From NCBI GenBank assembly GCA_963799845.1, contig CAWCYI010000006.1:768001-832000 (forward strand): a DNA stretch of 64,000 nt, given 5' to 3'. This DNA is from an uncultured Nitrososphaerota archaeon. Lineage in GTDB: Archaea; Thermoproteota; Nitrososphaeria; Nitrososphaerales; CADDZS01. Both the position numbers and the translations under genes were made by a program. The notes beneath the pieces were generated by a model. It made no database searches and had not been told where the DNA came from. It worked only from the letters and a program-made list of their open reading frames with translations. Shown piece by piece: positions 1 to 64,000 of the stretch (positions are counted from its first letter, which is position 1; each line of letters begins with the position of its first letter).

Positions 1-1
1 T

Positions 2-973
2 TTCGAGGTGCCGAAGTACGGAGAGAACCCTGATCAAAAAGCGATGATCTACGCGATCAACGGTGCGAAGGGAGGAATTCCCGAATGGAATCAAGTTTTT
101 GGAGATACCCGTTCGTACAACAACCAGCTCGACGTCGCCTCTTCCTTCGAGATTCTGGAGGGATTCGAGGACTTTCCGGCTGCCGCGACCGTGAAACACG
201 GTCAAATCTCGGGGTTTGCGTACTCTACCACGCTGTCAGACGCATACCGTCTTGCGCATGCATGCGACCCAGAGGCGGATTTTGGTAACACTACAGTATT
301 CAATAGACGCATCGATGTAGAAACGGCAAAGCTCGTCGGAAAGAACGAAGGTACTGACGATGATTCCGTTTACACGGAGATCGTGCTGGCCCCCGGCTTC
401 GAGGAGGAAGCCCTCGAGATTCTAAAAGCCAAGCAGAAAAAGAAGATGCGCCTAATTCAAACAACCGTCGGTTCATCGTATCCGTACGACGTCAAGATAA
501 TTCAGGGTCTGACTCTTGTTCAGGAAGCTCCCGATTATCGAAAGAAACTAGATCCGACCAAAGTCACAACGGAGACGAAAGCAAAACCAACCGAAAAAGA
601 TGTAGCTGTATTGCTCGGATTGTGGGAGTTAGCGAGAAGAGTCGAATCCAACGCCATCGTCATTGGAAGCGGAGAAGTCTCACCAGAAAACGGCAGCCTC
701 AGAAAACTCTGGACACTTGGCGTCGGGAGTTTCAGGAAGCGCAACGGGGCGACGAAAATTGCCCTCGATAATGCCGGCGACAGAGCCCGGGGAGCGTACT
801 GCGCTTCAGATGGGTTCTTCCCATTTCCGGACAGCGTCGAGATGCTGGGAAACTCCAGTGTGCGCGCCATAATTCAGCCCGGTGGATCCATCAGCGACAG
901 GAAAGTAATCGAAATGTCGGACAAGTTTTCCATCCCGATGCTGTTCACGCATGAAAGAGCATTCAAGCATTGA
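2..973 (+). CDS. purH: AICAR transformylase domain of PurH, 5'-partial (frame open to window edge)
   Basis: KYGENPxQ, SYNN..D, VKH, ASDGFFPFPD, IIQPGGS and C-terminal R.FKH motifs. Confidence 0.85.
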   Translation, partial: FEVPKYGENPDQKAMIYAINGAKGGIPEWNQVFGDTRSYNNQLDVASSFEILEGFEDFPAAATVKHGQISGFAYSTTLSDAYRLAHACDPEADFGNTTVFNRRIDVETAKLVGKNEGTDDDSVYTEIVLAPGFEEEALEILKAKQKKKMRLIQTTVGSSYPYDVKIIQGLTLVQEAPDYRKKLDPTKVTTETKAKPTEKDVAVLLGLWELARRVESNAIVIGSGEVSPENGSLRKLWTLGVGSFRKRNGATKIALDNAGDRARGAYCASDGFFPFPDSVEMLGNSSVRAIIQPGGSISDRKVIEMSDKFSIPMLFTHERAFKH

Positions 974-1428
974 AACTTTCGAAAGAGCAGGCCGAATATC
1001 TTCGCAAGGGAAGGGTGGGAAGGCTCGCCACCATTGACGAAACCAATTCGGCTCATCTTGTCCCAATAGTCTATACCTGCATCGGAGACAGGATCTACTT
1101 TGTGGTTGACAGAAAAAAGAAACAATCGGGAAAGGCACTCAAGCGAATCCGAAACATTTCTGAAAATGAAAAAGCGACTCTGTTAATCGACAATTACTCC
1201 GAGGACTGGGACGAGCTCTCATACATGATGATTTACTGCCGGGCTGCAATAATCGGGCCGGGAGAGAGATATCGGGAAAAGCAGGCTGCCGCGAGAAAAT
1301 TGAAGGAGAAGTACGTCCAGTATGTAAAAGATGATTATTTTCCAGATGATATTGACAAAGCAGTTTTTGTCAAGCTGGAGCCTCAGAAAGCGATATTTTG
1401 GCGGAATTTGCGTCATTCTGTAGCCTAA
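970..1428 (+). CDS. PPOX-class (pyridoxamine 5'-phosphate oxidase fold) probable F420-dependent oxidoreductase
   Basis: VGRLAT, HLVPI, D.K.K, LKRIRNI..N, D.YSEDW..L; overlaps purH stop. Confidence 0.8.
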   Translation: MKLSKEQAEYLRKGRVGRLATIDETNSAHLVPIVYTCIGDRIYFVVDRKKKQSGKALKRIRNISENEKATLLIDNYSEDWDELSYMMIYCRAAIIGPGERYREKQAAARKLKEKYVQYVKDDYFPDDIDKAVFVKLEPQKAIFWRNLRHSVA

Positions 1429-1462
1429 TATAACATACCAGAATCAACCCACCCTGAGAACT

Positions 1463-2323
1463 ATGAGCGTTGCTCAGACAAAGAGTTATGCGCATCCAGA
1501 AGTCCTAGTCGACACAACCTGGGTAAGAGATCACCATAACGATCCGAACGTGCGGATTGCCGAGGTTGACTACGATCCGACCGCAAATTACAATCAGGGC
1601 CACATTCCAAATGCCATACTGTTTGATTGGAAGAAAGACATCAACGAGCCTGTAAGGAGAGACATTTTGAGCCAGTCTCAGCTCGAAGACTTGTTCAGCC
1701 GAAACGGAATTTCCAATAGCACCACACTGATTCTCTATGGAGATTTCAACAACTGGTTTGCTGCGTTTGCCTTCTGGGTCTTCAAGTATTACGGCGTGAA
1801 AGACGTCAGGTTGATGAACGGCGGCCGAAAAAAGTGGATTGAGGAAGACAAGGAGCTGACAAAGGATGTACCTTTAACTCAAAGATCTGACTACAAAGTT
1901 TCAAGGCCCGATGAATCCGTCCGAGTCTATCTCGATGACGTCAGAAAGGCGATCTCGGCTGGCAATGTCGCTCTGGTTGACGTTCGCAGTCCCAAAGAAT
2001 ATTCCGGCGAAATACTAGCTCCACCCGAGTACCCTACCGAGCACGCCCAGAGAGGCGGGCATATCCCCGGTGCTAAGAACATCCCCTGGGCGCAGGCAGT
2101 GAAAGACGATGGAACGTTCAAGACTGTCGAAGAACTCGAAAACCTCTACAAGCCAAAGGGCGTCACTCCGGACAAGGAGGTCATCGCATACTGCAGGATT
2201 GGCGAGAGGTCTTCGCACTCGTGGTTTGTATTGAAGTACCTTCTAGGATACCCTGACGTCAGAAACTACGATGGTTCCTGGACTGAATGGGGAAATCTGG
2301 TTCGCTCGCCTATCGAAAAATAG
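1463..2323 (+). CDS. Two-domain rhodanese / thiosulfate sulfurtransferase
   Basis: HPEVLV, GHIP twice, active-site loop CRIGERS, YDGSWTEW. Confidence 0.95.
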   Translation: MSVAQTKSYAHPEVLVDTTWVRDHHNDPNVRIAEVDYDPTANYNQGHIPNAILFDWKKDINEPVRRDILSQSQLEDLFSRNGISNSTTLILYGDFNNWFAAFAFWVFKYYGVKDVRLMNGGRKKWIEEDKELTKDVPLTQRSDYKVSRPDESVRVYLDDVRKAISAGNVALVDVRSPKEYSGEILAPPEYPTEHAQRGGHIPGAKNIPWAQAVKDDGTFKTVEELENLYKPKGVTPDKEVIAYCRIGERSSHSWFVLKYLLGYPDVRNYDGSWTEWGNLVRSPIEK

Positions 2324-2419
2324 ATTTTCCGAATTGCTCAAATCACATTTACCTCCTCCAAGGTTATGAGTCCCCTGTCCCCAACAATCTCTTTTACGTT
2401 CGTGAGAATCGGCAGAATC

Positions 2420-3479
2420 TTCTCTGGTTAACACTGTAACAATTATTGAAAACTGACTATTGGAGAGATATCCAAGTTGGTTTCCGAGCGTTGCGACAAT
2501 TGTTCCCACAGTTAGTCCTGTGCTGAAAAGCATCGTTGAAAATATCGGAGCCTCTGGAATCCACTTTTTGCAAAGTGCATAAACTCCGACGAATTTTGAG
2601 CCTAGTTTAGTCCCCAACAAGCCCAAGACTAGCAGGATATTTGCAATAACTACAGGAAGAGCAATTAACATTCCAGCCCGTATGAAAAAGGCTGGGGCAA
2701 GAAGAGTGAATGTGACTGTCCTCATTTTCGAGAGAATTTCCTGATGTTCCTGAATTGAATTTGCAAAAATCAAACCCAGCACAAAGGCACCAAAAACTGA
2801 ATGCAGGTCTGCTTGGTCTGCAAAGAAGGAAATCGCAAGCAATATTGCGAGGACGAATCTGAGTTCTAATTCGACTGCTCTTTTTCCGAAATTACGAATA
2901 ACATTTCTCAGTAATCTTGGAACTATTGGAATGAGAGCAATCAGCACAACGAAGAAAGCAATTGTATAAAGGTCGAATGTCGTCTGGATGAAATTTATTC
3001 CAATCAGAGTAAGGATATCGTTTACAAAAGTTACGGCGATTATCGTTTTTTGCGGTTGGGGTCTTGATAATTTCGTATTCTGACAAGACAGCATATACTA
3101 CGGCAACGGACGTAGTAGTTAGAGCTAGACCACCTGCTAGTCTTGCATCCCAAGTCCAATTTGTGAAAACTGTAAGAAATCCAATTATTCCTATAAGGGG
3201 AGCGACAAACGCCATCGTCCCGATTCCGAAGCTTTGCTTCGCCTGCTTACGCAGAAGGATGAACTCGACTTCTGAACCTGCAAGAAATGTAAGAACCAGT
3301 CCGCCAAACGTCCCAAGAAAATCGAGCCACGGAGCAATAGATAATCCTAGGAGGTTTGCGAGGATTACACCCGCCGCAACTTCAAAGATTGAGGAGGAAA
3401 TTCTTGACCTTATTCCGATTATTCCTGCAACGACTACTGCTATCGCAACTAGTGCTGGTAAATACAGGCTTACTGTCAT
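2420..3479 (-). CDS. CPA2-type cation:proton antiporter; frameshifted at 3046-3051, last helix apparently truncated (3' boundary approximate)
   Basis: Two overlapping hydrophobic ORFs (2892..3479, 2243..3094); LTFLAG.E, TTSVAVV, ND, GAFVLG, PAFF motifs; removing one A from an A6 run joins them. Confidence 0.8.
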
Positions 3480-3514
3480 ACGGTTTTCTCATGCTCGCCA
3501 TTTTCGAATTACCT

Positions 3515-3573
3515 TGGTAGAGACTATTGGCTCATCTTTTTCGATGAGCGGTTAACGGCGAGCCTCACCGCCT
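3515..3573 (-). ncRNA. Fluoride (crcB) riboswitch aptamer
   Basis: Minus strand GGCGGUGAGGCUCGCC-GUUAACC-GCUCAUC-GAAAAA-GAUGAGC-CAAUAGUCUCUAC: P1 GGCG/CGCC, GCUCAUC/GAUGAGC stem, pseudoknot GAGGCU/AGUCUC, terminal CUAC; about 35 nt before the antiporter start. Confidence 0.88.
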
Positions 3574-3702
3574 GACAATTAAATGGGTTCAAAAACATCT
3601 ATATGATTTTGCCGGTGCATTCGGTCAAAAAACTCTGGGTCGAACGAAACTAGTATCTATGACTTTGGCCCATTTTTCATAATTTTAGAGGACTGCCCGG
3701 AC

Positions 3703-4371
3703 CTAAACTTTCTTGACGATAAAGTGGTAAAGATTTTCCTCCCGTCTAGTCTCGACCAGCTCGTTTCCGGTCTGCATCGACCAGCGGACCATTTCAATGT
3801 CAGCGGTAGGATCGTCTGTCACCAAATGAACCACGTAGCCCCTCGGCTTGTCCGAGAGGAGTTCGCTCAGATTTGCCAGAGTGGTCGTACATTCTGTTCC
3901 AATCGAATACATGTCTTCATCGGGAAGAAGTTTGAAGCATCTTATCCTGAGTTCTCTAATTCTTGAAAGCAGCTTTTCCCTCGCATCCGATCCAAGGGAA
4001 AGACCGTTGAGAGATCCTTCTTCAAAATCCTGATATTCGGCCATCCAATTCTCGTACGGAGACTCTGAGACCAGGGCAGGATTGGATAGGAGAACCTCGT
4101 TAAACCTCGAAATCTTTCCCTGGATTGGAGACCGAACCGCGCCGAAGTACCTTATTGATTCAATCGTCGCAATGCTCTGCCCTCTTTTTGTTTCGCCGAT
4201 AATCGGGCGATATTTTATCCCTGAGATCTTTCCTGCGAGAAACACAAGAACGCTGGAGATTCCCATCCGACCAATTTTCCTTTGAGATCCGGTCTCAATC
4301 TTCTGGAACCAAACATCGTTTTCGACATCGTAGAAAAGCTTGTCCGGGAACTCGCAATGATCAATATTCAC
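3703..4371 (-). CDS. GcvH/lipoate-binding-like domain fused to a C-terminal TusA/SirA-like domain
   Basis: CEFP..LFY, GQSIATIES, SP..G, N..L...P......PY..W; C-terminal G..C...L, LVTDDPTA..E...W....G.ELV, Y.FIVKK. Confidence 0.8.
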   Translation of the reverse strand: MNIDHCEFPDKLFYDVENDVWFQKIETGSQRKIGRMGISSVLVFLAGKISGIKYRPIIGETKRGQSIATIESIRYFGAVRSPIQGKISRFNEVLLSNPALVSESPYENWMAEYQDFEEGSLNGLSLGSDAREKLLSRIRELRIRCFKLLPDEDMYSIGTECTTTLANLSELLSDKPRGYVVHLVTDDPTADIEMVRWSMQTGNELVETRREENLYHFIVKKV

Positions 4372-4559
4372 GCCGAAAATAATCCTCGCTTCTTATTGAA
4401 TGACGATATGATAGCTCCCGCCTAATTAATGAAGGGATAGATGCAACTCTGCATCGCGTTGATAGACAGAAATTAGGATAAGAAACTACGGGTGTGCGAT
4501 AGTTTTGGAGAAACGACGCCTTAGAATCCTTAATAGCTAATTCAGCAGGCAAAAACGAC

Positions 4560-4997
4560 ATGAAAGACGAAACCAGAGATTATCTAGTTCAAGAGATGGG
4601 GAGGGTTCACGAAGTGTTCCAGACGCTGGATAGATATGATCCGGAGCTTGTTGATTCACTCGCCTCTCTGAGACGAAGCGCGATCCCCGGCCTGAATGAT
4701 ACCAAGGCTGTGCTGCCCGCAAAGTACCGGGAGCTGATCATGGTTGGAGTTGAGGCGGCCACGGGGCGGGGCGAGAAGGGTAAGAGCCACGCGCGAAAGG
4801 CGATTAGGGCCGGCGCTTCCCCAAAAGAAGTCCAGGAGGCGCTCGCCCTCTGCATCTACCTCGTTGGAATGAGCAGCTGGGTCGATGGCGGAATGGAATG
4901 CGTTCTCGCAGCTGAAGAAGAAGACGCCAAGATAAAGCGTGGGGAGAAATTCAACTGGACGGCGGAAGTTCCCTCGGCTCATTCGAAAAAGGAATGA
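4560..4997 (+). CDS. Carboxymuconolactone decarboxylase (CMD/AhpD-like) family protein, no CxxC
   Basis: LPAKYRELI, HARKAIRAGAS..EV.EAL. Confidence 0.85.
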   Translation: MKDETRDYLVQEMGRVHEVFQTLDRYDPELVDSLASLRRSAIPGLNDTKAVLPAKYRELIMVGVEAATGRGEKGKSHARKAIRAGASPKEVQEALALCIYLVGMSSWVDGGMECVLAAEEEDAKIKRGEKFNWTAEVPSAHSKKE

Positions 4998-5043
4998 AGC
5001 GTCATCTTCGACAGTAATCATTGCGGTCGGTTAGGGCATACCA

Positions 5044-6042
5044 TTGAAATTCGGAGTAAGGCTTCCCAATTCGGGACCGCTTGCAAACCGGATAAACATC
5101 GTGGAGGTCGCCGAAGAAGCAGAGAATCTGGAATTTCACTCGGTCTGGGTTCACGATCACATCCTCTGGGGTACGGAACAGCACAGAACCCATCTCTCCG
5201 CGGGTTCCGCCGAAGCGCTTGAGGAGTCCCAGAGGCCGAATTTCTACGAGTCGGTCACCACGCTTTCTTACATCGCCGGAAGAACGAAATCGGTGAAGCT
5301 CGGCGTAGCGGTACTCGTCTTGCCCCTCAGAAACCCGCTTGTTCTGGGAAAGCAGCTCGCCAACCTGGACGTTCTTTCCGAAGGCAGGTTGATCGTCGGG
5401 GTCGCGCCGGGTGCTCCCAATATTACAAAACACGAATTTGAGGCCGTCGGAGTGGATTACGAGCAACGCGGGAAAATCACCGATGAATACATCTCTGCTC
5501 TGAAAAAAATCTGGAACGAGAACCTCCCAACTTTCTCAGGGGCATTCTTGAATTTCAGTGATGCCCAGATATTTCCAAAGCCTCTGCAGAAGAATCTGAA
5601 AATCTTGATCGGAGGAGGCGAGAGAGGAATCAGCCCACGGGCGCTGAGAAGAGTGGTCGAGCTCGGCGACGGTTGGATACCGGCCTATCTGACTCCAGTC
5701 GAGATTAGGGACGGTGTTGCGAAGATCAATGAGGAGTTTCGGTCTCGGGGAAGGGATCCTTCCGGCTTGACAATCGTGCACGAGATGTTCACAGCAGTGG
5801 ATAGTGATTCTTCACACGCAGCGGCATTAGCAGCAAAGAGCCTTTCGACCAATTTTGTCTCAGTCGAAGAAGGCATGAAGAGGAGCCTCGTTGGAAGTCC
5901 ATCAGAACTTGTAAGGAAGCTTGAGCTTTATTCTTCTGCTGGAGTGAATGTTACTGAACTGAAATTTATTTATTCGGAAATTCTATCTTTGCTCAAGATG
6001 ATGAAACTTTTCGCAGAGGAAATCCTGCCCTCGTTCAGCTAA
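5044..6042 (+). CDS. Luciferase-like (LLM) probable F420-dependent oxidoreductase
   Basis: SVWVHDH, LG.AVLVLPLRNP, LD.LS.GRL, PKP.Q, GDGW. Confidence 0.9.
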   Translation: MKFGVRLPNSGPLANRINIVEVAEEAENLEFHSVWVHDHILWGTEQHRTHLSAGSAEALEESQRPNFYESVTTLSYIAGRTKSVKLGVAVLVLPLRNPLVLGKQLANLDVLSEGRLIVGVAPGAPNITKHEFEAVGVDYEQRGKITDEYISALKKIWNENLPTFSGAFLNFSDAQIFPKPLQKNLKILIGGGERGISPRALRRVVELGDGWIPAYLTPVEIRDGVAKINEEFRSRGRDPSGLTIVHEMFTAVDSDSSHAAALAAKSLSTNFVSVEEGMKRSLVGSPSELVRKLELYSSAGVNVTELKFIYSEILSLLKMMKLFAEEILPSFS

Positions 6043-6444
6043 TCAAGTAAATCTCGACACGGCGCGAAGCACCGTAAAAAGCGCGCTGTGATTCTCCTGA
6101 GTTATCTCGGCAGCGTGCCTGAACCTTACCGAATCAAAGATCGATCCCTTGACATCGACCAGGCCGTTGCTGAAAGCCTCGTCCTGATCAATCTTTCCCG
6201 TCAGCATCCCGTAAAACAGGTCAGCGTTGGAGTAGAAGACAACGTCCGCATTCTCCAACTTGTGATCTATAAAATTGATTGAAGAATCTTTTGAGAAGAC
6301 TACTCCGAACGGCTTTTCTCCGATCAGGTCAAACTCGATTCTGCTTTCCCACCCGAAGGTAAACTCCTTGACCTCCTTCGTCTTGCTCATGTAATCGACG
6401 AGAAGAGTTACCGCTCTTGCACATTTGCCGACCAATTTATTCAC
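6043..6444 (-). CDS. SCP2 sterol-binding-like domain protein
   Basis: ADV......D.F..MLTGKID...AF..G.V.VKG pattern; last gene of the M-S operon. Confidence 0.7.
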   Translation of the reverse strand: MNKLVGKCARAVTLLVDYMSKTKEVKEFTFGWESRIEFDLIGEKPFGVVFSKDSSINFIDHKLENADVVFYSNADLFYGMLTGKIDQDEAFSNGLVDVKGSIFDSVRFRHAAEITQENHSALFTVLRAVSRFT

Positions 6445-6447
6445 CAG

Positions 6448-6960
6448 CTATTTCGGAATTGGAGCTCCAGCTTTTTCTTGCCGCAAACTTTTCGCGGCTG
6501 CAAATATAGATTCCAATATTCTTCCGTAACCTGTGCAACGGCAGATGTTCCCCGCAAGAGCCTCCTGAATATCGACGAGTGAAGGGTCTGGATTTTTGTC
6601 GAGAAGGCACTTTGTCGAAATCATAATTCCACTCGTGCAGTAGCCGCACTGCAACCCGCCGTTAACAAGAAAGCTTTCCTGAATCATCGAGAGCGCGTCT
6701 CCTCCGATGCCATTGTTTGCGGCCAGCCCTTCAACGGTCAGTATCTCTTTCCCTTCCGCATACTGGGCCGGAAACATGCAGGAGTAAATGGCTTTCCCGT
6801 CGATAGAAACGGTGCAGGCTCCGCAGCCGCCGTAATCGCAGCCTCTCTTCGTCCCTATCATTCCTAACTCTTCCCGCAAAACACGCGACAGAGTATCGTA
6901 CGGTTTCAGCCGTACGCTTTCCTCTCTGCCGTTAACTTTCAGGACAACTGAATCTGTCAT
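6448..6960 (-). CDS. Mo-hydroxylase small 2x[2Fe-2S] subunit (CoxS/CutS family)
   Basis: GTKRGCDYGGCGACTV, QCGYCT.G, GNICRCTGY. Confidence 0.95.
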   Translation of the reverse strand: MTDSVVLKVNGREESVRLKPYDTLSRVLREELGMIGTKRGCDYGGCGACTVSIDGKAIYSCMFPAQYAEGKEILTVEGLAANNGIGGDALSMIQESFLVNGGLQCGYCTSGIMISTKCLLDKNPDPSLVDIQEALAGNICRCTGYGRILESIFAAAKSLRQEKAGAPIPK

Positions 6961-6961
6961 G

Positions 6962-7849
6962 CTATCCTCGGATCCTCTCGTATGCTTTCAAAACGCAATC
7001 GCGAAGAACGATCGGAAGGATCGCCATCTTGTACTCGCTCGACCCGTGAACGGACGGGAAGAGTTTTTCCTTTTCGAAAGCGTCCTCGGCAGCTTCCATG
7101 ATCGCCTTTTCGTCAACCTGTTTCCCCAGAAGCTTCTTCTCAAATGCCGAGGCGCGAAGCGGTACTCTCTTTATTCCGCCGAGAAAGACCTTGATGGAGG
7201 ATAGCTTACCGTCACCCTTGGTGGAGAGAGATACCGCCGCATTGATCAGGTTAAAGTCGTAAGCGGTCCTCCCGATTTTTACGAAGGCAGATTTCTCCTC
7301 AGATTTTTTCGGAAGCAGTACTTCCTTTACGATTTCACCGTACTTTAATTTCGTCAAGAACGCGTCGATGTAAAAATTCTCAAGATTGGTTGAATACTCG
7401 GTGCCTTCCGGATTTAACACCCTGAGCGAAGCCCCGCACGCAAGAAGTGCGGTCGGAAGATCGACGATCGGAACGGAGATGCAGACCTCTCCTCCAATTG
7501 TTGCCACATTTCTGATCTGGATCGGACGTATCTCTCTGAGAGCATCGCCTATAGCCTCCAGCCCCATCCTCTCACCAACTCCTGATTCGAGCAAGTTCTG
7601 AAGTCTGGTTGTTGCGCCGATCGTCACGCTAGCCTTCTCGTCTTTGATGTAATCAAGGCCGAGCTTCATTATCGAAACGACATGCTTTACTTCCGGAATG
7701 TATCCCCTCCTCGCCAGTTCATAAAAACCGGTTCCGCCGGCTATGATGTGGGCGTGTTTTCCCTCGCTCTTCAGCTTGCCAAGCGCTTCCTCCTTTTTGT
7801 CGGTCAGGAGAAAGTCCCTGGTTCGAAATACCGCCAAGCTCAGATTCAA
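6962..7849 (-). CDS. Mo-hydroxylase FAD-binding medium subunit (CoxM/CutM family)
   Basis: IAGGT, IGA, QIRNVATIGG, D.PTALLA, S.EYK. Confidence 0.92.
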   Translation of the reverse strand: MNLSLAVFRTRDFLLTDKKEEALGKLKSEGKHAHIIAGGTGFYELARRGYIPEVKHVVSIMKLGLDYIKDEKASVTIGATTRLQNLLESGVGERMGLEAIGDALREIRPIQIRNVATIGGEVCISVPIVDLPTALLACGASLRVLNPEGTEYSTNLENFYIDAFLTKLKYGEIVKEVLLPKKSEEKSAFVKIGRTAYDFNLINAAVSLSTKGDGKLSSIKVFLGGIKRVPLRASAFEKKLLGKQVDEKAIMEAAEDAFEKEKLFPSVHGSSEYKMAILPIVLRDCVLKAYERIRG

Positions 7850-7889
7850 GTCCAGTCGAGTGACTTATTTTCAAACCATCTAGAATGGT

Positions 7890-8891
7890 CTACTTTTCGA
7901 AGATCCATTCTCCATCTCTTATGATCGTCTTTCCGTCAATTTCCACAGTTGGATATCTCACGGTCGCGTCGAGATGCCACTTTGAAACATTCTTTCCGCC
8001 CGGGTATGCGTGATGGTTATCACCGAGGGCGAAATGGACAGTGCCTAGTTTTCCCTTCTCAGACAGAGTTCCAAATTTCACGAGATGCCCTGAACCAAGA
8101 GAAAATTCAGCAACGACGTTCGAGCCTTCGTCAGCCGCAGCTAGGACGCTCTTCAATTTTTCAGCTTCCTCTCCGCCCGTCACTTCGTAGGCCCTGCCGT
8201 TTTTTGCCTTTACAGTTATGTAGTTCTTGACTCCGTTTGGAGCAACGACGTTCATCACGCCGTCCATGACGATCTGGCCGTTTGCGCTGTCTTCGATCGC
8301 GGCGTAGGCAACCTCGCCCCAGAGAGGCATCGGCCCCATCATCACCCCTTTCTGCCTGACCGGCGTTACCTTGAGCGGCGGCCTGCCTTTTATTGAAAGA
8401 GCGATGTCGGTCCCCTGTTTTGAAGTAACGTGAATTTTATCCGCACCTTTGAAAATATCAATCAACGTGTCCGTTCTTTTCTCCACTTTGTCGATGTCTC
8501 CGTCAGTCAGACCCCAAGACCCCAGACCTTCTTCAACCGAAGCAATCCTCGCCTGGTTATCAACTGTCTCGCGAACAGTCGTCGTATGGGCAAATCTATG
8601 CGCATAGTCGATCTCTGTTTTGATTATGATTACATCTGAATTTTTCACCGCCGCACTCACGTGTTTCGGAGGCTCCGGTATTCCGGGAATCAGCAGTCCC
8701 TCAGCCACAATTGAGGAGATGTCCATCAGCGCGACATCCGCTCCGACCGAGTTTGCCGCTGCCGCGAGAGCCTGGGCTTCTATCTCGTGATTACCATCGG
8801 CAAGCACCAGAACGCTTTCCCCCGGCTGTACCCGGTATCCCTTTCTAACGCATATCAGCGCCTCCTTCTCGGCGGTAATGAAAGAATGCAT
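7890..8891 (-). CDS. Peptidase M29 / aminopeptidase T-like metallohydrolase
   Basis: GTDI, P.GEV, AEF.LG, GTVHFALG.N, HLD. Confidence 0.75.
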   Translation of the reverse strand: MHSFITAEKEALICVRKGYRVQPGESVLVLADGNHEIEAQALAAAANSVGADVALMDISSIVAEGLLIPGIPEPPKHVSAAVKNSDVIIIKTEIDYAHRFAHTTTVRETVDNQARIASVEEGLGSWGLTDGDIDKVEKRTDTLIDIFKGADKIHVTSKQGTDIALSIKGRPPLKVTPVRQKGVMMGPMPLWGEVAYAAIEDSANGQIVMDGVMNVVAPNGVKNYITVKAKNGRAYEVTGGEEAEKLKSVLAAADEGSNVVAEFSLGSGHLVKFGTLSEKGKLGTVHFALGDNHHAYPGGKNVSKWHLDATVRYPTVEIDGKTIIRDGEWIFEK

Positions 8892-9094
8892 ATTGATTTT
8901 GATCTATGAGGAATTTTAGAAAAATCTTTGTGTCATACCTCTTTTACTTTCAAAGAAAGAGTTCGGACAGTTCACGTGACGCTGGCAAAGCACCTATATT
9001 CGAATTGAAAGCAGGCGAAATGTAGGTTCAAAAGTCCTGATTTACGTTCATGCAATTCTTTTTTATCCAAAACTGATTCTAATCGAAACTCGGA

Positions 9095-9842
9095 ATGACG
9101 ATCACATCCGCAAAGCTTTACCCGGGAAAGAAAATCGATCTTCACGCGCACATCGGTAATTTTGGCGGATGGGCGAATGTTTCTTGCACAGACGACCAAT
9201 TAGTTCAATCAATGTTAGACTATAACGTCGAAAAATCTGCAGTTTACTTTACCGACAACGAGCTCGTTAGAAAGGCTGTTCAGAAGTACCCTGACAAACT
9301 GCTCGGGTGTGTCTGGCCGAATCCGCATGAGGAGACCGCGGCGGAAAAAGTAAGGATTGCACTTTCAGAATGGGGTTTCAAAGGAATAAAACTGCACCCG
9401 TTATTCCAAGCTTTTCTTCCAAATGACGACATTGTGCATCCAATCATGGAAGAAGCGCGCAGAGCTAACGTCCCGGTTTTGATTCACACCGGTCACTCTC
9501 CCTTTTCGCTTCCCTGGAGCGTTGGCGAACTGGCGGAGAAATTTCCTGATGTGAAGATTGTAATGCTGCACATGGGGGATGGCCACGGTCTTTACATCCA
9601 AGCTGCAATCAACACTGCCAAGCGTTTGGACAACATCTACCTCGAAACTAGCGCGATGCCCATGGCTACGAAAATCAAGGAGGCGATGGACGTTGTCGGA
9701 AAGGATCGGGTTATGTACGGATCAGATATCCCGTTCGGCAACCCACCGGTTGATATCGCGAAAGCTGACAGCTCTTGAGCTAAGTGACGAAGATTTTGAA
9801 CTGTACTTTTACCGGAACGCGAAAAATCTGTTGAATGTCTAA
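9095..9842 (+). CDS. Amidohydrolase_2 family protein (frameshift at about 9767)
   Basis: IDLHAH, GIKLHP, HTG, HMG, LETS, YGSD.P; NA..LL tail lies in the next frame. Confidence 0.88.
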
Positions 9843-9846
9843 CAGA

Positions 9847-11556
9847 CTACTCTGGGGGAATCTCGGCGAAAGAGAGGGAGAGGTCTATCTTCTGACTTCT
9901 CCTGATTCCGTATGCGATCCAGTATACCAAGAAGCATGCAACGAAGATTCCGACGACAAATTCAAGGGATGTCGAAGTATAGAACGAGAGGAATCCCAGA
10001 GCTGGCCCGTTGATAAAGATGTAGGCGATGAACAGGTTTACGATCAGAGCCAGAATTCCAGCTATTGTAAGAATAGGGAATCCCCCGATTTTATATTTGG
10101 CCGCAGGTGATGCTTCATAAATTTGCTTTTTCCTAAATGGAAATAGAATCGCGGTTACGCTGATCAGAATGTAAGCTATTTGCGTTGCAAGTCCAGCGGT
10201 ATCGAAGTAGCTAGTTGATGTATACTGGTAAATGATCAAGTACAGAAATGCCTCGCATCCAATCGCGGAAACTATGAGGGCAACTATGGGCGAGTGAGTT
10301 CTCGAGCTCACGTATGCCAGTTTGTCAGGCAGAACACGGTCAAGGGAAGAGGCGAGCATTATTCTCGTCGACGCGAAGTAAACTATGAGTATGACCTGGA
10401 ATATACCAAATGTCGCACCAACCAAAATCAGCGTCCAGACTGTCGCACTGCTGCTGATAGACGCAACTAATGCCGGATAGTAAGGCGTGTAGAGGAATGC
10501 CAGTGGGTTGGTCGAAGGATCGAATGTAGAATACAGGTTGAAGAATGAGTGCAAGAACGGCAGCCCAATCACCGCTTCGAGAAGATACCATAGTGCGAGC
10601 AAAAATACGGCGAAAGTTAGAGCAGATCCGATTTGCATTGTCACTTGAGCTCTAAGATTTCCCGCCCTCTTTATTTCACCCAGATTGTAGATGCTCCAGA
10701 AGGCGTATCCGAAGGACAACCAAATAATGCCGAAGAGAAAAAGAGTATTTTCCAAACTGAAGGATGAGCTATGAAGATTCGCTGTATTGATTATGTACTG
10801 GTAATAACCTCCAGCGGCATTTACGTTCGCCGTACTGATCTGGCTTTGATTTCCCGCGGCGATAAGTGGTGCAGTAAATGAATTCAGGCTTGATACGAAT
10901 GCAGCGTGCGAGGTAGTTGCCAAAACTCCTAGGAGTGTCAGCGCAGAAATTGCACTGCCAGCAAAGAGCAAATACTGCAGTCTGACATAGAACCGAATTC
11001 CCAAAGCTGCAACGGCAAAACCAAGAATTATGATAAGAGTTGTGATCTCAAACACGAGAGTATTGTCGTACTGCCCAAAGCCAGCTGCAAGCTGACCGGC
11101 AAAATTGGCATCACCTGCATTTGTCAATCCCAGAAGAGCAAATAGTGGCTGATATCCAATCGTTGTCATCACCACACCAAGAAAGCTCGCAAAATACCAC
11201 TGCCAAACCGTCCAAGCGGAAAATGTCGAAGCAAATCCGATGGAAGGATGTAGCACCCTGCTCTGCCACACGTAATCGCCTCCAGCTCTAGGCATTGCCG
11301 ATGATAGCATTGAAGTGGAAACATAGAATGGAATCGCCGAGACCGCCATCAGCAAAATTGCGAGTCCGATATTCGCTCCAAGGAAGGAAGAAGTATAGCC
11401 CACGGAAAATAGGGTAGCCCACGTAAACCCGTAAAATCCGATTGCCATGAAATTATAGATGAACGCTTGACTGGTCGAAATCTCGCGGACGAGGCCGGAC
11501 GAGTTTCTCGAAAAAATCTTTTGGGGGGGCTGACTGGGCGGTTGGTTAGATCCCAT
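9847..11556 (-). CDS. APC family amino acid/amine permease
   Basis: F.R.SSGLVRE, AMPRAGGDYVW.SR, about 12 hydrophobic segments. Confidence 0.9.
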   Translation of the reverse strand: MGSNQPPSQPPQKIFSRNSSGLVREISTSQAFIYNFMAIGFYGFTWATLFSVGYTSSFLGANIGLAILLMAVSAIPFYVSTSMLSSAMPRAGGDYVWQSRVLHPSIGFASTFSAWTVWQWYFASFLGVVMTTIGYQPLFALLGLTNAGDANFAGQLAAGFGQYDNTLVFEITTLIIILGFAVAALGIRFYVRLQYLLFAGSAISALTLLGVLATTSHAAFVSSLNSFTAPLIAAGNQSQISTANVNAAGGYYQYIINTANLHSSSFSLENTLFLFGIIWLSFGYAFWSIYNLGEIKRAGNLRAQVTMQIGSALTFAVFLLALWYLLEAVIGLPFLHSFFNLYSTFDPSTNPLAFLYTPYYPALVASISSSATVWTLILVGATFGIFQVILIVYFASTRIMLASSLDRVLPDKLAYVSSRTHSPIVALIVSAIGCEAFLYLIIYQYTSTSYFDTAGLATQIAYILISVTAILFPFRKKQIYEASPAAKYKIGGFPILTIAGILALIVNLFIAYIFINGPALGFLSFYTSTSLEFVVGIFVACFLVYWIAYGIRRSQKIDLSLSFAEIPPE

Positions 11557-11623
11557 TTGACGGCTGGGAAGCGCCTAATCTATAAATGCGTTCTTACATG
11601 TTTCACCGATTCATAAGGCAGGC

Positions 11624-12583
11624 CTAACCGGCCACGAACTGGTATGATTTATACCCGGAATCATCGATGTTGACCAACACTCCCCTGAGCACACCTTCGC
11701 CGTATTCGCTACCGGGATTGATACACACTGACTTTCCGATCTTTGTGATGTTTTTAGATTCGTGAATGTGGCCATGCAACCCGAGCATCGGCTGATACTT
11801 TTCTATGGCGGCCCTCACAGCAGTCGAACCCGCTCCAAAAAGTACAATGCCACCGGCATCCATCATGGGCTTCGGCGGATAAACTGAAGCGTCGAGTTTA
11901 GGGCAGGTATCGAGGCCGGAGTTGACCGGCGGACAGTGAAGATTGAATATTGCAGATTTTGGATTTTCCAATAGGGCGATCTTATTCTCAAGCCGTCTCG
12001 CTATTTCTTCTTCTGGGAGGTCCCTTGGACAGTGCCACGGCGTGAGATTTGCAAACCCCCCGGAAATCATCTCGTGCTTCGAATCGATCTTGACGACCTT
12101 GTCCTCCGGCTGAACTATTTTCTTGCTTGCGCGAAGAACATCATCCACACCTTGTTCATCGTCATTTCCAGCGTTGACGTATAGAGGGGTAGTTGCATTC
12201 ATGTCTGCAAAGTCGACCCATTCCGAAAGCCTCTGGAGGACTAGCTCGCTGAATATTTTCTCAGCTCTGAGATGATCCAGTGCGAGTTCGGAAAGCCGAG
12301 AGGCAGATCCAACATACATGTAAGTGCCATTAGTCCTCAGGGTATCTTCGAATCGTTTCAGCTCATCCTTATTTTTCATTACGTGTTTTTGTTCCTGAAA
12401 CTCCGCCCAGTAGGTTCCGTCTGGATTCTCCGTCACGGGAACCACGTTCTTGCCAGTGACATCTCCTCCGATTATCAAAACGTCGGCCTTGTACCGTTCA
12501 GCTCCGCGAATGAATTTTTTCCAGACAGGATCGCTTCCGTGGACGTCGGTCGCAAACAAGATTCTGGTGAAACCGGATCCCAT
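11624..12583 (-). CDS. Icc-like metallophosphoesterase
   Basis: DVHG, GGD, GNDD, H.PP, HGHIHE, NPGS. Confidence 0.92.
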   Translation of the reverse strand: MGSGFTRILFATDVHGSDPVWKKFIRGAERYKADVLIIGGDVTGKNVVPVTENPDGTYWAEFQEQKHVMKNKDELKRFEDTLRTNGTYMYVGSASRLSELALDHLRAEKIFSELVLQRLSEWVDFADMNATTPLYVNAGNDDEQGVDDVLRASKKIVQPEDKVVKIDSKHEMISGGFANLTPWHCPRDLPEEEIARRLENKIALLENPKSAIFNLHCPPVNSGLDTCPKLDASVYPPKPMMDAGGIVLFGAGSTAVRAAIEKYQPMLGLHGHIHESKNITKIGKSVCINPGSEYGEGVLRGVLVNIDDSGYKSYQFVAG

Positions 12584-12700
12584 TTCTCAGATCTACTGAT
12601 TGAGCTCGGAATTAAAAAAGCAAATTGCCGGAAAAACGGTGGGGAGCTAACACTCCATGTCCACGGACTATCTTTGATTTATTCTAGAATAAGAAAAAGC

Positions 12701-14170
12701 GTAACCATTTAGCGTTTTGAAGTAATCGGCCGAAAGCTATTTGGCCAAGATTCTCCATTGAACTTTCCGTAAGCCTTTGTCTTCGATTGACGATGAACCA
12801 AGTAATCTTCCCGAATACTACCAAAGTCAAATCGATGAACTTGAAGAACAAAACAGACTCCTGAAGGAGGAGAATAAACAGCTCAAGGAGGAGCTTGCCT
12901 CCCTCAAGACAACGCTTGGGGCAGTTGTTGCAAGGAGCATAAACGCAAAGAAGGACACTCCCGCGACCTTTACTACAACCACCTCCGATAACAGAAAGTA
13001 CCACAAGAAATCTGGGAGAAGAAAAGGTCACGAAGGCGGGACGAGAAGAAAGCCAGACCACGTTGATCATACGATGGAACTGGATCAAACTGTATGCCCC
13101 AAATGCGGAGGAGTCCTCTCAGAAAAACCTACAGACAAATACGAAAGATTTGTCGAAGATGTCGTTCCCGCAAGATTGGTTGTAACAAGATACGTAATTA
13201 AGAGGAGATATTGCTGCGGATGCAGGAGACAGATCTCTCCTGAAGTGCCCAATGTCCTCAGCAACGAGCGATTCGGGCTCAGACTGATGCTCCTTATAGT
13301 TTCGCTCAAATTGCTGGGGCTGTCGTACGCAAAAATCACCTCACTATTCAAGCTCATCTTCAATCTTGAGATGAGTGAGGCTTCGGTGGAGCACTCTGTG
13401 ATGAAGGTTGCAGAAGCATTCGGTCCGCGTTACAGTGATCTCATCTCAGAAGTGAGAAATGAAAAGAGTCTGCATGGCGATGAAACAAGCTGGAGGATCA
13501 AGGGAAAGAACCACTGGCTCTGGACGTTTGTGGGCAAATGGTCGGTTATCTACGAGGTGGCAAGATCTCGAGGCAGCGAGGTTCCCATAAAGGTACTTGG
13601 TAGAGACTACGCTGGGACCGTGATAAGCGATTCATGGCCGGCATGGAACTACGTTGGAACAAAACATCAGAGATGCCTTCTGCACTACCTCCGTGATATA
13701 GAAGACACCCAGATCTATAAGAGACCGGGAAAAGAATTCACACCGTTTTCAAAGAAACTCAAACGCATACTGAATGACGCGATAAAAGTTGGAAAGAGCG
13801 TGAATGGAAAGAGGGATCGCCTAAGAGCCAAGAAGAGGTTTGAAGCGAGGGTCGAGAAAATTAACGCATCGTATTCGACCGTGGATGAGACAAACTGCAT
13901 GCGGTTTGTCAAGCGTCTGAGAAGAGAGAAGGGAATGCTGTTCACGTTCCTTGAAGAGCTTGGAGTTGACTGGAACAACAATACAGCGGAGAGAGCAATA
14001 AGACCAAGCGTTGTCATTAGAAAGATAACCTACGGCAACCAATCGATGGAAGGAGCAGATGCACACAAAGTGTTGATGAGCGTGAAAGAGACGTGCAGGC
14101 TGAGAGGATTGAACTTTTACGATTATGCCATGAACTATCTAAATCCAGCTTCAAAAAGCTAAACGGTTAC
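12701..14170 (+). mobile_element. IS66 family (single-ORF, ISBst12-like) insertion sequence
   Basis: 22-bp terminal IRs GTAACCATTTAGCGTTTTGAAG vs GTAACCGTTTAGCTTTTTGAAG (2 mismatches); 8-bp direct repeat GAAAAAGC at 12693-12700 and 14171-14178. Confidence 0.95.
12777..14162 (+). CDS. IS66 transposase
   Basis: N-terminal coiled coil, CPKCG zinc finger, DETSW, SD, HQRC..H, NN.AERAIR. Confidence 0.95.
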   Translation: MSSIDDEPSNLPEYYQSQIDELEEQNRLLKEENKQLKEELASLKTTLGAVVARSINAKKDTPATFTTTTSDNRKYHKKSGRRKGHEGGTRRKPDHVDHTMELDQTVCPKCGGVLSEKPTDKYERFVEDVVPARLVVTRYVIKRRYCCGCRRQISPEVPNVLSNERFGLRLMLLIVSLKLLGLSYAKITSLFKLIFNLEMSEASVEHSVMKVAEAFGPRYSDLISEVRNEKSLHGDETSWRIKGKNHWLWTFVGKWSVIYEVARSRGSEVPIKVLGRDYAGTVISDSWPAWNYVGTKHQRCLLHYLRDIEDTQIYKRPGKEFTPFSKKLKRILNDAIKVGKSVNGKRDRLRAKKRFEARVEKINASYSTVDETNCMRFVKRLRREKGMLFTFLEELGVDWNNNTAERAIRPSVVIRKITYGNQSMEGADAHKVLMSVKETCRLRGLNFYDYAMNYLNPASKS

Positions 14171-14447
14171 GAAAAAGCTAATTTCCAGTTGTATCTCTGC
14201 CCATTCTCTCTGGTGCTTTTAATAGCAGTTCCCATTGATTCATAAAGAAAAAAATTTTCTGCGTTTCTACACACGTGAGCGCTTTTTGGCCGAAGAGCTA
14301 CGTTCAAGCTCTGTTCAATTCGGACAGCTCGTTTCAAGCTCTTCCGGCAATACAGAGCTCGAAACGCCGAGTTTCGATCTTGCCTTCATTGCGATCTTCC
14401 AATAGAAATTGAGTCAGTTATAGCGCCATTATCGCAGTTGAATCGCT

Positions 14448-14471
14448 ATTGTAAAATTGTTATTTTACAAT
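14448..14471. promoter_or_regulatory. Perfect inverted repeat, putative operator
   Basis: ATTGTAAAAT-TGTT-ATTTTACAAT just upstream of TATA-like TTAAATA, before the 14531-19825 operon. Confidence 0.55.
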
Positions 14472-14530
14472 GAGATCATTCAATCTTAAATAAACTGGAA
14501 AAAAACAAGGATGCAAAGAGCAGTCATAGA

Positions 14531-15516
14531 ATGGGCGTTTCAAGAAAAGGTCGTGGCGGTTTGCCCAAGCATGATGAAAAAATTGCTGTTGTTGGCTCCG
14601 GCTTGATGGGAAGGGGAATCGGCCAGTCGTTTGCTTCTGCCGGATATCGCGTTACGCTGATTGATCTCAACCAAAAGATTCTCGATTTTGCGTTACAGCA
14701 GATCAGTGCATCCCTGAAAGTGATGGAAAAAGCCGGATTACTGAACGAAACTAGGGAGACTGTTCTTTCTCGTATTTCCACGGAACCAGTCTTGTCAAAT
14801 GGTGTTTCTGATTCTACCTTCGTCATCGAAGCAGTCTTTGAGAATATCGACACAAAGAAAGACGTCTTCAAGAGGGTCGAGGCTTCAGTTAGCCCGGAAA
14901 CGGTAATTTCAAGCAACACGACCGCCATTCCGATTACTTCTCTTGCGAGTGTTACGTCCCGTCCCGAACGCGTTGTTGGTGCTCATTTCTGGAATCCTCC
15001 GCAGCTGATGCGTGCAGTCGAAGTCACGAAGGGAGAAAAAACGAGCCCCGAAACTGTAGAAAAGATGGTATCGATCCTCAAGAATGCCGGAAAGAAACCG
15101 GCTGTAGTGAACAAAGATGTCCCGGGGCAGATCGGAATAAGAATACTTTACGCGATGATCAGGGAGGCGACGTGGCTTGTTGAAAACGGGGTAGCTTCGG
15201 CTGAGGATGTTGACAACGTCATCAAAGAGGCGCTGGGAACGAGACTTGAAGTCGTCGGCCCTCTGGAACTTTCAGATCTTTCTGGAATCGATCTTGTTGA
15301 GAAAGTTGCAAAGATCCTCTACAAGTCGCTGGACTCTTCTCAGGGACCACAGGAACTCGTGAAGGACATGGTAAAGCGGGGGAGCTTGGCGTAAAATCCG
15401 GAAAGGGATTTTACGACTGGAAGAAAGACCGCAACGTGCAGGAAACGATCAAGTTACGCGACGAACACCTTATCAAAATCTTAAAGGAAAAAAGCGCCAG
15501 CAAAGACTCTTCCTGA
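14531..15516 (+). CDS. 3-hydroxyacyl-CoA dehydrogenase family protein (frameshift at G5, 15378-15382)
   Basis: GSGLMG, EAVFE....K, SSNT, HF.NP; tail GELGVKSGKGFYDW continues in another frame to TGA 15516. Confidence 0.9.
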
Positions 15517-15537
15517 GTAACGGTAGAATTCTTCCCG

Positions 15538-17922
15538 ATGTCCCAGCAGACTGTTCTTGAAGAAAACCAGGCTGATCTGGCCGTCATCGGCAAATCCGTT
15601 CCGCGCGTTGATGGGCGGGAGAAGGTTACAGGTATCGCAGTTTTCGCGTACGATATGGAACTGCCGAGGATGCTTTACGGCAAGATTCACAGGTCACGGA
15701 TTGCTCACGCAGAAATCCTCTCTATTAACAAGGAGAAGGCCCTGCGGGTACCTGGAGTCCGCGCAGTTGTTACAGGTCAGGAAGTATCCCAGGGTCTTCG
15801 AGGGAGGGGCCTGCTGGATACGCCGATTCTTGCCCACGGCAAAGTAAGGTATGTCGGCGAGCCGATAGCTGCTGTCGCGGCGGAGACTCTCGAAGCCGCC
15901 GAAGAGGCGTGCGACCTGATTGAAGTGGAGTACAGGGAGCTCCAATCTATTTTCGATCCCGAAAAATCGATGGAGCAAAACCCGGAGGTTGTGATCCACC
16001 CGGACATCGGCAAGTACCAGCGCCTCAAGGCTCAGATATACAAGGCGGTTTCAGATCCCGCGAGGCCGAACATTACAAACTACTTCAAGGTCAGGCATGG
16101 AAACATCGACGAAGCATTCGCGCGAGCAGATCTTATCGTCGAAAATCGCTACTCGACCCACATGGTTCAGCACGCTCACATAGAGCCAATTGCGGTCCTC
16201 GCCAGGTTTGAGACCGACGGATCATACACGATTTGGACGTCAGGTCAAAATACCTACAGGACGAGGAGGGAGCTGAGCGACGCCCTAAAGGTTCCGGAGA
16301 CCAAAATCAGGGTCATAGCGCTTCGTCACGTTGGCGGGGGTTTTGGCAACAAGGGAGCGGGTCACATCGAGCCGATAGTCGCCTCGCTGGCAGAGAAGAC
16401 TAGGAGGCCGGTGAAAATCGCGCTTACGAGAGACGAAGTGTTCACCGCGACGAGCGTGCGGCACCCTTCCGTGACCTACGTGAAAGATGCGGTCAAGAAG
16501 GATGGCACAATCCTCGGCAGGCAGATAAAGCTGATCTACAACGGCGGAGCGTACTCACTTGCAGGGAATGTCGCGGTGGGAAACTCCATACACGGCATGA
16601 CCAGTGTATACAGACTGCCCGCCCTGAGGGCCGATATTTACAGGGTCTACACGAATCAGGTCCAGGGGGGAGCGTTCCGAGGCTTCGGTGCGCCGCAGAT
16701 CTATTTTGCCATTGAATCGCAGATGGATCTGGTAGCAGAAAAGCTCGGGATGGATCCGCTGGAATTCCGGAGGATAAACCTGCTCCACGATGGCGAAAAA
16801 ACTGCAATCGGGCACAAGACGACTAACAGCACGATTGAGGAGTGTATGGAAAAAGTCGCAGAGTCTGTCAGGTCAAAGCCACTACCAGAAGTGGATGGAA
16901 AGTGGCACTACGGCACTGGCTACGCGATTTCAAAGGAACAGTGCGACGTCTCGTTTCCGAGCATGGCGTACGTCAGGTTGATCGAGGACGGCTCGATAGA
17001 AGTCTGGACGGCCGCGACAGATCCAGGAGAAGGAATTCACACCGTGCTTTCCCAGATCGCAGCGGAGGAAATGCAGATTCCCGTTGACAAGGTGCGGATG
17101 GTTCTCTCCGATACAGGGCTGACGCCGGTCGGAACCGGAGCGTCCGGTAGCAGGCAGACGTCCCAGATGGGAATGGCCGTCAAACTTGCTGCCCAGGATC
17201 TTAAGAAAAAAATGATTTCTTCCGCCGCGAGGAGGCTCACCATCCGTGAGGACTCGTTATCTTTCGTGAAAGGAGAAATCGTTGTCATTGGGGGAGTAGA
17301 TGGTGCAAGAAAATCTCTTCCCTATAGCGAGATTTTCCGTCCCGGTCCGATGGGCGGTGCCTTCGTCCCTGAGGAAGGGACCCTGATGGGCAAGGCTTTC
17401 TGGATGCCGAAGACTGGAGAGCTGGATCCGGAGACGGGTCAGTCATCAACCGATAGAGCCGTAGCATATTACACACCGGTAGCGCAGGCTGCTCGCGTCG
17501 CAATAAACATAGAGACCGGCGCTCTGAAAATAGTCGAATTCATCGGCTCGATCGACGTGGGAAAGGCGCTGAATCCGCTGAACGTGATCGGGCAGAATGA
17601 GGGCGCGATTGCGATGGGACTGAACGGGGCGATAAACGAAGAGATGGTTCTCGTGAACGGAAGAGTACTAAATCCGGATCTTAAGGACTACAAATTGCAG
17701 AGCATTATGGAGTACTATCCAATCAACTCGATCATACTGGAGAACTTCAATCCGGACGGTCCTTACGGGGCAAGGGGATGTGGGGAGGCCCCGATTAGTC
17801 CGGTCGCTCCGGCCCTTGCCAATGCAGTCTACAATGCGATTGGAATCCGCTTTTTTGATCTTCCGATTACTCCTGAAAAAATACTCTTGGCGCTAAAGTC
17901 TCGCGGGAACGGAAAGCGTTAA
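15538..17922 (+). CDS. Xanthine dehydrogenase family molybdopterin-binding large subunit (L1)
   Basis: KVTG.A, GGGFG.K, AFRGFG, GA.G.GE. Confidence 0.95.
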   Translation: MSQQTVLEENQADLAVIGKSVPRVDGREKVTGIAVFAYDMELPRMLYGKIHRSRIAHAEILSINKEKALRVPGVRAVVTGQEVSQGLRGRGLLDTPILAHGKVRYVGEPIAAVAAETLEAAEEACDLIEVEYRELQSIFDPEKSMEQNPEVVIHPDIGKYQRLKAQIYKAVSDPARPNITNYFKVRHGNIDEAFARADLIVENRYSTHMVQHAHIEPIAVLARFETDGSYTIWTSGQNTYRTRRELSDALKVPETKIRVIALRHVGGGFGNKGAGHIEPIVASLAEKTRRPVKIALTRDEVFTATSVRHPSVTYVKDAVKKDGTILGRQIKLIYNGGAYSLAGNVAVGNSIHGMTSVYRLPALRADIYRVYTNQVQGGAFRGFGAPQIYFAIESQMDLVAEKLGMDPLEFRRINLLHDGEKTAIGHKTTNSTIEECMEKVAESVRSKPLPEVDGKWHYGTGYAISKEQCDVSFPSMAYVRLIEDGSIEVWTAATDPGEGIHTVLSQIAAEEMQIPVDKVRMVLSDTGLTPVGTGASGSRQTSQMGMAVKLAAQDLKKKMISSAARRLTIREDSLSFVKGEIVVIGGVDGARKSLPYSEIFRPGPMGGAFVPEEGTLMGKAFWMPKTGELDPETGQSSTDRAVAYYTPVAQAARVAINIETGALKIVEFIGSIDVGKALNPLNVIGQNEGAIAMGLNGAINEEMVLVNGRVLNPDLKDYKLQSIMEYYPINSIILENFNPDGPYGARGCGEAPISPVAPALANAVYNAIGIRFFDLPITPEKILLALKSRGNGKR

Positions 17923-17975
17923 TTCTCAAAATCGAAAACTTTCCGTACGACCATCGGGTAAGGTGCGATTTTATT

Positions 17976-19410
17976 TTGACTTACAAGCAGTTCATCAACG
18001 GCGAGTTTGTGGATTCTTCGAGCGGCGAAAGCTACGAAGTAACGAATCCCGCCAACGGAAAAATCGTAGATCGGGTCGCGAGGGGGACCGTCGAAGATGC
18101 AAAGGCGGCTATAGATTACGCCCACGATGCACTGAAACGCGAAAAAGCTTCGAAATCAAACATCTCCAAAATATTGCAAACCGTCTCGGGATTGATCAGA
18201 GAACACGAGACCGAGCTTGCGACTATAATGACTCTGGAGCAAGGCAAAACGCTTGCAGAGTCTCGCGGGGAGATAAGATTCTTCGCGCATACGATGGAGT
18301 ACTACGCTGGTTTGAAGGCGCGTGGTTCGCAGGTGCAGATTTCCGATCCGACGAAGCTCGCCGTGGTTGAAAAAGAGCCGGTCGGCGTCGTCGGCGCAAT
18401 TGTGCCCTGGAACAATCCGATACTTTTGATGGGCGCGAAAGTCGCAGCTTCCCTCAGCTGCCGGCAGCGCGATTGTCGTGAAACCTGCTAGTACAACGCC
18501 CCTATCCACGCTGAAATCGATGGAATTATTCGAGGAAGCCGGTGTCCCCAAAGGGTTGCTGAACGTAGTGACCGGCTCCGGCGAAACCGTCGGGGAAGAA
18601 TTGGTCAAAAATCCAAAGACAAGGAAAATTTCCTTCACGGGAGAAACTGCGACTGGCAAGAGGATCATGGAGCTAGCGGCCTCGCAGTTGAAGAGAGTGA
18701 CTCTCGAGCTCGGCGGCAGTAACCCGCTGATCGTTTGCGATGATGCAGATTTGGATGCGGCCGTAAATGCGACTCTCAACGGCCGTTTTAGAAATGCTGG
18801 GCAGGGCTGCATGTGCGTCAAGAGGACTTTTGTTTTCGAGACTGTCGCGCCTAAATTTCTCGCGAAATTGAAAGAGAGAGCGCTAGCGATCAAAGTTGGC
18901 GATGGAATGAAGAGCGACACAACGATGGGACCCGTTCACAGCAGGTCGCAGAGAAACAAGGTTGAAGCTCAGGTTAACGCGACGGTGAGTGGAGGAGCGA
19001 CGCTTGTGCTTGGAGGAAAAGAGCCGGACGACCCCGATCTCGGCTCTGGCTATTTTTACATGCCGACCCTGGTCACGAACGTTGACGAAAATTCAAAGCT
19101 GCTCGCAGAAGAGTGTTTCGGACCGGCGCTCCCCGTCGTTGCAGTCAAAGGACTGGACGATGCGATCGAAAAAGCGAACGCATCTATCTACGGGCTCGGT
19201 GCCTCCATCTGGACAAAAGATCTCGGAACGGCGAAGAAAGCGGCTTCAGATCTCGAGGCGGGCACCGTCCTGGTGAACTCCCTCTATGGAGCAGGTGGGT
19301 GGGAGATCGAAGTTCCGATGGGCGGGTACAAGCAGAGCGGAATTGGACGGGAGTACGGGATTGAAGGTTTGGAGTCGTACACCGAAACGAAAACGATAAT
19401 TTTCGGTTAG
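17976..19410 (+). CDS. NAD(P)-dependent aldehyde dehydrogenase (frameshift at about 18455)
   Basis: PWN.P, KPA, SFTG, LELGG, NAGQ.C, EE.FGP, GG.K.SG.GRE across two frames. Confidence 0.92.
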
Positions 19411-19435
19411 ATCGGCCAAGATAATGGAATGATCG

Positions 19436-19825
19436 TTGATGGTTTCGAAAAAAGAAACCCAAAAGATCAAGATAATTCCTCACCAGGAAGGCGACAAAGT
19501 GGATCTTGGCAAAGGAAGCTTTTCCAACCTGATTCTTACCGGGTCGAAACTTGAAAAGTCAAACAGGAACATGCTCGGGTATTCCGTGTTCAAACCTGGG
19601 ATAGATACGAAACAGAAGATCCATGTTGAGGCAGAAGAGCTCGCGTATGTGGTCTCTGGCTCCGGAAAAATTACCGTTGGAAACGAATTGATTTCCTTCT
19701 CCGCGGGCGATTCGATTTTCATTCCACCGGGTGTCCCCCACGGAGTGAGAAACGACGGATCAGTGGACGTCGCGATGGTTTTCTTCTTCTCCTCTCCAGA
19801 GTACCCGAAGACGGTCGACGCCTAA
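19436..19825 (+). CDS. Cupin domain protein
   Basis: H...EE..YV.SG.G, GDSIFIPPGVPH. Confidence 0.88.
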   Translation: MMVSKKETQKIKIIPHQEGDKVDLGKGSFSNLILTGSKLEKSNRNMLGYSVFKPGIDTKQKIHVEAEELAYVVSGSGKITVGNELISFSAGDSIFIPPGVPHGVRNDGSVDVAMVFFFSSPEYPKTVDA

Positions 19826-19868
19826 ACGTCGCGGAACGCGGCGACCGCGACCCTGTCTTTTCAATCTT

Positions 19869-21908
19869 CTACGACACAAAAGTCAGCGTGTTGAATATCG
19901 GAGCTGTGCTCTGACCGTCCCACACGGGATCAACGAGGAATCCTCTAACCACTGATTTTTGCCAAACGAGCGATCCCGCGGCGTACCACAGTGTGACCAG
20001 TCCGAGCCAGGCGTAGGGCGCGTCATTGTAGATCTGCTGCTGTGCAGTTTTGCACGTTGCCTGGATGTAAGAGGTGTTTGTGGTAGAAGTGAACGCATTG
20101 GCGCAGGCAACCGCAGACGCGCTTGAATATACGGCCCAGTTACCGTAAAGAGACTCGTTGCTTACGAATGTGAACCAGTAATCGGCTGGAGTCAAAGTTC
20201 CAGGGCCCCACTCTTCTGCGCCCAGAAGCGATAGAGAACCGATCTGGTTTGCACTAGAAACTTCGGAAGTGTAGGAACTATACGGTGCGTAGTAATTGGA
20301 AGTTTGTTGCACTATGATGTTGACTGAAATTCCGATCTGCGAGAGATCGCCCTGGACGATCTCGGCGGTGTTTATGCAAAACTCGCATCCAGAAATTACG
20401 GTGAAGTTTAGAACAGGGAAGTTCTGAATATTTGCAGCTTTCAGGTCGGCTTGGGCAAGAGTAACATTGTATTCGTACGGGGTGAAGTTGCCCAGGTCGT
20501 AGAACTGCTTCCAAGCCGGGTATTCGGGTCCGACAAACTGGGACAACTGTCCAAAGAATACTTTCTGGGTAATGTCTGAGTAGTTGATCGCATGAACGAT
20601 TGCCTGTCTCACTAGGGTAATGTTGGTGGGAAATGCAGCGCTGTTGATTGCAACTGCCGCGACCTCTCCGTTCCACGGAGGCAATGAAAAGTAAGCGAGC
20701 TTCGTTGGATTCTGCTGGACGAGATTCCAGTCGGCGGATTCGATCATCGAAACCTGTGAGGCCCCAGTCGAAAGATCGGTATACCTCGCCAGATCGTCCG
20801 GCTTGTAATTTATTACTACATTCTTTGCGTGCCCCGGATCAAAAATTGGCTGTTGAGCGATATCTGCGGAAGAGAGGTTCTTGCCCCAGTAGTTTGGATT
20901 CTGCGCGAACTGGACGTAGCTGTTTTCCGAGACCTGGGTGACAGTGTATGGCCCGCTGCCTGGTATCGGTTTCTGGTTGAAATTTGAGTTGAACTGGGTA
21001 GGCGTTCCAAAGCCTCCGTTGTCCAAGACGTACTGGGCGTCAAACATGAGGCCTTCGTACGCAACTAGCGTTCCGGGGAAATAAGAGAACGGAGCCTGAA
21101 GCTGGAACACGATCGTATAAGGTCCCGTGACATAAATCGGCCACGACGAGTTCTCCATTAGAGCAAGCGTACTTTGAGACGGATTTACAACTCCGCTTTG
21201 ATTAATCTGGGCGATTGTCCCTGGGCCGAAGTTTACATTGGTCATGTTGAACAGCGCGTAAGACTCCAGCCAGGTAGAACTATTGCCAGAGAGGTAGTAA
21301 AATCCGTACATTTCAAGCCAGACTTGGTATGCGTTGAACGCATTTCCGCTTGAGAACTTCACATCCTGTCGCAGATTCATCGTGTACTTCGAACCATCGG
21401 AAGAAACCGTCCAGTTGCTGACAAGCGCCGGGACATATTGAATTACTCCGGTGCCAAATTGCGCTGTCTGGTTAACTCCAATCAGGGGTTGGTAAACGGT
21501 GTCTATCACCCAGTTGGGCCAGGGTAGTGAGAACACCGCGTAAAGCTGGTTCAGGTCGTCCTCGGGCCAGTTTGCATCGTCTATTACTAGAGTATTGTGA
21601 AACGGGGAAGTGGAAGTAGCGGACGCCGATGAGCTCGTCGAAGATAGTGTTGATGTACTGGAAACAGTAGAAGAAACCGAGCTTAACGAGCTCGTCGTCG
21701 AAGGTGTCGCGGAGCTTGACAGCGATGTGCTGAGACTGGACAAAGAAGATGAGGAAATTGAGGATAGAGGGCTGGTGGTTTGACTGGAGCTGGTGGTACT
21801 CGTAACCGAAGCAAAGTACAGTCCCACTCCCGCTATGATCAAGATTACGACGATTATGACAACGACTACCGCCCTCGATACCGCTTCAATATCACTTCTA
21901 CCAGTCAT
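19869..21908 (-). CDS. Family 5 ABC transporter substrate-binding protein with Ser/Thr-rich linker
   Basis: N-terminal anchor, S/T run, LR..VKFS.G, P.G.GPY, NPNYW, VRQAI.HAIN. Confidence 0.9.
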   Translation of the reverse strand: MTGRSDIEAVSRAVVVVIIVVILIIAGVGLYFASVTSTTSSSQTTSPLSSISSSSLSSLSTSLSSSATPSTTSSLSSVSSTVSSTSTLSSTSSSASATSTSPFHNTLVIDDANWPEDDLNQLYAVFSLPWPNWVIDTVYQPLIGVNQTAQFGTGVIQYVPALVSNWTVSSDGSKYTMNLRQDVKFSSGNAFNAYQVWLEMYGFYYLSGNSSTWLESYALFNMTNVNFGPGTIAQINQSGVVNPSQSTLALMENSSWPIYVTGPYTIVFQLQAPFSYFPGTLVAYEGLMFDAQYVLDNGGFGTPTQFNSNFNQKPIPGSGPYTVTQVSENSYVQFAQNPNYWGKNLSSADIAQQPIFDPGHAKNVVINYKPDDLARYTDLSTGASQVSMIESADWNLVQQNPTKLAYFSLPPWNGEVAAVAINSAAFPTNITLVRQAIVHAINYSDITQKVFFGQLSQFVGPEYPAWKQFYDLGNFTPYEYNVTLAQADLKAANIQNFPVLNFTVISGCEFCINTAEIVQGDLSQIGISVNIIVQQTSNYYAPYSSYTSEVSSANQIGSLSLLGAEEWGPGTLTPADYWFTFVSNESLYGNWAVYSSASAVACANAFTSTTNTSYIQATCKTAQQQIYNDAPYAWLGLVTLWYAAGSLVWQKSVVRGFLVDPVWDGQSTAPIFNTLTFVS

Positions 21909-21962
21909 TGAAAGCCTATGGCCAGGAAAAACGGGATAAAAGCATACTGCAAGAAGCTCATT

Positions 21963-23111
21963 TCAGCGAGCTACGTTTTTGCTTTTTAGCGAATCCCCCA
22001 GTGCGTCCATCGTCGCGGCCATGAAGCTTCTCTGGGCCTGGTATCCCATGTGCCCTATTCTAAGAACTCGACCCTTCAACTCTTTGTAGCCGCCTCCGAT
22101 CAAGATCCCGCTCGTTTTAGCAACTTCCCGAATCAGCGCCGCGTCGTCTATTGATTCCGGCAGAGTTATCGCCGTCACTGTAGGGGAGCAATATTCGTCT
22201 CTTAGCGGCCATACTTTCAGCCCCATCTCTCTGACCCTTTGTCTGCAGAATCTCGCAACTTCAATGTGTCTAGAGAGGACGTTATCCAGGCCCTCTTCGA
22301 GAATCTCGTCCAGCGCTGCAGATACGGCATTTACTTCCGACGTGAAAGGAGTAAAGGGAAACCTCTTCTGCGCAATCCAAGTGTCCTTCCAATCCAGCAA
22401 CGAGACGTAGGATGTGCGAATCGGGGATTTCTTCTTCTCGATTTTCTCCCAGGCAAATTTGCTGATAGTCATTGGAGTTAGTGCACTCGGTGCTGAGATG
22501 CATTTCTGGGAGGCGCTTACTGCCATATCGATTCCCCATTCCTCAGGCAAAAATTCAGCGCCCGCAAGCGAGGCGACGCAATCGACAATCGTAAGCATGC
22601 CGAGACTTTTTGCCATTTTGCAAAGCTCTTCTGGGGGATTGAGCAATCCAGCCGGGGTCTCGCAGTGAACCATAGTCATCGCTACCGCATCTTTGTTTTC
22701 TTCTAGGAAAGCCTTGGCAAGATCAGTATCGAAGCACTTGTTTGGTTCCTCATGAAAATACACTGGAACTCCGCCGGCATTCTTTACAAATTCGCCAAAC
22801 CACTTTCCGAAGGGGCCGTTTTCAAAAACAAGAACTTTTTCCGCGGGGTTTATCGAACAGACGATGGCAGCTTCGAGTCCGAGAACTCCTTCTCCCTGAA
22901 GAATCAAGACATCGGTGCCGCTGGAGACCTTGAATACTCGCGTCATTTTTTTGACAGTTTCATCAAAGAATTCGATAAAGCCGGGATAGTAGTGGTAAAT
23001 TACCGGCTGAGCCAGCGCGGATAGCACTCTCGGCGATACCTCGACCGGCCCTGGAGTCATCAGCAATTTTATTCCGTCTCTAGCCTTGTTCCAATTTTCC
23101 AAGTCTCTCAC
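21963..23111 (-). CDS. Class V aminotransferase, pyridoxamine-pyruvate aminotransferase-like
   Basis: TPGP, YHY.P.F, QGEGVLGLEAA, SQKC, SLLDW...W...FPFTP..SE, RIGHMG. Confidence 0.75.
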   Translation of the reverse strand: MRDLENWNKARDGIKLLMTPGPVEVSPRVLSALAQPVIYHYYPGFIEFFDETVKKMTRVFKVSSGTDVLILQGEGVLGLEAAIVCSINPAEKVLVFENGPFGKWFGEFVKNAGGVPVYFHEEPNKCFDTDLAKAFLEENKDAVAMTMVHCETPAGLLNPPEELCKMAKSLGMLTIVDCVASLAGAEFLPEEWGIDMAVSASQKCISAPSALTPMTISKFAWEKIEKKKSPIRTSYVSLLDWKDTWIAQKRFPFTPFTSEVNAVSAALDEILEEGLDNVLSRHIEVARFCRQRVREMGLKVWPLRDEYCSPTVTAITLPESIDDAALIREVAKTSGILIGGGYKELKGRVLRIGHMGYQAQRSFMAATMDALGDSLKSKNVAR

Positions 23112-23117
23112 TTCACA

Positions 23118-25501
23118 TTACGATTTCGTCTTTCTTATCTTCCTCAAGACAAATTCGGGTTTCAGTGGTGTCTCCGTAATGAAATCGCCACTCATGTGCA
23201 TTACTGCATCATCGATCGCGTTGGCAACGGCGGCGGGAGCAACTACTGTTCCGCCCTCGCCCAAGCCCTTTGTATGAGAAGGATTTTGCTCGGACAAGGT
23301 TTCAATGTGATTTACTTCGATGTTCGGAGATTCGACGGCTGATGGCAAAAGATAGTCGAGGAAACTGCCTCCGTTTAACTGGCCGTCCTCGGTGTAAGAA
23401 ATCTCCTCGAAAATCGCTCCTCCCAGTCCTTCAACGATCCCTCCATGAACCTGACCGTCAACGACCATAGGGTTGATCATCTTTCCGCAATCTTCGACGA
23501 CTAGGAACCGGATAATCTTGAATTTGCCTGTTTCTTTATCGAGCTCGACCTCGCAGAACGTCATAGCATTGCTCCATGTTGCTGGAATCTCAGGTTCAAA
23601 GAAAGTCGTAGCTTCAAGCCCCGGCTGCACTCCCTTTGGAAGCTTGTCGGGTCTTCTGAGAGCTATCTGGGCAATCTCGGCAAGAGACACGCTTTTCCCC
23701 CGTCTACCTTCTGCGCCCTGTCTCACATCTCTCGGCGCGCCCTTGACAGAAAATGCGCCGTCCTCAAACATCTCGATATCCTCCGGCCTCGCTTCGATCA
23801 TCCCCGCGGCAATTTTCATGGCTTTCTCTCTGACTTTGGACGCGGATAATATAGCCGCGCTCGTTCCCAGAGGGGCGCCCCTGCTTCCCCACGTGCCCAT
23901 TCCGTACGGAACGGTATCGGTGTCGCCCCAGATTACCTGAATTTTTTCTATCGGCACGCCGAGCTCATCCGATACAGCTTGGGCGAGAGTGGTCTCGGAG
24001 CTCTGTCCGTGAGGGGCAAGACCGGTTAACACCTTGATCGAGCCATTTGGTTCGACTCTGACGGTCGCGACTTCGTATCCCAGCCCAACAGATCCGGCGG
24101 GGCCGAGAATTGCAGAGCCTATGCCGCCAATTTCAAGTAGAGTCGCGATTCCAATTCCCCTGTAGATTCCCTTCTTGCGCAGTTCCTCGTGCTCTTTGCG
24201 GAGGTTTCGATAATTCACAGCAAGGGCTCCGCTTGTAAGCGATTCAATCAGGCTGCACTTATCGTATACCAGACCGGTGGATGAGGTAAATGGGAACTCG
24301 TCGTCTCTGACGAGATTTTTCATCCTTACTTCGTAGGGATCTAGCCCTAGCTTGTGAGCAAGGATGTCAAGTATACGCTCCATCACGAAGTTCGCCGATA
24401 ACATTCCAGGGCCGCGAATGGAACCAATCGGAGTCTTATTTGTCAGGACGGCAATGTGATCGAAAAAATAGTTTTTGAAACGGTACGGCCCTGGCAAGAA
24501 TAATCCGGTGGTGACCATGGTAAACGTCAGTCCTCCCCAGGGAGACGCGCCATAAGCTCCCATATCCGCAATCATCTTGTCTCGCAAGCCAAGGATGGTT
24601 CCATCCTTTTTCGCGGCTACCTCGATGTAGTGAATCTGCTCGTGCGCATGAATCGCGAATGAGATATCCTCTGTTCGTTTTTCTATCCACTTTATCGCAC
24701 GTCCGGGAAGTAGAGTAGCCGCTAGGCACACGGAAACATCCTCTGTAAATATGTGACCCTTGAGACCAAAGGAGCCTCCAACATCTGGCATCCGGAAGTG
24801 CACCTTGTCCTCGGGCATCTTCAAAATAGCGGCAAAAAGTGTCCGCGCTACATGAGGAAACTGGACTTGGCTCCAGACATCGATCCTCCCGCTCAACCTA
24901 TCGTATTGTGCGATGATACCGCGGTTTTCGATCGGTGCCCCAGTATGGCGGTGGGTCTTGATTTTTTCTTTAACTATAATGTCTGCTTCGGAAAACGCCC
25001 GTTCAGTATCCCCTCCCTTGATCTCTGCTCGCTTTAGCAGGTTGTTATTCCAGTCGTCGTAAATTAGAGGAGTATCGGCATCCAGCGCTTTTTCCGGATC
25101 TACATTGCTTTCGAGCGGCTCGTACTCGACGCGAACCAATGAAACGAGATCTTCCGCAAGATATCCTTCAGTTGCAATAATCATGGCGACAGGTTCCCCG
25201 ACCCACCTTACCTTGCCATCCGCGAGCGGTCTGATTTTCGGGATGGGTGCATCGTGCTCCTTCGGAATGTAAAATGGTTCGACTTTATCATGAAAATCTT
25301 CGAAGGTGAAGCAAGCAACGAAACCCTCTTTGTCTCTCACTTCGGAAAAATCGATCTCGGTAATCTTTGCGTGAGCATAAGTGCTCCTGACGAACTCGAC
25401 AAACAAGACGTTGGGAGTGGAAATGTCGTCAAGGTATTTTCCTGAACCTGTGAGAAGACGGGATCTTCGACGCGCTTGACCGACTGTCCGACAAGTTTCA
25501 T
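23118..25501 (-). CDS. CoxL/CutL-like molybdopterin large subunit (L2); likely start ATG 25501 with frameshift at about 25461
   Basis: MKLVGQSVKRVEDP+RLLTG is restored by adding one C; GGSFG.K, SIRGPG, KG.GEGG. Confidence 0.9.
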
Positions 25502-25663
25502 TGACAATTTGATGTTTCCCTGATCTGTCCACTAATCTAAATTTTGTCGATGACGAATGAATAAGCCGTTATGATACAGGCCTAGTGAGCAGTTTCGAAC
25601 CGTAACTCGCATTGCAGTTATTAACCTTCGTCGGGTAAAACTTGGCTGTCTGAGGCGTTTCTC

Positions 25664-27238
25664 ATGAGCCAAAAAACCAGCGCAGTCATAGTTGGGGGAG
25701 GTCACAATGGACTCGTATGCGCTGCATATCTCGCGAAGGCGGGGCTATCGGTAGTCTTGCTCGAACAAAAATACATCGTTGGAGGTTGCGTGGTCACCGA
25801 AGAGATCACCCCTGGCTGGAGAGTGAATACCTACAGCTTCGAACACTATGTGATACAGAACACACCTATTATTTCCGATCTCTCGCTGGAGAGGTTCGGT
25901 CTCCGGTACTATTCGGTTGATCCGGCAGTTTTTTGCCCGTTCCCAGACCGTAGATACATGCTGCTATACCGCGAACTGAGCCGCACCCTCAAGCACATAG
26001 AGACGCTTTCAAAGAAAGACGCGCGAGCCTATGAAAAATTTCACATCAAATGGTCAAAGGTCTTGAGGGCAATCGGACTGGGCGCTCTTGCCGGTCCCTC
26101 TTCGTTCGAAGCTATCTTGACGAATTCTGGACTTTTCAATAGCAGCGCAGAAATTAATGAAATTGTCCAGGAATGCAGTCTTCCAGCTTCAAACATTCTA
26201 TCCGAAAATTTTGAAACCGAATACGTTCCTGCCCTTATTGCATTTTTGGGGCCCGCTGCGGTGGGGCAATCCCCGTCCGCTGCAAACACTGGCTGGTTGT
26301 GCGCGTGGCATCTCGGAGCTGAGCGACTCGCAAGGCCCGTGGGAGGATCCGGAGAACTTTCTCAATCTCTCGCAAACTCGGCAAAAGCAAACGGGGCTCA
26401 GATCCTGACCGGAGAAATGGTTTCCGAAATAATTGTCAAGAACGGGAAGGCGGTTGGCGTTAAGACGGTGAGCGGCAAGCAGTTTGATTCGGAGATCGTT
26501 GTTTCCAACGCAGATCCCAAACAGACATTGCTCAAGCTTGCAAAAGGCGCAGACTTTCTTGAGTTCGACGAGGTAAAGAAAATCGAATCAATCGTTGTTA
26601 GTACGGGCTTTACCTTCAAGGCCGACTACTTACTATCGGGGTTGCCGAATTATCTGTGCAGGCCTACGGAAAGGGGGTTGCCGAACGAATGCCACAAGGC
26701 TGCTACTTTCATTGCGCCGTCGGTTGAATTTCTCTCCGAAGCATTTGCAGAATATTCGAACGGGAAGAATCCGAAGGCCCCTGGCCTGATGGTCGCGCTG
26801 CACTCCACGACCGATAGCTCCCTTGCTCCTTCCGGAAAGCACAGCCTGGTTCTCGAAACTCGCTACACGCCGTACAAACTATACGGATTGAGCTGGACCG
26901 AATCCGACAAGGAAGCTGAAGCTGCGAGATTGCTCTCCATGTATTCGAAATACTGTCCTGAAGTTGACGACCTCGTTGAAAATTCAAGGGCAATGGCTCC
27001 ACAGGATATGGAAGCCGATGTGAAGATCCCACAGGGAAATTTCGTGCACGTCGACATGTCGTATAACCAGATGTTCGAGAATCGCCCCGCACCCGGATTG
27101 CTTAATGGCTATGAAGTCGATTCAATTTCAAACTTGTATCTCTGTGGTGCAGGGGCGTTTCCGGGCGGCGCTGTCAGCGGAATACCGGGACGCAATACGG
27201 CAAATCAGATTCTTAGGAAGCTCAGTTCTTCGTCCTGA
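25664..27238 (+). CDS. Phytoene desaturase-like FAD-dependent oxidoreductase
   Basis: GGGHNGL..AAYLA..G, GG....EE, LYLCGAG..PGG.V.G.PG.N. Confidence 0.88.
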   Translation: MSQKTSAVIVGGGHNGLVCAAYLAKAGLSVVLLEQKYIVGGCVVTEEITPGWRVNTYSFEHYVIQNTPIISDLSLERFGLRYYSVDPAVFCPFPDRRYMLLYRELSRTLKHIETLSKKDARAYEKFHIKWSKVLRAIGLGALAGPSSFEAILTNSGLFNSSAEINEIVQECSLPASNILSENFETEYVPALIAFLGPAAVGQSPSAANTGWLCAWHLGAERLARPVGGSGELSQSLANSAKANGAQILTGEMVSEIIVKNGKAVGVKTVSGKQFDSEIVVSNADPKQTLLKLAKGADFLEFDEVKKIESIVVSTGFTFKADYLLSGLPNYLCRPTERGLPNECHKAATFIAPSVEFLSEAFAEYSNGKNPKAPGLMVALHSTTDSSLAPSGKHSLVLETRYTPYKLYGLSWTESDKEAEAARLLSMYSKYCPEVDDLVENSRAMAPQDMEADVKIPQGNFVHVDMSYNQMFENRPAPGLLNGYEVDSISNLYLCGAGAFPGGAVSGIPGRNTANQILRKLSSSS

Positions 27239-27363
27239 CAAATTATCTTGCGTTCGGTTTTGGATATAGGAAGACTCGTTCTTTTTTCTCCAGTATTGGA
27301 AACAAACAGTTTCCATTTACCGCATACTGGAAAGTTCAGGAACTGAATCCCTGAATAGCAGCT

Positions 27364-27741
27364 TTGAGTACCTACTTCCAACACAGATCAATTCACAGTG
27401 AAAGAGTTATGGAAGCTAAAACACTACTACAGCAACAACCGAAAGATGGCGTATTCGTGAGAGCAATCAAAGCAAAAGAAGCGAATCGGAAAAATCTCGT
27501 ACTGGTCAAGAAAAAACCAGACATCCAAACTTACGTGGACATTCTGCGCGCCATACAGATGGGAGCCGGCTATCCAGGAATGATCGTCCTGAGTACGAAG
27601 ATTCAGTGGATCACCGTTATGCAGTGCCTTAGAACTCTGGAGCAGAAGGGACTGATATCGACTGGATTCGATGCCGAGACCGGAAAAGTAATTTCGCGAC
27701 TAACCGATACCGGAAGCCAACTTCTGGACAAGAACTCCTAA
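27364..27741 (+). CDS. Winged-helix DNA-binding protein
   Basis: Y.DIL.AI, L..LE.KGLI, LTD.G..LL. Confidence 0.7.
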   Translation: MSTYFQHRSIHSERVMEAKTLLQQQPKDGVFVRAIKAKEANRKNLVLVKKKPDIQTYVDILRAIQMGAGYPGMIVLSTKIQWITVMQCLRTLEQKGLISTGFDAETGKVISRLTDTGSQLLDKNS

Positions 27742-29093
27742 GAGGATTTTACAGCTGCTTCGTAGATCGACAATCCTCTTTGAAGCAGCTCGTCGGGTAT
27801 CACGAGGGGAGCCATGAACCTCAGCACGTTCCCATAATGCCCGCTCGTGTGCATCAAGAGTCCATTTTCGAACATTTGCTTCCTCATATTCACCGCCTTC
27901 TGTTTCGACGGAGACTTGATCCCCTTGTCGCTCACAATCTCGTTTCCGATCATGAATCCAACACCCCGGACATCTCCAACGGTGCTGCTCGAATTCCCAA
28001 TTCTTTCGAATTCGGGCAGTAATTTCTTGCCAGTAGTTTCAACTCGTTCAAGCAGGTTATTCCTCGCGATATAGTCGATGGTCGCAGAGCCTGCGGCGAG
28101 AGCCAGTGGATTTCCGCGGTAAGTACCAAGATGGAAACCCTCTGGGATAGATTCGTCGTACTCGCTTTTGTAGGCGATCAGAGATAGCGGTATTCCCTCG
28201 CCGACCGACTTTGAAATACAAAGGATGTCGGGGGTGGTGCCAGTCACCTCGCAACCCCAGAACTTTCCGGTTCTGCCGAAACCGCACTGAACTTCGTCAG
28301 AGATCAGAGGAATTTGATATCTGTCTGCAATTTCCCGCAGTCCCGGGAGGAAATCCGACGGCGGAACGATATATCCGCCTTCGCCCTGTATGGGCTCGAC
28401 GATGATTCCGGCGGGATCATCGACTCCCGAATATTCGTCTGAAATGACGTGCTCTAAATATCTGAGCACAACCTTACCTTCATCGCCCTTTTTTTCAACG
28501 GGGAATGGAAACCGGTAACTGTATGGATACGGAACGTGAAACACACCAGATCTCATAGTGCCAGAATATTCCACGTAATGCCTGCTCGAAGTTGCTCCGA
28601 CGATTCCCTGGTGAATCCCGTGGTATGAACCGCTGAACGCGATTATTGTCTTCTTTTTGGTCACGTGCTTAGCCAGGCTTATCGCAGCCTCGCATGCGTC
28701 TCCTCCCGTTACGGTGAATAGCACTTTGGCGTGCCCCTTCAACGATCCCGGTAGAATATTGTGAATTTTTTCAAGAAAATTGATCCTCACCTCTGTCGGA
28801 ATCTCCATCGTATGCCAAATTTTTCGCATTTGGTTTTGGACGGCTTCTGAAACGAATGGATTATTGTGTCCGAGATTTAAGACGCAAACCCCACTGAACC
28901 AATCTATGTAGAGGTTACCGTCAACATCTTTTACAGTAGATCCGGTCGCCGAATCGATTGCAAAGGGAAATGCCTTAGGATATACTGTAGCTCGAGTCTC
29001 AAGCAACCTTTGCTTTGCTAGCAATTCTCGCGACTTTGGTCCGGGTGGAGTAACCGTAATTAGCGGGGCTTCTTCATAGCTGACTTTTTGCAA
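27738..29093 (-). CDS. Class III aminotransferase (4-aminobutyrate aminotransferase-like)
   Basis: D.DGN.Y.D, EPIQGEGG, DEVQ.GFGRTG, SK, GT..GNP. Confidence 0.92.
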   Translation of the reverse strand: MQKVSYEEAPLITVTPPGPKSRELLAKQRLLETRATVYPKAFPFAIDSATGSTVKDVDGNLYIDWFSGVCVLNLGHNNPFVSEAVQNQMRKIWHTMEIPTEVRINFLEKIHNILPGSLKGHAKVLFTVTGGDACEAAISLAKHVTKKKTIIAFSGSYHGIHQGIVGATSSRHYVEYSGTMRSGVFHVPYPYSYRFPFPVEKKGDEGKVVLRYLEHVISDEYSGVDDPAGIIVEPIQGEGGYIVPPSDFLPGLREIADRYQIPLISDEVQCGFGRTGKFWGCEVTGTTPDILCISKSVGEGIPLSLIAYKSEYDESIPEGFHLGTYRGNPLALAAGSATIDYIARNNLLERVETTGKKLLPEFERIGNSSSTVGDVRGVGFMIGNEIVSDKGIKSPSKQKAVNMRKQMFENGLLMHTSGHYGNVLRFMAPLVIPDELLQRGLSIYEAAVKSS

Positions 29094-29371
29094 GAACTTT
29101 TTCCTCCAATGATTCGTTTGAATAATCTTGAACCATTTAACTTTACAGGCCAGCTAAAAAGTTGGTCCCGGACAACGGCGAGGAAAATTCCGAGCAAATA
29201 TCTGTCCGCTGCTTATAAGCAAAAGAGGCCGCTGGAACCCCAAACTCCGGCAGGTATTGTCGGCTGACGATTCCGTTCAGCTGAGGGCGCGATTTGCAGT
29301 TTTTGTGAAAAGCCTAGATTCGTTATTCCCACACCTTAGATTAGATGAGAGAAAAAGAGAGACTTCAGGAA

Positions 29372-29560
29372 TCACTCTAAAACTATACCCAGAACCATAA
29401 TCAAGAATCCAATAGCGGAAATCGCCAATTCCTGATACAGGCCGAGGCCGACTTTCGTTGCTCCGATGTCGCCTACGATAATAACTACCAGCCCGAGCAG
29501 GAATAACGGATACTTGAAATCGTGTGGAAGAATTCGTTTCCCGTGGTTTTGATGGCTCAT
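29372..29560 (-). CDS. Small two-TM membrane protein
   Basis: Two hydrophobic helices; co-oriented 12 nt after the Sdh-anchor-like gene. Confidence 0.6.
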   Translation of the reverse strand: MSHQNHGKRILPHDFKYPLFLLGLVVIIVGDIGATKVGLGLYQELAISAIGFLIMVLGIVLE

Positions 29561-29572
29561 TGCAAGCGACGC

Positions 29573-30274
29573 CTAAAACTTGAAGATTGTAAAGTCAATG
29601 TGTAAACCAGCGCTCAAACCCCTGAGATAAAGATCTACAAAAACAATTGTCATAAGACTGATCCAGGCGAGGGCTTCATGGTGAGAATTCCACCAACTCT
29701 GAACCCTCCAAAGAGAATTCCGGGCTGCGCCTCCACGAGTGCAGCTGTAGCAATCAATGTTCCCCCCAATCAGATGACGAAAAGCGTGGCAGGAAAGCGT
29801 CCATCCTGTGAGAGTCAGAGCGTTTGCTAATAGGATGAGGCTGCCAAGCCTGAGTGAATCGGAGAAGACAACGGACTCGTAAAAATCATAATAAAAGAAT
29901 GGCAAGAGCAGGATTCCGGCGTACAGAAAATACCTGTGCAAATTCTCAAACAGAAAGACCGCGTTTTTCTCTCCGGTATACTTTCTCGTCGCCTTGTCAA
30001 GGCGTTCTGGATTGTCGCAGGACAAAGGGTGGTGAAAGATATGCCTGTGATAGTCCTTTCTGTACGCATAGCATGTCAACCGGAATAAGCCGGGAATCGG
30101 GACGATCAGAACCGTAGGACTGTAGAAAGGATCAATATATCCTGTAATCGCGGCAACCGGATAAGTTATCAGGGCATAGCTACCGACAGCCAGAATCAGA
30201 ATAAAGGTCCAAAGCCGCCAGTTTGCTTCGACAAGCTCGTACGGGAAGAAGTATTGACTGGCAGATTTCTCCAA
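29573..30274 (-). CDS. Succinate dehydrogenase/fumarate reductase membrane anchor-like protein (mycobacterial Sdh1-type)
   Basis: PFYSP, FRLTCY.YRK.Y, N.HRYF.Y, SCH..RH..GG, H...AW.SL. Confidence 0.75.
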   Translation of the reverse strand: MEKSASQYFFPYELVEANWRLWTFILILAVGSYALITYPVAAITGYIDPFYSPTVLIVPIPGLFRLTCYAYRKDYHRHIFHHPLSCDNPERLDKATRKYTGEKNAVFLFENLHRYFLYAGILLLPFFYYDFYESVVFSDSLRLGSLILLANALTLTGWTLSCHAFRHLIGGNIDCYSCTRGGAARNSLWRVQSWWNSHHEALAWISLMTIVFVDLYLRGLSAGLHIDFTIFKF

Positions 30275-30523
30275 TTCCTATCGACGAGTCCGAAAGAAAA
30301 TTTCCGGTATCAATTATTATGCATTGTCCCGAAGGACTTCTGATCTATTTGGCGTCGCAAAGATCAACATTGCTTAAATAGAATTATCCACGACTTGCAA
30401 TTTTATCTTAAGAAAAAAGAATCGTGAGAGGAGTTTGGTTTCAATTTGAGTTGGGGTACACTTGCCGGGGAAAAGAAAGTCGACACCGAGATAGAGGCAC
30501 ATCCGCGACCGCACAGGAGTTGT

Positions 30524-31288
30524 ATGCGTCTTGAAGGTCTCAACGCTCTGGTCACAGGAGCTGGACGTGGATTTGGATCGTTGATTGCAAGAGCTCTAGC
30601 CGAAGAGGGAGCAAACGTAGTGGTCGCATACAATACATCCAAAGAAGGTGCGGAAAATTTGAGCGCCGAGATAGAGAAAATGGGACGCAAGTCAATGACA
30701 GCGAAGGTGGACATTACAAATTGGTCGGAGGTAAAATCGATGACTGATAAGGTTTGGAAAGAGTTCGGACCACTGGATCTCTTGGTGAACAACTCGGGAG
30801 ACGTGTCAAGCAAACAGATGTCCTGGAGGCAGATAACCGAGGAAGCTATTGATCAGACGCTGGCTGTCGATATCAAAGGCACGCTTTTCATGCTGCACGA
30901 AGTAGGTTCGAGGATGCTCGATAGGAAGCAGGGCACGATAGTAAACGTTGCTTCGAACGTGATTGTAACTGGTAGTCCCCGGGCTCCTCAATACGCCGCG
31001 TCTAAGTACGGCGTGATTGGATTGACTAAATCCTACGCGCTAGCCTTTGCACCTTGGGTCCGTGTTAACGCGGCGTGTCCCGGTTACATGGATACTGAAG
31101 CTACAACGAGGCGACCAGACTGGACTCCAGAACGGAGAAAGTACATTGTCGATCACACGGCTTTGAAGAGGATTGGCAAACCAGAGCATATAGTGCCGGT
31201 AGTACTGTTTCTGGCGTCCGATGATTCGATCCATATGACCGGGAACATTGTAATATGTGACGGCGGCTTCTCGATGCCTGGAGCCTGA
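30524..31288 (+). CDS. Short-chain dehydrogenase/reductase
   Basis: TGAGRGFG, NN.G, YAASK, VN...PG, DGG; AGGAG precedes ATG 30524. Confidence 0.92.
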   Translation: MRLEGLNALVTGAGRGFGSLIARALAEEGANVVVAYNTSKEGAENLSAEIEKMGRKSMTAKVDITNWSEVKSMTDKVWKEFGPLDLLVNNSGDVSSKQMSWRQITEEAIDQTLAVDIKGTLFMLHEVGSRMLDRKQGTIVNVASNVIVTGSPRAPQYAASKYGVIGLTKSYALAFAPWVRVNAACPGYMDTEATTRRPDWTPERRKYIVDHTALKRIGKPEHIVPVVLFLASDDSIHMTGNIVICDGGFSMPGA

Positions 31289-31364
31289 TTCAGAAACCAT
31301 CGAAACTTTTTCCGCTGCCATACCAGCAGGTAGATAACCTACTTTTTGCGTCTAGGATGGAACA

Positions 31365-31850
31365 ATGAATATGGTTCAAGAAGAATCTAACTTGCCGCCA
31401 GATGGCAGCGGTGAATCTCACATGGAGATCATTGTCGAGCCCTGGAAGAAGCTCGTCATCCACGAACTGCTTGAATACAAATTTGAAGATCTGGCAAAGC
31501 TGGTAGCAACTCAATCTGTACAGCAGGGCGGGACTGCGATTCCAACCATCAGCTGGGCAGAGGGAGTGGCGTTCTTGATCAGCCCATTTCCGGATGAGAG
31601 CGAAGTTATCATTGAAGAGAAGCTGAAGGGAATCATTCATTATAACACGGTGCTATTCGCGCTAAAGCCCGGTTTCGAAGCGGAGATATTCATGAGAGGA
31701 TCTCAGATCAGGATCAATCTTATTGATGTCGGAACAAACGAGATATTCAAACTTCTCGCTGGAACCCTTAAAGACCACGCGAAAATCCCAGCCGTAGTAG
31801 GTAACGCCGCGTCGAAAGTACCACAATCGATGACGGCCGGTCTGCAGTAG
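31365..31850 (+). CDS. Hypothetical archaeal protein (start may be 31422)
   Basis: Well-formed ORF; EP.KK.VIHE, W..GV.F. Confidence 0.6.
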   Translation: MNMVQEESNLPPDGSGESHMEIIVEPWKKLVIHELLEYKFEDLAKLVATQSVQQGGTAIPTISWAEGVAFLISPFPDESEVIIEEKLKGIIHYNTVLFALKPGFEAEIFMRGSQIRINLIDVGTNEIFKLLAGTLKDHAKIPAVVGNAASKVPQSMTAGLQ

Positions 31851-31904
31851 TAAACCTCCAGATTATAAGAAAGGAGAGAAACCACCTCTTTCGGTGGGTC
31901 TCTC

Positions 31905-33642
31905 CTGAAGAATTCTCCCGTAGCTAAGATCCTACTCGAGCTTGCCGACTATACTGAAGTCGAGGACGACCAGCCATACCGTGCAAGAGCTTACAGGCGA
32001 GCTGCCCAAACCGTAGAATCTTATCCTGATCCGATCGAGAATTTGTGGGAAGAGAAGAAGCTACAGGATCTTCCCGGAATCGGCGAGAACATCGAGAAGA
32101 AGATAGACGAAATCCTGCGAACGGGGAAACTTCAGGCCCTCGAAAAAGCGAAATCTCGCATCCCGGTCGATGTGCCTTCTCTCATAAAGATAGAAGGCGT
32201 CGGTCCGAAAACAGTGAAGCTGCTTTACTCCCAGCTCAAGATAAGGAGCATTGACGACCTGGAGGCTGCGATCAGAGCCGGAAAGCTTCGCGATTTCAAA
32301 GGCCTTGGAGTAAAGTCCGATGAAATCCTGCTTGAGCGGGTGAGCGCGACAAGGCTGCAATCAAACAGGATATTGCTTGCCCAGGCGGTTCCGCTGGCCG
32401 AAAGGGTCGAGAAAACTCTGAAGGAGATTCCAGACGTGAGTCGGATCGCGTTTGCAGGATCATTCCGTCGCATGAAGGAAACCATCGGTGACTTTGACAT
32501 TATTCTTGAGACCGACGAACCTAAGCAAGCCATTGATTTTTTCACCAAGAATGAAGACGAAATCAAAGAGGTCATCTCAGCCGGCGATACGAAGGCGTCC
32601 GTCAAACTACAGAATAACAACTTCCAAGTTGACGTCAGAGTAATCCCTGAAAGATCATGGGGTGCCGCCCTGCTTTACTTCACAGGCTCGAAGACTCACA
32701 ACATCGAGCTCAGAACAATTGCGATAAAGAAGGGGCTTCGTTTGAACGAGTACGGTCTGTTCAAGACTTCGGATGAGACGGTTATGGTAGCCGGAAGAAC
32801 AGAACAGGAGATCTATTCCGTTTTGGGGATGGACTATATTGAACCAGAGCTCAGGGAAAACAGGGGCGAGATCCAGGCTGCGATTTCACACAACCTGCCC
32901 AAGCTCGTAACACTCAAGGAAATTCGAGGCGACCTTCAAATACACACGACTTACAGTGACGGAAGGGAATCGATTGGGGCGATGGCCGACAAGGCGAGAA
33001 GCCTCGGCTACGAGTATATCGCAATTACAGACCACGTTGGTTCTCTCAAAATTGCCAACGCGATGGATGAAGCTGAGAATAAATGAGCAGAAGAAGGAAA
33101 TCGATAAGCTGAACGATTCGTTCGAAAAATCTGGAGACAACTTTCACATCTTTCAAGGAGCCGAAGTCAACATAAAATCTGATGGCAAACTCGACATGCC
33201 TGATTCAGTCCTGAAGCAGATTGAACTAGTACTCGCATCAATTCACGGTGGATTCACTGACAATTCTGAAAAAATCACAATGCGGCTGGTCTCGGCAATG
33301 GAAAATGAAAACGTCGATATTATCGCTCACCCAACGGGACGACTGATCTTCGAACGGAGCGGCTACACATTCGACTTGCGAAAGATCATCGATACAGCCA
33401 AAAACACCGAGACCATTTTGGAAATCGACGCGCACGCCAATCGGCTCGACCTAAATGATGAGAACGCGAGGGAAGCAGTGAAGGCCGGCGTTTTGATGAG
33501 CGTTGACACCGATTCCCACGAATCGTCAGAAATGGACTATATGGCGCTAGGAATTGGACAGGCGAGGAGAGCCTGGGCAAAGAAGGAAGATATTCTCAAC
33601 ACCTCCAGTAGAGACGAGATTGAGAAGTATCTTCAGATCTGA
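31905..33642 (+). CDS. polX: DNA polymerase X with PHP domain; probable CTG start, frameshift at about 33075
   Basis: KN..VA, RAYRRAA, PGIG, GSFRR.KET.GD.D, YFTGSK.HN, LNEYG, ITDH, AHPTGR, DTDSH. Confidence 0.9.
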
Positions 33643-33644
33643 CG

Positions 33645-34124
33645 CTAGTGCATATCTCGAGTTCTTCTAAACTCCACCTTCATGCACCGGTCATACACGA
33701 TCTTAATCCCGACTGCAGCAATTTTCTCTTCTGCTTCCGGGTTATGGATTCCGAGCTGCTCCCAGAACACTTTGGGTTTTTTTTCTATTACATCCTCAAC
33801 GTAGTTAGAAACGTCTTCACTGGGTCTGAATACATCGACAATGTCAACGGAGCCTGGGACGTCTGAAAGCCTCTTGTAGGCCCTCTGCCCCAAGATCTCA
33901 TCAGCGGTCGGATTCACGGGAATCACTTTGAACCCATTCTTGATCAAATATTCAGGAATCTTGTAGGCGTCCTTCTCGGGATTCTTTGACATCCCGATAA
34001 CGGCAACCGTCTTGTTCGTTTTCAAAATGTCCGAAATCTCGTCTTGAGTAGCATTCTGGACCGGCAAATTTTCCACACTTTTCAAGTGCGAGTCCGGGAG
34101 ATTTAATCGTAATGATGAATTCAT
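33645..34124 (-). CDS. CoA-binding (YccU-like) protein
   Basis: AVIG.S.NP.K, PVNP, VDIVDVFR, W.QLG, DRC. Confidence 0.9.
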   Translation of the reverse strand: MNSSLRLNLPDSHLKSVENLPVQNATQDEISDILKTNKTVAVIGMSKNPEKDAYKIPEYLIKNGFKVIPVNPTADEILGQRAYKRLSDVPGSVDIVDVFRPSEDVSNYVEDVIEKKPKVFWEQLGIHNPEAEEKIAAVGIKIVYDRCMKVEFRRTRDMH

Positions 34125-34229
34125 CTGCGTTACCTTTATTTCAGAATTTTTTTAGGTTAATCTTACGTTTCCACCGCTCTAGCAAAGATTAGAAAATAAT
34201 TCCAGCTCCGTTCAATTTGGTGAAGCATT

Positions 34230-34805
34230 ATGAAATACACAGAGAGGATTGTCGGCCCTGATCGAGAAAAAGAGTTCATCGTTCTTTCAAACATGGAAGA
34301 AAAGTACGAGAAAAAAGATGCTTCGTTTTTCAATCAGATCCTGAAGAAGGAACCATCTCTGGTCGTGAGGGTACATGCCGTGACGGTCCTGTCCGAGATC
34401 GGAGACGAGAGTTCCGTTCCGGTACTCGCCGATGTTATGAAGAAAGATCCCAGTCCGCTTATTCGACATGAAGCGGCGTTTTCCCTCGGACAGATGGGAC
34501 TAAAGAGTGCAGTTCCATATCTAATTGACGCTGCTCTAAATGATCCCTCCGAGATTGTAAGGCATGAGTCGGCCGCCGCATTGGGTGCCATCGGGGATGA
34601 AAGAGGGAGGGATGCGCTTGAGAAAGCAAGCAAGGACACCAGCGATGAAGTCCGAGGCTCAGCGATTGCCTCTCTTTTCAATCTGGATTTTGTCAAATAC
34701 TCGAGCTCAAGACAAAAAGTGGATGCCGAAAAATTGGCTGTCGAGATAGAAGAGAAAAGAAAAAGGGCGTCGAAATACCCCAAGAAGAAAATGCCGCATC
34801 CTTGA
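34230..34805 (+). CDS. HEAT-repeat protein with two His-Glu motifs (DOHH half-like)
   Basis: RHEAAFSLGQMG and RHESAAALGAIG repeats. Confidence 0.8.
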   Translation: MKYTERIVGPDREKEFIVLSNMEEKYEKKDASFFNQILKKEPSLVVRVHAVTVLSEIGDESSVPVLADVMKKDPSPLIRHEAAFSLGQMGLKSAVPYLIDAALNDPSEIVRHESAAALGAIGDERGRDALEKASKDTSDEVRGSAIASLFNLDFVKYSSSRQKVDAEKLAVEIEEKRKRASKYPKKKMPHP

Positions 34806-34850
34806 TCGTAAATGGATAATGAAATATAGTGGAGTTCGCCCTAGTAATCT

Positions 34851-34994
34851 ATGGAAAATAGTTCATCGGTTCATCCAGCCGTTTGCAACCGACATAACAT
34901 AAGACTGCGGACTGACGAGCACGGTAAAATGTCCTGTCCAGTTTGTGAACAGATTAGTACCCAGCAGGCTGCTCGGAGAGGCAGACGCCGGTAG
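34851..34994 (+). CDS. 47-aa CxxH-x13-CxxC zinc-finger microprotein with Arg-rich tail (not in ORF track)
   Basis: MENSSSVHPAVCNRHNIRLRTDEHGKMSCPVCEQISTQQAARRGRRR; paralog at 55472; TATA-like AATATAG about 25 nt upstream. Confidence 0.8.
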   Translation: MENSSSVHPAVCNRHNIRLRTDEHGKMSCPVCEQISTQQAARRGRRR

Positions 34995-35065
34995 GTTTTG
35001 CTGAATATCTTCCTCCATAGCCCTTTCGAAATGGAGGATAGACAAGTATTTCGTATCTTATTCGC

Positions 35066-35530
35066 TCAGACCTGTTCGACCATCGAATCAGAGTCTGATT
35101 GTGAATCGCCGGAATCCGATTCTTCCTGTTCTTCAGAACTTTCGTCGCCGGATTCTTCGACAATCTCGCCTCCACCTTCGACCAAGGAGGCGTTTGCAAA
35201 TCTTGCACTAACTCTCTCGATCTTTATCTTGACCTTGGCCTCGGCATCTGCTTTTGCCCCGGGTACGAAAATAACAAATCCAGACACCTTGGCAACGCCC
35301 TCGCCCCTCCGGGAGAGCTCGCCGATCGTAACTGTGTACTCTTTTCCAACTTCCACAGGTGCGTCAGCTGGTGCAAACCGGCTCCCCCCGCTACCGCCGC
35401 CACCTCCGCCGTAAGATGGTCTGTATCCGCCGTAACCGCCGCTTCGTCTGCCGCGTCCATCCCTGCTACCTCCGCTTCCGGAGCTCGTCCGTCGTCCTCG
35501 GTTCTTCCCGCGATTGTCGCTATATCCCAT
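35066..35530 (-). CDS. TRAM-domain RNA-binding protein with Gly/Arg-rich N-terminus and acidic tail
   Basis: PVEVGKEY.V.I...S.RGEGVAKV.GFVIFVPG. Confidence 0.9.
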   Translation of the reverse strand: MGYSDNRGKNRGRRTSSGSGGSRDGRGRRSGGYGGYRPSYGGGGGGSGGSRFAPADAPVEVGKEYTVTIGELSRRGEGVAKVSGFVIFVPGAKADAEAKVKIKIERVSARFANASLVEGGGEIVEESGDESSEEQEESDSGDSQSDSDSMVEQV

Positions 35531-35556
35531 GATACATTCCGTTGCCCTGATAACTT

Positions 35557-37221
35557 CTAGTAGTCCATTCCGCCCATGCCGCCAGGTCCTCCCGGCGGAG
35601 GTCCCGGAGGAGCTTTCATCTTTCCAGAGGCAATCATGTCATCAACACGCAGGATCATCTCGGCGGCTTCCGAGGCGGCCCTAATAATCTGCTCCTTTAC
35701 GGCCGCCGGTTCGATTACATTGTCTCCCCACATGTCTGAGACTTTGCCCGTCCTGACATTGATTCCAAACCACTTTTTGCCCTGACCGTGCTTTGCCCTC
35801 ATGTCAACTTCAGTATCGATTGGGTCCATGCCGGCGTTGTGAGCGAGTGTTTGAGGAATTGACTCGAGCGCGTCTGCAAATTTTGCGACCGCCAGTTGTT
35901 CTCTCCCAGAAAGTTTATTGGACCATTCCCTCAGCTTACCGGCGATCTCCTGCTCTGGAGCTCCCCCACCCGCAACGATGAGTGGTTTTTCCATGACATC
36001 CTTCACGACCATTATTGCATCGTGCATGGATCGCTCGACCTCATCCACGACCCTTTGAGAGCCGCCGCGGATTAGTATGGTAACCGCCTTTGGATTCTTG
36101 GACCCCTCGACGAAGACCCATTTATCCTGCTCCACTTTTCTTTCCTCCACTAGCTGAGCTCGACCAAGGTCCTTTTCAGTCAAATCATCAAGGTTGCTGA
36201 CAATTCTTCCGCCGGTAGCCTTTGCCAACTTTGTCAGATCAGACTCCTTCGCTCTCCTTACTGCCAGGATCTTTTTCTTAGAAAGATAATGCTGTGCGAT
36301 GTCATCTATCCCTTTTTGGCATATGAGGACGTTAGCGCCGGCAGACGCAATCTTGTCAACCATGGCAGAAAGCATCGAATTTTCTTCTTCCAGAAATCTT
36401 TTCATTTGGGATGGATCGTTGATTCTGATCTCAGCGGAGAATTCCGTCTTTTCAATTTCCAAAGGAGAATTCACAAGAGCAATCTTTGCGTCTTCAATTC
36501 TCTTAGGCATCCCGGGATGAACGACTTCCTTGTCTAAAACGATTCCTTTGATCAGCCGTGTATCACTTGTAGATCCCCCAGGTTTTTTCTCGACCTTTAC
36601 ATTATCAATGTCCACTTTGAATTTGCCTTCATCCGTCTTGTCGGCTATTTGGAGCAGGGCAGTTACCACAATCTCGCCAAGCTCAGCGCTGTCATTCGAT
36701 ACAAGCTTTGATTGCATGCTTGTCTCAGCAACTTGTTTGAGGGCAACTTTGTCCCCCGGTTTAACGCTGACTGCAATCTCATTCAGAAATTCGATAGCCT
36801 TGTCCGAGGCCTTGGAGTACCCGTCAACAATAATCGTTGGATGGACTCCCTTGTCGATCAAATCCTCAGCCTGCTCTAAAAGAGCACCAGCAAAGACGAC
36901 TGCAGAAGTAGTGCCATCGCCAACCTCGTTATCGGTAGTTTTCGAAATTTCGATTATCATTTTGGCTGCCGGGTGCTGAACGTCAATCTCTTTTAGAATG
37001 GTCGCGCCGTCGTTGGTTATCGTAACGTCCCCCATGCTGTCAACCAGCATCTTGTCCATACCCCTGGGACCTAAACTGGTCTTTACAATCTCTGCGATCA
37101 ACTTGGCTGCAAAGATGTTGTTTCGCTGGGCGTCATTGCCCTTGGTCTGAGAAGACCCTTCCTTCAGAATGAGAACCTGTTGACCTGTCGAGGTCGTCGC
37201 GGGAATCGCTGTTGCTGACAT
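35557..37221 (-). CDS. Thermosome (group II chaperonin) subunit
   Basis: [25 protein letters not shown] tail. Confidence 0.97.
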
Positions 37222-37408
37222 TTTATTCTATTCTCTGAACTTGACCTTCGGTTGCGCTCATAAGTCTAGCGTTCAGATAGGTTACTGGCTCAACCCGATA
37301 GTATTCTTCGTTCAGCGGGTAATCTCGGCCCCAGGAGGCGAAGACGGATTTAGAGTGTCAAGATGTTGATGCGAGGATTAAATATGCCCCTAGATTATTG
37401 AATTTCAG

Positions 37409-37807
37409 ATGTCCTTCAAGGATGAGGTCAACGATGCTATCATGCATGTGGTTAGTCTAAGACAAATAATCCAGTTGAGCCGGCCCCGTCGCTTAGGAGA
37501 AAAATTCGACGCTGAGAAGGAGAAAAAGAAGGCGGAGACCATTGCCGATTCGAAAAAGAAACTTGAAGATATACCTGCTGAAAAGGTCGAGAATGTCATC
37601 GCGCTTGCCTCACAAAGCACTCCTATAGAAAGTGATGAGATTGTTCACAAGCTGGAGAGGTTGGAATTCCTGCTTGAAGATATGAGCAAAGGCAAAGACA
37701 AAAGGAGCAACTTGTCGTTCTTGATTGAATCTCTCAGAGTAAATACGATCATTTACAGCACGCTGTCCTCGGTAAAGAGTCTTCAGAAAATCATCACCGG
37801 TACCTAA
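37409..37807 (+). CDS. Hypothetical helical protein
   Basis: Fills the gap; TATA-like TTAAATA about 25 nt upstream. Confidence 0.6.
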   Translation: MSFKDEVNDAIMHVVSLRQIIQLSRPRRLGEKFDAEKEKKKAETIADSKKKLEDIPAEKVENVIALASQSTPIESDEIVHKLERLEFLLEDMSKGKDKRSNLSFLIESLRVNTIIYSTLSSVKSLQKIITGT

Positions 37808-37854
37808 CAGTCCGCTGCTCCAATCGCATTCGATGCGGCAGTTTCTACATCAAC

Positions 37855-39090
37855 TTCAACTTCTCCCGCCTGAAGGCAGGGAGATTGTGACTGTCGAAAA
37901 AAGAGGCGCTACAATAGGCTTGTTGAATCGAGCCCTCGAAGCTATGTTTCTTGCAGCGATATAATCTGCCATAGCCTCCAAACCGCAGGAGATACAACGG
38001 AAGATATCTCTTGACGGTCTATTCTTTTTGTCTATGAAGTGGCATTCTGGACATTCTCTTGAAGTGTTTCTGGGGTCCACGATTGCGATAGGAACCCCTT
38101 CGCGTTTTGCTTTGTACTCGAGGAAGAAACGCAGTTCTCCAAATGCCCACTTTGAGTGCCTGTCTCGATGTGAGTGCCTAACTGTTGCCCTCGACCGAAG
38201 GCCCTTCAAGTCTTCGAGGGCTATTCGTCGATTTGTGCCTTTGGCTTTCAAGACCATCCGTTTTGCAATCACGTGGTTCGTATCCCTCTTGAAGCGGCGT
38301 TCCCTGCCTGAAATAATCTTGAGCTTCCTCTGCGCAGATCTATGCGTCGATGTTGCCTTGGCTCTTTGGAGGGAAGCTCTCAGCTTGCTGTATCTTTGCC
38401 TAGTTTGCTCCACCTGTTTTCCTGAAAAGACCTCACCATCGCTATCCGTTGCCAGATTGTGTACGCCCAGATCCACGCCGAGGGTTTCCTTTGCTTGGTA
38501 CTGCGATGCTTCAGGAGCTTCCACGACGGCAATCAGGTAGAATACGCGATTTCGATAAATTAGGTCGGCCTGCCCACGCAATCCAGAGAGTGCCCTTGCC
38601 CTTTGATACTCGCCTACTCTAGTTTTGAGTTTGATTCTCCCGTTCAGGGTCAGCAGGGATACGAAGTCTATTCCCTTCCATGAGAGATTGCGCTGGTCGT
38701 ACTGGATTGCACCGATCATTCTGAAGCGAAGCTGTCTTGACCTGTCTCGTTTGTAGGCCTCGACTGCCTTGCTTATCACTCGGACTGTAAACTGAGCACT
38801 GAGGTGGAAGCATTCACGAATTTCAGGGTAGAGTAGCTTTTGGAGTGCGTACTTGTTTGCGAGTTTTAACTCAAATGCTTTTTCAGCGATGAAATTTGCA
38901 GCCGAGTTGTAGCGCCTCATAGTCTCCAGCAATAGCTCTTTCTCTTGCCTGTTGGTTTCGAGTCTTATCTGGAGAGACTGAAGCACTGACTCCCACGTTC
39001 CCAAAATCAATTATTAAAAGCCTATAGCGTGTTCTATAGCGCAATTCCTCCCCGACCTAAAGTTCGGGGCTTCCGTTGCGCGGTTATTGT
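37855..39090 (-). mobile_element. IS200/IS605 family solo-tnpB element (IS1341-like), ends approximate
   Basis: Subterminal hairpins at 37863-37883 (CTCCCGCC-TGAA-GGCAGGGAG) and 39050-39069 (CCCCGA...TCGGGG); no tnpA. Confidence 0.8.
37856..39010 (-). CDS. tnpB: RNA-guided endonuclease TnpB
   Basis: RuvC motifs GVDLG, ALEDL, ADYIAARNI; zinc finger CPEC...CISCG. Confidence 0.95.
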   Translation of the reverse strand: MILGTWESVLQSLQIRLETNRQEKELLLETMRRYNSAANFIAEKAFELKLANKYALQKLLYPEIRECFHLSAQFTVRVISKAVEAYKRDRSRQLRFRMIGAIQYDQRNLSWKGIDFVSLLTLNGRIKLKTRVGEYQRARALSGLRGQADLIYRNRVFYLIAVVEAPEASQYQAKETLGVDLGVHNLATDSDGEVFSGKQVEQTRQRYSKLRASLQRAKATSTHRSAQRKLKIISGRERRFKRDTNHVIAKRMVLKAKGTNRRIALEDLKGLRSRATVRHSHRDRHSKWAFGELRFFLEYKAKREGVPIAIVDPRNTSRECPECHFIDKKNRPSRDIFRCISCGLEAMADYIAARNIASRARFNKPIVAPLFSTVTISLPSGGRS

Positions 39091-39134
39091 GAAACCATTA
39101 AGCAGATATGGCGGTTTGACGCAAGAGCTCCTGT

Positions 39135-39560
39135 ATGTCAGAAGTTAAGCAAACGAAGGAGGAGTACAATTCACTTCTCGCACGGTTGAGGGCCGCTAGA
39201 CCCGAAGGTATTTCGCGTTCTGAAGATCGTCTAAGGCTTCCTGATCCGAGGACGATGGTCTCCGGGAAGAAGACTTACTGGATCAATTTCATCGATTTTC
39301 CAAATATGCTTAGACGAGATCCGAACGAGTTTCTCAATTACTTCAGGAGCCAGCTTGCAATTAATGCTTCCATTGAAAACGGCAGGGCAATATTCATGGG
39401 TCGGCCGGACAAACACTCTTTCTCCGCTCTCTTGCAGAGGTACTTGAAAGAGCGGGTTATATGTCCGGTATGCAACAGCCCGGATACCCACCTCGAGAAA
39501 GAAAAACAGCTCACGACCATAGTCTGCGAAGCTTGCGGCGCCCGTTCGGCGGCCAAATAA
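39135..39560 (+). CDS. Translation initiation factor aIF-2 beta subunit
   Basis: Y..LL.R, NF......LRRDP, CPVCNSPDT, CEACGA. Confidence 0.92.
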   Translation: MSEVKQTKEEYNSLLARLRAARPEGISRSEDRLRLPDPRTMVSGKKTYWINFIDFPNMLRRDPNEFLNYFRSQLAINASIENGRAIFMGRPDKHSFSALLQRYLKERVICPVCNSPDTHLEKEKQLTTIVCEACGARSAAK

Positions 39561-39604
39561 GACACGTCTAAGCATAGGATTTTATCCTAGTGATCTTGCC
39601 TTAG

Positions 39605-39850
39605 TTGGCCATGGTAGCCAAAGCATTCGTTCTCATAAATGCCGAACTCGGATCCGAGATGGACACTGTTCACTCGATAAAAAGTATTCCGAACGTGATG
39701 GAGGCATATCTGGTTTATGGAACGTATGATATCATCGTGAAGGTGGAAGGAGAATCGCTGGATAAAGTCAAGGATACGATAACTCACAAGTTACGAACGC
39801 TTCCAAATGTGAGATCGACTCTGTCGATGGTAGTCGTAGAGGAACAGTGA
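39605..39850 (+). CDS. Stand-alone Lrp/AsnC ligand-binding (RAM) domain protein
   Basis: AFVLIN...G.E, VYG.YDII.KV, R....VRST. Confidence 0.9.
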   Translation: MAMVAKAFVLINAELGSEMDTVHSIKSIPNVMEAYLVYGTYDIIVKVEGESLDKVKDTITHKLRTLPNVRSTLSMVVVEEQ

Positions 39851-39900
39851 ACACGCATCACAGGGTAGTTTTCTACCTTGTGATTAGATTCTTCGGCACT

Positions 39901-40116
39901 TTAGTTGAAGTACAACGGATTCGAGAGTCTAGAGATTCTCGATCGTGGAGGAGGGACGCCAAGCCTTGCGCTAGTTCTTCTTCTCGCAGCAGTTCCACTG
40001 CATCTCTCTGAGCAGTACTTCCTTCTTCCCACGAGTCCTGACATATTGTCCATGGGTGTACCGCAGAATTCACAGTATTGCTGAACCACTTCTTGTTTTG
40101 TCTTTCTTTGAGGCAT
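39901..40116 (-). CDS. Small basic zinc-finger protein
   Basis: CEFCG...RKYCSERC; ATG at 40116. Confidence 0.6.
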   Translation of the reverse strand: MPQRKTKQEVVQQYCEFCGTPMDNMSGLVGRRKYCSERCSGTAARRRTSARLGVPPPRSRISRLSNPLYFN

Positions 40117-40232
40117 CTTGTAAATGCAGTGAGGGATTATCTTCCGAGCATACATAGGATTGAGGGTACAAACTCGTTAATTGGAAGGTCTATTTTTCTT
40201 GAAAATGGCAAAGCGGCTCCTCTCATGAGAGG

Positions 40233-40628
40233 TTAATTAACCTCCTGGGCTCTTGGCGAGAAAAAGTGCTTGAAGTACCAGAGAAGATAAGAAGCCCACA
40301 GCCACAATACCGTTAGAGTCCCGTAAAGAGCCAGAAAATCGATCGGCGCATAAAGAATGTACCCGACGACCCCGTGGCTGTAGAATTTCAATGGAAGCAG
40401 ATTCGCCTCGTTGAATTGATTTACAACTCGTTGAAGATAGAACGACTGGACCGTGTCGATTCCAGTCAAAAAAGCGGAGATCATTCCCAGAAGGATCATA
40501 TTGTGGCGATTAATCGTTTCCGAAAACCATGCATTCGCAACCGCGACCTTGCCGACTCCTAACTGAGTTTTCAGCATCCTTTTTCCGCCAGGCGCAGAAA
40601 CAACAGCCTCATCGGAGGAATTCGTCAT
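40233..40628 (-). CDS. Hypothetical membrane protein
   Basis: Hydrophobic segments with D.V.S and EAN motifs. Confidence 0.55.
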   Translation of the reverse strand: MTNSSDEAVVSAPGGKRMLKTQLGVGKVAVANAWFSETINRHNMILLGMISAFLTGIDTVQSFYLQRVVNQFNEANLLPLKFYSHGVVGYILYAPIDFLALYGTLTVLWLWASYLLWYFKHFFSPRAQEVN

Positions 40629-40935
40629 GGATCGCTGATACGGAGTACCGCTCCACTTGTTTTTAAGTTTGATATGATGAAGGCCGATGTACTTTCCGGA
40701 TTCCGCGTTGCCCTAAAAGATAGCGAGATCCGATATCTCGACGCATATACTTCCCCTGATCATTGTTTTTTCTTCGGCCGTTAGCGTCGGGCTATATTTT
40801 CACCCGCGGATTACGCATGGCGATAAGGTCAAAGAGTAGGACACCCTTTAACGATCAAAGTCCAGAAGGCTGATTTGCATTGGCAAATCAAAGAGTGGCT
40901 ATCCGAAGACAATCGAAAAAAACGAGAGTGTGAAA

Positions 40936-41271
40936 CTAATCGGTAATCGAATAACCTCTGACACGAATCAAAGCTATCAAGTCTTCTAGCCCCGTGTAGT
41001 TCCAGTTTGATAGTTTGAACCGATTTTTCAACTCCTCAATTATCGTGGTTTCGATGATTCTTGATCCATTTTTGAAAATATCTCTGATTGCGTTGCAGAA
41101 AAGATCTGGCCGCTCGATGAGATCTTCTTTCTTTAGTTTAGTTTCTAGGCTGAATTTCCAGTAGACCACTATCGCCACTGCCTGTCCAAACTTAGAAAAC
41201 GCTCTGTCGATGCAGATCAATATTTCCGAATTCAAGTCTAGAATTTCAGCTTGTTCAGCCACGGATTTCAC
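40936..41271 (-). CDS. DUF3227-like small helical protein
   Basis: ID.AF..FG.....V.Y, P..F..A...IF..G...IE..I..EL. Confidence 0.6.
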   Translation of the reverse strand: MKSVAEQAEILDLNSEILICIDRAFSKFGQAVAIVVYWKFSLETKLKKEDLIERPDLFCNAIRDIFKNGSRIIETTIIEELKNRFKLSNWNYTGLEDLIALIRVRGYSITD

Positions 41272-41381
41272 CTAAAGTCATTGAGCCATTCAGTCAGAAA
41301 CATTAACCGGAATATATCCAAATTGGATGTTTTCCATACATATCGAAGTACGATACAAATACTCAAAATTAACTGATTCGA

Positions 41382-41564
41382 TTATTCGCGAGAATCTGAA
41401 AGGTAAACCGTGTAACTCTCGTTACAATTAGAGCATTTGATCGTTTTTTCCTCGAAGTCGTCGGAACCAGGTTTCTTCAAAGTCGTCTTGAGGGAACCCG
41501 ACGATGGCATGCTGACTTCATTGGGAACCATACATTCGGGACATGAAACTAGGAGATCTTCCAT
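41382..41564 (-). CDS. 60-aa zinc-ribbon protein
   Basis: CPEC...CSNC; TATA-like element upstream. Confidence 0.7.
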   Translation of the reverse strand: MEDLLVSCPECMVPNEVSMPSSGSLKTTLKKPGSDDFEEKTIKCSNCNESYTVYLSDSRE

Positions 41565-41710
41565 GAATCCGCCCTGGGTTATACAGCGTAATTAAACGCT
41601 TGGCCCTCCCGGTTGATCAAATTCCTTGTTTCGATTCTAACTTTGAAACTATATCGGGAATTCACAACCCTTTTTCTAGGAACTCTCATGATTGAACCAG
41701 CGACGATTTT

Positions 41711-44700
41711 TTGTTGTTTCCTAGCCGCGACAGTCGAAATTCGAACATGCTTGTCGGAATTTCGCTTGCGTTCTTGTTCTTGTTAGTCAGTTTGCCGTTT
41801 CAAAACGCGGCAATTAACACGCGTAGCCAAGGCTCCTCGATCAGTAATTCTAAGGGAGTACAGGCGCAAAGAGGAGCAATTTTCGCCGCCCCCAAGAATT
41901 TCCGCGCGACGGAGGAAGCGTCGAGCTCGGCGTCTCAGCTTTCAAGTGTGCCCCCGGTTTCTTGGGATGAACAGCTGGCAATGACAATCTCGCAAGATTC
42001 ACCTTCGCTCTCATACAATGTAACCGCGGTGCAACAGTCAGATGTCGACGGTTATGGACCGGCGTACCTTCTGAGCGGTCTCACAGACCAAGGATATTGG
42101 TATCAGGTGGGGATAGCGTGGAACTGGCCGATAAATGGAGGAGGCTATTTGCCAGGATTCCAATTTCTTTACGAAGCATGGAACCCCTCTGGATCTTCTG
42201 TTTATCCAGCTGACGGCGGAGGGGGGTTGCAAAATTACTCTGCTAAAATCAATGCGGGCGACATCGTCCTGCTGAATCTGTATTTTTCAAACAATCAAGT
42301 TATGATGTACTCTAAGGATTGGAATACTAGCGCGATAGCTTCCGCCAACTATACTGCAGCGGGCGGCGCGGTCTTTGTGGGTCTTCCGGAGCAGTGTAAT
42401 TCGAACTGCTATTTTTCAGGGCTTATGACCGAACAGTATCATGCTTCTGAATATCTTGGCACGGAAGCTAAGGTGACCTACAGCGATCCCTACCTTGGAC
42501 TGGATGCTGCGACGATGTGGATCGATGAATACAATGTAAACACAAATCAAACTTTGTTCAGTCTTTCATCTGCAGATATTTCTTACACCGATCCCAATCA
42601 ATTACAGTACTTCTCACTGAACGGAACTTCGGAAGCTTCAAACGCCTACGAATTCACCACTGGGTCAAGCAGTCTAATTGGAATAACCCTCAGCTATTCA
42701 ATAGTTGGTGGAGGTTCGGGATACCAAGCTCCAATACTCGACTATACTTCAAACGGGACTCCCCTAAATGCAACACTGACAACTTCACCGACAGAATATT
42801 TCATGGACCAAGGGACTAGTTGGAATGCCACGAGCCTGCTGATCGGGTCCTCGTCGAACCAAAGATGGATAACAAATCAGCCCGCTGGCAATGTTTCGGT
42901 TACCCAGACGTTAGTTCTGGCATACACGCATGAATACGTGTTATTTTTCGGATCTAGCCAAAATGGAACTGGAACCGTTCAACCATCGGGATCAGGATGG
43001 TACGAGGCGGGAATTGCTCTGAGCATTTCTGCTATGCCACAGAGCCCATATCTTTTCTCAAACTGGTCGTCAAACTCCAGTAAAATCGTATTTGCAAATG
43101 CTGAATCGGCCAATACAACCACGACCATCAGTGGCCCGGGAAGCATAACCGCCAAGTTCACTCTGTTAACTATTTCACTTTCTTCGAATTCGGGATCTTT
43201 GACGGAAGGATCGAGCGTATCCACTAACGCAAAAATTATCGGGATCAACATCTCCGTCACCCTTTCCGTTTCAGGACTTCCCAGCGAGGCCACAGTTACT
43301 TGGAGCAAGAATCCTATCACGGACGATCTTGCGGGAGTGACTGACATGCTGAACATCTCAACCTCATTCTCAAGTCCACCCGGAATTTACAACGTAACCG
43401 TGACCGCTTCCTCAACTAACGGGAGCGATTCGACCCAGTTCACGCTCAAGATCAATGCGGCCGATGCTCTGACGGTCAGCTTTTCCACCAGCGACAATAG
43501 TTCTCCCAACCCCCCGACCATAAGCTACGTATACGATGGTACCGACTACCAGCTCTCGCTGACAAATTCTTCCCAGGTGATCTACGTTGACAACAGTTCT
43601 AGCTGGGAGGTAACGTCCGTTTTGAGTAACTCGTCTTCCACACAAAGGTGGATATTGAACGGAACTAATCAACGCATTTCAAACGCCCCGTCCACTATCA
43701 ATCTCGTCTACTATCATCAGTACTCGGTTGGTTTCACATTTCGTACCTTCGACAACAGTAGCTCTTCAGAATTTCCAACCGTGTCCATTGTCTCATCGGG
43801 AGTAATTTCAAGCGTATACGCAAACGGCACCGGGATATGGGCCGATTCCGGAACGGAATACAGCTTTGCTTCCTCGATTACGAAGTCCCCTACGGAGAGG
43901 TGGGAGCTGGCAGGAAACCAGACCGGCACCGTCACCCAAGAGGCGATGGTTAGCGCAATATATTATCATCAATATTTTGTCAATTCCTCGTTTGGACTGT
44001 TGGAACGAGCTATCGTCCCGACTGCGCCCATGCTGAGTTTTGTAAGTAACGGAACAACAAATTCTATCAGATTGGGACAGAATTTGAACGCGTATTGGAT
44101 TGATTCAGGCTCAACGTGGTCGGCCTCTGCGAATCTTAGTGGAACTTCAGTTGAAAGATTTTTGGGATCAAATACGTCCGGGATCACGAATTCCCAGAGC
44201 ACGATTCATCCTGAATACACGCCGCAGTTTTACGTCGTAATCAGGCAGAACTCCCCAATTGCAGGCTCGACCTCTCTGCAGCAGGGCTGGTATACTTCCA
44301 ACTCCTCTCTTTCAGTTTCGGCAAAGGCTAACCAGGGATGGAAGTTCGCAATGTGGAATGGCGCTGGAAGTCAAACCAATTCGAGTTCTACAACTGTTCT
44401 TGTTACCGAACCCATGAATATCACCGCTGAATTTTATGCTGGGTTGTCTCTGAGCGCTGGAGCTAACGGACATGTGACTTACACTTATGGATCGAACTCT
44501 GGTACAATATCGGCGGGATCAGCAGAAATACTCTATGTAGCCCCGGGAACTAATATCTCTCTGAGCGCTTCATCCGATTCGCCATTTTACTCGGAGGGTT
44601 CATGGAACACTGGTAACGACACGGCGGGATCATCCTCTCCGTTCGTTTTGACGGTGTCTTCTCCGATGACTATAGGAGCATCCTTTGGTCTGAACGTGAC

Positions 44701-44821
44701 GATGATTGCCCTAATCGGAGCAGTCGTCGCAGGAATTGTTGTGGCGGTGGCATTTGTTGCGGTAAGAAGAAGCGGTGGAAAGCAGTTCGGCGATAGTTCG
44801 AGCCACACATGGAAATGGTAA
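41711..44821 (+). CDS. Large membrane-anchored surface glycoprotein (paralog 1)
   Basis: Signal peptide, beta-rich N-domain, repeated ERW..Y.HQY modules, many NxS/T sequons, C-terminal TM plus RR. Confidence 0.85.
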   Translation: MLFPSRDSRNSNMLVGISLAFLFLLVSLPFQNAAINTRSQGSSISNSKGVQAQRGAIFAAPKNFRATEEASSSASQLSSVPPVSWDEQLAMTISQDSPSLSYNVTAVQQSDVDGYGPAYLLSGLTDQGYWYQVGIAWNWPINGGGYLPGFQFLYEAWNPSGSSVYPADGGGGLQNYSAKINAGDIVLLNLYFSNNQVMMYSKDWNTSAIASANYTAAGGAVFVGLPEQCNSNCYFSGLMTEQYHASEYLGTEAKVTYSDPYLGLDAATMWIDEYNVNTNQTLFSLSSADISYTDPNQLQYFSLNGTSEASNAYEFTTGSSSLIGITLSYSIVGGGSGYQAPILDYTSNGTPLNATLTTSPTEYFMDQGTSWNATSLLIGSSSNQRWITNQPAGNVSVTQTLVLAYTHEYVLFFGSSQNGTGTVQPSGSGWYEAGIALSISAMPQSPYLFSNWSSNSSKIVFANAESANTTTTISGPGSITAKFTLLTISLSSNSGSLTEGSSVSTNAKIIGINISVTLSVSGLPSEATVTWSKNPITDDLAGVTDMLNISTSFSSPPGIYNVTVTASSTNGSDSTQFTLKINAADALTVSFSTSDNSSPNPPTISYVYDGTDYQLSLTNSSQVIYVDNSSSWEVTSVLSNSSSTQRWILNGTNQRISNAPSTINLVYYHQYSVGFTFRTFDNSSSSEFPTVSIVSSGVISSVYANGTGIWADSGTEYSFASSITKSPTERWELAGNQTGTVTQEAMVSAIYYHQYFVNSSFGLLERAIVPTAPMLSFVSNGTTNSIRLGQNLNAYWIDSGSTWSASANLSGTSVERFLGSNTSGITNSQSTIHPEYTPQFYVVIRQNSPIAGSTSLQQGWYTSNSSLSVSAKANQGWKFAMWNGAGSQTNSSSTTVLVTEPMNITAEFYAGLSLSAGANGHVTYTYGSNSGTISAGSAEILYVAPGTNISLSASSDSPFYSEGSWNTGNDTAGSSSPFVLTVSSPMTIGASFGLNVTMIALIGAVVAGIVVAVAFVAVRRSGGKQFGDSSSHTWKW

Positions 44822-44960
44822 GTGGATTTGACTCTGTAGCCAAAACCATTTCTAGAATTCTTCAGAGTTGTACTCAAAAAAAGTGCACTTATCCTGCTCA
44901 GTGAACGTTTGCCGCAACCAAAGTCTTAAGGCGAGCAGCTGAGATCTCCCTGAGCGCATA

Positions 44961-46314
44961 ATGAAAATCTGCATCAATAGTCAAACTCCTTTCATAAAAT
45001 TCAAGCTTAGCTACAGGGAGCTGCTCGAAAAATACGGTTGGCTTTCCGATCCCCTGGATATTTCCGAACTCGCCGAGGGGGAAGATTATGATTTTTCTCC
45101 CGGAGGGGTTACCGCCATGGTATATCCTCTGCTAAAGAGAATGCTGAAACTTGGGTACCTATCTGGGGCGACGTGGGTAAGTCTAGGGGTCGAATACCCG
45201 CCCCGGTTGAAAGTGGGTAACATTTTTGTTTCCCATATCGAGATTCCAGAGCAGGTCCTTAGAGAGTACACAATATTCAAAGAGGAACTATGGGCGCAGA
45301 TACACGGGCTTTCAAGCTCTGACATTTTTGAGAAAGGATACGATGCATACGCGTGGTTCAATTGGGTCAACTCGGAGGCCATGTTGCAGCATTGGAGAGA
45401 GACCGACATTTTCTATATCCAAGATTTTCAGCTCCTGATGACCGGAGGACTAATCGGACCTCCGGCCCCTGCCGTCTTTAGGTGGCACGTGCCTTTTGCA
45501 CCGGAGCGGTTGCCCTATCTAACACACAGGGCAGTTTTGAAATGGGTGGAAGCCTTCGACGCCATAGTGGTCAGCACTCGTCGAGATCTGGAAGGACTCA
45601 TCAAATCATCCTATCGGGGTCGGGCCCACCAGGTCTATCCATTCCTTGATCCTGAAAGTTGGGAGACACCAGCATCGACGAGTGCGATAAATAGAGCTGC
45701 GGAGAGAATCGGTTTGAAACCTGACGAAAAGCTCCTTCTCATGGTTGCAAGGATGGATCGAATAAAGTCCCACGATGTTGCAATCAGGGCGATGTCTCAC
45801 CTGAAGAATAAAGGGAAATTTCGCTTGGCTTTGATAGGGAATGGAAGTTTCTCTTCCTCAAAAAAAGGCGGCCTGGGTCATGGCAAAGGTGGTATGTGGA
45901 GAGCAGAACTCGAGAAGCTCGTCGGAGATTTGCAATTGCAGGATTCCGTGACTTTTCTCGGTCACGTGCCGTCAGAGGAGCTGAAAGCCTTCTATTCTTT
46001 ATCGTCGTCCGTCCTACTGACCTCAATTTCAGAGGGATTTGGAATAAGCGTCCTGGAGGGCTGGATCAACAAAAAGCCCGTCGTAGTCAGCACCGGTGCA
46101 GGTTCGTCTGAGCTTGTGGTAGATGGTTCAAATGGATATACGTTTCCTGCGGGTGACGATTTCAAAGCCGCCGAATGTATCCTAAAGTCTGTTGGAAGTG
46201 GAACTGATAAGCTGAGGAGAAAATGGGTTTGAAACATCGAAGCAGTGTCACATCAGCGTCGCGGCTGAAAGGGAGAAGGCGATTTTCGAAGAAGCGATGT
46301 CGATTTATGCCTGA
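44961..46314 (+). CDS. GT4 family glycosyltransferase (frameshift at about 46214)
   Basis: WH.P, VARMD..K, EGFG..VLE; corrected tail LGENGFE ends at TGA 46314. Confidence 0.88.
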
Positions 46315-46318
46315 AATT

Positions 46319-46858
46319 TCATGAAGACGACCATATCCTAACTTGCCCGTCCTCATTTTTGACCTTTTTCACGTCGGTCTGAGTGGGTGGAATGGAAGGA
46401 TCGGGCCCGTTAAGTTCCGCCTCCAGCTTGTTGATTTTTTCTTGCAGTGCTGAGCGGCTAGTCATCAGGTCTTCGGAAAGTTTCGAAGATGGCACCACTT
46501 TGCTGAGGTCCTGATTCAAGACCATCAGGTCGTACTTCAGGTCATTCAAACGTCTCTGTTTCGATTTTTGGCTCTCCACTTTCTCAACATTTTCTGTAGA
46601 TATTTGCAGACCACCAGGGTGGGAAGGCCGATGACCTTGGATAATAGTTTCTAGGATTCGTGGTATGGATTGCCCTGATCTAAAAATTTCCAATGCGGTA
46701 GTAGATCGAACGAGCCTTGTCTTTCTTTGGATTGTGATCGACTTCTGTAGCCACATTACTTGAAGCACTTGTGGTACGTGAATCACAAACTCGTCAACCA
46801 AACCTTTCTTCAAGCCTAGTCCCCGACTGGATGGCCGGGCGAGCGATCCAAGCTTCAA
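46319..46858 (-). CDS. Hypothetical protein with coiled coil (start uncertain)
   Basis: ORF fills the gap; heptad pattern near C-terminus. Confidence 0.5.
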   Translation of the reverse strand: MKLGSLARPSSRGLGLKKGLVDEFVIHVPQVLQVMWLQKSITIQRKTRLVRSTTALEIFRSGQSIPRILETIIQGHRPSHPGGLQISTENVEKVESQKSKQRRLNDLKYDLMVLNQDLSKVVPSSKLSEDLMTSRSALQEKINKLEAELNGPDPSIPPTQTDVKKVKNEDGQVRIWSSS

Positions 46859-47016
46859 CCGTGCCTTGGGCCAGCTTATACAACGAGCGATTCTCCTTCT
46901 TTACGCCAAAACTTTACTCAGAGTTCATAATTTTCTTTATGAAATACTGACCGAAAAAATAGGGAATTGCGATTTTCGAGCGAGCTTACGCTCTACTCTA
47001 CGGTGGCGAATGAATA

Positions 47017-47832
47017 ATGAACCTCTTTTGGAGGCCCAAGGAGCAGATATTCTACCGTAGTTGGATCGGCGACGCCGGTCACAGTGTCGCAGTTGATGCT
47101 CAGATAGAAGGGACGGGATACTCAGCTGCCTTCAAAGTTTTCGGGAATTTTTGCGAGCTTTGGCTATTTCCGGTCAGCGTGAAAGTTCGGCGCAAGGGCG
47201 ATACTTTCTCAGACAGTGTGACACGGCGCGCCCTAATTCTAAATCTCCCGAAAAGAGACGTGGACATTTCAAAGCAAATTCGTCACGAGCTCTTGCAGGC
47301 AGGTGAAATCCATGAAGATCGAGTCGATTTCAAATGGGTGAGATATTCCGTGAAGGTAAAAAGGATCAGCGCGGACGACGAACTCAGAATCCTTCAGTGG
47401 CAAAAGTCATCGTCCCTCGTTCCGGAGAGACAAATAGTGCGAAGAAGGGGAACTGCTATCGTAGATTCTTCGCTCGGCATACTTCTTGTTTCGAGCAAAG
47501 GTCATCTGTACCTGCTGCCTGGAGGTGGTGCCAAGAAAGATGAAAGCAGGATGGACGCGGCGCTCCGCGGGTTGAAAGATGAGACCGGACTCACGGCGAA
47601 GAGCTGTCGGTATCTATTTTCATTCGATGATCCCGAAGACAAGAAACTCAGGAATCTACACAAAGTCTTTTTGGTCGAGACCGATGGAACCCCTAAAAAC
47701 AATCTGCAGGAGTCGAGACGCTCAGAGTTCTGGCACGAGGGTTCGAAGTTGAACATAAGCAACTCGACAAGTTTGATCATTGAAAGGTATATGCGGGAAT
47801 TCAAGCCCTCCTATGCAGAAAATAGATCCTGA
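47017..47832 (+). CDS. NUDIX-domain protein with N-terminal extension; degenerate Nudix box
   Basis: LPGGGAKKDESRMDAALRGLKDETGL. Confidence 0.8.
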   Translation: MNLFWRPKEQIFYRSWIGDAGHSVAVDAQIEGTGYSAAFKVFGNFCELWLFPVSVKVRRKGDTFSDSVTRRALILNLPKRDVDISKQIRHELLQAGEIHEDRVDFKWVRYSVKVKRISADDELRILQWQKSSSLVPERQIVRRRGTAIVDSSLGILLVSSKGHLYLLPGGGAKKDESRMDAALRGLKDETGLTAKSCRYLFSFDDPEDKKLRNLHKVFLVETDGTPKNNLQESRRSEFWHEGSKLNISNSTSLIIERYMREFKPSYAENRS

Positions 47833-48075
47833 AATCATGGACAGAATGCTGGGTCGCTTTGAGAGGGCTAGGAGGTTAAAATGCTAGTTTCGTATTTTAG
47901 GGCATCCAGAATTTTGAAATGTCTGTTTCTGGATATTGTTTGTCTTTTTCAGATGTAATTGACAAAGTTATAGATCCCCAATCCATGAGGGATTTGGAGA
48001 CCTTAGTCCAAATTCACAAACTATTTTGTAACTTTCGCAGACTCTTGATTGGGTAGCGATTTCTGAACTTAATAG

Positions 48076-51000
48076 GTGCCTTCACAGGAGCTGATTTTCT
48101 TCCACTCATTTAGTTTATCGAGGAGATTCATTATGGTATTCGCAGTAGGTTTAATTCTTGCGACAAGCACGATGGGCACATTTGCGTCTCGTTCGAGCGA
48201 GTGCCCGGCGAATCATTGTGGTATAGTGAATCATCCGACCGAAATTTCTGGTGATTCGAAAAGTACCGAGACTTACTCCGGACCTTCATTTTCTCCCAAT
48301 AATTACAGCAATCAATCCTTTCATGCGCACGCATCGATAATGCCTTCCAACCTCAGATCGAATCCCGGAAACCTTGCACCTCCACCACCCGCCGTAATCG
48401 ACGAACAGATGGGAATTACTTTCGGACAGAATTTCGCCGCTCTTTCTTACAACGTGACAGCGGTTCAGCAAAATGATAGCGATGGTTATGGCCCCGCATA
48501 CCTCCTGAACGGGCTTTCCAATCAGGGATACTGGTACCAGGTTGGAATTTCATGGGATTGGCCTTTTCCAAGTGGTGGCTACACGAGCGGATTTTATTTC
48601 AACTATGAGGTTTTCAACTCAACAGGGCAGTCGGTATTTCCAGCGGGTGGAAGTGGCGGGGTAACTGCTTTTACAGGACTGGTGAATCAGGGCGACATTG
48701 TACTGCTAAACTTGTACATCTCTGGAGGTGTCGTTTTCATGTCGGCTCGAGATTTGAACACCAGTGTTGGTGCAACGCAAGACTACACTGCCGAGGGTGC
48801 TTCGACATTCATCGGCATGTCCTCTCCTGAAAACAGCTTCGGCTTTTTCACAGGTCTAATGACGGAGCAGTACCACGCATCGCCTTACTACGGCCCCTTC
48901 TCAGAAGTTACCTACAGCGATTTCTCCACTGCTATTGTATCCGCGACAATGTGGATCGACGAGTGGGATCCGAGCTCAAACCAGACAGTGTTTTCCGGGG
49001 CTTCTTCGCAGCTACAGGTACACAAATCCGAATTTGTTCCAGTTTTATTCCTTGCACGACGCTGTAGAAGGCTCGAACGCATTTGAGTTCATCACTGGAG
49101 CGACAGGTCTGATACCAATCACATTGAGCTATAGCGTAGAATCCGGAGGAACAGGATACTACCCGCCGCTACTGACGTATTATTCAAACCAGGTGAAACA
49201 CATTGTCACGCTGAATACGCAGCCGACGACATATTACATGGACAACGGTTCGCAGTGGTCGTCCGCCAATGAACTTGCAGGGTCTACCATGACGGAGAGA
49301 TGGATCGCGACCCAAGCGACTAACGGAATCGCAAATTACAGTCAGACGATCAATTTAGGTTACATCAATCAGTACAACGTGACGATCGGAGATTCTCCTG
49401 CAAACGGCGGAACAGTAAACCCGTCCGGAGCAAATTGGTTCAACGCGTATTCCAAAGTCCAGCTCTCAGCTTCCTCCTCCAATCCTTTCGTCTTTGCGGA
49501 ATGGAGTTCGTCCACACCAAACATCACATTCGACGACAGTAAAGCTATCTCAACTCAGGCGAGTATTTCCGGGCCTGGTAATATAGAGGCAGATTTTAAC
49601 AAGGTGGCGATTTATCTTTCTGCCGAATCAGGGAGCGTTACGCAAGGAGCATCGACTTCCTTCGTTGCCACGGTAGTGGGAATCAGTGGATCGGCTTACA
49701 TTACGATTTCTGGTCTGCCGGAGGGAGCACGATCAAGCTTCGGAGCTAATCCGGTTCCCCTGGAGTTTATGGGCACGCCAGACAACGTGAGTCTATCATT
49801 TTCGATGTCAACTCCTCCAGGCTTCTACAATATCACCCTGACCGCGAATGCGAGCGACGCAATCGACACTGCGAATTACGAGTTGCACGTCCAGAAGGCG
49901 GTTGTTCTCACAGTAGAATTTTCTACGAGCGACGGCACTTACGGTTCCTCCCCTTCATTTAACTATACTTACAATGGCGCAGACGAATCAATATCCCTCA
50001 CACAAACACCCCAAATGGTTTACGCCGATAATGGTTCGAAATGGAGCGTTGAAAACGAATTCAATGAATCCAATCCCGGAGAGAGATGGATAACAAATCA
50101 GACTACCGACGGGATCGTCAATAATTCGCAGACAATCGATTTTAGCTTCTACCACCAATATCAAGTTACATTTGGTTATAGCGTGGTTGGCGATACTACT
50201 CCTGATACCGCACCTGTAGTGAACTACTCTTCGTTTGGCACCACCGCGAACATTGGATTGAATAGTACCGGCTCAACCTTATGGGTAGATTCTCTTTCAA
50301 CTTACTCTTATACACCATCAATTTTTAGCAATGAATCACTTCTCGCGCGGTGGGCTGCTGGCTCAAACCAGACCGGCGAGATCACGAATTCTACTTCCGT
50401 AGTAGCTCAGTACTACTTGCAATATCTTGTCATGGCGGGATATGGAGTCCTCGGCGGAGGATCTGGATTTTCGGCACCCAACGCTACTTTCCAGAACCTC
50501 GGTTCAAACGTTAATACCACGCTGCAATCGCAGCCAAAAGCCTACTGGGTTGATACCAACTCGACATGGTCCTATCCGAAAATACTATCCGGATCAACCA
50601 CGAAAGAAAGGTGGATATCGACGAATTCTACGGTGTCAGTTAGCGTGGACTCTCCTCTTTCGATTTCTCTGAATTATCAAAATCAGTACTTTGTCTCAGT
50701 TAGCTCTATTTCTCCATCAGCCGGTCAGGTAGATCCACGGAGCGGTTGGTTTAACTCTGGTGAAACTATTGCGTTTTCAGCGTCTGCTAACTCTGGCTGG
50801 AAGTTTACCGGTTGGACAAGCAGCGGCACGGTCGCCTCCAACGGGACGGTAGTGGTCGACAGCCCAATAAATGAAACTGCGCAATTCGACGCCGGCCTGG
50901 TGCTCAGTGCTTCTCCAGGAGGTCAACTGATTTACAACGTCGGATCGGCTCAAGGGACAATAAGCGGCGGTTCATCACAAACAATGTACGTCGTCCCCGG

Positions 51001-51277
51001 CACCATGGTGTTCCTAAGCGCTTCCCCGTCCTCGACTCTGTATTCGTTCGGCAAATGGAGTATTGGAAGCGATACCGCTTCCTCAAGCGCATCCTATTCG
51101 GTCTCGGTATCAACTCCAACTAGCATAACAGCCTATTTTGGTCCCAACTACCTGATTTTTGTTTTATTGGGAATAGTAACGTTCGTAGGGGTCGCCTTCG
51201 CGATGTTTTTCATCGCCAAAAGAAGAAAACCAAAAGTAGACAGTCCAGTGGAAAGAGAAGAAACAGACGATTTCTAG
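48076..51277 (+). CDS. Large membrane-anchored surface glycoprotein (paralog 2; frameshift at about 49014)
   Basis: Colinear with 41711..44821 (SYNVTAVQQ.D.DGYGPAYLL.GL..QGYWYQVGI, GLMTEQYHAS). Confidence 0.85.
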
Positions 51278-51345
51278 TTAGACTCGGATCCACCCTTCCG
51301 GAAACTATTTCGAGACGAATTTGAAAATGAGCTGCAGACCGGTTT

Positions 51346-52716
51346 TTGGAATCCTTGGAACATCGTGAAAAATCCAGTGATCTTTGCATAAGCGTATTCG
51401 GCCTCGGATTTGTAGGCAGCTCAATTGCAGCGGCCTGGCTTCGGGCCGGCGCGATCGTAGAGGGGTTTGATGTGTCAGCGGGACGAATTGAGGACCTTAA
51501 GAATCCCAAGACGCTTGGATTCGAGGAAGCGGTCGAGGAGGCTTTTGATGAAGGTCTGAAAAGGGGGAAGCTACGACTCTATACCACGGACTTAGTTTCA
51601 AAGACCAGATCCAGTGTAAAGCTTGTCTGTGTGCCTGTCTACCTCGGCAAAGACAAACGCGCGGATCTTTCATCTCTGAAAAGTGCGACCGCTACTGTCG
51701 GCTCGACTCTCAAGAGGGGTGATGCCGTGATCATCTGTCCATCGGTTCCGCCTGGCACTACGCGCAAAGTTGTTGTCCCGATTCTTGAGAAACAGAGCGG
51801 ACTTGCCGCTGGAAAAGATTTTGATCTCATCTACAGCCCGGAGAGGATACTTGTCGGAAGAGCTGTTGAAGATATCGAGAAACATTATCCCGCAGTTATA
51901 TCCGGGATCGACGAGAAGAGCCTCAACAGAGCGGAATCCATCTTCCGAATAGTTGCCCAGAAGGGAGTTCTCAAAATGCCTAACATTGAGAGCGCCGAGT
52001 TTGAGAAATTGGCAGAGGGTGTCTACCGAGACGTGAATATTTCGCTCGCTAACGAGCTCGCGATGGTTTGTGACGAACTTGGGGTCGATTTCTGGGCCGT
52101 CCGCGAAGCCGCAAATTCGCAGCCCTTCTCTCAGATTCACGTCCCGGGACTGGGTGTTGGCGGTGCCTGCATTCCAGTTTATCCGTGGTTTGTTGTGCAG
52201 TCCGTTGAAAATACCGATACGAGATTGATCGAAGACGGAAGAGAAATCAACGATTCGATGGTGGATTATCTCGTTGAGTCTCTCAAGAAGAATTTTCATT
52301 TGAATGCAAAATCGAAAATTGCGATACTTGGTCTGGCGTTTCGTGGAGGCGTCGCAGATTCGCGACTCTCAGTCACGTATCGATTGGTCGAAAGTTTGCG
52401 AAAAAGCGGCTTTGACCAGCTTAAGATTCATGATCCGCTCATATCGAAGGATTCGAAGGTCGGAGACATCTTGACATCCAATTTGGATGAAGCACTTTCC
52501 CTTGCTGATGTAGCAGTAATTGCTACCGATCACAAAATGTACAAAGACTACGACTGGAAATCGTACAAACGTGAGTCGAAATTGAAGATCATAGATGCGA
52601 AAGGAATCCTCAGGGACAAGCCGCTTTCATCCTCTGTCGAGGTTTACGGCCTGGGTTACGGATTAAACAATCCAAAGATGGTTGAAAGGCCGTCAAAAGA
52701 TGAGTCTGAAAACTAG
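51346..52716 (+). CDS. Nucleotide-sugar dehydrogenase (UDP-GlcNAc/ManNAc type)
   Basis: GLGFVG, SPER, AE..K, PG.GVGG.CIP, GLAF. Confidence 0.92.
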   Translation: MESLEHREKSSDLCISVFGLGFVGSSIAAAWLRAGAIVEGFDVSAGRIEDLKNPKTLGFEEAVEEAFDEGLKRGKLRLYTTDLVSKTRSSVKLVCVPVYLGKDKRADLSSLKSATATVGSTLKRGDAVIICPSVPPGTTRKVVVPILEKQSGLAAGKDFDLIYSPERILVGRAVEDIEKHYPAVISGIDEKSLNRAESIFRIVAQKGVLKMPNIESAEFEKLAEGVYRDVNISLANELAMVCDELGVDFWAVREAANSQPFSQIHVPGLGVGGACIPVYPWFVVQSVENTDTRLIEDGREINDSMVDYLVESLKKNFHLNAKSKIAILGLAFRGGVADSRLSVTYRLVESLRKSGFDQLKIHDPLISKDSKVGDILTSNLDEALSLADVAVIATDHKMYKDYDWKSYKRESKLKIIDAKGILRDKPLSSSVEVYGLGYGLNNPKMVERPSKDESEN

Positions 52717-52785
52717 AGTATTCAGGAAAAATAACATAACTCATTCGCTATGTGGAAAGAGGAAGTTCCTTCGAACGGATTCGAG

Positions 52786-53112
52786 TTAATGTTTCGTTTC
52801 AACTTTATCATCTGACCGTTCAAGCAAGATGGTGAAAAAAAATCTCTGATGGTCTTGCAATTGCTCCTCTTGAAACATGGATTCAGTTACCATAAAGTTC
52901 TCATTTACAAGAGTGCCTTCTTTGGTCACGAACTTTGCACGTTCAAGCCGTCCCCTTCTTATCGGGCCCACACGGTGAAGAATCTCCAGTTTGTCTACTT
53001 CATTGTCAACATGGCCCTTAATGCAATAGCCTGTACCCACCTGTTCAATATCGACTACACCCAATCGAGGAATTATGAAATCTCCGATCAAAGCACTGAA
53101 GTTTGAAAGCAC
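52786..53112 (-). CDS. Hypothetical protein
   Basis: ORF only. Confidence 0.4.
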   Translation of the reverse strand: MLSNFSALIGDFIIPRLGVVDIEQVGTGYCIKGHVDNEVDKLEILHRVGPIRRGRLERAKFVTKEGTLVNENFMVTESMFQEEQLQDHQRFFFTILLERSDDKVETKH

Positions 53113-53274
53113 GGTGGAACGAGATCTTCAAAGACGGAAGATTAAGCATTTTGACGGTTGCTTATTTTCGCAAATGACCTCAGAAATTTATTTCCAGCAC
53201 TGGTCGCTATTTGTCCTGAAGAATTGGCCCGAGGGTCACTACTATCCGAGCAGCAAAAAATCTGTGTTTGCCAG

Positions 53275-54270
53275 TTATACCATTAATCCTGTAACCTTGA
53301 GCGTAAAGTTAATGCTCGTTGTCTTACCGTTGCTCGTTGATGTGCCCACGAAATTCAAGTAAGTAACGATAGGCACGCTTGCTCCGGAAGGCGTCCCACT
53401 TGACATTGCGAATTTCGTGAGAGTTTCACTTCCACCGCAGTATGTGAATGAAACTGGATACGAACTGGCAACGTAATTCGTCACAGTTATCGAGACCGTC
53501 CCAATTGTCACGTCCGACGTTCCAGTGGACTGGAATTGAGAACTGCTGAATACTTGAAGCGATTGAGCATTCTCGATTTCTATAATGAATCCAGAAAATA
53601 GGCCGATTACTTCGTCGTACCCGAATGAAACCGGGATGCTCGTTCCATTTACTTCTATGAACAAGACTGTGCCGTTCGTTGCTATCGTAGCCGTTGTAGT
53701 TTCCGAAATGTTGATCGTCTTGTAGGTCAGGTTAACCACGATCTGCGAAGAACTCGAAGAGACTACGTTGTAAGATGCAGTGTAATTGATGGGAGTCGGG
53801 CCATTAGTCCCATTGTAGATGCCCGAGTAGGATATCGTCATTGCTGAGTAGGACGTAAGCAGAGGTATGAGGTTTGAAAGCTCGTTAGTAGTATTGGAAC
53901 AGGTCACGGTTTCCCCCGTACCAGTGACAGTGTTTGACGAGATTCCTGAGGATGAATTAGTTGTCGTAGATATGGCAGTTGATGTGGAAGTTGAGCTGCT
54001 GATTGTAGTTGAAACAATAGATGGACTCGAACTTGTTGAAGGAGTCGACGAAGTGGTCGTGCTCGAGGCAGACAGAGATGAAGAACCAGCTGAAGTAACC
54101 GAACTAGCCGGACTAGAGGAAGTTGAGGAAGCCGAAGATGAGGAAGTACCAGTTGTAGACGACTTGCTTGAGAGGGCAACATATGCAGTCGCCCCTGCCA
54201 CAGCAATTATCACGATCAAGACGATGGCTATTACCGCCGGTGCAATGGCGCTTCTGGTACGTATTATCAA
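53275..54270 (-). CDS. Secreted/anchored Ser/Thr-rich protein with class III-like signal peptide
   Basis: RTRSA/IAPAVIAIV.. hydrophobic N-terminus, long S/T linker. Confidence 0.75.
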   Translation of the reverse strand: MIIRTRSAIAPAVIAIVLIVIIAVAGATAYVALSSKSSTTGTSSSSASSTSSSPASSVTSAGSSSLSASSTTTSSTPSTSSSPSIVSTTISSSTSTSTAISTTTNSSSGISSNTVTGTGETVTCSNTTNELSNLIPLLTSYSAMTISYSGIYNGTNGPTPINYTASYNVVSSSSSQIVVNLTYKTINISETTTATIATNGTVLFIEVNGTSIPVSFGYDEVIGLFSGFIIEIENAQSLQVFSSSQFQSTGTSDVTIGTVSITVTNYVASSYPVSFTYCGGSETLTKFAMSSGTPSGASVPIVTYLNFVGTSTSNGKTTSINFTLKVTGLMV

Positions 54271-54527
54271 GCCAAGTCTCGGGTGCTTTCGGAAAATCGG
54301 AATTTAATTTAATTCATAGTAGCATTCGGAACATTTCGATCTAGTTTGAACAATTTGAGAAACTTACAGAGAAGGTCAGTCAATTAGGCTTAGTTGAAAG
54401 TGATAATCGGGCGCGAACATTTCGGTGATTCGCAAGAAAGGGGAATTACTCAGGCCAGGAATCAATTTCAATAACGCCCTAATTTTCCTAGATTGGAATT
54501 TTGGCTCTCTACGGGTATGAGCGTCCC

Positions 54528-54893
54528 TTAGTCAGAATCTAGAACTGGGCGTAGAGTGTTTGCGATCTTAATGATTGCGAGCGCATTAAATCTCAACGTG
54601 TTCGCGCCCAGAGGTGTCAGACCGTATACTTTCTTTCTTTTACGATGTGCACCGTTCGCGTCCTGCGAAATGAATTTCGATCTTTCCAGATTTCTAAGAT
54701 GCGGGTAGAGGGTTCCAAAACTGACCATAATCCCAAACTCTGTTGACAATTCTTTCCTTAGCTCGTATCCCCCCATCGGTCTGGACCAAAGCTGAGAAAG
54801 AAGCAGGATGTCAAGTAGGTCTGCCACTTTGTTTTGGTCACGAGAAGTTGAACCAGGAGTCTGACCCTTCGGATCATCCTGCAGCAGTGTCAA
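54528..54893 (-). CDS. PadR family transcriptional regulator
   Basis: GYEL...L, GTLYP.L..LE, RKKVY.LT..G. Confidence 0.9.
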   Translation of the reverse strand: MTLLQDDPKGQTPGSTSRDQNKVADLLDILLLSQLWSRPMGGYELRKELSTEFGIMVSFGTLYPHLRNLERSKFISQDANGAHRKRKKVYGLTPLGANTLRFNALAIIKIANTLRPVLDSD

Positions 54894-55033
54894 ATCTGTC
54901 TTGAATTAGCAAACTCGAATTAAGATAGTTGTGAAACAATGATTCTGATCAGAGCTTCTTGTCCGCTTCTATAGCGGGATCCGATATACTAAACGCTTGC
55001 GTACTATTGCACTGAAGAGCCGGGTTTGCTTCC

Positions 55034-55339
55034 CTAGTTTTTAGGCTCGTTCTCGGTCGGACCGACGATGGATGCCAACCCAAATCTGGGGCCCAAACTA
55101 TCTATCCTGATCCTCACCTTGTCTCCGATCTTCGAGCCTCTAACGAACACGATAAATCCTTTGACTTTCGCTAAGCCGTCACCCTTTTTCGAAAGTTCGA
55201 GAATTTCGACACTGTATTCCTTGCCAACTTCAATTGGAGGGGGCGGAGTGAATCCGGGACCGTTGCTATACCTAGAATCGTTGGACCGCGGCCTCCCGCC
55301 GTGCCTTTCTTCGTTTCCTCTACGATCTCGCCGACTCAA
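55034..55339 (-). CDS. TRAM-domain RNA-binding protein (second copy)
   Basis: PIEVGKEY.VEI...SKKGDG.AKV.GFIVFV. Confidence 0.9.
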   Translation of the reverse strand: MSRRDRRGNEERHGGRPRSNDSRYSNGPGFTPPPPIEVGKEYSVEILELSKKGDGLAKVKGFIVFVRGSKIGDKVRIRIDSLGPRFGLASIVGPTENEPKN

Positions 55340-55471
55340 TTTCTCAAAAAAACCTTAGAGCCAGCTTTCCGATTGCCCCTTTAAGTGATTGTCCCGCTTT
55401 TGCGAGGCTGCCGGTACCTGGGCAGTATTTCGAAGGACAATGCCTAATAGCGTGAACGACTGCTTTTATCT

Positions 55472-55621
55472 GTGAGCTCTATCAATTCTTTAGGCCAAGC
55501 CGAGGTTTGCACAAAACACGGCATCAGGTTCCGAGCCGACGAACACGGGAATTTGCGTTGCCCGGTCTGTGAACAGATTTCCCTTCAACAGTCCTTGCGC
55601 AGAGGACGCCGAAGGCGTTAG
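55472..55621 (+). CDS. 49-aa CxxH-x13-CxxC zinc-finger microprotein with Arg-rich tail (not in ORF track)
   Basis: MSSINSLGQAEVCTKHGIRFRADEHGNLRCPVCEQISLQQSLRRGRRRR (GTG start); paralog at 34851. Confidence 0.8.
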   Translation: MSSINSLGQAEVCTKHGIRFRADEHGNLRCPVCEQISLQQSLRRGRRRR

Positions 55622-55660
55622 CACGTTTACAATAACACGTGGAAGTCATGTGATGGCATT

Positions 55661-56626
55661 ATGAGCGGTCTGATCAAGATTGCGCAAAGGGATCTTACAC
55701 TTTACGACGGAAACCGCGCCCGCTGCCCAAGATGCGCCAAGGGTCCTATGGTGACCGATTCTTCAGGATCCGAGCTCTTTTGCAGCAACTGCGGGTTCGT
55801 TCTAAAGGATCAGATCGTCGATACCGGACGAGAGTGGAGGGCTTTCTCAAGTGAGGAGGCAAGTCAGCGCGCCCATTCGGGGCCACCCTCCAGCCTTGCT
55901 ATCCATGACATGGGTCTGTCTACCATTATTGGATTTGAGAATAAGGACGCGCACGGCAATTTTCTTCCAACCGCGATGAGGACGACAATTGAAAGGCTAC
56001 GCACTTGGGACGGAAGATCACAAGTACATGCGACCGCAGACAGGAATAGACGCCAAGCGTTCAGCCAGCTCAACCTGCTCGTCGACAAATTGAACGTCAA
56101 TTCACTGGTTGTCGAAAAAGCTGCTTACATTTACAGGCGGGCTCTCGACAGAGGAATGATAAGGGGGAGGTCGATCTCTGGCATGATTGCAGCAGCTCTC
56201 TATGCGGCTTGTCGAGATACGGAAACTCCGCGCACTCTGAAGGACCTTTCGCTGATCAGCAACATCAAGAAAAAGGAGCTCGCACGGTGCTATCGACTGC
56301 TTTTCAACGAACTCGATCTAAGAGTGCCTGTTGCCGACCCGATAAAGTGCATCGCAAGGATCGCAAGCAAAGCGGGAATCCACGAAAAGACAAAACGCAA
56401 GGCACTGGAGATACTCAGGCACACGATCGAAACCAATGATTCTGCTGGCAAGGATCCGATGGGACTCGCGGCTTCAGCTCTGTATATTGCTTGCATTATG
56501 GAGAACGAGAATATTACTCAGAAGGACATCGCCGAAGCTGCAGGTGTTACCGAAGTTACCATAAGGAACAGGTACAAGGGACTCAAAGCTGCGATAATGG
56601 CTGAAAATTCGGCGAAGGCAATTTAG
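55661..56626 (+). CDS. tfb: Transcription initiation factor IIB
   Basis: CxxC..CSNCG zinc ribbon, EWRAF, HD.GLST, GK.P.G.AA, AGVTEVTIRNRYK. Confidence 0.96.
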   Translation: MSGLIKIAQRDLTLYDGNRARCPRCAKGPMVTDSSGSELFCSNCGFVLKDQIVDTGREWRAFSSEEASQRAHSGPPSSLAIHDMGLSTIIGFENKDAHGNFLPTAMRTTIERLRTWDGRSQVHATADRNRRQAFSQLNLLVDKLNVNSLVVEKAAYIYRRALDRGMIRGRSISGMIAAALYAACRDTETPRTLKDLSLISNIKKKELARCYRLLFNELDLRVPVADPIKCIARIASKAGIHEKTKRKALEILRHTIETNDSAGKDPMGLAASALYIACIMENENITQKDIAEAAGVTEVTIRNRYKGLKAAIMAENSAKAI

Positions 56627-56653
56627 CGATAGCCAATCCGTACGAAGCCTAAC

Positions 56654-57070
56654 TTACATCATCGCTTGGGCGCGCGACATCAAGGCACCGTTCAGGATCA
56701 TAAGAGCCCCAACCGCAAGCATTCCAGCACTCGAAAGAAATGCTCCTTCCATCATTGGGGCAATTCCTGAATACATGGATCCCCCGATCAGCAGCATCAT
56801 CACGCCGTAAACTATCATCAGAGTTCCGAAAAGACCCATCCTAGTCTTTCCTATTGAAGATACGCTTGCAATTGCGGTAATTATCAAAACTGCTCCAAGC
56901 ACTGAAACTCCTATTCCCCATGCGAGCGCAGAAGAATTGTGCACGGTCATAATCACTCCCATGTCGTTTGATGTAGTCGTCGATTGTGCGAGAAATAAAT
57001 AGCCGGAGGTAAAGTCGACAAGAGCGCCGGCAAAACAAAGAATTAATCCGGCTAGTGTTGTCTGGTTCAA
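56654..57070 (-). CDS. Four-TM membrane protein
   Basis: Four hydrophobic segments, Met-rich. Confidence 0.65.
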   Translation of the reverse strand: MNQTTLAGLILCFAGALVDFTSGYLFLAQSTTTSNDMGVIMTVHNSSALAWGIGVSVLGAVLIITAIASVSSIGKTRMGLFGTLMIVYGVMMLLIGGSMYSGIAPMMEGAFLSSAGMLAVGALMILNGALMSRAQAMM

Positions 57071-57227
57071 ATTAGATTACCTGTTAGAACCTGAACGAAT
57101 AGAGTCTGGAACCATCAATATTCTTTGTGTAGTTAATACTCTAGGCAAGAAAACCGTTGGATTGAATCGAGATTTATCAAAACAAACGCTTTAAGCGCAA
57201 TTTGAATTCTGACTTGCCAGATTTTCT

Positions 57228-58193
57228 TTGGAGTATGTTCGGCTCGGATCTGCCGGGGTAAAGGTATCGCGAATCTGTCTGGGAACGATGTCATTCGGTA
57301 ACTCTGCTGAATGGATGATTGAAATCGAAGCGGCAAAACCAATCGTGAAGCGGGCGCTCGATCTCGGGATCAACTTCTTTGATACAGCCGATGTCTACTC
57401 GGGTGGCAGATCTGAAGAGATCGTGGGTGAATTGTTGAAGGGGGTTCGAGACGAAGTAGTCTTGGCGACAAAGGTCAGGTCGAAGGTCGGACCCGGGGTA
57501 AATGATTCCGGTCTATCACGACTTCACATAATGATGGAAACAGACAGGTCATTGAAGAGGCTCCAGACCGACAGAATCGATCTCTACCAGATCCACCGAT
57601 GGGATTATGATACGCCGATAGAGGAAACTCTAATCGCCTTGGATGATCTCGTAAGCGCGGGCAAGGTCAGATATATCGGGGCGTCGAGCATGTTCGCCTG
57701 GCAGTTTGCAAAGGCCCTCTATACGAGTGATCTGCTCAAGATATCCAGATTCGTTTCCATGCAAAACCACTACAATCTAGCCTACAGGGAAGAGGAACGG
57801 GAAATGATGCCTCTTTGCAAGGATCAGAATATCGGGACAATTCCATTCAGCCCTCTTGCAAGAGGATTCCTTAGCGGGAAATACAGACGCGGTGATTCTC
57901 CAAACACCCCTAGATCGAGATCGGATCAATTATTGCCGGAACGATTCTTCAAGCCGGAGGATTTCGATGTCGCCGAAAGATTGCAGGAAATCGCGAAGGA
58001 AAAGGGAGTAACTCCCTCGCAGTTGGCACTCGCTTGGCTTCTCCACAGAGGAGTCACTTCTCCGATAATAGGTGAGACGAAGATTCAACATATAGAAGAA
58101 GCTGTTTCAGCCGTGGAATTGAAGCTTTCAAACGATGATATGAAGAGGCTCGAGGAACCGTACAAGCTACATCCAATTTTAGGACATAGTTGA
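57228..58193 (+). CDS. Aldo/keto reductase
   Basis: LGTM.FG, DTADVY..G.SE, ATK, IDLYQIH, SPLA.G.L. Confidence 0.95.
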   Translation: MEYVRLGSAGVKVSRICLGTMSFGNSAEWMIEIEAAKPIVKRALDLGINFFDTADVYSGGRSEEIVGELLKGVRDEVVLATKVRSKVGPGVNDSGLSRLHIMMETDRSLKRLQTDRIDLYQIHRWDYDTPIEETLIALDDLVSAGKVRYIGASSMFAWQFAKALYTSDLLKISRFVSMQNHYNLAYREEEREMMPLCKDQNIGTIPFSPLARGFLSGKYRRGDSPNTPRSRSDQLLPERFFKPEDFDVAERLQEIAKEKGVTPSQLALAWLLHRGVTSPIIGETKIQHIEEAVSAVELKLSNDDMKRLEEPYKLHPILGHS

Positions 58194-58239
58194 GAAAGGC
58201 AAACTCGTACGATCGATCCGGTTCTCGTGAGAATTCTCG

Positions 58240-58266
58240 GTTTTGAAATTCATAAAATTTCAAAAC
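58240..58266. repeat. Perfect 11-bp inverted repeat
   Basis: GTTTTGAAATT-CATAA-AATTTCAAAAC after the AKR stop. Confidence 0.6.
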
Positions 58267-58628
58267 TTAGTTTTTCCGAATGATCCATTGATTGACTGAA
58301 GTTCCTTCTCGGTCTCTCCAAAAGAGCTTGGGAAAGCGAAAAAAGGCGATTCCAACGAAGTTGGCTAGTTACACGAATAGTTGCGATCCTCTTCTCTCAG
58401 GATTATCAAGATTCGAACAGGTAGGCATATCAGAATTCGAATGCCAATTTTCCTGACTTGAAAATCGATAAAATCATCGGGAAGAAACCAGAAAACTCCA
58501 TACACGGCTAAACTTCGAGTAAGAGTGTCTTATTGCCGTAATCACTAAAGGACGAGAGGCTCAGCATGGAATTGTGAAAAATCTCCTAAATTGGTGCAGA
58601 TGAATACTGAGAACGCGTGTAAAATTTC

Positions 58629-59618
58629 ATGCCAATGGTCGCGACGCCGAAGTCATTAGATGTAATCGGCAAAGTTGAACAGCTCTCTGAAAAAAGGAGA
58701 GACCTCTTACGGCAAACCTTGACTTTGAACCATTGGGAGTCTTATTTCGCCTTCGTTCCATGCCGAAAAACAGACCGTGCCACTCCTTCTAGGGAAATTG
58801 AACTGCTCGAATTTGAGTTAAACACTTCACGAAAACGAACCCAAGTGCCCCTCCAAGAAGACCTGATGCAAAGTAGGAGACTGAAAGAGTTGGCAGACGT
58901 CATGAGCTTGCACTCATTTCAGTCTGGTACCAATTTCACAACTTGTGATATCAGTCAGAAACCGCTTGATCATGCTGTTCAAAAAGATATGCGAAATGTG
59001 GATCTTATTCCCACGATTCAAAATTCGATGCGACTGGTAAAGGGAGAGATGTCTGGCACCAAGAAAATAATTTATGATTTTAGACTCATCTCGCCACCGG
59101 TTGAAACAACGCCGTCAAATATTGGTGAACTAAAAACATCGACTGATGAATATCGCTTCCTCCAGGAGAAGAGTCGTCAAAAAATTCGTCTAATGAATCC
59201 GCAGGTCCTTGCGGATAACCTGCTAGAAGACATTTTCGTAATCATCTATTCTGACGCAGCCCAGTGCACCAGTGCTAGTGAAGTTTTTGTCAGCACATCT
59301 ATAGAGCAATTAGGCGGTTACTGGAAGATTTCGATAACCGACAAATCAAAGGGTGTACCATCCGAGCAGCACGCAAATCAGATAGCAAAGAGTAAGCCCG
59401 GGGCGATTGGAATATCGATCTTGCGCTCGCTGATTGAGGATCGCTACCACGGACATATGAACGTCAAATATAGGGTTCCATCCACGACTTTCGAGTTGTG
59501 GCTTCCAAAAATTCCATCACAACTCGAAAAACGCGCAGCTGCTAAACGTCCACAGATCAAGGAAAGCGCCGGTGTTACTTCCCTACGAAGCAAGTACAGG
59601 GTTGCGGCAACCAGCTAG
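58629..59618 (+). CDS. Degenerate HATPase_c (histidine-kinase-like) protein
   Basis: WKISITDKSKG, GAIGISI...LIE..YHG, TTF.LWLP; no H-box seen. Confidence 0.6.
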   Translation: MPMVATPKSLDVIGKVEQLSEKRRDLLRQTLTLNHWESYFAFVPCRKTDRATPSREIELLEFELNTSRKRTQVPLQEDLMQSRRLKELADVMSLHSFQSGTNFTTCDISQKPLDHAVQKDMRNVDLIPTIQNSMRLVKGEMSGTKKIIYDFRLISPPVETTPSNIGELKTSTDEYRFLQEKSRQKIRLMNPQVLADNLLEDIFVIIYSDAAQCTSASEVFVSTSIEQLGGYWKISITDKSKGVPSEQHANQIAKSKPGAIGISILRSLIEDRYHGHMNVKYRVPSTTFELWLPKIPSQLEKRAAAKRPQIKESAGVTSLRSKYRVAATS

Positions 59619-59816
59619 ATACTAATTCCATCCGTTTGGCATTCTTTGAAACGAGCAGTCGTCCAATGAAGCGCTCGCAAAATACGCTGAAGAGAATAAT
59701 CACCATAATCACGATTTTGATCGAGTGAAAGGAATCAAGAAGATCGCTCTCAGAGCACATTATCCGAATTGCCTTTTAGGGTAGATGCGTAGAGCTAGAT
59801 CGAGCCGATTCTCCCG

Positions 59817-60149
59817 ATGCCAGCACTGATGGATCTCTCCCTGCTTCAGATCGGAAGTACTGAAGCGATCGCAATTGCAGTGCTAATCATTCTGGTCGTG
59901 GTAATCGTCGTATGGGGTATCTGGTCAGTCGTATGGGCACTCAAGAAGAAGCCAGTGACCGGGCCGGAAGCGCTCATCGGAAAAAGCGGAGTCGCAGTCC
60001 AGGATTTCAAGCCCGATAATACGGGAGAGGTAACGATTGATGGAATCATATGGAAGGCGAGGGTCTCCGACGGCTCGAAGACATCAAAGGGAGATTCGGT
60101 GACGGTGGTCGGATATTCTGAGCTTACTGTTTATGTGAAAAAAGTATAG
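59817..60149 (+). CDS. Short NfeD family protein
   Basis: TM followed by TG.EALIGK.G, G.V.IDG..W.A. Confidence 0.88.
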   Translation: MPALMDLSLLQIGSTEAIAIAVLIILVVVIVVWGIWSVVWALKKKPVTGPEALIGKSGVAVQDFKPDNTGEVTIDGIIWKARVSDGSKTSKGDSVTVVGYSELTVYVKKV

Positions 60150-60287
60150 CTCAGCAAAGCATTTGACCCAATCCCTTCGTGTCCTGGCATCCATCGTTCG
60201 CGCCGCTAGATTCCAATGCTAATCGGAATCTTCTAGCATCGTACAATGCAAATCTTATCTATGTGCGCATACCCATACACATACACG

Positions 60288-60521
60288 ATGGCCACGAAGA
60301 ACATCTCTATAACCGAGGAAGCTTACGAGGCGCTCCAACGACAGAGAAGAAACAACGAGAGCTTCACCCAAATAATATTACGACTCACGCAGAGTAGAGG
60401 CAAGATCTCGGATTTGTACGGTGCTTGGAAAATGACGGACGAGGAAGAATCTAGAATAGTCGGGGAGCTTTCGAAAGGATGGAAACGAGCAAGGAAGCGG
60501 ATAACAAATGAAGTGCGTTGA
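60288..60521 (+). CDS. vapB: VapB-type antitoxin
   Basis: MATKNISITEEAY..L....R..ESF..II.RL; overlaps the PIN gene. Confidence 0.88.
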   Translation: MATKNISITEEAYEALQRQRRNNESFTQIILRLTQSRGKISDLYGAWKMTDEEESRIVGELSKGWKRARKRITNEVR

Positions 60522-60900
60522 CACCGACCTGTTGATCGGTGTGCTTAGGGGGAAAGGAGACGCAGAAAAGAAGATGCGAGAGCTAGACGAAGAAGGGAGG
60601 CAGGCTACGACATCTGTCAACGCTTTCGAGCTTTTCTTTGGAGCCTGTAAATCTCGCGAAAAGGGCATCAATGTACAGGCAACGATGAGCCTGCTCGATC
60701 GATTCGACGTTCTTTCGTTGGACCTGGAATCTTCTCAGAAGGCTGGGGAAGTCCTGGCCGCTTTAGCCGCCGCCGGTGAAGTGATTGATTTTAGGGATGC
60801 TCTGATCGGAGGGATTGCCTTGGTCAATAGTTTGTCGCTCGTTACTCGAAACAAAGAGCATTTCGCACGAGTTAATGGGCTCAAACTGGAACAGTGGTAG
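60508..60900 (+). CDS. vapC: VapC PIN-domain toxin
   Basis: DTD.LI, E, D.LI..IA, LVTRN..HF. Confidence 0.92.
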   Translation: MKCVDTDLLIGVLRGKGDAEKKMRELDEEGRQATTSVNAFELFFGACKSREKGINVQATMSLLDRFDVLSLDLESSQKAGEVLAALAAAGEVIDFRDALIGGIALVNSLSLVTRNKEHFARVNGLKLEQW

Positions 60901-61017
60901 GCGGACATTACTTCTGGTCAGTAGGCAATGAGATTTGTTTGATGCGCACAGCGGGGCCGACTGCTGTTAAAGCCCTTATTATGACCACATTTAGTATTCG
61001 ATTTCTAGTCATCATAT

Positions 61018-62247
61018 TTGCAGAAGCCGAAGAGTGATTCAACAAGGAGTCTTCTCGGCACCTCTATCGGTCATTTCTTGAACGATGGAGCAAACAATCT
61101 CTTCCCGGTCGTTTACCCGGTCCTGCTCAGCTCCTATCACGTGTCGCTACAGGTCATAGGAGTGCTCGCTGCGCTTTACAGCATCTCCTCTATGGTTTCA
61201 AGCCCGTTCATCGGAAGGAGGTCCGATTACAACCGGAGTTATCTCCGATTGATCCCGCTCGGACTCATCGTCATCGCGTTCGGAATCCTGGGATTTGCAC
61301 TCTCGATTGCATTTTTCCCCGGGAATCTCCTGTATTTTGGACTGGTCTTGTTCACGCTCGTTGCTGGTTTCGGGAGTTCGTTTTACCATCCGCTGGCTGC
61401 GGCCATTCTTAATGAAACGTGGTCGTTGGATAGCAGGGGACGCGCAATGGGGATCAACGGGTCGATGGGGGGTGTGGGAACGCTCGTTTTCCCAATCATT
61501 ACGGTCGGCTTGATCGTCCTGTACGGAGTGAAATCATTGAGCCTGATTGCGATCGCGTTCATCCTAGTTGCAATCGTGATCTACTCGATAATGCGGAGGA
61601 TGACCGTGGCTCCCGATTATGAGAAGAGGATGGAAGCCACCGAGAAGAGGATATCTTCGAGCGTACCACTTCGAGTTGTTTTGCCTTCAATACTTGCGCT
61701 TACCCTTGCAGGTTTTTTCAGGAGCACGATGACACAAGGGGTGATCAATTTTCTGCCGACCTATCTTACGACCGTGAGCAAGATTCAATATCAGTACGTC
61801 GGTTCCGTGCAGGTCGCCTATTCTTTTTTTGCGATAGTCGGTCAGCCGCTGTTCGGCTCGCTTGCGGACCGTTTCGGCCGCCGGCCGATGATAGGAGTTA
61901 CTTGCCTTGGTTGCGTTGGCGCAGTGCTCTTGCTCTCTTTCAGCTCTACCAATTTTTGGCTGACTGAAGTGAGCCTCGGACTGTTAGGGCTTTTTTCTTA
62001 CACCAGCTTTCCTCTGTTTTTGGGTCTCACCGGTCTGATTGCGCCCAAGGGCGGTGTTACTCTGGCTAATTCTTTTGTGTGGGGGTTTGGCATGATAGGC
62101 GGCGGGATCCTGGGTCCCATTTTAGTGGGTGTTCTTTCGGGCCCGTCCTTTCTTGGATCTTTGCATTTATCTTTCCTTCTTCTCGCTGGAGTCGGTGCAA
62201 TTTCGCTCGCCTTCTTGCCGTTCATTCCAAAGCCGAGAAAGACATAG
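61018..62247 (+). CDS. MFS transporter
   Basis: GH..ND, SS.YHP, GSLADRFGRR, about 12 TM. Confidence 0.92.
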   Translation: MQKPKSDSTRSLLGTSIGHFLNDGANNLFPVVYPVLLSSYHVSLQVIGVLAALYSISSMVSSPFIGRRSDYNRSYLRLIPLGLIVIAFGILGFALSIAFFPGNLLYFGLVLFTLVAGFGSSFYHPLAAAILNETWSLDSRGRAMGINGSMGGVGTLVFPIITVGLIVLYGVKSLSLIAIAFILVAIVIYSIMRRMTVAPDYEKRMEATEKRISSSVPLRVVLPSILALTLAGFFRSTMTQGVINFLPTYLTTVSKIQYQYVGSVQVAYSFFAIVGQPLFGSLADRFGRRPMIGVTCLGCVGAVLLLSFSSTNFWLTEVSLGLLGLFSYTSFPLFLGLTGLIAPKGGVTLANSFVWGFGMIGGGILGPILVGVLSGPSFLGSLHLSFLLLAGVGAISLAFLPFIPKPRKT

Positions 62248-62366
62248 CTCATTTGCTTTCACAGATCAGCCATCTCTATCGAATTCTGTACCAGTTAATG
62301 GAGATGAATTTTCTCCCCCGTATTTCCAAACTCATTTATTAGGAAGGGTGGACACGATGGTTCGAT

Positions 62367-63446
62367 TTGAAATCCAGAGCCAGTACGAGTACATCAACAC
62401 TTAGCGATCTTGAAGCGAAGGTGGCGAAAAAGATAATCTCCGAGTCTCTCCGCCTGAAGAAAGGTGAATCCGTCACGGTTGAAACGTGGAACAATGGGTT
62501 TGACCTTGCCCGGAGGTTTGTAATCGAGGCAAGGAAGGTCGGCGCTCATCCTATCATGTTATTCGAGGACGAAGACGCCTATGTGGAGAGCGTAAAGAAT
62601 ACTCCCAAGGATTCGATCGGAAAAATGGGGAGGCACGAATACGAACTTCTTTCAGCTACTGATGCTTACTTCTTCATCCCAAATGAACTCCTTGAAGGCT
62701 ACACCAAGAGGCTCACCCCAGCGGAAGTAGACCAATCTACTGGTTACGGCACATCCTGGTACGAGGCGGCAGAGAAGGCAAAGCTCAGAGGCGCTAGGAT
62801 GAGTTTCGGATTCGCTGGAAAGGAGCTGGCAAAGATGCTCGGGAAGGGACTCGATGACGTGGTGACTCATCAACTGAAAGCTACCCTTGTTGATTTTGAT
62901 TCTCTAAAGAAGACAGGGAAGGAGCTCGAATCGCATTTGCCCAACAACGGTGCTGGTGTACTCACCTCCGGCGGCTCGAAGTTAGAGTTCGAATTTGATG
63001 ATGGGATAAGGATTGAAGATGGGATTGTAGACGAGGATGATATTTCACAGGGACATAACGTAGCCTACTTGCCTCCAGGAATGCTGACAAAGAGTCTGAA
63101 AGTCGATTCAGTGAACGGCAACGTAAAGCTCTCGCCGACGCTGACGTGGCTTGGGGTCGTAAACGACGTCGTTCTTGAATTTGAGAAAGGCAGACTAGTC
63201 AAATGGAGTAGCAAGTCCTCGAAGGAGAGGCTGGATTCTTTGATTAACGATCAACCGGAAAGCAAGAGGAAGATCAGCGAAGTGGTGATAGGACTTAACC
63301 CTCTGGTGCGTTACGGCTATGGCCAGGATAGATTCGTAGCCGGGTCTTTAGGCATCGGCGGTTTGGAATTCACCGGGATGGTAAAGAATGGCACCCTTCG
63401 GGCAGATCAGACAATTCTGGTTGATAAGGGGAAGCTCTTGCATTAA
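62367..63446 (+). CDS. Peptidase M29-like protein
   Basis: SL.LK.GE.V, LP.G, LEFEKG, E..IGLNP; C-terminal HxD not seen. Confidence 0.65.
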   Translation: MKSRASTSTSTLSDLEAKVAKKIISESLRLKKGESVTVETWNNGFDLARRFVIEARKVGAHPIMLFEDEDAYVESVKNTPKDSIGKMGRHEYELLSATDAYFFIPNELLEGYTKRLTPAEVDQSTGYGTSWYEAAEKAKLRGARMSFGFAGKELAKMLGKGLDDVVTHQLKATLVDFDSLKKTGKELESHLPNNGAGVLTSGGSKLEFEFDDGIRIEDGIVDEDDISQGHNVAYLPPGMLTKSLKVDSVNGNVKLSPTLTWLGVVNDVVLEFEKGRLVKWSSKSSKERLDSLINDQPESKRKISEVVIGLNPLVRYGYGQDRFVAGSLGIGGLEFTGMVKNGTLRADQTILVDKGKLLH

Positions 63447-63635
63447 TGACGAATCTCATTCGAAAGCACTGATCCATACTTGGAACATCCGAAAGAATTT
63501 CGTTCGAGTCCTCAGATTTTTGCCGAAGCCTTGAGTCCCTTGTGTCTTTTTCTTATCTTAATCTGAGGCAACACTCGCAGACTCGCTGAGGTCCTTCTGG
63601 GCTACGACATAGACCTATATAGTGCGACACACCTA

Positions 63636-63746
63636 TTACATATTTGAGAAATACATTGCAAACAAGAACATCATTACCAACACCTGTGTCAACAGCAACA
63701 AGACCGATAACCACCATAAAGCAGCGAGTATCTCAGATGTTCTCAA
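63636..63746 (-). CDS. Possible 36-aa single-TM microprotein
   Basis: TTG start, MRTSEILAALWWLSVLLLLTQVLVMMFLFAMYFSNM; TATA-like CTATAA upstream. Confidence 0.35.
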   Translation of the reverse strand: MRTSEILAALWWLSVLLLLTQVLVMMFLFAMYFSNM

Positions 63747-64000
63747 GCTCGGTGAATGATGTTTCAGAGTTTTTGTCCGTTATAGGATTTTAGTTGAGAA
63801 CTCATGAACAATCCATTTCACCATAGTCAGAGTCTAGAGCCATTTAAGCTCCTAGTTCAGTCTAATTCCTCGCGATTGAAAGATATCGTCATGGACAATC
63901 AGAGGTTGTACTTTGCGATGCAAAGCTTTCTGATTCTGTCTCCAGCGAGACAAATACCCCAACTAGGCGGAGTTGGTTTACTCGTTGCAAAGGGAGACGC

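Follow-up and report, generated by a model that had tools for sequence, protein, structure and literature searches.

A 64-kb stretch of an archaeal genome (hereafter the window; C6:768001-832000 of a 4.6-Mb assembly in 9 contigs) encodes two copies of a very small protein with a predicted zinc finger and an arginine tail. The two genes, pepA and pepB, belong to an undescribed family of ~45–50 aa which, judged from searches of genomes and protein collections, is restricted to uncultured Nitrososphaeria (Thaumarchaeota). The family is new within a known kind, the archaeal zinc-finger microproteins. Across the loci compared, the peptide gene is tied to a TFB paralog at least as often as to a TRAM gene, and in other lineages to HflX. 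We consider it fairly probable that the peptide is a new nucleic-acid-binding zinc-finger microprotein, the nucleic acid probably being RNA, that is coupled to the TFB paralog and the TRAM chaperone.

The pepA and pepB genes and selection on the family

The two peptide genes and their candidate promoter elements are as follows.

TATA-like box of pepA: 34822..34829, + strand, AAATATAG, ending 21 nt before the ATG
pepA: 34851..34994, + strand, ATG start, 47 aa, predicted CHCC zinc-finger microprotein with an RRGRRR tail
TATA-like box of pepB: 55443..55450, + strand, CCTAATAG, ending 21 nt before the GTG
pepB: 55472..55621, + strand, GTG start, 49 aa, paralog of pepA

The sequence-only reading of this DNA had singled out two small ORFs, and both are present at 34851..34994 and 55472..55621 on the plus strand. 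The motif that it had read from them, VCxxH-x13-CPVCEQISxQQxxRRGRRR, holds in pepA and pepB, and its count of 26 identical residues in the 37-residue cores was obtained again from the translations; by BLASTP the two share 20/30 identities (E 4e-16). The candidate zinc ligands, read from the pepA sequence, are C12, H15, C29 and C32. A GTTTTG tract directly follows the pepA stop codon.

An alignment was made of 26 family members, picked among the 45 matches of the loci first collected. C12, H15, C29, P30, V31 and C32 are invariant in it and R18, Q38, R42 and R43 nearly so, and the consensus reads C-x2-H-x-[IV]-R ... C-P-V-C-x-Q-[ILM]-x2-Q ... RRR-x-RRR. The ligand spacer measures 12–14 residues in the family and 13 in both pepA and pepB. 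No Cys or His is conserved past C32 in the 26 members, leaving four conserved ligands only, and in all 26 the C-terminal tail consists of Arg with almost no Lys.

The earlier reading had pointed to synonymous differences between the copies (GAG/GAA, GGT/GGG, TGT CCA GTT/TGC CCG GTC, AGT/TCC), which are found in the DNA, as a sign of selection on the protein, with dN/dS across homologs as the check. Nei-Gojobori estimates were obtained for 18 pairs, in 12 of which the synonymous sites are unsaturated, and in 10 of these 12 the dN/dS is 0.10–0.33, well below 1 and in keeping with such selection (for example 0.128 for pepB and pepC, a third copy in the same genome, 0.129 for pepB/L012 and 0.149 for L027/L029). 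The other two unsaturated pairs (0.73 and 0.81) are very close relatives with 3–4.5 synonymous and 9–12.5 non-synonymous changes. Between pepA and pepB, 88% of the synonymous sites (pS 0.88, saturated) and 29% of the non-synonymous sites (pN 0.29) differ, the differences by codon position being 14/14/32; third-position changes predominate in 16 of the 18 pairs. By these sequence comparisons pepA and pepB are real protein-coding genes under purifying selection. Three decaying copies that have lost zinc ligands were also encountered (L070, L071 and L072).

A start codon is found 6–16 codons ahead of the first Cys in all 41 intact loci, and in 38 of them a TATA-like pentamer precedes the first Cys codon by 47–67 nt (exceptions L050, L053 and L058), against a background of 0.0032 per nt, or ~6–7% for the 47–67 nt span. 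Archaeal TATA boxes keep a typical spacing from transcription starts, and with this spacing the position of the pepA and pepB boxes, 21 nt ahead of the start codon, would imply leaderless mRNAs. Most family members are probably made from leaderless mRNAs, with a TATA box of their own ~22 nt before the start codon. The gene at the TATA-less locus L053 (genome G109) begins 14 nt past the stop codon of a DEAD-box helicase gene, behind a GAGG. Scans of the whole 64-kb window with Rfam at gathering thresholds and for tRNAs gave no matches, and thus no known RNA element lies beneath the peptide ORFs.

Gene neighborhoods in the source genome and across the family

Four neighboring genes in the window are relevant to the comparison.

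TRAM-A: 35066..35530, - strand, 154 aa, PF01938 (E 3.1e-13, 49.8 bits), convergent with pepA across a 71-nt gap
Thermosome subunit gene: 35557..37221, - strand like TRAM-A, and 26 nt upstream of it
TRAM-B: 55034..55339, - strand, 101 aa, PF01938 (E 6.8e-12, 45.5 bits), divergent from pepB across a 132-nt gap
TFB paralog: 55661..56626, + strand, 39 nt downstream of pepB, PF00382 (E 1.8e-42) and PF08271 (E 6.7e-11)

The observation that each copy stands beside a stand-alone TRAM gene, convergent at locus A and divergent at locus B, was confirmed, as both TRAM-A and TRAM-B exceed the gathering score of Pfam TRAM (PF01938, 21 bits). Against NF053605, the PyTRAM RNA chaperone equivalog with a cut-off of 85 bits, the two score 67.5 and 76 bits, respectively; on these profile scores they possess a domain of the PyTRAM kind, but are no equivalogs by the NCBI threshold. 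In the alignment the TRAM domain of TRAM-A (residues 58-117) is preceded by an RG-rich N-terminal tail and followed by an acidic tail at the C-terminus. An RG/RGG-rich N-terminal tail is common to TRAM-A and TRAM-B, while the acidic tail is absent from TRAM-B and from most other peptide-adjacent TRAMs. Lying on the same strand only 26 nt apart, the thermosome gene and TRAM-A probably form one transcription unit; an ortholog of the thermosome gene is present at L082 (PF00118, E 6e-96), and the gene order is kept in genome G002. Over 33600-37300, contigs of two peat metatranscriptomes are identical to the window at 35053-35267, the 3' part of TRAM-A, and at 35649-35928, in the thermosome gene, with none over pepA; being contigs from RNA libraries, they show neither transcription nor its absence, for pepA as for the other genes.

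The source genome encodes three peptide copies, six TRAM matches and nine TFB loci. The third copy, pepC on contig C4, lies immediately upstream of a TFB that is broken into two frames; it stands back to back with a TBP-like ORF of a single repeat, and its nearest TRAM is 7.8 kb away. The pepB and pepC loci share 77.8% identity along a 1165-bp stretch that opens 40 nt ahead of the peptide start and closes where TFB ends, and beyond it they are unrelated, which indicates that peptide and TFB were duplicated as a cassette, one copy of which is now located beside TRAM-B. With three peptide copies and six TRAM matches, the chance that two of the three copies fall within 150 bp of a TRAM is ~3e-6, and the adjacency is thus beyond chance in this genome, where only two of the six TRAM genes stand beside a peptide copy.

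A total of 44 loci were compared, with flanks of ±8 kb for the 3 in the source genome, up to ±6 kb for 37 others and ±1.5 kb for the remaining 4; neighbors were matched by tblastn, and Pfam was run on 147 flanking ORFs. TRAM genes were found within 500 bp of the peptide at 10 of the 44 loci, where 0.085 were expected by chance, and within 3 kb at 14, where 0.38 were expected, with 30 loci lacking a TRAM within 3 kb; the expectations derive from TRAM counts and genome sizes, and as the genomes are kin the Poisson figure overstates independence. Enrichment of TRAM genes near homologs, which the sequence-only reading had named as a check, was thereby borne out. The adjacency recurs in three orientations, six families and two orders: convergent at locus A and L082, divergent at locus B, L065, L066 and L076, and co-directional with the TRAM downstream at L073, L074, L075 and L081.

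The earlier proposal of a two-gene peptide-TRAM system holds in part. The TRAM adjacency is non-random, but a TFB gene is found downstream in the same orientation, within 250 bp, at 9/44 loci (pepB among them; 12/44 within 1.5 kb), an HflX-type GTPase gene is located within 1 kb at 9/44, and at 14/44 the flanks examined contain neither TRAM nor TFB, HflX or DEAD-box genes. A dedicated pair is contradicted by the duplication of the pepB+TFB cassette elsewhere without a TRAM, and by the presence of TRAM matches in 136 of 151 sampled genomes of the order as opposed to 37 with the peptide. In genome G080 the order pep>TFB>HflX>TRAM>DEAD is found on one strand within 5 kb. In a second order, TFB is directly downstream at five of six loci, the arrangement pep>TFB> <TRAM occurs at three of the six, and one has a divergent TRAM. 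Genes for aIF5A and Alba were also seen among the peptide neighbors by Pfam on the flanks, and in genus g3 the neighbors are enoyl-CoA hydratase and thiolase genes.

As a control, 24 TRAM loci without a peptide were inspected, comprising 20 at ±4 kb (mostly from complete genomes, some of them peptide-bearing) and 4 from the source genome at ±1.5 kb. None of the 24 has a TFB in its flanks, whereas TBP was found at two and HflX at one. TFB and TRAM thus come together, among the loci examined, only where the peptide gene is. The decaying copy L071 sits upstream of an intact TFB, which indicates that the TFB does not depend on the peptide. A TFB tree of 25 rows, asked whether the peptide-linked TFBs form one clade, leaves the deep forks unresolved; the split TFB beside pepC and a partial TFB match in L079 were left out for length.

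Predicted fold and candidate ligand

In the AlphaFold2 model from the 26-row alignment (pLDDT 76.8, pTM 0.45), residues 11-28 include short strands, and a helix over residues 30-43 starts at C29-P30-V31-C32. A treble clef has its first ligand pair on a knuckle or hairpin and the second in the first helix turn, the arrangement with which this layout was compared, and there was no significant structural match. Foldseek against the PDB returned no row at E <= 0.001, the best being TRIM5alpha B-box2 (E 1.3), with GATA/AreA fingers at ranks 5-6 (E 2.9-4, 42 columns aligned); with VIA-align the highest Z among 48,161 chains was 2.9, not significant. In sequence-profile searches TRIM21 and TRIM5alpha were the top rows, with E 0.0018 for the whole chain and E 4-11 for each matched stretch alone. 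B-box type 2 domains have two zinc sites, C-x2-H-x7-C-x7-C-x2-C-x5-H-x2-H. The first zinc site in TRIM proteins is of the form C-x2-H ... C-x2-C, as in the peptide family, in which the Cys/His residues for the second zinc are, however, absent. The PDB sequence-profile matches to RING and B-box proteins come down to the word CPVC alone and were set aside.

Each protein would thus hold one zinc site, made up of Cys-x2-His, a hairpin and then Cys-Pro-Val-Cys at the start of the helix, and end in a C-terminal tail almost entirely of arginine. A nucleic-acid-binding surface is suggested by the Gln and Arg that are conserved on the helix and by the Arg-only tail; there the zinc-stabilized helix and the tail together would contact the nucleic acid. 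An Arg-only tail resembles arginine-rich RNA-binding motifs. RNA is somewhat favored over DNA as the ligand because of this tail, the RNA- and ribosome-related neighbors (TRAM, HflX, DEAD-box helicase, aIF5A, Alba) and the one copy that is operonic with a helicase.

In the reading that we prefer, the peptide gene is one member of a conserved neighborhood, with a TFB paralog directly downstream and an RGG-tailed TRAM adjoining, and with an HflX GTPase or a DEAD-box helicase as the neighbor instead in other lineages. Locus A, from its shape pep> <TRAM, may be a pep-TFB-TRAM trio after loss of the TFB, and locus B is a duplicated pep+TFB cassette that now stands back to back with a TRAM gene. The peptide would act with TRAM, helicase and HflX in remodeling of RNA or ribosomes when expression resets, e.g. 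under temperature stress; a stress or cold-shock role, like any physical contact with TRAM, is conjectural. A more speculative extension, to which we give little credence, is a conserved pep-TFB-TRAM expression switch of non-model Thaumarchaea with the peptide as its third component, in which the zinc-finger/Arg adaptor would bind nascent 5' ends of transcripts started by the partner TFB and pass them to the RGG-tailed TRAM, or to helicase or HflX. Were this adaptor to exist, the choice of alternative initiation factor would be physically coupled to the fate of the RNA after transcription.

Of the other explanations, the one that deserves most attention, although we regard it as rather unlikely, is that the peptide is a DNA-binding transcription regulator, with a minimal zinc finger, a recognition helix and a basic tail, which controls the adjacent TFB paralog, TRAM, HflX and thermosome operon in the manner of Brz, which is encoded upstream of bop, or of a GATA finger. 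Its position directly upstream of a same-strand TFB (9/44 loci, and 5/6 in the second order) and the duplication of the pair as one cassette would fit such a role, as would neighbors that differ by lineage and are all plausible stress genes, the pattern of a regulator beside its targets. Brz, a bacteriorhodopsin regulator from Halobacterium salinarum, provides a precedent, since according to excerpts of PMC2253796 this small zinc-finger protein is encoded directly upstream of the gene that it regulates, in the same orientation. pepB and pepC occupy a Brz-like position upstream of TFB, a likeness of gene position, whereas the downstream gene is here a general transcription factor paralog and many copies lack such a gene. 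The likeness to GATA fingers lies in the zinc knuckle, the hairpin, the second ligand pair at the helix start and the basic tail, and GATA/AreA proteins rank high in the Foldseek results; this GATA-like layout and the place upstream of TFB fit a DNA-binding regulator no less well than the preferred reading. In GATA fingers four Cys ligands are spaced C-x2-C-x17-18-C-x2-C. The peptide family differs from these eukaryotic domains in its CHCC ligands and 12–14 residue spacer, the GATA family is absent from the Pfam results of all 26 members at E up to 0.1, and the Foldseek values are not significant. Moreover, the tail is Arg-only and not mixed Lys/Arg, and the copy operonic with a DEAD-box RNA helicase, along with HflX, aIF5A and Alba, points to RNA or the ribosome.

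It appears improbable that microprotein and TRAM form a dedicated two-gene system in which the former is a direct partner or co-chaperone of the adjacent TRAM. Stand-alone archaeal TRAMs such as Methanolobus TRAM and Methanococcus TRAM0076 are described as cold-shock RNA chaperones in excerpts of PMC5572242 and PMC6705878. They have a TRAM domain of ~60 residues in common with TRAM-A and TRAM-B, which differ in their long RG/RGG-rich N-terminal tails, in the acidic C-terminal tail of TRAM-A and in their sub-PyTRAM scores. That acidic tail could attract the Arg tail of the peptide, and the excess of TRAM genes within 500 bp (10/44 loci against 0.085 expected, in three orientations and several families) is as a partnership would predict. 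Yet TRAM-B and most of the other adjacent TRAMs lack the acidic tail, a common operon is excluded by the variety of orientations, and TRAM is far more widespread in the order than the peptide (136/151 against 37/151 genomes). Likewise, no TRAM lies within 3 kb at 30/44 loci or within 7 kb of pepC, and four of the six TRAM genes of the source genome are without an adjacent copy. A complex prediction for pepA with the TRAM-A domain (residues 50-125), both supplied as alignments, scored 0.00, a value that counts neither way on binding.

More doubtful still is a role as TFB cofactor or competitor at RNA polymerase, for instance as a free-standing mimic of the N-terminal zinc ribbon of TFB. The gene's place immediately upstream of TFB paralogs and a weak match of pepA to the TFIIB zinc ribbon (PF08271, 13.2 bits, E 0.069, threshold 29 bits) would speak for it, but only 1 of the 26 members gives this match, the second ligand pair of the model falls where a helix starts, not in a ribbon, and many copies have no TFB nearby. 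Profile-profile comparison by hhalign against TFB N-termini yielded a probability of 14%, and derivation from the TFB zinc ribbon is unsupported. That the frames yield no functional protein, being chance frames or upstream ORFs of which translation but not the product matters, is scarcely credible, because tiny and mostly overlooked by gene callers as they are, they retain invariant zinc ligands, dN/dS of ~0.1-0.3 with saturated synonymous sites and conservation in two orders, and many have no same-strand gene downstream.

Distribution and relation to described proteins

No Pfam or NCBIfam model matched pepA or pepB at its cut-off, the commonest sub-threshold Pfam family among the 26 members being zf-C6H2 (6/26, best E 0.025). 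Seven matches, all unnamed or 'hypothetical' and one of them from a 'Nitrososphaerales archaeon' MAG, came from a profile search of 5.8 billion clustered proteins, and 13 from a full HMMER scan of 1.84 billion representatives. These results agree with the suggestion of the sequence-only reading that the family is undescribed, and with so few predicted relatives in either collection (7 in 5.8 and 13 in 1.8 billion proteins) a conserved gene has been omitted from the annotation of these genomes. A related-locus search with a 3-row alignment found two relatives, in Nitrososphaerales/Thaumarchaeota archaeon MAGs, and one spurious row. The ESM Atlas offered no lead: apart from clusters without a name it returned just a YhfH-like one at 0.90-0.91. 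Full-text searches of the literature brought up no account of a zinc-finger microprotein tied to TRAM or TFB in Thaumarchaeota; neither 'zinc' nor 'TRAM' occurs in the main text of a survey of marine small proteins (PMC12856327), the supplementary tables of which could list a member.

The family profile matched in 11 of the 13 genomes of the window's own family and, as noted, in 37 of the 151 sampled genomes of the order, where the peptide was found in families f1 (10/12), f9 (13/24), f19 (4/6), f14 (3/15) and f11 (3/10) and gave no match in f12 (0/24), f15 (0/23) and f8 (0/11). In a sample of the class, 7 of 201 genomes had the peptide, five of these being among the nine genomes of f21, which belongs to another order, whereas f12 had none (0/114). 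All these counts refer to samples with many incomplete genomes, and genome G007, flagged as unpublished, is among those tallied.

Zinc-finger microproteins of archaea are mostly known from haloarchaea and are usually missed by gene callers. The present family adds an unannotated member with clear selection, its own promoter motif and a neighborhood of TFB paralog, RNA chaperone and ribosome GTPase or helicase. If this coupling is functional, it would offer a handle both on the purpose of the many thaumarchaeal TFB paralogs and on the recruitment of stand-alone TRAM chaperones.

The closest described group by kind comprises the one-domain zinc-finger micro-proteins of Haloferax volcanii (C(P)XCG, e.g. 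HVO_0758), which have <70 aa and of which several show stress-related phenotypes according to excerpts of PMC6562870, PMC10716476 and PMC11241148. They are likewise archaeal and have a single small zinc finger, and of the features that define them only the size is found in the peptide family. The Haloferax proteins have a pair of C(P)XCG motifs, whereas the peptides have C-x2-H and C-P-V-C followed by [EA] or another residue, never Gly, and a tail of Arg only; the two groups show no sequence match and belong to different phyla, and the conserved TFB/TRAM/HflX neighborhood is a property of the peptide family. The structure of HVO_0758 (8q5b) was a weak Foldseek row (E 8). Apparent fusion proteins were considered as a clue to function and discarded, since none is a true fusion: for P0008, P0009 and P0011 the ORF call had been extended upstream, and P0012 is degenerate.

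Genes flanking the peptide gene

In the window, TRAM-A, the stand-alone TRAM gene convergent with the peptide gene pepA, follows a thermosome subunit gene. As the two lie on the same strand with a spacing of 26 nt, this chaperonin gene and the RNA-chaperone-type gene probably share one transcript, and the thermosome-TRAM order was also found in another genome (G002, locus L082). Around the second window copy, pepB, a Ser/Thr-rich ORF and a PadR-family gene are both located past TRAM-B, on the side opposite pepB. At locus L046 of genome G004, a small ORF with a Pfam zinc-finger match is divergent from the peptide gene.

Window 35066-37221 (-): thermosome subunit gene and TRAM-A, the former ending 26 nt before the latter
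Window 53275-54270 (-): 331-aa protein, very abundant in Ser/Thr, with a hydrophobic N-terminal segment
Window 54528-54893 (-): PadR-family regulator (E 9e-13)
L046 883-1089 (-): 69-aa ORF that matches, with E 1.4e-18, the Pfam family zf_Tbcl_2, described as "probable treble clef zinc finger"

The pepC locus and TBP genes

The third copy in the window's own genome (G000), pepC on contig C4, is accompanied by a split TFB gene and a short TBP-like ORF; two full, two-repeat TBP genes are encoded elsewhere in the genome (C1:101539-102084 and C6:1191816-1192382).

L003 510-1455 = G000:C4:1927711-1928647 (-): TFB downstream of pepC, in two overlapping frames
L003 1634-1990 = G000:C4:1928826-1929179 (+): single-repeat, 118-aa TBP-like ORF in back-to-back arrangement with pepC

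A DEAD-box helicase gene on the same contig (C4:387281-388493) is likewise broken into two overlapping frames, and both may represent either true frameshifts or assembly indel errors.

A further stand-alone TRAM gene of this genome has a TBP gene approximately 1 kb downstream (L005, G000:C6:1190619-1192382). Such TRAM-TBP pairing was seen at two of the 24 control TRAM loci, which lack the peptide gene (L005 and L101).

Decaying copies and a symmetric promoter region

Three peptide gene copies, missing Cys or His ligands, are in decay: L070 (G005:C171), L071 (G009:C213) and L072 (G004:C64). At L071, an intact TFB gene lies 35 nt downstream of the decaying copy. In genus g11, the TATA box upstream of the peptide gene (L059-L063) is placed within a GC-flanked near-palindrome of the CCC-TTATAA-GGG type, which could constitute an operator or a symmetric promoter.
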